A stretch of DNA of 63,804 nucleotides, the filler included, from Octopus bimaculoides (taxonomy: Eukaryota), in NCBI RefSeq assembly GCF_001194135.2. It is 5 parts of 4 records of this genome, joined end to end, with 100 filler letters (N's around TTAATTAATTAA, not from the genome) between each part and the next. Parts side by side here need not be neighbours in the genome. Positions count along the whole stretch, not along the records: positions 1 to 28,174 come from NC_068990.1; 4 more parts are not named here. One strand, 5' to 3'. Below the pieces are notes generated by a model. It did no database searches, was not told where the DNA came from, and was given only the letters and a program-made list of their open reading frames with translations. Shown one piece after another: positions 1-63,804 of the stretch (its first letter is position 1; every line of letters starts with the position of its first letter). The translations under genes were made by a program, and so were the position numbers.

Positions 1-204
1 TATATATATATATATATATACATTTATATACATACATACATACATACATACATACATACATACACATACACATGCACACACATATATGTATATATAAGCT
101 ACTGAGACGTAAATACACCAACACTAGTTGTAAGAGGTGGTCGTGGACAAGTAAAAGCAAAAAGACTCACACAAAAAGACTCACCATCAAATTACGTTAC
201 TCAC

Positions 205-396
205 ACGTAAAGATTGCTGCCTCGCATGCCTTAAGACTATACCGACCGGTGATTAAGCTATTGACTCGGGCCAACATCCCAGCCCACCATGTACTGTTCC
301 TAACATATGAAATTGATATCGTTGAATATACTATGCCGCAACCTTCCACTAAAGTGTCACCAGCATCCTGCCAACATTCTGTCTGAAGATAAGGCC
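205..396 (-). CDS. Candidate orphan internal exon, product unknown (GPYLQTECWQDAGDTLVEGCGIVYSTISISYVRNSTWWAGMLARVNSLITGRYSLKACEAAIFT)
   Basis: Acceptor ttttcattattatcAG at 398-397 and donor GTGAGT at 204. 192 nt, open, phase 1-1. No partner exon or family recognised. Confidence 0.35.
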
Positions 397-1886
397 CTGA
401 TAATAATGAAAATAGTTGGTGATGATTTGATAGCATTTAATATTACGTCACCTAAGATAACGAATAGAATCGTAAACGTCTAGAATCCATCATGAATTTC
501 TCTCAAAATCGTCACACAGCTGTGGCTACTTGACTGGGAACTACAGCTGCTGCTACTTATTTTTGCTTATGGAGCAAGAGAGGAAGTGAGAGAGAGAGAG
601 AGAGTGAGAGACTATGAGATGACAGAGTGAGTATACATTATCCTTAAGGGGAGGGAGCCGCTTCATGGTTTATATTTTATCTTTTCTTTTTCTTCTCATC
701 TTGAAAGGTATTTTTCCTATTAGTGAAAGGGTATACGATGTTTCCGTATTTTCATAAAATCCATTTATTGGATATTCCTGTAGTTGTAGTAGTTATAGAT
801 AACGCCTTTTCTCCTTCATTCTGGGCTCGTCAATACAACATAACATGAGAACTTTAAATTAATCTATATCATTTGAAAGTTATAAGAATTAAATGCGATC
901 GATTTCTTTTCGGGATTTTTTGTTTATTTGTGTAGTTTTTGTTTTTTCGCTTTTAACGGTGGGGAAAGGAGCGAAGAGATAGAGGCAGGGAGAGGAAAGC
1001 CTCAGAGCCATTTAAAGTTAAAATTAAAATTAGGTTTAAACACGATCGATTTTTTTTTCTATTTTCATTATCTTTAACAGTGAAGAGAAGAAGAGGTAAA
1101 GAGATATATTGATAGGAGAAGAGAGAAAGTCACTTATGCATCTTAGTTTACGTCTTAGAAGTTTAGAAATGTCTTGTGTTACTTCTCTTGTTTATCTTCC
1201 AGTACGGATTCACCTTGTGTGAGGAGCTATAGACCCGTACATCTCATTAGATGTTTCTAACAGCTAATCAGATCAATGTGTTCCACGTGCACATGAAACT
1301 TGATGTCTCGTTGCCGAGACATCAGACTCGGCAACGATACACCAGTCTCGCGCCATTTCCGCTCTACCGGTCATTCACTACAACACGTGTCTGTGTTCGG
1401 AATCCCGCCTTCGCCGTAAACAGGAATTAAGTTTCTCTTTTCGCTCCTTTGCACCACATGGGCTCAACTTCCCTCCTCTCTTCATCTGACACCTACTTCC
1501 TCTCTTCACTCCTACCCACGTATCCTCTCTTGCTCTGACACCTACTTTCTCTCTTCATTCCTATCTACCTTCTCTCTTCATTCCTATCTACCTTCTCTCT
1601 TCATTGATACCCCCTCCACACACACCCCACATACCTTACCCCTACCCCCATACCTCTACATCACACCTACATCCACCTCCACATCACCACCACATCACCA
1701 CATCACCCAACCCCACTCCACACACACTAGCAATGACCACTTCCCAGCGCCCACACCACACACCATCAACTGCACACCCATACATAATCATCCGCACATC
1801 CACACGCTATCAGCTACACACCCACACATTACAGACGCACACACTTATACAGGCACACACCCACACGGCAAAGTCACTAGCCCCTA

Positions 1887-2048
1887 TCAACACACACACA
1901 CACATACACACATACACACATACACACATACACACATACGCACATACACACATACGCACATACACACATACACACATACACACATACACACATACGCACA
2001 TACGCACATACACACATACGCACGAGCATACACACATACGCACGAGCA
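1887..2048. repeat. (CACATA/CA)n compound microsatellite
   Basis: Direct reading. It explains the HT/CV-rich spurious ORFs. Confidence 0.9.
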
Positions 2049-2181
2049 CCTTCGTTTTGGGATCATCAGTACTTTTTTATCTCCCCTTCTTTCTATCTCT
2101 CCTGTCAAACCTTTTTTTCCAACCAGTAGCTATGCTTGAGCGCTAAATCCACAAGATTTTTTTTTTAATTCTCTCTCTGTA

Positions 2182-2225
<44 letters not shown>

Positions 2226-3382
2226 TACAGAAAACAAGAGACGAAGACAGGTGTAGGAACAACAAGCAGGCGTAGCAGTTTAACGCTCGGGAAGAATGGA
2301 AACGTCTTTTATGATATATATATCTTACGATATATATATTGAGATAAAGGAGGCAGTCAGAATTTTGGATAACCCTTTATTACCATTTTCGTTCATTTTT
2401 CGAACTCGTCAAGACAATATCAAAATCAAAATGTTAAAAACAGAACGTTTCGTTGTTCATTTATATGCATCGGATGATTTTTGCTTTGTTTAGAAGAGGA
2501 GAATATTGTTTCTATTATTTTGAAAAAAAGGGGGTGAGAGAGAAAGAAAAGCAAAGAGAACGAGAAATAGATAGAGAGGTTTCAGGGCAATCAAGAAAGA
2601 GGAGAAAAAATAATTATAAATGAAGGAGAAAGTAGAAAGAGAGAGGGGGGAGAGAGGTAGGTTTCTGTTCAATTTGATGTGGTCAATTCATTGAAATTTC
2701 ATTACAAAGCATTTTTCTTTGTATCTTTTTTTCTTTCTGTTTTATACCTATCAACATATTTGTAAATAAACACATTTTCTCACAAGGGTCGGTGACCTTT
2801 CAAAGATGTCAATTTTAGGAAGTAAGATGGAAGAAATAAGAAAAGAGGGAGAGTGCACTCATCACCGAAGAATAAAAAGAGTATAAAGTTCAAAATCCCA
2901 TGAAAATGTATATTCCTTTACACTGTCCCATATTCTGTATAATTCTATGTTTTGCATGAACAAACATTAAATGTTAGTACAATATTCATAAATTAGAAAA
3001 ATAAAATCAGAATATTAAAAAATTATTTGGCACTGTTTATAATTAAATCTATTCTCTATGTACATTTAATCAAACCTCATAATTGAGTCTTGTACATATA
3101 TCATATATTTAACTTGAAGCTACTCTTTAAGATATAAATTATATACCAAAGCAAGGTCTGCTTAATTTTTTTTTTTTTTTTTGGTATCTTTCATCCTTTT
3201 GTAGGATTTATTTTTATTTTTCTTATTGCTTAGATAAGAGAATTCGAAAAGACCTTTTCCACGAATTACTTTGCCAAATAGCGACATTAGATATCTTTCA
3301 TAATCAGTGGTAAAATAGTTCTAGTATTCTTTCTCGGGTGTGTGTAAGTTCTATAAGAATAACAGTTGTCAAAATCCCAGTG

Positions 3383-3484
<102 letters not shown>

Positions 3485-3530
3485 TCCTCGCAGAAATATC
3501 TAGGGAGTTTATCTACTTATCTCAAAGCTT

Positions 3531-6480
3531 GTGACAATTTTCACCACTTCAGATAAAACTGTGAATAATACTCAAACACAGGGTAATCTAACAACAGGAA
3601 CGAGCCTATCTAAAAGAAAAATTTACAAGAAAGACGGAAGAATTGATAAACAACAGCAAAATCCTTTGAAGCCACAACTCTGGAACGAGCTTTTAAATCA
3701 ACGTAAACATGCATATTGCAAAAGCGTTCGATGTAACAATATAGCCAACACCTACCAAAATTGGCGAAGCAAAGAAAACCCAATCCTTCCCAGAAAATTT
3801 CTTATTAAAAAAATAAGAGGCGAATCACTGGAAGAAATGACGACATGTGCAAACTTAGCTTTATGCCGACTGGAAGCGGAAATTTCTCTTCTTTATTCGC
3901 GAAAGACATGACACGAAGAGAAAGTCAAAACAATTGATGCAGTTATGTTTGTTGAAATCATCGAATGAAGTGACAAAGTGAATGACACTAAGCGGGAAGA
4001 AGACAAATCCATGAAAATGTGGGGAAAACATGAGTGGTTCACTATGAAAAAATAAACTATGGAGAAAAATTCCTTATGAAAACGAAACCATAACAACAAA
4101 AAAATACTAGGAAATCAAAAACAAAGACACTGGCCCCAGAGGAACCAGACTAAGGTATCGAACCTCTAGTTTTCCAAGAACATATACAGAGATGACCTTC
4201 ACCTCACCCCAAATGCCGACTAGAAACCCATACTCTGCAATACCGAAACATAACACTGCAATAAAGAAAGACATGGAATGTAGAAGATAACGTCAACACA
4301 TAATATCAAGCATACCAGATGGATGAACACATGGGGCAAAAGACAGGAAAGACAAGTAACATACAGACAACCGCCAACCCATAGTACCAAGTACCCTAGA
4401 TGGATGAATACATGGAAAGAAAGACAAGTAAAATATGGAAAACACAGAAACCATAATATTAATAATCATAGAAACTCACAATTTACGACCAACAATCCCA
4501 TACATCCTGAATGGCTCAATAAACATAGAAGATGGGAAGAAGGCAGAACCTATAGACAACGAAATGCATACAAAGAACATGAACCATCCCCTCACCTACG
4601 AGGGAACCAGAACCCCAGAAACAACAAAAAATTGGAAACACAATAATACAATTTCTTTTATAGGGAGAAAATACCACAATCGCGCACCAGACCCGACGCA
4701 ATAGAAAACTTTAATGAGCGCGCAGAACGAATAGACCCGAAGATCATAAATTCTTCAAATAGAAACTTCAACAAGAGTGACATGAATCTCCTATTGAAAG
4801 GTTTCAAATTGACACCGACATTCACCCCTAATCTAAAAAGCTGATATTGAGCATTTTAACCACCACCTCCGGCTTATAGAATTCTTCGGCAATAAGGATA
4901 TAAATGATGAATCAATTGTCAGAAATAAATCCCACTTCATGCTCTACAAGATGAATGACAAACATTTAGACACAATTTTGAAAGTTCTCCTGAGTACCCG
5001 TAAATGTAAACAAAACCTTCGTGAAGAAGAAAAGGAAGCCTTACTAACATTGAAGAATGACAATTCAATCATCGTAAAAGAAGCCGGTAAGGGAGGGGTG
5101 ATAGTAATCATGGACAAAGACTACTATAAAGATAAAATATTGGAAATTCTAACTGACCAAACCTACTACAAGGAAGAACCAAGACACCAGGAAAAAGCAA
5201 TAATGAATAAAATCAAAGGAGAAAGATTATTTATGCAACTCTGTAATCAAAGAGAGCAATTTCAACGGGTTACCAAAAATCCACAAAAGCCCTGAAATAC
5301 AGAGAGCCATAAATGAGCAGAGGAAGCAATACATAAAAATACTAAGGCCTACTGACCTCAAACTGAGTCCAATAGTTGCTGTACCTCAAGCACTAACACA
5401 ACAACTGAGTAATTTTGGGGGACATACTCCTAAAACCTTTATGCTCATTAATACCCAGCTATATACTGGACGGCATAGATCTCCAGCACATTCCACCCAC
5501 TGTCCCAGAAGGCACTATGCTTACAAACTTTGATGTCACCAATCTTTGTACCAATATACCTCACACTTTGGGCCTGGAAGCCATCAAGCACTGGGTAGAG
5601 AAACATAGAGGACGGATAACTGAACGCTTCAAAACTGACTTCATCACCAAGGCCACACGCCTGTTACTAGAAAAAACACCTTTAGATTCGGTAATAAAAC
5701 ATATCGACAGATAAAGGGCACGACTTTGTGGACGCGGTTTGCACCCTCATACGTTTACCTAGTCCTGGGATATTTGGAAGAAAAACTTTATGAGAGAAGT
5801 AGAGTAAGCTCTTAATCAGGATTACAAGAAATACATCATTAAAAAGTGGAAACTGCTTCACCTTTTGGGACATGTCAAATGAGGACCTACAAATATTTTA
5901 TGATATACTCAACACACTTCACCCACCCATCAACTTCACGACAGAATCCAGTTGCAATGAATAGCCATTCCTGGATATTCACATAAAAATACACAACAGA
6001 CATATTTTACAAAACAACCGACACGCACCAATATTTGAATTTCTACTCTTGCCATCCCTCACACATCAAAAGCAACATCCTATACAGCATGGCAAGACTT
6101 AACTGCACTAGAGTGATTGACCCACAATACAACAAATCCGACTCAACGAACTCAAAGACTTCCTAACAAAGCAGAAATACCTCCTTAGTCGTAATAAACG
6201 TGTGAATTAAAAAGTCAATGAAGCTGAGCATCGCACAACTAAGGAAAAAATTAATGAACACACGGTTCCATTTATAAACACACACAATCCTGAGGTAGCC
6301 AACATCATAAAATCAAACTTACCTATATTTCTACAAAACCCCAAAATGAAAGATCTGGTTGCTGAAAACCCCTAGACGCTAACCAAAGAATCTCAAAAAA
6401 CACTTCACAGGAGAATGAATCAGAGAATGAATCAGAATTCTCCATAAAAGAATGTGGAGACAGCAGATGTAGGTCCTCAT
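3531..6480 (+). mobile_element. Decayed Penelope-like retroelement (RT, start of C-terminal GIY-YIG linker), Neptune-like by inference
   Basis: Broken frames give NLREEEKEALLTLKNDNSIIVKEAGKGGVIVIMDKDYY (PLE NL..E..AL..L..D..I.I..ADKG), LTNFDVTNLCTNIP (DVxSLYTNIP), QIKGTTLWTRFAPSY (GxAMG motif), KTTDTHQYLNFYSCHPSHIK, and KECGDSRC at ~6447-6470. Many stops and frameshifts. Confidence 0.85.
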
Positions 6481-7823
6481 TTCACTTGTCTCAAAAGATG
6501 AAGCAGTTTCCATAACAACTTTAAATACTTAGAAAGTGTTTCCCACATAAAATTCAAGAGCGGATTCTCGTTCATATATATATGTAAGTATGTATGTATG
6601 TATATGTATGTATGTATATATATACATATATATATATATATNNNNNNNNNNNNNNNNNNNNNNNNNNNNNNNNNNNNNNNNNNNNNNNNNNNNNNNNNNN
6701 NNNNNNNNNNNNNNNNNNNNNNNNNNNNNNNNNNNNNNNNNNNNNNNNNNNNNNNNNNNNNNNNNNNNNNNNNNNNNNNNNNNNNNNNNNNNNNNNNNNN
6801 NNNNNNNNNNNNNNNNNNNNNNNNNNNNNNNNNNNNNNNNNNNNNNNNNNNNNNNNNNNNNNNNNNNNNNNNNNNNNNNNNNNNNNNNNNNNNNNNNNNN
6901 NNNNNNNNNNNNNNNNNNNNNNNNNNNNNNNNNNNNNNNNNNNNNNNNNNNNNNNNNNNNNNNNNNNNNNNNNNNNNNNNNNNNNNNNNNNNNNNNNNNN
7001 NNNNNNNNNNNNNNNNNNNNNNNNNNNNNNNNNNNNNNNNNNNNNNNNNNNNNNNNNNNNNNNNNNNNNNNNNNNNNNNNNNNNNNNNNNNNNNNNNNNN
7101 NNNNNNNNNNNNNNNNNNNNNNNNNNNNNNNNNNNNNNNNNNNNNNNNNNNNNNNNNNNNNNNNNNNNNNNNNNNNNNNNNNNNNNNNNNNNNNNNNNNN
7201 NNNNNNNNNNNNNNNNNNNNNNNNNNNNNNNNNNNNNATATATCAAGAAAATAAGACAAGGTAGAAAATACTAAAATAATTTTATCATGAAATACATTTT
7301 GTAAACGTTAGTACCGGTTTCAGTCTTTTCCACTTTTTCAACTAAGAGTAAAACAAGAAAAACAACTAAATTGAAGAAAATATTAAATGAAATGTGTTGG
7401 AACATATCTCTCTTCACCTCCTGTCTCTATGATTCTTTTTCACTGTGCATATGTAGCGCTGGACAAGCCTTGTATGTGCAATCATACTGCACCTGTTATG
7501 TTAACTCTCTCTCTATCTTTTTTGCAGAGGACAAACAGACAGATACATAGAAGGTAGGTGGGTGGGTGTGATCTTCCGCAATATGAAATCAACGTGCGGA
7601 GTAATTTTATTTTCGATTTCCTTTATAGTCTTTGGATATTGTTTGCTTAATTTTATTTTAATTAATATTTCTTTTGTAGAAAATTAGTATTCATTTCATC
7701 ATTTTTGCATAAATACCATGAAACTTGATAAAAATTTAATTTACAGTTATTGTATTATGCTATATTCCCTGATATTACCCATGATGGGTAAAGCAAGCCT
7801 TCAGTATTTCCCGTAACATTCTA

Positions 7824-7950
7824 CAGGGTGTCCACAAAGTCTGGGTACATGGGGATTAACACATACTTTAAGAAATTATTATTTCTTATATTTAATTGGT
7901 TATGTTATGATTTTATTTACTCCATGTACCCAGACTTTGTGGACACCCTG
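7824..7950. mobile_element. Tc1/mariner-type MITE, 127 bp
   Basis: Perfect 29-bp TIRs cagggtgtccacaaagtctgggtacatgg, flanked by TA on both sides (7822-7823, 7951-7952). Confidence 0.9.
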
Positions 7951-7994
7951 TAGTATATATATAGGAGGAGAGAGAGGCGGGTGGATAGCTAGCT

Positions 7995-8001
7995 AGCTAG
8001 C

Positions 8002-8071
<70 letters not shown>

Positions 8072-8211
8072 TTGAACATTTTTACATGCGATAAGTTAAT
8101 ATAAAGATTCTGGTGTATTTAGATTTCGTTAAGCTTTTAATGTGAAGTCTTCAAACTTAAATCAGTTGATTGCGACTTCTCTCTCTCCCTCCCTCTCTCT
8201 CTCTCTATCTA

Positions 8212-8302
<91 letters not shown>
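7995..8302. repeat. (GATA)n and (CT)n microsatellites
   Basis: Direct reading. Confidence 0.9.
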
Positions 8303-8399
8303 TAATTGTATGTATGAAAGTGTTTGTTCACTTCTATACGAGGTTCTGAAGCGACAGATGTAACTCCGGGCCAATTTTCTTATTTTTAAAATATGTTCA

Positions 8400-9790
8400 C
8401 AGAAATTCTAAAATATATTCACAGATCGTCAAAAATTAATTATGACAAAAGCATTTAGAGCTGAAAGAAAATTATCAAATTTCATTTTTGATAATGAAGT
8501 TGTTTTCGAGTTAATAAGTTCCATTCGTATGTTACCAGGCGTTTTCATGATGTTATTTATTCATTTATGTAATATTCACTAAGTTCCTTATAATACAAGT
8601 ATACAACATAGCAAATTAATGAAATGACTTTCAAGTTAAAGTAACCTGATTGTTTAACATATTTTGTAAAGTTGCCATTATCCCCAGCACATTCACTTCG
8701 CTCCTTTGAGGAAATTGGCTCAAATTATTTTCTGGCTAACAGATGAGCAGTTTTAATTTCATCTTGACGGTGCTAATATCATTTACTAAGCCAGACAACA
8801 GTTTGTCCCTCTGCTGCAGTTTCCTATTTAGATCATTGAATTGGCTGGTCACGTCAACTGAAAATGCTAAATCAAACAGTCAATTGTTATTACATTTTCA
8901 GATGGTCCTTTGCAAGAACTCAATTTTTCTATTCAAGAAAATTATTAACAGTACTTTTCAATTTCCCAAGTTCTATTCAGAACCTGTCCTTTAGAATTCC
9001 AGTGCACAACAACAATCGAGGTTAAGATTGCCATATTCCAAATCTAATATACTACAATGTTCTCTGAATTCTTCTGTTTAGTACACTTGTTCAAAATTTA
9101 TTCCTGTATTTCATAACTGTTGATATAAAATGCTGCATGTTTGAAGTTTTTCTCCCCAACAACTCGTGGTGTACGTTTATATTTTGATAATGAACTAAGG
9201 GATTTTCATACGAAGTTGTACTCCCAACGGCTTTACTGATTAGCACCAGTGTAAATACTTATGACTTTAATAAAATCTACTTCTAGATTTTCAAGATGCG
9301 CCTTTAATCATCTTATCTGATCCTCTTGTTTTTCCGTGAAGCGACTTCAAAGATACTGAAGATGTCATCAAATTCTATTATAAAATTGACAGAAGATTCG
9401 TTCAAAGCTAAAGAGAACAAAGAATAAGCATTGAAAAATATTTCAGTTGCTCAAATACCTCACAAGAGAGTTCTTTGATGTGTCTCGTAACTTTGCTTTG
9501 ACAGCAATTTTGTCTGCTTTTCTTTGGATATTTTTATCACCAAGACATCTTGCTGCAAATATTTGGAGACAAGGATTTTTGTACTGATAACACTAAAGTA
9601 ATTTTATAGAACGCTTCTTTTATCGCCAAACTTTCACGACTTCTTTCAAAAAATATACATTTTACATTCGCTTAATTGCATCCCTTTTCTTAGCTATGTA
9701 TTTTTTCTTTCTTTTTGTTATATAGGCATAAACCCTAACTTCAATTTTCCATTTTTTTATGTTGTCTTGCTGTTTTTTAGCGTCCATTGA
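8400..9790 (-). mobile_element. Decayed hAT transposase (SPIN/Buster, GTF2IRD2-like)
   Basis: Minus-strand remnants IKELSCEVFEQLK, FSLALNES (~9394-9417), GKTRGSD, KGQVLNR and LFDLAFSVDVTSQFNDLNRKLQQRDKLL (~8790-8880), in the order expected for this family. Many stops; TIRs not located. Confidence 0.75.
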
Positions 9791-11174
9791 GATCATGTCT
9801 CCTATTATGTGAGAAACTATTTTTACAAACAATACACAATAGTTTTCCGGAGCGAATCGCTATAGATATGAATTCATTTTCCCGCTTTTCATTATTTCAA
9901 GTTATCACCTCTTCTTTCTTTTTTTCCGTTTTTCGTTTTTTCTTTTAGTGAAGAGATTAGGTGGTTCTTTATTTTTTATTCTTTTTATTTTAGTGGGGAG
10001 ATTATCGGTGGTTCTATTTTTTTTTCTTTCTTAATTGTTAATGGTGGGTAGAGTAAAATACGGGTCTTAATTTTCGAAAAAGTACAAACCCGAAAATGCT
10101 CCACGTAAAGCTGAGCCAAGCAGAACTCTTTTGAAGTAGGAGCGACAACTGTAAACTGACTGACAAAAGCTGTGATGTACCCTCCTTAAGATCAAATAAA
10201 TAGCAAACGCCTATTGAACAATAACGGGCGAGTGCCCGTCGCTAAGGGGATGCCATGGATGACACTGTCACGTCACTGTTTAATGTGGAGGCGCGAGACT
10301 TAGTGGTTAGGGTGTCTGTTTGTATGCATATATGTGGGAGATTATATGTGAATGCATGCGTGTGTATCTGTGCGTGTAGAATCGTGTTTGTATGTGTGTA
10401 TGTGGAGTCGTGTATGCGTGTATGTGTGAGATTATGTGAATGCATGCGTGTGTATGTGTGTGTAGAGTTGTGCGTGTATGTGTGTGTGTAAATTCATATA
10501 TGCAAATATATGTATATATGTATGTATATGCTTATATGTGTGTATATGTATACATTATTATATATATAAGATGTATATATAATTACTTGTAACTACAATA
10601 TGAATAGCATTCTAGTCATGAGAGCAATAATAAATTCTTTTGAGTAACTAATATTAATAACAACAACGACAACAATACGTTTCTTTTTGTTATTTTCCAA
10701 TTATTGATAACAACAAAAACAATGATTAGTAACATTAATATTTCGAAGTTGATGACAACGGTGGTGACGACAACGACGACGACGATGACAGCAACGGATT
10801 GATAATGGAAAGGAAACGAAAGAGTAGGGCAAAGGGGAAATAATTAGGAGTGACTAAAAGTAGAAAGTGTAATGTGAAATATGCGAAAAACTTAACCAAT
10901 GGCACACCCTGTAATATATTCTACATCTGCTTTCAAGAGATACAACGGCGACTAAGCTTTTGTTTGTAACAAATATAAAACAAAATTTAATGACAATTTC
11001 TTTAACAATGAATTTACAATAATACCTTGGTAGAATTCTACACATACTATATATAAAAATGTATTTTGTCTAATTAATTCCCATATAGGTCAGGTAATTC
11101 TTTATTGGATTTGGAAAATTTAATTAGCAGAGATTTGCGTTATGTATGTTTTATTAGCGTTTTAAGACTGTATA

Positions 11175-11460
11175 GTAGTAGTTCTCAACTAGGTGTGTGA
11201 ACCCTGGGGGTCCGTATAAGATTTTTGGCTGCCACACAAAGAAAATAATACACTGGGAATCCACAGAAGCATTTTGCGGTTTCATGAAAAAATTGCTTTA
11301 GATATATTTGTAAGAAATACCTTGGTTTCTTTCGCCAATGTTTTATATTGTTTAACACATTTCCGGCCACTGGGACGTGGTCTTTCAGAGAGAACTATTA
11401 AAAACCAGTGAATGCGTGGAAAACAAAATAGGAATTTTTAAAGATGTACCAACAAAACTA
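11175..11460 (+). mobile_element. Non-autonomous hAT-like element, left end
   Basis: Begins tagttctcaactagg...ccctgggggtccgtataagattt, similar to the left ends at 30149 and 49293. Confidence 0.5.
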
Positions 11461-12089
11461 ATTTTTAAATATTGAATTGCAAACTAGTAATCAAAGGTGA
11501 TTCATAAGTAAAACGTAATTCAGAACCACCGCTCTGTAACATTTTGCCTCACTCTCAAACGAATCTCTTATTTCTAGCTAAAGAAATAATTGCGTCTAAC
11601 TGTGAGTTACAAACTTGAGATCTGAGGTGAAATGGATAACTGTGATTAAATTGAATACATACTAATTTATCAATCACGGAAGGGTAAAACTTGGAGGTGT
11701 TTTCGACGAGAATTCAACTTAATTTAGATATATCCAGACAAAAGTAAAAGATATAATAGTTAACATGCGTCATTTCTATTCATAACAATAATAACCTTTG
11801 TTGTTTGAAACTGTAGATTTCGTTACTAAATGCTATGCAAGAATTAATTTGGCTTCATTTTGTTCTAAACTATTATTTCTTGGACTGAGCAAATAATTAC
11901 CAGTAATTCGCTTCGGTATGACCCATCCGACAGAAGCTCTTGTATGTAGCATCGTAAGTAATTAAGTAATTAATACACGTTGTAATTAAATTACAATGCG
12001 AATTTTACATTACTAAACTTGTCTTTCTAGTATCATCATACTTCATATTTGAAAAGGGCGCACCACTTACACATGATCGTATAAACATA

Positions 12090-12137
<48 letters not shown>

Positions 12138-13019
12138 CATATACATATACATATATATATGCGTGTATATATATGTTATATCATATATATACGTATATGT
12201 ATGTGTATGTATGTATATATATTATATATTATATAAATATATCATATATATATATATATATATAAGTGTGTGGGGGTGTATATACATACATAAATACATA
12301 CATACCTACACACACACACATCTAATTGTATGCTTAGGTATGTATTTATACAAACACATAGACACGTAAGTTAAATGCACGTGTATATGTAGTTATACAC
12401 ACACGCACATACACATATATACACTCATACATGTATGTGTACGATTTCAAATGAATGCATGTATCTACATATATGTATACATGTACGTAAATATCCAATT
12501 ACCTATGCATATATTTACATGCATACATACGTGCATGAACACATTCTGTACCCCTCTCTCTCTCACTCACTCACTTCTTTTATCTCACACGCGTGCGTAA
12601 TTACTTATACATGAAAATAAAACTTTGTCATTGTTGAAGCACCTTTATATATTCATATTTTTAAAGAATGCATCATCACAATGAGTACACAAACACACAC
12701 ATGCATACATACATACACACATACATATATATATTACATTATATAATAGGTATTATACATTATATTATATTATAGGTATTATATATTATATTATATTATA
12801 TTACATTATATTATAGTAAATAAATGCAGTTATATCACACACACGCATGGTGCACATACGTGATAATATTCAAAACCATTAGGCAATTGAGAACAAATCA
12901 AAGCAATGAAAAACACCAAATTGGAAAAAAAATACTCGGTCCCAGAATAAAGACACACACCTTCAACCAGATACATCAAAGAAACGGCTTATTCAATAAA
13001 CTCACAACACCAGCAACGA

Positions 13020-13610
13020 CCCCTATTCAGCAACCGAAGCGACAGCTTGCTGCATCAGAGAGTTCTCATCCATGTTGCACTCAACGCTTACGGTGGCCCC
13101 TTTCAACACGCCCTTGGCACTGTGGGATACCTGATCGGCCTCCACCAATGTCTTGCAGACGTAGTTGTCCAGGCAATTTAAGCCAAGAGATTTAAGAGAC
13201 CATCTGTTGCTGTGGATCACGTGATTACATGGGTATCCTGGGCTTTACCGGACATGAACTGCTCTCCTGTCAAAACATAGGACAAGTGCATGATATTTTC
13301 GTACACCATACGTCTGATGGTGCAGTTCGCCACATTGCCCTTCTCGGCGATAGCTCACGTTGGCCTGATGGAGTTGTCATTCAAGATGTCCTGAAGTTGC
13401 TTGAAGAAGTCAGTCATTTTAATGACATCCGACCACAGGAATGTTTTTTTACCATTGACCACGGATGACAAGTCCCCACCAGAGACTTTCAGTTCTTTCT
13501 AAACTCTGAAAATGAAAGAATTGGTTACGTTCAAGAAAAAGGTGATCTCCGATTCACTGTGGTTGGTAGTTAGAGCCATGAACTCGGTGTACCTTTTCAA
13601 TTTCTGTTTC
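13020..13610 (-). mobile_element. Internally deleted Tc1/mariner transposase remnant, maT/DD37D-like
   Basis: Minus strand: ESEITFFLNVTNSFIFRV...SDVIKMTDFFKQLQDILNDNS...IAEKGNVANCTIRRMVYENIMHLSY (HTH region), joined to LGLNCLDNYVCKTLVEADQVSHSAKGVLKGATVSVECNMDEN (SPDLNPLDY-like C-terminus). In-frame stops present. Confidence 0.7.
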
Positions 13611-14096
13611 AGATTGGAATCTTCTCTGTTGATACTGTCGATATGTCTGGGGGAAAAAATCAGAAAGTTAAAATTTGGCGCTTGACATATAATATTTAAT
13701 TAATTCAGGGATTCTGCAAATGATAAGTATTAACCCGACCACCTACTACGGATACCAGCAGGATGTGAGGGAAATTTTGGAGCCTTCTCAGCATTGAGAG
13801 GACGAAATAGAATTTACATCCATATAATTCTTTTTCTATAGGCCTCTAATAATGGCTACATAAAAATCATCTTCATTCTGTAAAAACCACGGGGTTACCT
13901 TAGCAGAGTCTGGGTGCTATGGGCGAAAATCCGCCGCGTTTGTCATCCATTTATGGCCCACTTAAGTTGTGTTCGCAAATATTCGGCGAAACCAGTTTAT
14001 GTTCGTGGGGTGTATGTATGTTTGTATACGCGTGTGTGTATGTATATGTATGTATGTATGTGTGTGTGTGTATTTAGACAGACATACATACATGCA

Positions 14097-14101
14097 TACA
14101 T

Positions 14102-14140
<39 letters not shown>

Positions 14141-14171
14141 CGCAGACACACAGACAGACAAACAGAAACAC

Positions 14172-14236
<65 letters not shown>
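14097..14236. repeat. (GACA)n-(GATA)n microsatellite
   Basis: Direct reading. Confidence 0.9.
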
Positions 14237-15300
14237 CTACAGAATTATGTGATAAGTAGATATGATGATATTCTGTGCATACACTTTTAGTAAACCTCGC
14301 TACGAAAAATAAATACCATCAAGCTTAAACCGTAGGCTTTTATTCTGTTACAAGAAAAAAAAAGGGAATCATCTGAGAAATAATTCATTTCATTAAAACA
14401 TCATCAGAATTTTGTTATTCATTCTTGCTTCACAGTGAGGATAGTAGTTCATAGCCCTTTATAACAAACGTACACTAAATTGGATTGCCTGATTAGTATA
14501 ACAGTGTAATCTTTGCAACATAAATGAATTAAAAGATACACTAGAAAACGAAGGCTTTTGTAAAAGTATAAGATAAACTTACGGTTATATATTTTAAGTA
14601 AATATATATTTAGCCTTGTAAATAGGTAAGCACCGTTGTTAACACTTTCTTGCTTATTTAACATTGAAGTCAATGTGTTTTACACCATGGAATTCGACTC
14701 TGGAGCAAGATTTTCAAGAACGCGGCACCTATGTAACGCAGTGGATTTACACGTCTGTGCGTGCGTGCGTGTTTGTGTGTGTAATATGAATTACACGAGA
14801 CAAATAGGAAGAGAACTCAATACAAAAACATGAACTATACGATTTATAGTCTCCAGGACTAGTGACGTTATAACTCGGAGTTTGACGAAATGGTTACATA
14901 TCTCTGATGCAATTAACAATGATAAACCACAGGATTTTCAGACGACCAAAATATACACTTGTAGTCATTTCAGTGGTTGTTTTCATTAAGATTATAGCAT
15001 AGGAAGCGAATTTACTTTTAAATGAGTGAGTTATTTATCTTGAATCAGCCGCTTACAAATTTCATAGCTAGTCTGATAACAATAAGAATTATTAATAAAG
15101 AAGATACAAAAATTAAGGTTACAAATTTCACAGAATGTGAGTGTTTAGGAGTGTTGATCGGGTTCATAATGATTTATATCAGCTATAACCGGGCTTGTCT
15201 GCAAGGTTCCATATGAGGTTGCCTGTTTTGCAACTGTAAGAATTGGTAAAGAAGTAAAGAAAGTGACTTCATGAATATAGATACACACACAAACAGGCGC

Positions 15301-15347
<47 letters not shown>

Positions 15348-15548
15348 TATATGGCAAAAAAACTACCGGCCAATAGCATGCCAGAATTTAATGCATAAAA
15401 TATATACAGCATGTTTAAATTTCTTCCTCTAAGACCATTGAGAAAGTAATAACATCATCACAGCAGAACAAGCAGTTGGGAGGAAAGGAGTCTGGGGATA
15501 ACTGAGGAATTGTTAATACACAAAGCAGTAATGTCAGAGATACGGGAG

Positions 15549-16319
15549 TCTTGTGGCGGACACCCCCAAGTGAGAAGCGGGCTATTCCACTACTGATGAA
15601 TAGTGGACAGGCACAACAAGCAGCGTCAGTCGGCGAGGTACGCCGTGCAGGCTAGTCACGCAGACGACGAAATACGTCGTCATAATGCGGGACATATCAG
15701 TGGCGACGAGATTTCGTGCACACGCAATGAAAAATAAATCTTGTTGAAGGAGGAACTGAACTACACACTGTGAAAATTAATATACACGCTGTGAAAAATA
15801 TATAAATTCGATTGAAAAAGATTCTGAAGAAAAAATGTCTGATAAAACTGGAACTCTAACTCAGAACTTGACTACACACAGTGAAAAATAATATAAATCC
15901 GTTCGAAGGATTTTAGTCAGGTCGCTATGTGTTAGTAGCGCTACCGGTAAACAATGTAGACTGGTACTACCTGCGGCATTCTGAAGAGAAAAATAATTCT
16001 GTGTCGAAGAAAAAATAATAATAAGTCCGTGTGAAGGATTTAAGTCAAATCGCTATGTGTTAGTAGCGCTACAGGTAAACAATGTAGACTGGTACTACCT
16101 GCGGCATTCTGAAGAGAAAAATAATTCTGTGTCGAAGAAAAAATAATAATAAGTCCGTGTGAAGGATTTAAGTCAAGTCGCTATGTGTTAGTAGCGCTAC
16201 AGGTAAACAATGAAGACTGGTACTACCTGCGGCATTCGGAAGAGAAAAATAATTCTGTGTAGAAGAAAGCAACAACAACAACAACAACAACAACAATAAT
16301 AATAATAATAATAATAATG

Positions 16320-16401
<82 letters not shown>

Positions 16402-16608
16402 GTTAATGTGAAGGATTTTAGGCAGGTGTGAAAGAAAAAATCTCAAAGGGGAAGAAGTGTTGTGGCGGACACCCCTAAGTGAGAAGTGGGCTGTTCCACT
16501 ACTGATAAATAGTGGACAGACACAGCAAGCAGTGTCAGTCGGTGAGGTACGCCGTTCGGGCCAGTCACGTAGCCGACGAAATACGTCGTCATAATGCGGG
16601 ACATATCA
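15549..16608 (+). mobile_element. Complete miniature non-autonomous LTR retrotransposon (TRIM-like), 1,060 bp
   Basis: 151-bp direct repeats at 15549-15699 and 16458-16608 (3' copy TG...CA). PBS TGGCGACGAG at 15701-15710, polypurine tract aaaggggaagaag at 16445-16457, 5-bp TSD gggag/ggggg. No internal coding capacity. Confidence 0.9.
15905..16430. repeat. 128-bp tandem repeat x3 (plus partial 4th) with an (AAC)n(AAT)n expansion, inside the TRIM
   Basis: Unit starts gaaggatt at 15905, 16033, 16161 and 16410. Confidence 0.9.
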
Positions 16609-19281
16609 GGGGGCATAGGAGAAACCTAGTTTCAATGTGACTAGACAAAAAGAAAGCCTTTGACTCTGTTCCCCACTAATGGATGCTAGAAGCCCTTCGA
16701 GTTACTAAACTTCCAGTGAGCATTGTCAAATCAATAGCTGAGCTGACTTCATCGTGGGCCACCATTTTGAAGTTAAATACAAGGAGTGATTTAATTATCA
16801 TTGATAGAATACAGTATCGCAGATGTGTATTCCAAGGAGACAGCCTCTCTGTGATACTGTTTATACTTTCTATAAACCCCCTTGTCATTCATATTAAGGA
16901 TGTCTGATGAATATCTCACTGGTTCACAAGGAAACAGAAATACCAAAATTACACACTGTTTCTCCGTGGACGACTTGAAACTATAGTCCAAGAATATGCA
17001 TGAAAAGAAAAAGAGTCTTGACCTGGTTACAACATTCTCAAAAGATATAGGATTGACGTTTGGTCAGGATAAATGTCGCTATATGGTTGTGAAAAGAGGG
17101 AAAACTGTAAACTAGACTAGCAACATCTCCATCAATAACTTAACTGTTTCCCCTATATCTGATATGGAATGTTACAGGTACCTAAGGGTGGATGAAAACT
17201 TATCTTATGATGGCACCTGTAACAAGACATGTGTCACTGAGGAATATTACAGCCGAATAAAGAAAATATGGACCTCAGAACTCACTGCTTTCAATAAAAC
17301 AGTGGCTCACAATGTTTGCAGCGCCTGTACTCATGTCGAAATTTGGGCTACTTGATTGGAGGCTTGATGAGATCCGGGCCATTCATATGAAAACCCGGAA
17401 TATACTAACCAGCACAGATAATTTCCACATCAACATCGATGTAGACCTAATTAAAACAATAAATAAGAGGGAAGAAGCTTAACATCGATCCAGAATGCCT
17501 TTGAATGTCGTATTTATATCCCTTCGGCAACATATTTTCACCACCAAGTGCCGAAGTGCGTCTCTTGACCAAGTTTGCATACATGAAGCTGATAACATCA
17601 TAAGACTTGGAAAGCAACACCTTGAGCAGCATTCTTTGTCTGATAACCTTAAATACATGCCCAAAGAAGTCGCACCACTCTACCGCAACGTATCATCGGG
17701 TGAAATGATGACGTATATCACTAGAAGGCCATACATGGATACGTTAGTAGAAAGCTCCGAGATGACAATAACACTGATCATCAAAGCAGTCTATCACGGA
17801 ACAACAACCAGATTACTAACTCCCACTTTGAAGATTATGCGTTTACAATCTAGGAACAGGAAATATCAACCAAATACCTGGTGCACGAAAGGGACAGAGA
17901 TGCAGGAAACACACCAAAATGTGACAACCAATGCAGACTTTGTGGAGTCAACACCGAGGATATTACCTACACCATAAGCAGTTGTCCGAAAATGTCATCA
18001 CAGTATTATCTGCCGATGGGGTATGATGTAGCTAGGACACTGTATAATGAGATCTGTCGGGAGAATAACTTTGAAGCCAAAAAAATAAGAACCCACAGTA
18101 TAGTAGAAGCGATAGCCACTCATAATAAAAAGGAGTACTGGTGGAATGTCCCAGTGAAAATCCCAATAAAATGTGAACACAATAGACCTGATATAATAAT
18201 TTGGGATAGAGAAGAGAGACTGTGTAAGTTGTGGAAATTAGCTGCACAGCAGATGTTAACAAAAAGCTAAAGATCAGCAAAAAGAGAATACTTATGCTTG
18301 AACTATTGAGAAATTTACAGTTACTCTACCCAGATTACAAGTTCAGGTTTATACCTGTAATTATTAGGGCATTAGGATATGTAACACACTGCCTAAATAC
18401 CAATCTTGAGAAATTAGGTTTCTCAAAACCAGAAAGGAGTAAGCAATTCGAAGACTACTCATCCAAGCCATCACTGGAACTATAAAAATCAATAAAACTT
18501 TCAAGAAGTTTATTTAAGTATATATGTGCATGTCTAGACATGCAACTATATGCATGAGAATGCATACATAAAACAAAACATAGAAATCTACACATGCACA
18601 GACTCCAAATACTGCACATATACATACATGCAAAAAAAATCCTGTTGATCTTGAAATTACAATGAAGGAGCCTTGGATCTAAGTTAAATGCCGGCTCTTT
18701 CTCTATTGGCAAGAAATCTTGAAATAAAACTCATTAATTACATACATATATATATATGAATAAAGCAAATAAGTTATAGAGGATCCTTTTATGTAGGTAT
18801 GGCTGATTTTATGGTCATAGTGAAATAGGGGTAGGGAAGAGTATGTGACATTAATTAATTTATCTTTTGAATGTGATAAGGACAAAGATGAATATAGCTA
18901 TATCACTATGCCTCTTTATTGACCCCCATTATTTCCTTCTGCCACTCTAAATTATAGTAGGCTTTAGGTATTTTCCCTAAATTCATTCTCCTACAATAAT
19001 AGCGAAAAGAAGTAATGTATTTTAGTCACTAGTACTGATGAAAAATTTACTAAAAAATTATAATGGCGTATCGTGTATGTTGGAAATCTATATGGTTGTA
19101 CGCATCCGAGGAGAGCAGTTTATTTCAAATTGCATTGCTCGATTAAATGGAGCCGCTTGAAACGGCCGTAATGCACTGGTACCTGACATCCACGTTACTT
19201 ATTTACTTTTTATTCACCTAACTTCGAGCTGGACAGATTTGGTGCCTCAACTTAAGTACCTAATTCAACTGAATCTTATTT

Positions 19282-19285
<4 letters not shown>

Positions 19286-19372
<87 letters not shown>
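19286..19372. repeat. (GT)n microsatellite
   Basis: Direct reading. Confidence 0.95.
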
Positions 19373-19373
<1 letters not shown>

Positions 19374-20161
19374 CAGTGAACACTCGTCATACCATACTAA
19401 TAATGAAGAAGTTTACCCGTTTTAATTAATTGTTCAAGTTTGGGTTAATATCTGAGGCATAACTATAATTTAGTGACTGCCTTATAGCTTTCTTAATGAT
19501 TCAAACATGTTAATAAAATTTTATGGTGGTAGATTACAATTATGTTAAAATAACGTTTTAAAAATTGTTTTGATCATTATTTTATTCAGAAGGAAAAGAA
19601 ATCTACATATCTTAGATATTTTTTTAATAACTTGTTTAGGATCATTGCACAGCATAATGATATCAAACAGTGACAGATACAGATTTTGGGCAGTGGAACT
19701 GGGACACTTCAATTCATGCGAGCTTCTCATACGCTAAAATTAAAGAGCACAGCAAAGTCTGTTTATTGCATGTAACTGAAATTGAGTAATAACGCATACA
19801 ACGATAAAATGCAAAAGAACTGATCATTTATAGATGCAAATTGTATAAAAGTACGCATATATGCTAAATATGTTAAATGTTATACATATATGTTAAATGC
19901 TAGAACTGACAAATTAGTGCCAGAGCTGCCATAGAACTTTTAGTAAATACACAAAAAAACACTAACAAAAAATCTAAGAAAAGAAGTAAAAACATAAAAT
20001 ACTAAAGAATACATGAAACTTACCTTAAATTTCTAATCAAACTTGCCTCAGATTCATGAAATTTGACTCTGACAAGAAGGGCGGAGCAAGCTATGGAAAG
20101 GAGGCCCAGAACAAGCACCCCTTTTGCCTCTTATAAATCTGGCTCCAATGTTAGTTAAGGG

Positions 20162-20608
20162 AAGGCAGCGAGCTTGGCAGAATCATTAGCACGCAGGGCA
20201 AAATGCTTAGCGGCATTTCGTCTGTCATTACGTTCTGAGTTCAAATTCCGCCTAGTTCGAGTTTGCCTTTCATCCTTTCGGAGACAATTAAATAAGTACC
20301 AGTTGGACACCGGAGTCGATGTAATCGACTTATGCCTCTTCCGAACTCGCTGACTTTGTGCCAAAGATTGAAACCACTATTAGTTAAGGGAAGGCGGCGA
20401 ACTAGCAGAATCGTTAGTACGCTGGGCAAAATGCTTAGCGACATTTTGTCCGTCTTTACGTTGAGTTCAAATTTTGCCGAGCTTGACTTTGCCTTTCATC
20501 ATTTCGAGGTCGGTAAAATAAGAACCAGTTGAAAACTGGGATCGATGTGATCGATTTACCCCCTCCCCCGAAAGTGCTGGTCTTGTGCCAAAATTTGAAA
20601 CCAATATT
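20162..20608 (+). mobile_element. Two head-to-tail SINE family A copies (20162-20379, 20391-20608)
   Basis: Consensus aaggcggcgagctggcagaa.cgttagcacg...gagttcaaattccgcc...gactttgcctttcatcctttcg..gtcgataaa.taagtaccag, which recurs more than 10 times in the window. Confidence 0.9.
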
Positions 20609-21029
20609 AAGAGAAACAAGGCACATTGCGGGATATTACCATCTGTATGGTGGTAGACAAATTTGCTAATTGCGTCATTACTGAATTCTTCCGATCTGTA
20701 ATGCAGAAGGTGAAGCGTAAATTTCTTCGGCCATACTTTTTGGTTTCATCTTGGTAATGAATAATATAAATCGGTATGCTGTCAAGTTGTTATTTTTTTA
20801 TGTTATGCAGGAATGGTTGAAAGGATACGGAATTATTTTTCTTTCTGAATAACTTTTCTTTCTTTTAAGTTCACCAATAAAATGATCTGCCCCTTCAAAA
20901 ACGTATCGCCGCGAAATTTCATTAAAAAAAAAACTAGGTATTATTAAAAAAAAGTTATGAGGAAATAAAGCTGAAGTGGGCATTAAACTGTAACTAAACA
21001 CACACATACATACGCACACGCACACACAC

Positions 21030-21087
<58 letters not shown>

Positions 21088-21438
21088 TACGCTAAGCTTT
21101 TAGAAGAAAGAAGCAACTGAAAATAAACTACTTTCAGCTGGCTTGCAACTTGTGAAGAATAATTCCGAGTAAAATCTACATATGAAATGGCAATCAACCA
21201 GAACAAATGGAGAGAGCTTTTATATGTGGATGCAATCTGAAAATTTCTTGAGAAGCTATAAAAATAAATGCTGAAAGAGATAAAAAGTAACAAAATTATA
21301 AAGAATAGTGTAGACATCGTATACATAACGTATAGATGTATATATGTTTCATAAAATTAATTAAAATTACAGAATGCAAATGCTAAAAAGTTAACACCCC
21401 AACTTAGTTTCACTTACCCGTGGTAGATGACATGAGGT

Positions 21439-21797
21439 AAAGGTAGCGATTGTGGTACACGTGATAGCTTGTCATTAACTGTTACTACACTAGTTCAAAT
21501 TCCACCGGGGCCGACTTTGCCTTTCATCCTTTTAGACTTGATGAAATAAGTTCCAGTTATGCACTGAGGTCGATATAATGATTAACCCCACTCCCCTAAA
21601 AAATTCCAGGCCTTGTGCCTATAGTAGAAAGGAATATTAATTGCTATAAAGAAGGTGACAAATTGGGTAGAATCGTTAGCTCGCCGGACAATATGCATTG
21701 CGGCATTTCTTCCGGTTCTTTACGTTCTGAATTCAAATTCCGTCGAAGTCGACTTTACCTTTCATCTTTTTAGGGTCGATAAAACGAGTACCAGGCT
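21439..21797 (+). mobile_element. Two SINE family A copies (21439-21639 diverged; 21652-21797 truncated by a LINE)
   Basis: Same core gactttgcctttcatc.ttt....gtcgataaa.cgagtaccag. Confidence 0.8.
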
Positions 21798-21799
21798 GG

Positions 21800-22570
21800 T
21801 AAGTGCAGTGACGTTCTGGGGAAAACTCTGGGCTTCGATGACGGTCAACTCATCAGTCTGTTCTGGAGGACTTTGGAGCCGGGGCCCATGGATAACTACC
21901 AGAAAGGCCTGGCCTGGCAGTGCTACCGATAAACTCTTCAGGCACAGATATGCAGACACACGGACATGTCCGAGATGCGAACAAAGCAACGAAACTGTTC
22001 TGCACGCTATCGTATAGTGTTCATTGATTTCAGATCTTTGAGTTTACGTAGAACACCTGCTGCAGCCTCTAAGAGGAGTATAGTTTCCAACTGAGTCCAT
22101 AATTAAGATTGTCCCAGCTCCTTCCCTTAGCCGGGAAAGCAGACACCTTTTCTCTGCTTGGTGGCTATAGCGAAAAAGGTCGTATGGCTAACGAGAGTGA
22201 AAGGAATAAAGACGGGCAACTTTCTCTCTGGCCAGGGTTTAATCAAATATTTCTCTTACCGCCTAAAAAGAAGAATAAAGCTAGAGATAGAGTTTCTACC
22301 GCTGCGTGTGAACTAGATGGATGCAAGCGGCTCGATCGTTGAGTATGAATGTGGCCAACTTCAATGTAATACCTTAGTCTCCCGTGTGAGAACAGTGCTG
22401 GGTCGTGGCTTGTAGTGTCTCCATGCCCAACATTTCACCTAGTTATATTATAATTGTTATGTAAACATTTTTGTTTTTGTTAATTCTATTCATATTGTTA
22501 TTCCATCCGCCCATTCCGCCCTGTTGTAGGCCCTTATTTGTTATTGTCTGTCCTATTTCGTCCATTTATG
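21800..22570 (+). mobile_element. 5'-truncated L1/Tx1-like LINE 3' end
   Basis: DKLFRHRYADTRTCPRCEQSNETVLHAIV*CS (CPRC..ETV.HA...C zinc knuckle after RT), followed by a degenerate C-terminus and an AT-rich 3' UTR. Confidence 0.7.
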
Positions 22571-22571
22571 T

Positions 22572-22943
22572 CTAGCCCATTGTAGCGAATACAAAACTGA
22601 ATTTCTTACCGAACAACCACACAGATGATTTGTTTATAGTGATCAAATGTTTGTATAGACATAATCTCACTCCCTCCATTAGATCGACATTACCTGTACA
22701 GGTGCAACGGGTTGCTACATGTCGAAATGTGTCATGTCGAAATGTGTCATGTCGAAATGATCGCAAAGCAACGTGAAATGAAGTGCTTTGCTCAAGAACA
22801 CAACGTAACGCCCGGTCTGGGAATCGAACCCACGATCTCGGAATCATGAATGCAACACCTTAGCCACTAAGCTACGCGCCNNNNNNNNNNACCCACGATC
22901 TCGGAATCATGAATGCAACACCTTAGCCACTAAGCTACGCGCC
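22572..22943 (-). mobile_element. tRNA-derived SINE (family B-type head), head duplicated across a 10-N gap
   Basis: Minus-strand A box TAGCTTAGTGG and B box GGTTCGATTCC, then core tgtgttcttgagcaaagcactt. 22828-22880 is identical to 22891-22943. Confidence 0.85.
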
Positions 22944-22977
22944 TTCACACTGTGTGTGTGTGTGTGTGGGTGTGTGT

Positions 22978-23013
<36 letters not shown>

Positions 23014-24194
23014 ATTTTTTTGTGTATTCATATATTTATAATATATATTATTCGATTGAATGGTGAATACATATTAATATTTTAAGAAAAAGGTTGACTG
23101 AAATTACAAGACAATATAGTAAGGGATGTAATACTGAACAGCGAATAATTTATACATATTTACGTAATATGCAACGATAGATTTTTTTTTTAACAACACC
23201 CTGACGGAAGAAAACAACAAGGTCTGAACTACGCATTTCCTGTCTTGTGTTGAAATGTATCTTTTACAGTAAGAACAGCTCGGAGATTCTCTAATCTAGT
23301 TTTAACAAGAAACGTCAATCTATGATACCGAATAGTTGTCTCAAAACGGATCTCATATGTTAAATCTCATATGTTAAATCTCATATGTATCCTCCGGAAT
23401 TCGCTCAGCATTTTTTTTTAATAAGTTCCTGGATCTAATGTTACATAGTGATTTACTCGTAAATTCCCAAATACGGTGAAGTTATACTTCGTTGAGGAGC
23501 CCTAAGAGCATTGAAACAGCTATCTCCTCCACTTGCCGAAATGATTAAAATAATATCAGTGATTGAGCTGATGTTGTATTTTGTATTTTCTTCACTGTAC
23601 AGTTATTTCTAACCAGATTTTTATGCTAATTATATTATATATGTTAACACTAACTTAATTATTTTTTCATACGAATGGAGTCGCTCAGTAATTTACCTCA
23701 GGGAAACTATACTTGCCTCTTTAAGAGAACGCTGCAATCTTGGGTCAAATGAAGACTAAGAGTAGGTGCCTGGCATCTGGAATCACAATCCTCTAACATT
23801 TCGGCGAAGTTGTCGATGGAAATTCCACATTGGCGTTCTTGTAGAGAACTTGTAGAGGAGGAAAACAGGCGGGAGTCAGAGTAAACGGTATTGACAAGCC
23901 TTAACAAAGGCGAAACGCCTCTGTTGTTCTCGAGAGTCACTGCAACGACGATGTTCGGCTCGCTACTATATATTGTATTTTAACACAAGTCTATGATGAA
24001 ATTTTTATCTCAGACAAATCTATAGTGTCATGCCTGCAAACGGTAGCTTTATATTTAATTTGAGATATGCTGATTGCATAATATGTCTACCTATATTTTA
24101 AAAAATTTGTTTCTTTTTCAATCTATTATACGTAGAACCCAAACATTTTATATCTTTATATCGTCTCCTCGCCCATCGTCCTGATGACAAAGAA

Positions 24195-24258
<64 letters not shown>

Positions 24259-24559
24259 CTACTATTACCTTTACTGCTGCTGTTACTAATACTACCACTA
24301 CTGCAACTATCAATTTGTTCATATTTCTATATTCAATATGGGTGTTGTAACTGGAAATTGAAAATAATATCAATTGTTACAAAGATGTCGGTCAGAACGT
24401 AATTTCTTTTCTTTTTTTTTAAGAATATTATTAATTCCAAACAATGCAAATCTTCATATACTGATACCGTTTTGATACATGCAGTTCTCTTTTTCTTTTT
24501 TCTTTTTTTGTTTCTTTTTCTTAGATAGAATAAGAACTACTTTTTAATAACTGTGTCTC

Positions 24560-25300
24560 TCTTTTGTTCCGACTATATTTGATTTCAACATGTCCTCCTG
24601 CTCTTCCACATTTTTGAGAATTCTCACATAAGTTCTGAGTAGTTATCAATGTTTTGGAATTCTTTGGGGGCAATATTGTGCTCTCCAATTATAGCAATGT
24701 CGATTATAAAACATTTGTTTGTTTCTTTATAGGCAATCGCATTATCAGTTTTCTCAAATTCATGTTTCTCAAATTCATCTAGTCTCCAGATATAGCAATA
24801 TCGATTATAAAAACTTTCGTTTATGTCTGTATGAACAACCAAAATATCAGGTTTTGTGTTCTGACATGATCTCTTTCAATGTTAGAGTCCCTTAAGGTTT
24901 TTACTTGATTGTTTACCAGTGTCCTTTTGATCTTAGACTGGTAGGATTTTGCGAAGACTTTTTCAAATCCATATTTTCGACAACCATCCCAATATTAATG
25001 TAAATTTTGTCATGACATTTGTAATATTTCTGGGATGACATTTTACAGCCAGTGACAAAGTGGGTCATATTCTCACTTTTCTCCGCACAAGATCAGTATT
25101 GGTTAGTCTCTTAGATGGCAGGTATCTTTTTTTTTTTCACTTGATTTATATTGAATGCGTCATCTTGGGCAGTTGTCAAGAAGCTCACAATTTTCCTCTT
25201 ACAAATCGCCTTTGCCCGACCATCTTCAATATTGTTTCATCATTAGCTCCCTTGAGTCATTCTTAAACTATCGACAAAAGTTAAGCAGCAGAATCTGAGG
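24560..25300 (-). mobile_element. R2-group (R4-like) LINE 3' fragment
   Basis: Minus strand: AQDD-like motif, C.LC..K.E...H...GC knuckle, then KETNKCFIIDIAIIGEHNIAPKEFQNIDNYSEL (REL endonuclease). Confidence 0.65.
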
Positions 25301-25640
25301 TCACTATCAATAGTCTGCGTCGGTATATAGTAAATACAAATGGTTAACAAAGGGAAAATAAATTTTCAGTGAAGAAAAGGAGCAGTCACTCTGATGAAGA
25401 ACCCTCCGCCAAACGTGGTACACTGGTGCATCGCAAGGTGTGTCTGACTATGCCGTGGACTTTTTTTAAATAATCTAAGGCTATAGTCCAGAACGTAATA
25501 AGGAAAAGCAAAACACTACTTAATACCGCAAAATCGTGCAAAGCAGCATCAATTTAAGAGAAATCACAATGTAGTATTGCCTAATAAAATGTATTGCAGA
25601 GAGGGAAGAGTAGTGTTGTGCAGTCTGAAATGTAAATATA

Positions 25641-37885: not shown

Positions 37886-38441
37886 NNNNNNNNNNNNNNN
37901 NNNNNNNNNNNNNNNNNNNNNNNNNNNNNNNNNNNNNNNNNNNNNNNNNNNNNNNNNNNNNNNNNNNNNNNNNNNNNNNNNNNNNNNNNNNNNNNNNNNN
38001 NNNNNNNNNNNNNNNNNNNNNNNNNNNNNNNNNNNNNNNNNNNNNNNNNNNNNNNNNNNNNNNNNNNNNNNNNNNNNNNNNNNNNNNNNNNNNNNNNNNN
38101 NNNNNNNNNNNNNNNNNNNNNNNNNNNNNNNNNNNNNNNNNNNNNNNNNNNNNNNNNNNNNNNNNNNNNNNNNNNNNNNNNNNNNNNNNNNNNNNNNNNN
38201 NNNNNNNNNNNNNNNNNNNNNNNNNNNNNNNNNNNNNNNNNNNNNNNNNNNNNNNNNNNNNNNNNNNNNNNNNNNNNNNNNNNNNNNNNNNNNNNNNNNN
38301 NNNNNNNNNNNNNNNNNNNNNNNNNNNNNNNNNNNNNNNNNNNNNNNNNNNNNNNNNNNNNNNNNNNNNNNNNNNNATATATATATATATATACATACAT
38401 AGACATGCATACACACGGTTATCATTTTTTTCTCCCACAAG

Positions 38442-38521
38442 GTGGTATCCTGGAATTTGATAAAAAGGATGTTGAGCTTCGGGCTGAGAACATATTGATA
38501 ACTGATGGTGGAAGACTTCAG
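38442..38521 (+). CDS. PKHD1L1: Fibrocystin-L exon (G8 domain): GGILEFDKKDVELRAENILITDGGRLQ
   Basis: AG/GTaaga, phase 1 to 0. Very close to recalled PKHD1L1 GGTLIFDEADIELQAENILITDGGVLQ. Confidence 0.92.
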
Positions 38522-39142
38522 GTAAGAATGCATACGTTCATTTACATCAATCGTCAGTCGTAAAACTTTACTCATTAGACAGCTGCATCAAACGCTCGTC
38601 GTTAGACAGTCGAAAATCGGAACGTTATATGAACCATCATACATTCAAACAAAAATTCGATCGAGCATTAGTTTGGAACACTAAACTAACACCACTCACA
38701 TCAAACATCATGTCTAACATTGGATGCAGATTAGTTTTTATCAAAAGATTTCACGGTGACGATTTTATGGTTATGTCAATCATTAATAGAAGAATATAAC
38801 AAAACTATATAAAATACTATGAAATAACTAATGTCCAATCAACAGCAATATCAGACATCTTCTTATAACATTAGTCAGTGAACATACGGCCGTTACAGCA
38901 ACCAACTGGCAGTGAACATAGTGTTAGTTATATTCTATACATAATGATTTCTGTGATGGAAACAAATGAGGGTTGGTGACAGGAAGCGCGTTCAGCTGTA
39001 GAAAATGCCTCAACGAATCTGGACGCTTAAATGATGATTATAATGTATACATACATACATACATACATATGTGTGTGACTCATACTATCTCTCCCACACA
39101 TGCACTCCCCCTCACTACGTTCTCTTCAATTTCTTCATCTAG

Positions 39143-39272
39143 ATTGGCACCGAGGAGGAACCATTCCAACACAAAGCAATCATAACAATGTACGGTAATT
39201 TAAGGTCAAAGGAATTGCCAATATATGGAGCTAAAACACTGGCTGTCAGAAATGGAACGCTGTGTCTTCATG
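39143..39272 (+). CDS. PKHD1L1: Fibrocystin-L exon (G8): IGTEEEPFQHKAIITMYG...GAKTLAVRNGTLCLH
   Basis: ctAG/GTaagt, phase 0 to 1. Confidence 0.92.
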
Positions 39273-39328
39273 GTAAGTCACGGATACTGATACGTTTGTC
39301 TTAATAATTTGGCGGGGAGGTTTCCATA

Positions 39329-39697
39329 GGCACAGGCGTGGCTGTGTGGTAAAAAGCTTGCTTCCCAACCATCCGGTTCTAGGTTCAGTCCCACTGCATG
39401 GCACCTTGAGCTAGTGTCTTCTACTAAAGCCTCTGACGACCCAAGCCTTGTGAGTGGATTTCGTAGATGTGTGTGTGTCTTTGTATCTGTGTTTGTCCCC
39501 TACAACCGATTCACAACCGGTGTTGATGAGTTTACGTTCCCGTAACTTAGCAGTTCGGCAAAAGACACTGATAGAATAAGTATGAAGCTTTAAAACAAGC
39601 TATTGGGGTCGATTCGTTCGCCTAAAAATCTTCAAGGCGGTGCCCCAGCATGGCCCCAGTCGGATGACTGAAGTAAGCTTAAGATAAAAGACAATAT
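39329..39697 (+). mobile_element. SINE family C, full length
   Basis: Head ggcacaggcgtggctgtgtggtaaaaagcttgcttcccaacc...ggttcagtccc, plus the family C body and tail. Confidence 0.85.
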
Positions 39698-39780
39698 TTA
39701 ATTACTTGCTTGTCTGTGTTTTCTTCTCTTTTTTTTTTTTAATGTTTCTACAACCACTGCAATTACGGTTTCAATTCCAG

Positions 39781-40152
39781 GTCGTAGACTGCTTCATACT
39801 TGGACACATCTCATGAAGACGGTGAAATCCGGAGAGAAAAAGATCGTCCTGAAGCATCCCGTGCCTGGCTGGCGAATCGGAGATCATATAGTGATCGCAT
39901 CAACTGGCGGCCGACACAGCCAGCGCGAGAACGAGGTTCGCACGATCGCAGCGATATCACCCGATTACAAAGAGCTTACACTAAACAAGAGCCTCGATTA
40001 TGAACATATATCGACCGCAGAAACTATAGATCAACGTACTGTCGAATACAGGGCAGAGGTTGGCTTGCTAACGCGTAACATTGTTGTACGCGGTTCTGAA
40101 AATATAGATTGGAGGACTAAAATTGAAGCCTGTCCAGATGGCTTTGATACAG
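39781..40152 (+). CDS. PKHD1L1: Fibrocystin-L exon: TWTHL...GDHIVIASTGGRHSQRENE...AEVGLLTRNIVVRG...CPDGFDT
   Basis: ttccAG/GTcagt, phase 1 to 1. Conserved G8-adjacent motifs. Confidence 0.93.
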
Positions 40153-41085
40153 GTCAGTCACGATATCACCGATACAATATCACTGTTACTCTATCTACCT
40201 CACAAGACCTCTGTCGCTGATATCTGTTACTAGGTTCCTAACACGCTCTCTCTCTCTCTCTCTCTCTCTCTCNNNNNNNNNNNNNNNNNNNNNNNNNNNN
40301 NNNNNNNNNNNNNNNNNNNNNNNNNNNNNNNNNNNNNNNNNNNNNNNNNNNNNNNNNNNNNNNNNNNNNNNNNNNNNNNNNNNNNNNNNNNNNNNNNNNN
40401 NNNNNNNNNNNNNNNNNNNNNNNNNNNNNNNNNNNNNNNNNNNNNNNNNNNNNNNNNNNNNNNNNNNNNNNNNNNNNNNNNNNNNNNNNNNNNNNNNNNN
40501 NNNNNNNNNNNNNNNNNNNNNNNNNNNNNNNNNNNNNNNNNNNNNNNNNNNNNNNNNNNNNNNNNNNNNNNNNNNNNNNNNNNNNNNNNNNNNNNNNNNN
40601 NNNNNNNNNNNNNNNNNNNNNNNNNNNNNNNNNNNNNNNNNNNNNNNNNNNNNNNNNNNNNNNNNNNNNNNNNNNNNNNNNNNNNNNNNNNNNNNNNNNN
40701 NNNNNNNNNNNNNNNNNNNNNNNNNNNNNNNNNNNNNNNNNNNNNNNNNNNNNNNNNNNNNNNNNNNNNNNNNNNNNNNNNNNNNNNNNNNNNNNNNNNN
40801 NNNNNNNNNNNNNNNNNNNNNNNNNNNNNNNNNNNNNNNNNNNNNNNNNNNNNNNNNNNNNNNNNNNNNNNNNNNNNNNNNNNNNNNNNNNNNNNNNNNN
40901 NNNNNNNNNNNNNNNNNNNNNNNNNNNNNNNNNNNNNNNNNNNNNNNNNNNNNNNNNNNNNNNNNNNNNNNNNNNNNNNNNNNNNNNNNNNNNNNNNNNN
41001 NNNNNNNNNNNNNNNNNNNNNNNNNNNNNNNNNNNNNNNNNNNNNNNNNNNNNNNNNNNNNNNNNNNNNNNNNNNNNNNNNNNNN

Positions 41086-41134
<49 letters not shown>

Positions 41135-41209
41135 GGTGGGGTGTATTATACAGACCATACATACCACTTATACTCATAAATATATATATATACTTTTATC
41201 TGTATATAG

Positions 41210-41649
41210 GAGAATTTGCAACGCAAACCTGTTTCCAGGGTCGATTCGGCGAAGAAATGGGCAGCGACGAGTTCGGAGCGCAGATTATGCTCCACGCTCC
41301 AGTGCGTGACAAGAACCTAGCTGTAGCGCATCTGTCCTACATTGAAGTAACCTTCGCTGGACAGGCGTTCCGGTTGGGTAGGTACCCGATACATTTCCAC
41401 CTGAACGGTGATATGAGTAAGTCCTATGTACGTGGCTGCTCCGTTCACCGTTCGTTCAACCGTGCCATAAACGTTCACGGTTCACACAACACGCTGGTTG
41501 AACACAATGTTGTCTATGACATCATGGGCGGCGCCATATTTCTGGAGGACGGCATCGAGACGGGCAACACATTCCAATATAATTTAGTAGTGTTTGCGAA
41601 GCCGAGTACAAGTCTGCAGAACGATGACATCACACCAGCCAGTTTTTGG
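41210..41649 (+). CDS. PKHD1L1: Fibrocystin-L exon (parallel beta-helix): EFATQTCFQG...GQAFRLGRYPIHFH...FLEDGIE...DDITPASFW
   Basis: AG/GTgagt, phase 1 to 0. Signature GQAFRLGRYPIH.H and EDGIE motifs. Confidence 0.95.
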
Positions 41650-41671
41650 GTGAGTATAGTCCGAGAGTGGA

Positions 41672-41968
41672 GGCGCAATGGCCCAGTGGTTAAGGCAGCG
41701 GACTCGCGGTCGTAGGATCGCGGTTCCGATTCCTAGACCGGGCGTTGTGAGTGTTTATTGAGCGAAAACACCTAAAGCTCCACGAGGCTCCGGCAGGGGT
41801 AGTGGCGAACCCTGCTGTACTCTTTCACCACAACTTTCTCTCACCCTTTCTTTCTGATTCTGTTGTACCTGCATTTCAAAGGGGCCAGCCTTGTCACACT
41901 GTGTCACGCTGAATCTCCCCGAGAACTACGTTAAGGGTACAACTGGAACCCTCGTCGTAGCAACTGAC
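41672..41968 (+). mobile_element. tRNA(Arg-like)-derived SINE family B, cut by the join pad
   Basis: ggcgcaatggcccagtggttaaggcagcggactcgcggtcgtaggatcgcggttccgattcctagaccgggcg head (A box, degenerate B box), followed by the SINE body. Confidence 0.85.
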
Positions 41969-42068
41969 NNNNNNNNNNNNNNNNNNNNNNNNNNNNNNNN
42001 NNNNNNNNNNNNTTAATTAATTAANNNNNNNNNNNNNNNNNNNNNNNNNNNNNNNNNNNNNNNNNNNN
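41969..42068. other. Assembly join pad
   Basis: 44 N + TTAATTAATTAA + 44 N. Confidence 0.95.
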
Positions 42069-42531
42069 AAAAAAAAAAAAAAAAAAAAAAGGGGAAAAGT
42101 TAAAAATAGTTGCGGAAACTAAGAATGATGAGTTTCTGATTATGGAAAGGGGTTTTATCTGACCCATTGACCTCTCTCCCCCTCTTTCCTTCTCCCTCAC
42201 TCTGTCTTCTTCTTCTTCTTCTTCTTCCTCACTCTTCCTCTTTCTTCCTCTCCCTATCTCTCACTCACTTCCATTGCTTGTTACCCACCACCACTACCAC
42301 CGCCACTGCCGCCGCCGCCGCCGCCGCGACCGCCACCACCATTGCCGCCACCATACAGTCCAACCTGCACGCATCCATCCCGCTTACTTTCACTTTCAAT
42401 GGCAACTGATTACATAGTAAAACTTGGTAGACGTGCCACTGTCTATCTAGTTCGATGTAGAATAGCGTTATGTGACGTTCTTCGGTATTGTGAGGCGTAG
42501 CGTAGTATGTTGTAGGGTTGTGAGGGTGATG

Positions 42532-42618
42532 TAGTGTGGTGTTGGGTAGATTGTTATAGTGTGGTGTTGGGTAGATTGTTATAGTGTGGTGTTGGGTAGA
42601 TTGTTATAGTGTGGTGTT
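42532..42618. repeat. 25-bp tandem repeat x3.5 (tagtgtggtgttgggtagattgtta)
   Basis: Direct reading, period 25. Confidence 0.9.
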
Positions 42619-42836
42619 GTTGTTAGTATAATCAAGTGTGTTACAGTATGCACTCATGTACTATAGTGTTATCGTGTGATGTGATATGATGTGTAACGGT
42701 GCTGTATCGTGTGATGTGTGAGGTTGTTGATATTGTATAGTCCTGGTTAACACTCTTCAAATACACAAGTTTATAACTAAAGACAATCCAACCATGACTA
42801 TCATATTGTTTTTCCGTTATTTTTCATCCCGAACTA

Positions 42837-42974
42837 CAGGGTGTCCACAAAGTCTGGGTACATGGAGTAAATAAATAAAATCATAACATAAACAATTAAA
42901 TATAAGAAATAATAATTTTCCTTTCTTACTTTTGTTTAAGAGCATGTGTTAATCCCCATGTACCCGACACCCTG
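42837..42974. mobile_element. Second copy of the Tc1/mariner MITE at 7824, opposite orientation
   Basis: Same TIR, TA flanks, internal sequence is the reverse complement. The right TIR lacks 10 nt. Confidence 0.85.
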
Positions 42975-42997
42975 TACATTATAAATATTGCATATAA

Positions 42998-43198
42998 ATA
43001 CAAATTTTGGCACAAAGCCAGCAAATTTGGGGCAGGGGGTAAGTCGATTACATCGACCCCCTACCACTGCTTGGCTGGTACTTATGGATGAGAGGCAAAG
43101 TCGACCTCGGCAGAATTTGAACTCAGTTCGTAAAGACGGACGAAATGCTGCCACGTATTTTGTCCGGCGTGTTAACGATTCTGCCAGCTCGCCGCCTT
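42998..43198 (-). mobile_element. SINE family A
   Basis: Reverse complement of the family A consensus. Confidence 0.85.
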
Positions 43199-43819
43199 CA
43201 ATGCATTATAAATATTATCAAGATGACTGAGTGTGGTTTAAATATTTAGCTGCTTTTTCTGTCAGGTCGACCGACCACGTGTTGCAGGGTGCAACGTGTA
43301 GTTTTTCCGTAATGTAGTTGTTATTGTTGCTGTTTAACCCTAGGTCAACCTTGACCCAGTATACCTGTGATCAACAGCGATTCCCTGTTAGACATAATGT
43401 CCCATAATGTCCGCGTGGCCATGCCGTGTGACCACCTACACTATTCCCGATGCTCTGTGGCCATGCCTTGTGGCTATCCACTGTTATGTCCAGTCACAGT
43501 ATCCACACTTATGTGACCACCGGTGGATCTTCTATGTCCAGTCGCTGTCTATCCGTCCACTCCTATGTTCAATGATTGTGACTACGTTGTGTGACCAACC
43601 AACCAACTCTATGCCCTGTCTATTATTATGCTGAGTGACCACCTGTCTACTTCCTATGTCCAGTCACTGTGGCCATGCAGTATATCTCTTTACTCGTACT
43701 GGGAACCACAGACATACAGTATCCAACGTGACAGATGACTTTACCGAGTGGCTTGAGGAATTTGGTTGCTATTTCTAGCAATGACAGTGACCATGAAGAG
43801 ACTATCTCGTTGGCTTGAG

Positions 43820-44320
43820 TAGTGTGGATTGGTGTTGTGGGGCGCTGTGCTGTGTGATGTGGTGTTGTGTGTTGTGTGTAGCGGTGTTGTGTGTAGCGGT
43901 GTTGTGTGGTGTGGTGTTGTGTGGTATGGAGTGGTGTTGTGTGGTGTTGTGCTGCAATACGGAGTAGTGTGATGTGGTGTGGTGCAGTGTTGTGTCGTGT
44001 GGTGTTGTGTGGAGTAGTGTTGTGTGGTATGGTATTGTGTGGAGTGATGTGATGTAGTGTGATGCAGTGTGGTGCAGTGTTGTAGTGTTGTGTTGTGTGG
44101 AGTAGTGTGGTGCAGGGCGATGTGATATAGTGTCATGTGGAGTGGTATATTGGCGGTGTGGTGTTGTATAATGTGACACAGTGTTGTGTAATGTAGTATT
44201 GTGAAGCATAATCTACTGTACTGCATTTTGGTGTTCAGCAGTGTCTCCTAGTCTATCATAGCATTGTACAGCGCAGCGTAGTGCAGTGCAACGATTTGTG
44301 TGCAACGTGGTCCAGTGCAG
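43820..44320. repeat. Degenerate pentanucleotide (GTGTG/GTGTT/GTGCA) tract
   Basis: Direct reading. Source of the HHTT-rich spurious ORFs. Confidence 0.85.
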
Positions 44321-44464
44321 TTTATTATAAAAACCAACAATATGTTTGTTGGAAAATACCGCGGCTTCGGGGAATATTCTTCATACTATATATTGATGTA
44401 TTATATAATAAATTGATAATAAATTGATATTCAATTGACAAAGATGATCCGAGTAATTAGTGAT

Positions 44465-44493
44465 CTAAAACTCCCTCCACGTGAGATAAAAAT
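44465..44493 (-). CDS. EF-hand-like protein, terminal exon 5: (D)FYLTWREF*
   Basis: Strong acceptor tctttctttcctgtttgtttgttctAG. Phase 1 matches exon 4. TAG stop at 44467-44465 and AATAAA at 44326-44321. LTW.EF is EF-hand-like. Confidence 0.55.
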
Positions 44494-44754
44494 CTAGAAC
44501 AAACAAACAGGAAAGAAAGATAACTGCTGTGAGATCAGCTGATCGAAGTTTTTCAATTCCGTATATGGGACACGTGACACACTTTCCTTGCTGTATTTGT
44601 GTTTTGTATGCATGAAAAATGTTTCTAATGTTGGGGTATTTTTCGTCACCTATTTTGCTCTAATATATATATATATATGTATGTGTGTATGTGTATACAT
44701 ACAAATACACACACACATACATACATCCATTACATACATCCATTACATACAGGC

Positions 44755-44859
<105 letters not shown>

Positions 44860-45230
44860 CATGTGTGTTTGTATGCGTAGTTCCCCTTTACTGTTGCTTA
44901 TTGCTTATTGAATAGAATATTGAATATGCTTAACTGAGAAAGCCTAATAAGATCGAAACATGTTTGTTTCTTTGATCAGTTAACTTCGAAGACCAAACCT
45001 ACAGCGATCTACTTTGTCTATATAGTCCAAGACGTTTAGTTTACTGATTGTATTGGAGTTATAACACTTGTTCGTTTTAATTTTTAACACACGAAGACGA
45101 AGTTTCTTTTCTACTATTTGAGTAAAAACGTCTTGGGTAATGTCAGGTGAACGAAGTTTTCAACGAAATACATAACATATGTGAGATCTGACTGCATTAC
45201 GTTATGTAAATATTTGTAAACACCTCATAC

Positions 45231-45318
45231 CTTCCTCATCCAGTGTGACTAAGATTTCATTGTAATAAGCAAATGAGATAACTGTCTCAATCTTCCCATG
45301 AATAAGACTCCAGTCACT
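45231..45318 (-). CDS. EF-hand-like protein, exon 4: SDWSLIHGKIETVISFAYYNEILVTLDEE
   Basis: ttcAG acceptor (weak pyrimidine tract), donor G/GTATGA, phase 0 to 1, 142-nt upstream intron. Confidence 0.5.
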
Positions 45319-45460
45319 CTGAAGTTAACTTCCTTCTTCATGTGGTCCCGATATGTATATGTATAAGATTAAGAAGAAATAACTCAAACATCTACAAGCG
45401 TACAGTGTAATCATGGATGTTGTTGTCCCTATTGTTGTGAGTTCTGATCCAGAAACTTAC

Positions 45461-45632
45461 GATCAAAAGTCTTCCAGCCGTGACCACACCGTCTTTTTCT
45501 ATAACCATGTCCAAAAAGCCATCTTTAAAGAAGATAGAGTGTGCATGGAGTTGTGATGCTTTCTCAGCTGTGACCATATTGTTTTTGTTTAGGCATAGTG
45601 TATCTGGGACTACGTTATCCAATATGTTCTCC
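45461..45632 (-). CDS. EF-hand-like protein, exon 3: ENILDNVVPDTLCLNKNNMVTAEK...FLDMVIEKDGVVTAGRLLI
   Basis: Acceptor tgtattttaaaaAG, perfect donor GTAAGT. Only one frame is open (phase 2 to 0). Two degenerate EF-loop-like segments. Confidence 0.6.
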
Positions 45633-45699
45633 CTTTTTAAAATACAGTAGAATATGATTTGAATGATATTTAGCTGGGGATTTTTAAGGCTAGCACAAT

Positions 45700-45893
45700 C
45701 GTTAATACGCCGGATAAAATGCTTAGAGGCATTTCGTCCGTCTTAACCGTCTGAGTTCAAGTTCCGCCGAGGTCGACTTTGCCTTTCATCCTTTCGGATT
45801 TGATAAATTAAGTACCAGACAAGCACTGGGGACGATATAATCGACTAGCCCCATCCATCAAAAATTCAGGCCTTGTGTCTATAGTAGAAGCGA
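45700..45893 (+). mobile_element. SINE family A
   Basis: Family A consensus. Confidence 0.85.
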
Positions 45894-46607
45894 TATTTAA
45901 TAGTTGTTTGTAAGGCGTTGAGTGCCCCGCGTAAAGACATTAGATGGGATGACGTCAGATTTGGGACGCGACAAACGAAGATGCAATTTCCTAGATAACA
46001 TGTTCGGGGTCACACGCACTTGGCTGAGTGTTGGAAGGGATTTGTGAATGAAGCTGACTTCATTCTACAACAAGGGTTGGTTCTACTATGGGGGTTGGCT
46101 GTGTGTGACAATTTTGACAGCTGTGTTTTATTGTGCAATGTTTGTAGTTGTTCTTATAGCCTTAGGCCAACTCTGATCGAGCAGACCCATGATGAACGAT
46201 ATTCCAGTCTTCATTGCCCAGTTGTTTTGCACATCTAAGTCTAGCATTGTCCAATGTGTCTTTCGTGTTTTTAGATGATAGAATGTGAATAAGAGAATTC
46301 GGTTGTTACATATAACAGAACAAGCGAACGGGTAGAGCAGTGATTGGTGGGATGCGCCCTACAAGTGGGCCATCGATGTGTTCTCTGTGAACCTTGGACT
46401 ATTTTGAACTTTTGTTTTTTTTAAATTTGATGTCTTTGTGCTAACTGAGCAACTGATGGTTTTTTTACGTAGTCTTTTGAGTCACAGTTTGATTATTCAT
46501 GTTTACATAAGTATGACTTGAGATAGAAATGAGGTGAATATGTGGAGATGATTTATCATGGGAATGATATGATACAATATACATGTGGGCTTCTTATTTT
46601 TATACTA

Positions 46608-46831
46608 GTTTTTCTTTACTTGTTTCAATCATTTGACTGCGGTCATGTTAGGGTACCGCCCTGAAAGGTTCTAGTCGGACAAATCGATCCTAGAACTTAT
46701 ATTTAAAAAGCCTAGTACTTATTCTATCGGTCTCATTTGCGGAACAGGTAAGTTACAGGAACGTAAACACACAAACACCAGTTATCAAGCGGTGGTAGGG
46801 CGAGAAACACAAACACAAAGACACACACAGA

Positions 46832-46862
<31 letters not shown>

Positions 46863-47028
46863 ATACACGACGGGCTTTTCAGTTTCCGTCTACCAAATCC
46901 ACTCACAAGGTTTTGGTCAGCTGAAGGCTATAATAGAAGACACTTCCCCAAGCGGCCATGCAGTGCGACTGAACCTGGAACCATGTGGTTGGGAAGCAAA
47001 CTTCCTACCACATTGCCATGCCTGCGCC
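46608..47028 (-). mobile_element. SINE family C
   Basis: Reverse complement of the family C consensus, head to tail. Confidence 0.85.
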
Positions 47029-48451
47029 TATAAGTAAATGGCCATATGCAAATGTAAAAATTGGNNNNNNNNNNNNNNNNNNNNNNNNNNNNNNNNNNNN
47101 NNNNNNNNNNNNNNNNNNNNNNNNNNNNNNNNNNNNNNNNNNNNNNNNNNNNNNNNNNNNNNNNNNNNNNNNNNNNNNNNNNNNNNNNNNNNNNNNNNNN
47201 NNNNNNNNNNNNNNNNNNNNNNNNNNNNNNNNNNNNNNNNNNNNNNNNNNNNNNNNNNNNNNNNNNNNNNNNNNNNNNNNNNNNNNNNNNNNNNNNNNNN
47301 NNNNNNNNNNNNNNNNNNNNNNNNNNNNNNNNNNNNNNNNNNNNNNNNNNNNNNNNNNNNNNNNNNNNNNNNNNNNNNNNNNNNNNNNNNNNNNNNNNNN
47401 NNNNNNNNNNNNNNNNNNNNNNNNNNNNNNNNNNNNNNNNNNNNNNNNNNNNNNNNNNNNNNNNNNNNNNNNNNNNNNNNNNNNNNNNNNNNNNNNNNNN
47501 NNNNNNNNNNNNNNNNNNNNNNNNNNNNNNNNNNNNNNNNNNNNNNNNNNNNNNNNNNNNNNNNNNNNNNNNNNNNNNNNNNNNNNNNNNNNNNNNNNNN
47601 NNNNNNNNNNNNNNNNNNNNNNNNNNNNNNNNNNNNNNNNNNNNNNNNNNNNNNNNNNNNNNNNNNNNNATATATATATATATATATTTATATATATGGT
47701 TATATTTTTTGATAACAAAATAGGTTAGGTAGGATGATGTCTATATTACAATATTACAATAACCAATAATGTGTTGTGCATGTATAGTAATATTACGTTC
47801 ACGAAATTAGCATTAGTTTATCTCACTCTTTCTCGCGGAACCCCTAGGAACCTTTTGCGGAACCCTAGAATTCCGGGGAACCCCGGTTGAGAAACGCTGT
47901 TATAGTGCATTACAGACGTGTTGTACAAAAGTTAGAACTAAAAAAAGTAATACTAAGTTATTGTATTGAAACAGGGTACTAAAGCATATAACTGGTGTGC
48001 ATTGTTAAATGTATGATTGTAAACCACAGTACTAAGGTACAGCATCAGTGTGCACTTTTAAAGTGTAAGTACTAATGTGTAGAACTGACTTGTGGATAGA
48101 AACTTGAGGCTGCTGACATCTTGTAATATCTGTTCCGGCTCACATCTGCCCACTCGACATAACCCTCAAAGAAAGATCTGAAGAGTGATCAACAGATATT
48201 ATTGTCAGTGATGTGTTAAATGTAATTTCAATGACTCAGTCTTCGGCGGCATTCATAGTGCTACACACAGAGTAATTGTGTTTAACTGGTGCAATGATTG
48301 TAGCTGTTAACATAATAATTTATAAGTGTATAAGGTACAATGGCACCTTACACTGTATTGTAAGGTGTAATTGTGAAATACGGAAGTAAATAATTCTTTC
48401 TTGGACTGGTGAAACTTGAAGGAGATAAAGCTATAACTAATCCTTTCTACT

Positions 48452-48657
48452 ATAGACACAAGGCCTGAAACTTTAGGGGAGGGATCTAGTCGATGACATC
48501 GACCTCAGTGCTCAACTGGTACTTTTTTTATCGATCCCAAAAAGAATAAAAGGTTGAGTAGACCGCGGAGTAATTCGAACTCAGAATTTAAAGTCGGGAT
48601 AAATGCCACTAAGTATTTTGCCTAGCATGCTACCGATTCTGCCAGCTCACCGCCTTA
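48452..48657 (-). mobile_element. SINE family A
   Basis: Reverse complement of the family A consensus. Confidence 0.85.
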
Positions 48658-49292
48658 GATAAAAAAAGCTATAAATTATAGCTTTCGATAGCAAAAGTCG
48701 AAGCTGCCAATTTTTTCTATGCAAATTTTTTTACCGAATATTTGCATGCTATTATTTATAGCTTTATCTGCTTCGAGCTTCACTGTTCTGAGGAAGAATT
48801 GCTTCACGTTCTCTCAGGGTTTATAAAATTCTTATGACGTTAATAAACATACAGTTGTAAAGTACAGTATTAAGATGGAAAAATAAAGTACAAGAAGTAC
48901 AGTTCAGTATTAAACTGCAGCAGTAACGTGCAACAATGAGATACCATAATAAGGTTTTTGTATTAATTTGCAATAGTTAAGTGCAGTACTATTAACATCA
49001 CTTATAGCACTTGCATATGCAAACGGAATTAGCATGTGTGCAGCTCAGTGCAATAATACATTGCATTACAAGTTAATATAGGGTGCAGTATTAAGGTGCA
49101 ACAAAAGAATATTGTACTTAAAGGTACGTATAAAGTTCTGCATTGCAATGTTATGATGTGTTGGTGTAGTAAGGGACATCAATGGAGTGTTATGTTGCAG
49201 TGTTATGTTGCAATGTAGTGATTAAATATAGTATTATTGTGCAGTGGTATAAGTACCAATAGAGTATAGTGGTAGAATGCTATAGTCTAAAG

Positions 49293-49514
49293 CAATGGTT
49301 CTCAACCTGCGTCCATATGACCTTTGAGGGTCCATGTAAGATTTTGTTGTTAAAATTTTTGTGCAGTTATACATCTGCAATATACTAAATATTTTAATAT
49401 ATTTTTAAGTACAATTCCTAATAATGTTTGATCATATAAATATAACAAGACTGGTTATGAGAGTCCACCTGAGTTAAAATGGTTTTTAAGGTTAATAATG
49501 GTTGAGAAACACTG
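49293..49514 (+). mobile_element. hAT (Charlie-like) MITE
   Basis: Ends caatggttctcaac / gttgagaaacactg. Flanks gtctaaag / gtctgtgg resemble NTCTAGAN. Confidence 0.8.
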
Positions 49515-50767
49515 GTCTGTGGTAGGCCACAAGGAAGCATATAGCATAGTGTTATAGTGCAGCAACTGAGTGCAGCGATAGAGTGCTATTTTGGGCCTGG
49601 TTATTCTTTAGTGTTTTTGTAATGGTTGGTCAATTATGATAAGGTACAGAGGTAAAGCTCAGTGATATACCCTGATATCAAGAAGTATGGTTACTAAAGC
49701 GGTAATACCCCTTTGCCCAATAGTATTCAACCGCACGCGATTGGTAATACTCACCGTACTGTACACTGTCAGAGTGCAGTGTTGGACTGAAGGACCTAAG
49801 TTTTATTGATACAGTCCTTCCTGTTCCTAAGATATTGTACCAATATGCGTTTCTAAAGATGTGTTAGGGACTGTACTATTGGGTACATCTGCAGGTTCTG
49901 TTATAAAAGTGCAACCGTTAGCTGTTTTTTTTACAAAGCAGTGTTATGTAAGGAAGGAGCATCCGAAGGATTAGTGTTAGGTAATAATATATGGTTACAG
50001 AGAATGGTCCATCCATAATGTGCCGTGTTAAGTAACTGCGCATAGGAACATTCAAAGGTGCAATGGTAATGTACATTGTTAGATAGCAACGTATAGTTTA
50101 TGTAAGAAGGTGCATTCGTAAGATACGATGTTTGGTAACGGGTTATCGGTGCATTGAGGTCAATCTGTGAAGTGCAGTGTTATGTAGTAATATGAGTGCA
50201 ATGGGAAAGTGCATTAAGGATTGCAATGCTAGACACAATACAAGTACAACCCTATTGCACATTCATAACGGACGTGTTAGACACCAGTGCATAGGTGCAC
50301 CAGAAAGGTGCATTAATATAGTGCAGTTTCAGAATACAATATGGATTGGTGCAGCAAGATGCATTAGTGATTTGGAGTGTTAAATAAAAGTATATAGGTG
50401 AAGTAGGAATATGCATTAGTATTTGTGCAGTGACAGCGTGCACGATACAGGTGCAGCAGAACAGTGAGTTAGTAATATTCATTCCTAGGTAATGTGCATC
50501 AGGAAGGTGCATGAAGAATGCGCATTAAGGAGATGCAGCGTTCGATATGAGAATGTAGGTGTAGTAGGAAGGTGTATTGTTAGGCAACAGCATTTAGATG
50601 CATATAGTTGCACGTAGATGTAACTGCGAATTGCACCTAGAAGGTGCAGCAAAATATAATTGTTATTAACTGCAATTACTTGTTAAATAAAGGACTCAAT
50701 ATGGAAGACATACCTACATATCCGTTTATATGCGGCTACACACACTTGAATACACACACACACATAC

Positions 50768-50830
<63 letters not shown>

Positions 50831-51161
50831 TATATATATAGGTCTATCTATCTGTCTGTCTGTCTGTCTATCTGTTTCTCTGTCTATCTATCTGTCTGTC
50901 TGTCTCTCTATCTGTCTGTCTGTCTCTCTATCTGTCTGTCTGTCTCTCTATGTCTGTCTGTCTGTCGCTCCCCGCTACCGCTTGACAACCGGTGTTGCTT
51001 CGATTACGTTCTCGTAGCGAAGCACTTCTAAAATAGCGATCAATAAAATAAATATTAGGCTTTAAAAAAAATATAAAACTGAAACAAGATTTATTTGTTT
51101 ATTTATATATATATTTATATATGAATGTACACGCACGCACACGCACACACATACACCTATC

Positions 51162-51220
<59 letters not shown>

Positions 51221-51372
51221 TGAATATACATACATAAACACACACGGATTTGTATACAGTCAACGATGTATGTGTAATCTATACATACACGCTTCTCTCT
51301 GCTTATACGCATACTACTTCTGTACAGGCACAGAAATACACACACACACACACACACAGACACACACATATA

Positions 51373-51631
51373 TTCTTTTATTCTTTTACTTGTCTCAGTC
51401 ATTTGACTGCGGCCATGCTGGAGCACCGCCTTTAGTCGAAAGTTACGGGGACGTAAACACACCAACATCGGTTGTCAAGCGATGGTGGGAGTGTGTGTGG
51501 GTGTGTGTGTGGGTGTGTGTGGGGGGAACAAGTACAGACACACAAGCACACACACACACACACATTTATATATACGACGGGCTTCTTTCAGTTTCTGCCT
51601 ACCAAATCCACTCACGAGGCTTTGGTCGGCA
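51373..51631 (-). mobile_element. SINE family C, 5'-truncated
   Basis: Reverse complement of the family C body and tail. Confidence 0.8.
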
Positions 51632-51758
51632 CACGAATACACACACGCATACACTTCATACATAGTTCTACACACACACACACACTGCATGTATAGACTG
51701 AAACATTCATACACGTACATTGAAATACAGTCGTTTATACATATACTTATACACGCAC

Positions 51759-51814
51759 GTGGCTAATCTCATTAGTCCTGGACGGTCTCCAAGGCTCGAG
51801 GGCTCGGGCCCTTC
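51759..51814 (-). CDS. EF-hand-like protein, candidate 56-nt exon 2: EGPEPSSLGDRPGLMRLA(T)
   Basis: GC-rich island. Acceptor tttcttttcttacttgccgaatatcgAG, donor AC/GTGCGT. Phase 0 to 2 bridges exons 1 and 3 and supplies the Glu at EF-loop position 12. Confidence 0.4.
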
Positions 51815-52019
51815 CTCGATATTCGGCAAGTAAGAAAAGAAACAAACAAAACATAAAAATCGCGTGTAAACAAACACAACACACATAGTTCTGTGTGTAC
51901 ACCTACAGCCTCCACCCAGGGTGTCTATAAGTACTGAAGTCGTTCGACCAAAAATTAAAGGTGGTGTCCCAGCATGGCCGCAGTATAATGACCGAAACAA
52001 GAAACAGATAAAAGATGAA

Positions 52020-52054
<35 letters not shown>

Positions 52055-52441
52055 CGTGTAAATATAGATACATACATGAATTCATACACCCACACACTCA
52101 CTGACATACACACACGCACATATGTATATATACACACACACACACACACATTCGGTATATATAAACAACAATGATATGAGACAGCCAATGGCATATATGA
52201 ATTATATATTAATGTAGATATGCATATATGTATATATACATATGTGTGTGTGTGTGCGTTTATGTGTGTGTGTATATATATATATATACATGCATAGTTA
52301 AACACACCGTAGCAAACTATTCCACAAACATACACCTACGCATATTCACACATTACTACATACACAAACATACACCGATGCACAGATAAACACATGCATA
52401 CATATACGTCATGCACATCCGTTTTCAAATGGGCATACGTA

Positions 52442-52539
<98 letters not shown>

Positions 52540-52649
52540 TACACACACGCACGCATACACACAATTATATTCTTGTACACATATACACACATTGTGAATC
52601 CCATGTAAACATCTCTCACATACTTTTGCGGGTACACTTATACACTTAT

Positions 52650-52882
52650 AAGGCGGCGAGCTGGCAGAGACGTTAGCACGCCGGGCGAAATGCTTAGCGG
52701 TATTTCGTCTGCCGCTACGTTCTGAGTTCGAATTCCGCCAAGGTCGACTTTGCCTTTCATCCTTTCGGGGTCGATTAAATAAGTACCAGTTACGCACTGG
52801 GGTCGGTATAATCGACTTAATTCGTTTGTCTGTCCTTGTTTGTCCCCTCTGTGTGTAGCCCCTTGTGGGTAGTAAAGAAATA
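52650..52882 (+). mobile_element. SINE family A, young copy
   Basis: Near-consensus sequence. Confidence 0.9.
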
Positions 52883-52985
52883 ACACTTATACACACACAC
52901 AAACGCACACGCAGGTGCGCGCACATATGCATGCACATACTCAATCTCTCTGTCTCTCTCGCACACACACACAACCATCTCCCGA

Positions 52986-53023
<38 letters not shown>

Positions 53024-53040
53024 ATTACACACACACACAT

Positions 53041-53392
53041 ATTCTTTTATTTGTTTCAGTCATTTAGTCACGCTGGAGCACCGCCTTTAGTCAAACAAAT
53101 CGACACCAGGACTTACTCATTGTAAGCCTAGTACTTATTACATCGGGCTCTTTTGCCAAACCGCCAGCTTACGGGGACGTAAACACACTACCATCGGTTA
53201 TCAAGCAATAGTGGGGGGGGGTACAAACACAGACACACAAACATACAACCACACACACACACATAAATACGACGGGCTTCTTTCAGTTTCCCTGTACCAA
53301 ATCCACTCGTCCCGAATCTATAGTAGAAGACAGTAGCCCAACGTGCCAAGAAGTGGGACTGAACCCGGAACCATATGGTTCCGGGTTCAGTC
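53041..53392 (-). mobile_element. SINE family C ending in a 36-bp perfect palindrome
   Basis: Reverse complement of the family C consensus. Palindrome at 53357-53392. Confidence 0.85.
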
Positions 53393-53640
53393 AGACAGAA
53401 ATGCGCTCATACATATGTGTAAATGCTCTTAAACATGAATATAGGTATTCACAAATAAACACTCTCACATGCGTATGCACGTAACGAAGTGTAGGTATAC
53501 ACGCTTACACATATACAAGCATGCACACATACATATGCACATACAAGCATAAATCTATGCATGTACATACATCTGTCTGTCTGTCTGTCTAGCTCTCTCT
53601 CTCTCCATATATATATAATTGTATAACTATATATAATTAT

Positions 53641-53675
<35 letters not shown>

Positions 53676-53896
53676 CATACATATGTATATGTGTATATAT
53701 ATATATATAAGCATATAATAGTCACACACATGCACAAACCACACATATACATGTATGCATATATACCTAACGAGCAATATATGTTCACCTGTATGCAGGT
53801 ACATACATACAGACAGACAGGTAGACATACGTACACACTCATACACGTATACATATATACACACTATAAGCACACGTACACCTATATATCAAGGGA

Positions 53897-53949
<53 letters not shown>

Positions 53950-54116
53950 NNNNNNNNNNNNNNNNNNNNNNNNNNNNNNNNNNNNNNNNNNNNNNNNNNN
54001 NNNNNNNNNNNNNNNNNNNNNNNNNNNNNNNNNNNNNNNNNNNNNNNNNNNNNNNNNNNNNNNNNNNNNNNNNNNNNNNNNNNNNNNNNNNNNNNNNNNN
54101 NNNNNNNNNNNNNNNN

Positions 54117-54186
<70 letters not shown>

Positions 54187-54337
54187 ACAAACTCGCAAGT
54201 GCACGTGCACACACATCTACTATTCCGAAGAAAAAGTGTGTTTGCTTATTCACGTTTTACGGAAACATGTGTACACACATACGGACACAATTTTAGATGC
54301 AGACGACATCTCACTACACAAGCATATAAATCATACG

Positions 54338-54391
<54 letters not shown>

Positions 54392-54428
54392 AGTGTCTGT
54401 CTACATACAATATATACGCGCGCGCGCG

Positions 54429-54461
<33 letters not shown>

Positions 54462-54613
54462 TTGCGTGCGCGTGATGTTGCGTGAGCGCACGTTTGTGAA
54501 ATGTTTATCTTTACGTTCTCTTTGAGTGTATGTGCTTATATATATGTATATATATATATATATATATAACACGTGCACAAACACACACACACACACACAC
54601 ACAGGTGTGTGTG

Positions 54614-54666
<53 letters not shown>

Positions 54667-54668
54667 CT

Positions 54669-55195
54669 GCGGTCATGGCAGTGCTAAGAAGCTTGCTCCC
54701 CAACCACATAGTTCCGAGTTCACTCCCACTGTTTGGCACCTTGGGCAAGTGTCTCCTACTATAGCCTCGGACCGGCCAAAGCCTTTTGAGTGGATTTGGC
54801 AGACGGAAACTGTGTTTGTCTACAACTCCCCCCGGCGCTTGACAACCGGTGTTAGTGTGTTTACTTCTCCGTAACCTAGCGACTCGTCAAATAACCTAGG
54901 AGAATATTTGCCGCGCTAAAAAAATAAAAAAAGAAGTACTAGGGTTGATTCATTCGGTTAAAACTTCCTTAAGGGGATGCCCCAGCATGGCCGCAATGTA
55001 ATGACAGAAACATGTAGGATAAAATATATACATATATTTTATATATACAGTTTCTATCTACCACATCCACTCGCAAGGCTTTGGTCAGCCCTTGGCTATA
55101 GTAGAAGACACTTGCCCAAGGTGCCTGGTAGTGGCCGCAGTCAAACGACTCAAGGATGGCAGCAGTCAAATGACTGAAACAAGTAAAAGAATTAA
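54669..55195 (+). mobile_element. SINE family C plus partial second copy
   Basis: Family C consensus with two tails. Confidence 0.8.
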
Positions 55196-55216
55196 ACAAT
55201 ATGTTTGTGCGCGCGC

Positions 55217-55260
<44 letters not shown>

Positions 55261-56087
55261 NNNNNNNNNNNNNNNNNNNNNNNNNNNNNNNNNNNNNNNN
55301 NNNNNNNNNNNNNNNNNNNNNNNNNNNNNNNNNNNNNNNNNNNNNNNNNNNNNNNNNNNNNNNNNNNNNNNNNNNNNNNNNNNNNNNNNNNNNNNNNNNN
55401 NNNNNNNNNNNNNNNNNNNNNNNNNNNNNNNNNNNNNNNNNNNNNNNNNNNNNNNNNNNNNNNNNNNNNNNNNNNNNNNNNNNNNNNNNNNNNNNNNNNN
55501 NNNNNNNNNNNNNNNNNNNNNNNNNNNNNNNNNNNNNNNNNNNNNNNNNNNNNNNNNNNNNNNNNNNNNNNNNNNNNNNNNNNNNNNNNNNNNNNNNNNN
55601 NNNNNNNNNNNNNNNNNNNNNNNNNNNNNNNNNNNNNNNNNNNNNNNNNNNNNNNNNNNNNNNNNNNNNNNNNNNNNNNNNNNNNNNNNNNNNNNNNNNN
55701 NNNNNNNNNNNNNNNNNNNNNNNNNNNNNNNNNNNNNNNNNNNNNNNNNNNNNNNNNNNNNNNNNNNNNNNNNNNNNNNNNNNNNNNNNNNNNNNNNNNN
55801 NNNNNNNNNNNNNNNNNNNNNNNNNNNNNNNNNNNNNNNNNNNNNNNNNNNNNNNNNNNNNNNNNNNNNNNNNNNNNNNNNNNNNNNNNNNNNNNNNNNN
55901 NNNNNNNNNNNNNNNNNNNNNNNNNNNNNNNNNNNNNNNNNNNNNNNNNNNNNNNNNNNNNNNNNNNNNNNNNNNNNNNNNNNNNNNNATATATATATAT
56001 ATATATATATAAACACGCACAGACACACACATACATATTTGTGTGCATATGTATATATGAGATAATACTATATACACGCGCGTGTAA

Positions 56088-56878
56088 CGCAGCTAACTGG
56101 CAGAATCGTTAACACGCTGGACGAAATGCTTAGCGGTATTTCGCCCGTCGCTAATACGTTCAGAGTTCAAATTCCACCGAGGTCGACCTTACCTTTCATA
56201 CTGTCGCGGTCTCTCCCCCAAATTTCAAGCTTTGTTCTTATAGTAGAAACGATTATATATATCCGCCTGTGTGCTTATATATGGTTAGGGTTAAGAGACA
56301 AATTATAACGAACATTTATTGATGAATGTGGTTATGTAGTGTTCATGCGCGTTTCAAGACTATGGTTATATGACTGGGCTCATAGAATGCGAGTATTTTT
56401 TTTCTTTTCTATTGCCATGTCTTACATATGTATAACGACAGACACAGTATATAAAAAACAAATAAACAAAAAGTACAAAAATAAATGAGTACACATACAC
56501 ACACACATTCACACAGAAACGCACATTCTCAGACATATATATAGGCAAATGCAACTTTACACGCATACACAAATATACATGCTATTACATACGCAACTAC
56601 ACATACATACAAACATACACAGCTATATACTCGCATATGCAACAATATTGTAAGAGTTACAAGGCGGTGAGCTGGCAGAAACGTTAGCACGCCGGGCGAA
56701 ATGCTTAGTGGTATTTCGTCTGTCTTCACGTTCTGAGTTCAAATATCGCCGGGGTCGACTTTGCCTTTCATCCTTTCGAGGTCGATAAATTAAGTACCAG
56801 TTACAAACTGGAGTCGATCTAATCGACTGGGCCCCCTCCCCCAAAATTTCGGGCCTTGTGCTTATAGTAGAAAGGAAT
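56088..56878 (+). mobile_element. Two SINE family A copies (56088-56255 internally deleted; 56661-56878)
   Basis: Family A consensus. Confidence 0.85.
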
Positions 56879-58352
56879 ATTGTAAGATTTACGATTACAG
56901 CATAGCGTATGGCTGTCTCGGTGGTTTCGAATCTAGTGTACAGGTGTGTTACGTTTTATACATACCGGCCCCTAGATAGATAGTTCTGATTTATCAGCAC
57001 TATTTTAAATGGTATTGATTGCTGTTGTTGTTATGTAGCGGCTGGTGAGAACTGACCGAGAAGACTTATGAGCATAAGTGATCCTACCGTGACCACTTAG
57101 ATGTAAAATATCTCAGCATAAATTAACCAATAGATATGCCTCTGTCTCGAGTCTGATTTGTGAGTGATGTGACTGCTATTTCTAGTATATGTTGAGTGAC
57201 TAAGTAGAAGTTCCCTCACTAATTTTCTTTATCTGTGTAAGACTATATTTTGAGGTTGGTTATAAAAGAGTAAATACATCTATGAGTGGTTCTTTAATTT
57301 ACTGATCCAGAAATGATGAAAGGTAATACTTGACTTCGCTGAGATTTGAACCCATATGTAGAAAAAAAAAAAAGCCGTAAAAAATATCGCAAAGCATTTT
57401 GTGCGACACACAAACGATTCTGTCACAAACGATTCGTCTTTTAATTGCTAATATAAGCATGAAGCTTGAAATTTTGGTTTGAAGGGTTAGACGATTAAAT
57501 CGACCCCAGAACTGTTCTAGCTTTTCTTTTTATCGACCCCGGAGGGATGAAAGGCAAAGCCGATCTCTGCGAGATGTGAACTCAGAGAAGTAAAGACACT
57601 GCAAATCCCTTTTTGTTTGATGCCCTAACAATACTGCTAATCCACCGCTCTTAAACTACAAGGGTTTAAAACATATAATGCACCAGGAAATGTTACTCAG
57701 GGGATTTGCAAGGACGTGTAGAACAAACAAATAAAATAAACCGAGGAAAGGGATGAATGGCGATATACAATAAATTATAGGAGTACATTTTAAATTCCTA
57801 ATCATAAAAATTATTGCTTAAAACAATTGATAAATTACATAAAAGCACGCCATAATTTGAAAGGATACATGAGAATTAATTATAAATTCACTTGTATTGA
57901 TCGGGTATATTACGACTCCACTCACGCATTTTCTCTTTACACACACCTTACCGTTTCATATTAAGTATTTGTAGGGACACCGTATTTTGTTATGTAACCA
58001 TAATATGCTACGAAGTATATTAAACGCTTTATAAGCTAATTCTGTATTCTAGTGTGTTAGCAGTGCTATTAAATCACTTTTTAAGGTTATCTCTACCGAT
58101 TTTCAATAGAAATTATAACCAGCTCCGATTTGTCATGACGTTTCGGATACGAAACGTCGTAAGAAATCAGTGTTGGCTATTAACTTCTATAGAAAATGTG
58201 TAGAGATTACCTTAAAAAATGATCTTCGTATATAGATTAAGGTTAGTGACTGCAGAACCCTCTGTGACGAGCTCCTTGGTCACAGTAGGCGAGTAATGGC
58301 CTCCGTCCTGTGTATAATTAATATAGAAAATTGTGTAGATTTTCTCACAAAC

Positions 58353-58454
58353 TTTTACTGATATTCTATCATTTTTGTTGCGATCTAATCTCTCCATTTT
58401 GATTAGCACTTCTTCTTCATCATCTTCGCTCATCTCATATATGTCTGCTATCAT
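58353..58454 (-). CDS. EF-hand-like protein, candidate first coding exon: MIADIYEMSEDDEEEVLIKMERLDRNKNDRISVK
   Basis: Helix-loop D-x-N-x-N-x-x-I-S matches EF-hand loop positions 1, 3, 5, 8 and 9. Donor AAA/GTTTGT, phase 0. Start codon uncertain (58454, the next ATG, or an upstream acceptor at 58504). Confidence 0.55.
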
Positions 58455-59043
58455 TTTTCTTGTTGGCTGTGAATATATTTCATACGGGAGGAGATCGGTT
58501 CCACTTTGCGGAAAATGAGCTCTCCTTCGCAGAGTTGGACTCCTCTTCCTCAGAGAGGGAGAGAGAGAGAGCAGGAGAGAGAGAGAGAGAGAGAGGTGTC
58601 CCCCCCCTCCAGAAGAATGGACCCATCCCATCTCATAGACAGTGGTTCCTCTTCATGGAAGATGGGTACGCTTTAATAGGAGATAGATTCTTCCTCAATG
58701 GAATGGATCTCTTCGTCTGCCCCTTCGACCTTATGAAAGTGAATGAAGTGTTACTGCTGTGAAGTGAAAAGCGTTTCCTGATAGTTCGTTTCCTGCTGTT
58801 GTTGCTGTGGGTGACACTCTTTGTCAAATTCTGACTGTCTTTTGCAGTTGTGAATAAGAACACGGAACTACCCTAACAAGTGAAGCTTACAAGTACCAGT
58901 ATCTCTTTTAAGCGTGAATGCTATGTAATTGGACTGTTGTGGATAGCCGGTATCTATACCAATTTGTGATACAATATGGTATCCGCCAGGATAATTTATC
59001 CCTTCTTATACGCTCTCTATATATATTAATCTTGCGTTAGGAT

Positions 59044-59091
<48 letters not shown>

Positions 59092-59980
59092 CTGTTCATT
59101 CCCCCGATTTCAGTTAACGTGTATCAGTGAAAATTTGCGGTTGGATTTGCCTTCTGACTGGTATTTTTAGCGTGCTGGTGCTATTTGTAGCACCCGTAAT
59201 TATTAACACACACACACATATATATGTATATATATATAAATATGTGTGTGTGTGTACCCATCCTTTAACAAACACAAGATTTAAATCTGATCTACAATAA
59301 TATTTTCATGCTCGGAACTATCAGAGCGTGAAAGTTATAACACTTTTAGTGGCTCGCATTTACATCCTGTGTTTATCAAATATTTAGCTCTCAGTGGATG
59401 GGATACATTTTTTTTTCATCCCTACAATAACAGAACAGAACTCTGTATGTATGTATATATAGAGTGAGCTAAACACCGCAGACAGTTACATATGGACACA
59501 ATTTACCATGATTCACGGTGTTTTGTTTCCTGTTGTCAATACTTTACTCACCCATCGCCATTGTCTCGCTGTTAATCAACTAAAATTAGTAAGTATAGTA
59601 TTGGTTTTATAATTATCATCTTATTTGCTGAAGTTGATAGTTACACAATAATGACACACCATAATTGTAAAGATCAATATAATCGATTTTTATCCTTTCA
59701 CGGTTATTGCATGGTCATTTGACCAATAACTGAAGCCAATAAATGAGTAAAAGAAAGACCGCACCTCCATTTTCGTTGTATCGAACCTACACGCATCAAC
59801 TTAGATATAATATCTATTTATATAAAGCAAGCTAAACAACTCCCCCATACACCTCGTCCCCATACGCGTTACCTTACGCATGTATCTATAAAAGAACCTA
59901 AACGACACTCTCGATTAGTTTCGACTGGTTATTACGTGTACCACCGGGAGTATCTATTGCAATGTTCTATAGCTCTTTAT

Positions 59981-60024
<44 letters not shown>

Positions 60025-60407
60025 AGAGAGAGANNNNNNNNNNNNNNNNNNNNNNNNNNNNNNNNNNNNNNNNNNNNNNNNNNNNNNNNNNNNNNNNNNN
60101 NNNNNNNNNNNNNNNNNNNNNNNNNNNNNNNNNNNNNNNNNNNNNNNNNNNNNNNNNNNNNNNNNNNNNNNNNNNNNNNNNNNNNNNNNNNNNNNNNNNN
60201 NNNNNNNNNNNNNNNNNNNNNNNNNNNNNNNNNNNNNNNNNNNNNNNNNNNNNNNNNNNNNNNNNNNNNNNNNNNNNNNNNNNNNNNNNNNNNNNNNNNN
60301 NNNNNNNNNNNNNNNNNNNNNNNNNNNNNNNNNNNNNNNNNNNNNNNNNNNNNNNNNNNNNNNNNNNNNNNNNNNNNNNNNNNNNNNNNNNNNNNNNNNN
60401 NNNNNNN

Positions 60408-60467
<60 letters not shown>

Positions 60468-60547
60468 TTGAAAGAGAGAGAGGAATAAAGAGGGACACAC
60501 AGTTGACGAACGGATAGTTAGACTGATGGGTTGATAGACAGACAGAC

Positions 60548-60601
<54 letters not shown>

Positions 60602-60817
60602 AATCCGGAACCTAGTAAAGCTAGCTGTCCGGATTCGTCAGTAAGAAGTGATACAATAGCATAAGGATATATAAAAAGAGAGTTAAATTTTGTGAATTAA
60701 GCTTTATGGAACACAAAAGAATTACCAACGTGTTACGTGTAGTTTCTTTGTCGATGTAGAGAAGTGAAAAACTATGAAAGGGTGGAAACAAACTAATCGT
60801 GTTTTGTTTCAGCGTAT

Positions 60818-60995
60818 CACGTGGATAATGGCTACCGGAAGTGAGTTGTGATTGCGTGTTTTCTAGTACAGTGTAGAAAGTGGTGGTCGTCGATGTGCTA
60901 AATGTCGGCCTTGCGCAAAAAAAAAAAAAGAAAATAATAATAAAATAAGGGTGGGAAGTGGGTAGTAAAAGTAAGCAGCAGGATATAGATATTGG
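60818..60995. promoter_or_regulatory. Possible promoter motif cluster
   Basis: E-box CACGTG at 60818-60823, ETS-type ACCGGAAGTG at 60834-60843, ATTGG (CCAAT on minus) at 60991-60995, in a locally CpG-richer stretch. Motif matches only. Confidence 0.3.
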
Positions 60996-61354
60996 CCGAC
61001 GTGTATGAACCAGGCAATATAAGGGAGCGCCTACGTGCAAGAGTCGAACTGTATGAGTAAATGTGCGTCTGTATGTGTATATGGAAAGGGTGGCTAAAAG
61101 TTACAAACAAACGAATTAGAGGAAAATTTAATCAATTGTTTATTCGGCTGGAAGAGAACGGCTCGAAAAGAAAACAAGAAAAATAAGAAAAAATCAATTA
61201 CTGTTCACGAAGGAGTTGGGTAAATTGTGAAACCTGGTGAAAGGAAGTTATGGAGCGACCGGTGGAGTTGAAATGCTGTGTAACAGGTTTTTAGAGGGCC
61301 AGGGCACTTTAAATCGGCCAACTAAATCGATATACCAACTAACCAGTCTCACCC

Positions 61355-61454
61355 NNNNNNNNNNNNNNNNNNNNNNNNNNNNNNNNNNNNNNNNNNNNTT
61401 AATTAATTAANNNNNNNNNNNNNNNNNNNNNNNNNNNNNNNNNNNNNNNNNNNN
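61355..61454. other. Assembly join pad
   Basis: 44 N + TTAATTAATTAA + 44 N. Confidence 0.95.
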
Positions 61455-61573
61455 CTCTATCCTTTAAGAGACATGTATACATATATATATACAAAAACTC
61501 AACTGTGAGTTTTTGGCTAAGACTGTTAACAGATACTATATATTTTGTAAAATTTGTTTTATAAAAGTATATA

Positions 61574-61622
<49 letters not shown>

Positions 61623-62504
61623 AACACACAAACACATAAACACGCACACATACATAAATACATACACACAAACATGCATACATACATGTGCCATGCCTAG
61701 AAACGATGCACCATACTAGAATTCTCGAATCGAATCCAAAATAACATTACTGCAGATTCTTGTTAGAATTCACGCATAAATGGAATCAGGCCAGGCTACT
61801 TCAGACCGGCACCGTCTTATAAGTTATAATAATTAATTCAAACCAAATAACAAATATTTGAAAGCATTTAAAGCATACGCAATGCGATATACCTCGCTTC
61901 CACAAGGTCTTCCTCCGTTAATATTTTTTAGATTATTCACATTTCAAGAAATACACTTCGACCCATGGTGACACCTCTTGGAATATCAATCTAAAATCTA
62001 ATACATTGTATATTGAAGACATTCATTCACTCAAGTTTCAAAACATAATCTACGGAATTAAATGTCTCAAACTTGCTAAAGCCTTACCATTTAACGGTAT
62101 CGAAAAATAAAATTTTGTTAATTCTTCGCTGAACTTTCTTAACAAACGTAACGAATTTACCTTCAATTCTAAATATACATTGAGACTTACATCGAAGATG
62201 CTTATGAGAGGAAATGGCTTTACTAATAAAGACCTGAAAGAATACCTGGTTTTATCAAATGATTTATTATTAAATTATTTTCGCTAACTCCACTATGTAT
62301 TTTCACTATATGCACTTAGTTGTTTCTCTTACGCTTCGTAATGATTCTTAATTTTATTTTATGCTATCCCATATCATTATATTACTTGATCACTGGATTA
62401 TTATTTCATTTTATATCATTGTCTCATGCAGCCTCCTATTTTTTTAGCCTAACACTACTTTATCGAAATTCCTTTACATAGATCATGTTTCCCCTATTTC
62501 ATTT

Positions 62505-62578
<74 letters not shown>

Positions 62579-62679
62579 AATATTTCAATACAAATGTATT
62601 AATTTCCAGCGAAAAATAGCCCTATAAGGGTATATATAAATTCAGAAGAGTGGTACAACAAGGCACCGATATTTACTGG

Positions 62680-62779
62680 NNNNNNNNNNNNNNNNNNNNN
62701 NNNNNNNNNNNNNNNNNNNNNNNTTAATTAATTAANNNNNNNNNNNNNNNNNNNNNNNNNNNNNNNNNNNNNNNNNNNN
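62680..62779. other. Assembly join pad
   Basis: 44 N + TTAATTAATTAA + 44 N. Confidence 0.95.
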
Positions 62780-62949
62780 ATATGTGTGTATGTGTGTACA
62801 TATATGAATATATACATATATCTACACACACACATAATTGATTAATATTTAAGAGAAATGTGAATTAAAATATATTTATTCCGTATACAGCTAATTAAAG
62901 CCCCTGGTTTATCTAATCAAAATTTCATTGCCTTGTGCCTTCAGTAGAA

Positions 62950-63088
<139 letters not shown>

Positions 63089-63414
63089 ATGATAAGGTGT
63101 CAGGCTGACAGAATCAATGGAAGCAGTCTCTACTAATTAACCATCACTAAAATGATCAAGCACAAAGCACACATATTGAAAACAAGAAAGGTAAGCTTAC
63201 TCAGATGCCTTCATGATAACAAGTTCATTTAAATTCTAAGAACCCAAGTAACTGTATTATATGTGGGAATCGCAGCAGGGTTTATAAAATTAGAACAACA
63301 GAATATTTAGATTAAGACAAAGGAATAAATGTACCGAGCTCTAATTATTGTTTCTTACTTAAAATGCAGTACTACAATGATTGAAGGGTTTAGTTGCTCG
63401 GAGTATGTATGAAA

Positions 63415-63690
63415 GATATGGGCTTCATGTCTGGACTTCTAACAATTTTATAAGATTCGGTCTACACTTAAATTGTTCATAAGTTTCAGATATGCACATT
63501 TCATATCTACTACCGTGGGCCTTATAAGGTTGCGCAGTTTATATAATCGACCAAGCAATTTCATATTCGGTACAGATTTTTTTACCTGTTTTTTGAGAGG
63601 TACTGCTACTTGTCTGAGAGTCACTATTGCATATAATGGTAACTTGAGGCAGTGTGACTTTCAACAGACTATCATTTACAGGGTCAAAAC
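63415..63690 (-). mobile_element. Decayed Penelope-like GIY-YIG endonuclease C-terminal fragment
   Basis: Minus strand EYEIAWSII*TAQPYKAHGSRYEMCISE matches the PLE pattern Y.I.WSII..A.PY...S.RC.LC..E. Confidence 0.6.
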
Positions 63691-63752
63691 CACGCCACCA
63701 CCACCACCACCACCACATCAACAAGAGCAACAACAACAATAGCAACAACTGT

Positions 63753-63787
<35 letters not shown>

Positions 63788-63804
63788 GCAGCGGCAAAGC
63801 CTAT

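What the first reader, a model, noticed from the sequence alone, without database searches (positions are those of the whole stretch)
15549..16608. Complete TRIM-like miniature LTR retrotransposon with tRNA-Ser primer site, inserted inside a LINE RT
Seen: two 151-bp LTRs (14 differences, 11 of them transitions, ~9%), TGGCGACGAG one base after the 5' LTR, a purine tract abutting the 3' LTR, a 5-bp TSD (gggag/ggggg) and a non-coding interior. Removing the element and one TSD restores the host frame ATA CGG GAG CAT AGG AGA AAC CTA (IREHRRNL) just before the RT KAFDSV motif, which confirms the boundaries. Known: TGGCGACGAG is complementary to the 3' end of eukaryotic tRNA-Ser(GCU)+CCA. TRIMs are well known in plants and reported in a few animals, including bivalves. 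Inference: a non-autonomous family mobilised in trans by a Ser-primed LTR element. I do not know of a cephalopod description, but I cannot search.
Basis: partly seen in the sequence, partly recalled or inferred. Interest (0 to 1): 0.75.

Follow-up and report, generated by a model that had tools for sequence, protein, structure and literature searches.

The report
Miniature LTR retrotransposon inside octopus LINE
A 1,060-base non-coding "miniature" LTR retrotransposon (two 151-base repeats, a serine-tRNA primer site, a purine tract and a 5-base target duplication) sits inside a decayed LINE reverse-transcriptase gene of an octopus-type genome. It is an ordinary kind of parasitic DNA, although I found no published description of one in cephalopods.

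Summary
The LTRs lie at 15549-15699 and 16458-16608. Each is 151 nt, and they differ at 14 sites (11 transitions, 3 transversions) with no indels. TGGCGACGAG lies one base after the 5' LTR and matches the last 10 nt, including CCA, of tRNA-Ser(GCU), checked against the human sequence. A 13-nt all-purine tract abuts the 3' LTR. The flanks read GGGAG and GGGGG.

An Octopus sinensis copy of the host LINE aligns across the site without a gap only when the element plus one TSD copy is removed. That independently fixes the boundaries and the 5-bp TSD.

The 758-bp interior has no Pfam or Rfam match. It is built of 128-bp tandem units plus a microsatellite.

A second, about 82% similar copy (interior unit, purine tract, LTR, unrelated flank) exists on Logan contigs from two other runs, so this is a family. 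That contig lacks the 5' half.

Verdict: a real, old (about 14 My) TRIM-like element and a new member of a known kind. Interest is modest.

The parts
15373..15548 (+). Host: 5' part of a decayed, 5'-truncated LINE reverse-transcriptase ORF, upstream of the insertion
   Evidence: 77% DNA identity to O. sinensis LINE copy L001 9800-9979. The translation ...EQAVGRKGVWG / ITEELLIHKAVMSEIRE aligns to homologous RTs.
15544..15548 (+). Left copy of the 5-bp target-site duplication (GGGAG)
   Evidence: The empty site in L001 reads GAGAG once.
15549..15699 (+). 5' LTR, 151 nt, TC...CA (TG mutated to TC)
   Evidence: Direct repeat family D3. Gapless alignment to the 3' LTR with 14 differences. 80% identity to the LTR on Logan contig L003.
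15701..15710 (+). Primer-binding site TGGCGACGAG, one base after the 5' LTR
   Evidence: Reverse complement of the last 10 nt (...CTCGTCGCCA) of tRNA-Ser-GCT-1-1 as printed in PMC10359600. Rough chance estimate about 3e-4.
15711..15883 (+). A-rich leader with degenerate copies of the motif found at the unit boundaries
   Evidence: Repeat families D5 and D6. Local alignment to the 128-bp unit scores 27 against 18 +/- 2.9 in shuffles, with 4 of 500 shuffles reaching it.
15884..16268 (+). Three tandem 128-bp units. Units 2 and 3 are 96.9% alike; unit 1 is 90-91% like them.
   Evidence: TRF period 128, 3.0 copies, score 693. Pairwise identities. 81-83% identity to units on L003.
16270..16401 (+). 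(CAA)9(AAT)36 microsatellite expanded inside a fourth, partial unit
   Evidence: TRF. The following 16402-16444 resembles the start of a unit.
16445..16457 (+). Polypurine tract AAAGGGGAAGAAG abutting the 3' LTR
   Evidence: 13 of 13 purines. The homologous purine-rich stretch lies in the same position on L003.
16458..16608 (+). 3' LTR, 151 nt, TG...CA
   Evidence: 83.6% identity to the L003 LTR.
16609..16613 (+). Right copy of the target-site duplication (GGGGG)
16614..18748 (+). Host: rest of the decayed LINE (RT core KAFDSV onward, with stops and frameshifts, then the C-terminal region)
   Evidence: Pfam RVT_1 E=4.5e-14 on the stitched translation. 75-82% DNA identity to L001 9979-11478. 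Best named homologue is O. sinensis LOC115227337.

Best explanation
This is one old insertion of a non-autonomous, TRIM-like LTR retrotransposon.

**Inferred life cycle.** An RNA runs from the 5' LTR to the 3' LTR. It is packaged by Gag and copied by the RT of a related autonomous LTR element. Minus-strand synthesis is primed by the 3' end of tRNA-Ser(GCU) annealed to TGGCGACGAG. Plus-strand synthesis is primed from the purine tract. The partner's integrase then inserts the double-stranded copy through its TG...CA ends and makes a 5-bp staggered cut.

**At this locus.** The element landed in the same orientation inside an already resident LINE RT sequence. Since then the two LTRs have diverged by 9.3%. 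Using the octopus calibration quoted in PMC13282606, this is roughly 14 My. The interior has also grown since insertion, by one extra 128-bp unit and a microsatellite. The element was about 800 bp when it inserted.

**What is shown.** The structure, the boundaries, the TSD, the absence of coding capacity, and a second related copy at another locus.

**What is inferred.** Trans-mobilisation, the identity of the primer tRNA in the host species, and the superfamily of the partner. Ty3/gypsy or Copia is most likely, because BEL/Pao, DIRS and Ngaro appear almost absent in cephalopods (PMC10294476).
For: - **LTR pair.** 151 nt each, 90.7% identical, no indels, and found only at these two places in the window.
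- **PBS.** It sits one base after the 5' LTR and equals the complement of the tRNA-Ser-GCT 3' end including CCA.
- **PPT.** A 13-nt all-purine tract abuts the 3' LTR and is conserved in position in the second copy.
- **TSD and boundaries.** An O. sinensis paralogous LINE copy gives a gapless alignment only after removing 15549-16613. Nine RT homologues give the same result.
- **No protein or structured-RNA signal.** Pfam on six frames found nothing. Rfam at E<=10 gave only two chance-level hits. ARAGORN found nothing.
- **Second copy.** Logan contigs L003 and L004 come from SRR11869385 and SRR11869384. They carry at least 1.4 interior units, a purine tract and an LTR at 80-84% identity. These are followed by an unrelated flank whose end matches an O. 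sinensis repeat.
- **Homogeneous interior.** The leader just after the PBS resembles the end of the unit (families D5 and D6). This argues against a junction of two unrelated regions.
- **Precedent for serine priming.** Ser-primed Ty3/gypsy lineages are known: the 17.6 group (PMC3383448) and insect errantivirus clades (PMC13524379).
Against: - Only one complete copy was seen.
- The second copy starts inside the interior. Its 5' LTR, PBS and total length are unknown, and its TSD cannot be checked. Its LTR 3' end (..GGACGTAGAA) has also diverged from ..GGGACATATCA.
- The PBS match is only 10 nt. The 11th base is A where human tRNA-Ser-GCT predicts G. No cephalopod tRNA-Ser gene could be retrieved.
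- No autonomous partner was found, and none could be searched for.
- At 1,060 bp the present copy slightly exceeds the classical limit of under 1,000 bp.
- The TSD copies match at 4 of 5 positions.
Confidence: 0.72

Rival explanations
1. A full-length autonomous LTR retrotransposon inserted here and later lost gag-pol through an internal deletion at this locus. The 128-bp repeats would be the partner's own untranslated region next to the PPT. The Logan contig would be the 3' end of an ordinary full-length copy.
For: Only one complete miniature copy is documented. L003 covers just the last ~290 bp of interior, the LTR and the flank, so it could belong to a long element. Part of the interior expanded after insertion, so the locus has been rearranged.
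Against: No trace of gag, pol or env appears in any frame. The interior is one repetitive domain from PBS to PPT, and the motif at the end of the unit recurs just after the PBS. The 151-nt LTRs are in the TRIM size range (100-250 bp, PMC6934838) and are short for an autonomous Ty3/gypsy or Copia element. A deletion would have had to spare both the PBS and the PPT.
Confidence: 0.2
2. A TRIM of the Pol III type (Cassandra, Helenus or Ajax, collectively 'TRIMp3'), or a retrozyme. Its LTRs would carry a tRNA- or 5S-derived promoter or a hammerhead ribozyme.
For: Helenus occurs in molluscs (bivalves) according to PMC10886601. The size is within the Helenus range of 311-1263 bp.
Against: ARAGORN finds no tRNA-like sequence. 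Rfam finds no tRNA, 5S or hammerhead hit, at gathering threshold or at E<=10 on the element. The nearest box-B-like string in the 3' LTR has 3 mismatches by my own reading, and it is not conserved in the 5' LTR or in L003. Animal Helenus make 4-bp TSDs (PMC10886601); this element has 5 bp.
Confidence: 0.04
3. Not a mobile element. Either it is a local segmental duplication or chance direct repeat, or it is two independent insertions of a 151-bp repeat that happen to bracket a tandem array.
For: None beyond the general repeat richness of the window.
Against: Removing exactly LTR-to-LTR plus 5 bp restores a continuous LINE sequence. The PBS and PPT sit exactly at the inner LTR edges. The same combination of LTR, purine tract and interior unit occurs at an unrelated locus.
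Confidence: 0.02

Closest known systems
Classical TRIMs: plant TRIMs, and the animal TRIMs PbTRIM of ants and the taeniid cestode TRIM (as summarised in PMC6934838, PMC3532108, PMC4558846, PMC10886601)
   Same: Two short terminal direct repeats (100-250 bp), a PBS just after the 5' repeat, a PPT just before the 3' repeat, no coding capacity, a 5-bp TSD, and presumed dependence on an autonomous LTR element.
   Different: The reports describe no overall sequence similarity between TRIM lineages, and I could not compare sequences here. The present copy is 1,060 bp, just over the classical 1-kb limit, because of a tandem-unit duplication and a microsatellite. The host is a cephalopod, for which I found no TRIM report.
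biv-TRIM of bivalve molluscs (PMC6934838)
   Same: A mollusc host, miniature LTR-element architecture, and low abundance.
   Different: biv-TRIM has no canonical PBS and carries a conserved TGATCCCAAAGGAC segment. This element has a canonical tRNA-Ser PBS and lacks that segment.
Helenus, Ajax and Cassandra ('TRIMp3', PMC10886601)
   Same: Short non-autonomous LTR elements with a PBS and PPT. Helenus is present in Mollusca (bivalves).
   Different: There is no small-RNA-derived sequence in the LTRs. The TSD is 5 bp, against 4 bp for animal Helenus.
Ser-primed Ty3/gypsy elements: the Drosophila 17.6 group and insect errantivirus clades (PMC3383448, PMC13524379)
   Same: A PBS complementary to a tRNA-Ser. 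These are candidates for the kind of partner that could mobilise the element.
   Different: They are autonomous elements of several kb. The papers read here do not say which serine isoacceptor they use. From my own knowledge (not tested), the 17.6 group makes 4-bp TSDs, not 5. No sequence link to this element was or could be tested.

Membership tests
TRIM (terminal-repeat retrotransposon in miniature) | Two terminal direct repeats of about 100-250 bp | tested here: met
   151 nt each, 137 of 151 identical, no gaps.
TRIM (terminal-repeat retrotransposon in miniature) | PBS complementary to a tRNA immediately downstream of the 5' repeat | tested here: met
   TGGCGACGAG at +2 from the LTR end equals the complement of the last 10 nt of tRNA-Ser-GCT-1-1 including CCA. 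The reference tRNA is human. The host tRNA was not available.
TRIM (terminal-repeat retrotransposon in miniature) | Polypurine tract immediately upstream of the 3' repeat | tested here: met
   AAAGGGGAAGAAG at 16445-16457, 13 of 13 purines, conserved in position on L003.
TRIM (terminal-repeat retrotransposon in miniature) | No coding capacity for Gag or Pol | tested here: met
   No Pfam family at E<=1 in six stop-masked frames. ORFs are 57 aa or shorter, apart from one microsatellite poly-Leu ORF.
TRIM (terminal-repeat retrotransposon in miniature) | Total length under about 1,000 bp | tested here: inconclusive
   It is 1,060 bp now. It is about 800 bp without the youngest 128-bp unit and the 132-bp microsatellite. 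From my own knowledge, it is well under the 4-kb TRIM/LARD cut-off of the Wicker classification.
TRIM (terminal-repeat retrotransposon in miniature) | Target-site duplication made by an LTR-type integrase, with TG...CA ends | tested here: met
   GGGAG/GGGGG (4 of 5). The 5-bp size is confirmed by the empty paralogous site in O. sinensis. The 3' LTR is TG...CA; the 5' LTR is TC...CA.
TRIM (terminal-repeat retrotransposon in miniature) | A family of several copies at independent loci, each with its own TSD | tested here: inconclusive
   One further, partial copy with a different flank was found on Logan contigs L003 and L004. Its 5' end and TSD are not covered. No cephalopod genome could be searched.
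TRIM (terminal-repeat retrotransposon in miniature) | An autonomous partner sharing LTR ends and PBS | not testable with these tools
   There is no searchable cephalopod DNA collection. LTR and interior patterns gave 0 hits in the viral, metagenome and prokaryote collections.
TRIMp3 (Cassandra / Helenus / Ajax) | tRNA- or 5S-rRNA-derived sequence (Pol III promoter) inside the LTR | tested here: not met
   ARAGORN found 0 genes. Rfam gave no tRNA or 5S hit, even at E<=10.
Retrozyme | Hammerhead ribozyme in the terminal repeats | tested here: not met
   No hammerhead family among the Rfam hits at E<=10 on 15500-16660.
biv-TRIM | Conserved inner-domain segment TGATCCCAAAGGAC and no canonical PBS | tested here: not met
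   The motif is absent from the element at up to 3 mismatches. A canonical PBS is present.
LARD | Non-coding LTR element longer than about 4 kb | tested here: not met
   The element is 1,060 bp.

The most novel reading that the evidence does not exclude
This could be the first cephalopod TRIM family, and the first mollusc TRIM with a canonical PBS (tRNA-Ser-GCU). It may be widespread across octopods, with a still identifiable Ser-primed autonomous partner. Its CpG-rich LTRs and expandable 128-bp internal array might seed satellite DNA or act as regulatory or lncRNA modules in octopus genomes.
Probability: 0.12. Interest if true: 0.5.

Novelty: new member of a known kind. Interest (0 to 1): 0.3.

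Why it matters
It adds cephalopods to the short list of animal groups with TRIM-type elements. Those reported so far are hymenopterans, cestodes and bivalves, plus Helenus in six phyla.

Unlike the bivalve TRIM, it has a clean PBS. That gives a direct handle (LTR ends plus the Ser PBS) for finding its autonomous partner. It would also improve the unclassified "other LTR" and "unknown" part of octopus repeat libraries.

Beyond annotation and TE natural history, the consequences are modest. The mechanism is the textbook one.

Tried and rejected
- The look-up of sequencing runs and read laying were both closed. I obtained no read depth, no presence/absence polymorphism and no RNA evidence.
- **Word-indexed protein search.** The antisense 57-aa LTR ORF found nothing.
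- **Exhaustive HMMER search.** It found one true relative, P0124. The other five hits (P0121-P0123, P0125, P0126) are low-complexity repeat proteins and were rejected. Searching again with P0124 returned only P0124 itself.
- **Exact look-up.** A window LINE ORF was not on record.
- **DNA pattern scans.** LTR and interior patterns gave 0 hits in viral contigs, metagenome contigs and genome contigs.
- **Fetched loci.** L001, L002, L005 and L006 hold no copy of the element. The ENA and TARA contigs are only distantly related.
- **tRNA genes.** None was found in the window or the loci, so the host tRNA-Ser could not be checked.
- **Literature.** The PBS string returned only PCR-primer coincidences. 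The run accessions returned nothing relevant.
- **Possible tandem LTR array on L003.** I tested whether the sequence after the L003 LTR is a second PBS and leader. The alignment score was no better than shuffles, so I rejected this.
- **Window Pfam scan.** No LTR-retrotransposon pol fragment turned up that could have served as a partner query.
- **Autonomous retroelement query.** I did not type in any protein sequence of an autonomous retroelement from memory.

Full report
**Observation**

The window holds a direct repeat pair at 15549-15699 and 16458-16608. Both arms are 151 nt and align without gaps. They differ at 14 sites, 11 transitions and 3 transversions, which gives a p-distance of 0.093 and a K2P distance of 0.10. 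Four of the transitions lie at CpG sites. Probes from either end of the repeat hit only these two places in the 28 kb, where shuffles expect none.

The 3' copy starts TG and ends CA. The 5' copy starts TC. The copy found elsewhere (L003) also starts TG, so TC is a later substitution.

- One base after the 5' repeat lies TGGCGACGAG (15701-15710).
- Directly before the 3' repeat lies the all-purine AAAGGGGAAGAAG (16445-16457).
- The flanks read GGGAG (15544-15548) and GGGGG (16609-16613).

**Boundaries, tested independently**

The surrounding sequence is a decayed LINE. The stitched translation hits Pfam RVT_1 at E=4.5e-14. It has 295 RT homologues, and the best named one is Octopus sinensis LOC115227337 at 57% identity.

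I fetched the DNA of that O. sinensis copy as L001. It aligns to both flanks:

- window 15373-15548 matches L001 9800-9979 at 77%;
- window 16613-16736 matches L001 9979-10102 at 82%.

The paralogous empty site reads ...GTGCGAGAG|CATAGGG.... Removing 15549-16613 (the element plus one TSD copy) gives a gapless alignment. Keeping both TSD copies forces a 5-nt gap.

At protein level, the excised frame ...SEIRE|HRRNLVSM.LDKKKAFDSVPH aligns column for column with nine homologous RTs.

So this is a precise insertion with a 5-bp target duplication. A chance repeat or a local duplication is excluded.

**The inside**

The 758-bp interior is 32% G+C, against 55% in the LTRs. It consists of:

- an A-rich leader with degenerate motif copies (15711-15883; families D5 and D6);
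- three tandem 128-bp units (15884-16268; TRF score 693);
- a (CAA)9(AAT)36 microsatellite (16270-16401);
- a partial fourth unit running into the purine tract.

Units 2 and 3 are 96.9% alike, while unit 1 is 90-91% like them. The last duplication, and probably the microsatellite, are therefore younger than the insertion. The element was about 800 bp when it arrived.

None of the six stop-masked frames hits any Pfam family at E<=1. There is no tRNA and no Rfam family at gathering score. At E<=10 only two chance-level hits appear, and neither is a tRNA, 5S or hammerhead. The conserved biv-TRIM segment is absent.

The stretch just after the PBS resembles the end of the unit. The alignment scores 27 against 18 +/- 2.9 in shuffles, and 4 of 500 shuffles reach it. 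The interior therefore looks like one repetitive domain, not two unrelated remnants joined by a deletion.

**Primer site**

A published table prints human tRNA-Ser-GCT-1-1 ending ...CCCACCCTCGTCGCCA (PMC10359600). Its last 10 nt are the exact complement of the PBS. The other serine isoacceptors in that table end ...GACTACGCCA or ...CACAGCGCCA and do not match.

A rough chance estimate for a 10-mer match to any of about 50 tRNA ends within 6 offsets is 3e-4.

There are three limits. The reference tRNA is human. The 11th base does not match. No cephalopod tRNA gene was within reach.

**A second copy**

The word-indexed protein search with the antisense LTR ORF found nothing. The exhaustive HMMER search of 1.84 billion representatives found P0124, a 153-aa ORF that is 74% identical over 35 aa. 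The other five hits are low-complexity repeat proteins.

P0124 lies on two identical Logan contigs of about 1.07 kb, from SRR11869385 and SRR11869384 (L003 and L004). Read in the element's orientation, the contig carries:

- at least 1.4 units that are 81-83% identical to the 128-bp unit;
- a purine-rich tract in the same position;
- an LTR that is 80-84% identical to the window's LTRs;
- about 600 bp of unrelated flank.

The flank is not a PBS and leader. Its far end matches a repeat in the O. sinensis locus at 80.5%, so the source is very probably a cephalopod.

The combination of LTR, purine tract and interior unit therefore exists at a second, independent locus, so this is a family. However, the contig begins inside the interior. 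It cannot show whether that copy is miniature or what its TSD is.

**Mechanism**

The shown steps are the anatomy of an LTR-integrase insertion that lacks any gene. The inferred steps are as follows:

- The element's RNA was copied by the RT of an autonomous LTR retrotransposon, primed by tRNA-Ser(GCU) at the PBS and from the purine tract.
- The partner's integrase inserted the copy with a 5-bp stagger.

In cephalopods Gypsy and Copia are the common LTR superfamilies, and BEL/Pao, DIRS and Ngaro appear almost absent (PMC10294476). Ser-primed Ty3/gypsy lineages are well known in insects (PMC3383448, PMC13524379). Animal Helenus, thought to depend on Gypsy, make 4-bp TSDs (PMC10886601). The 5-bp TSD here leaves the partner's superfamily open.

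**Age**

PMC13282606, quoting Albertin et al. 2015, equates a Jukes-Cantor distance of 0.09 with 25 My in octopus. This is about 3.6e-9 substitutions per site per year. An LTR-LTR distance of 0.10 then gives roughly 14 My. This is a rough figure and is inflated by CpG decay.

**Rivals**

The main rival is a full-length element that later lost its genes by deletion at this locus. I give it about 0.2. It is weakened by four points: the complete lack of coding remnants, the homogeneous interior, the short LTRs, and the intact PBS and PPT. It cannot be excluded without further complete copies.

A Pol III-type TRIM or a retrozyme was tested and the defining features were not met. A non-mobile origin is refuted by the empty site.

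**Comparison and novelty**

The element meets the TRIM criteria except for two. Its length is 1,060 bp now, against the classical limit of under 1,000. The multi-copy criterion is only partly shown.

It differs from biv-TRIM, which has no canonical PBS (PMC6934838). It differs from Helenus, Ajax and Cassandra, which carry small-RNA-derived LTR sequences.

Full-text searches found TRIM reports for plants, ants, cestodes and bivalves, and Helenus in six phyla with only bivalves among molluscs. None concerned cephalopods, including the 2026 curated O. vulgaris repeat annotation. Automated libraries may still hold it as unclassified LTR. I rate it a new member of a known kind, of modest interest.

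**Limits**

No cephalopod genome collection, Dfam or Repbase was available. Copy number, independent TSDs, the partner element, the host tRNA and expression remain untested.

Noticed in passing
window 20145-20609 and 21492-21799: A 226-bp unit repeated twice, plus further fragments. It has a tRNA-like tail (..GTTCAAATTCCGCCGAG..) and is 70-83% identical to repeats in the O. sinensis locus L001 (5495-5913, 16468-16835). It is probably the abundant octopus SINE, here in tandem.
   Followed up: partly
window 25972-26628: ORFs of a decayed mariner-type transposase (Pfam Transposase_1 E=5.8e-8 and DDE_3), interrupted by a 10-N gap at 25825-25834 just upstream.
   Followed up: partly
window 15549-15699 and 16458-16608: The LTRs are a CpG-rich island in AT-rich surroundings. 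They have 55% G+C and CpG observed/expected of 1.05-1.14, against 36% and 0.76 for the window. Four of the 11 LTR transitions are at CpG sites.
   Followed up: partly
window 15592-15611 / 16501-16520, and the matching part of the L003 LTR: An LTR hairpin (CCACTA...TAGTGG) is kept in the diverged copy through a change on both sides (C:G to U:A). A second hairpin (CGACG-AAATA-CGTCG) is kept through G:U wobbles. With only three sequences this is anecdotal.
   Followed up: partly
window 17881-18270: The host LINE's C-terminal ORF has a CxxC...H...C knuckle followed by RPDIIIWD and no Pfam match. The related ENA locus L002 shows no Pfam hit on the ORF upstream of its RT. This suggests a LINE with a restriction-like endonuclease (Dong/R4- or Hero-like), clades reported as typical of cephalopods (PMC10294476, PMC13282606). 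I did not test this further.
   Followed up: no
window 4939-5714: Two adjacent ORFs (118 and 99 aa..KEAGKGGVIVIMDKDYY..) look like part of another retroelement protein but have no Pfam hit.
   Followed up: no
window 16140-16401: The youngest 128-bp unit (96.9% like its neighbour) and the 132-bp (CAA)9(AAT)36 tract show that the element's interior kept expanding after insertion. This is a small example of a tandem array growing inside a TE.
   Followed up: yes
L003 581-1042 (P0124): The 153-aa 'protein' in the public ORF collection is an antisense read-through of the LTR, purine tract and interior of this element family. It is not a real gene.
   Followed up: yes
window 6642-7237, 22881-22890, 25825-25834: Runs of N (596, 10 and 10 bases) are scaffold gaps. 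The piece comes from a gapped assembly.
   Followed up: no
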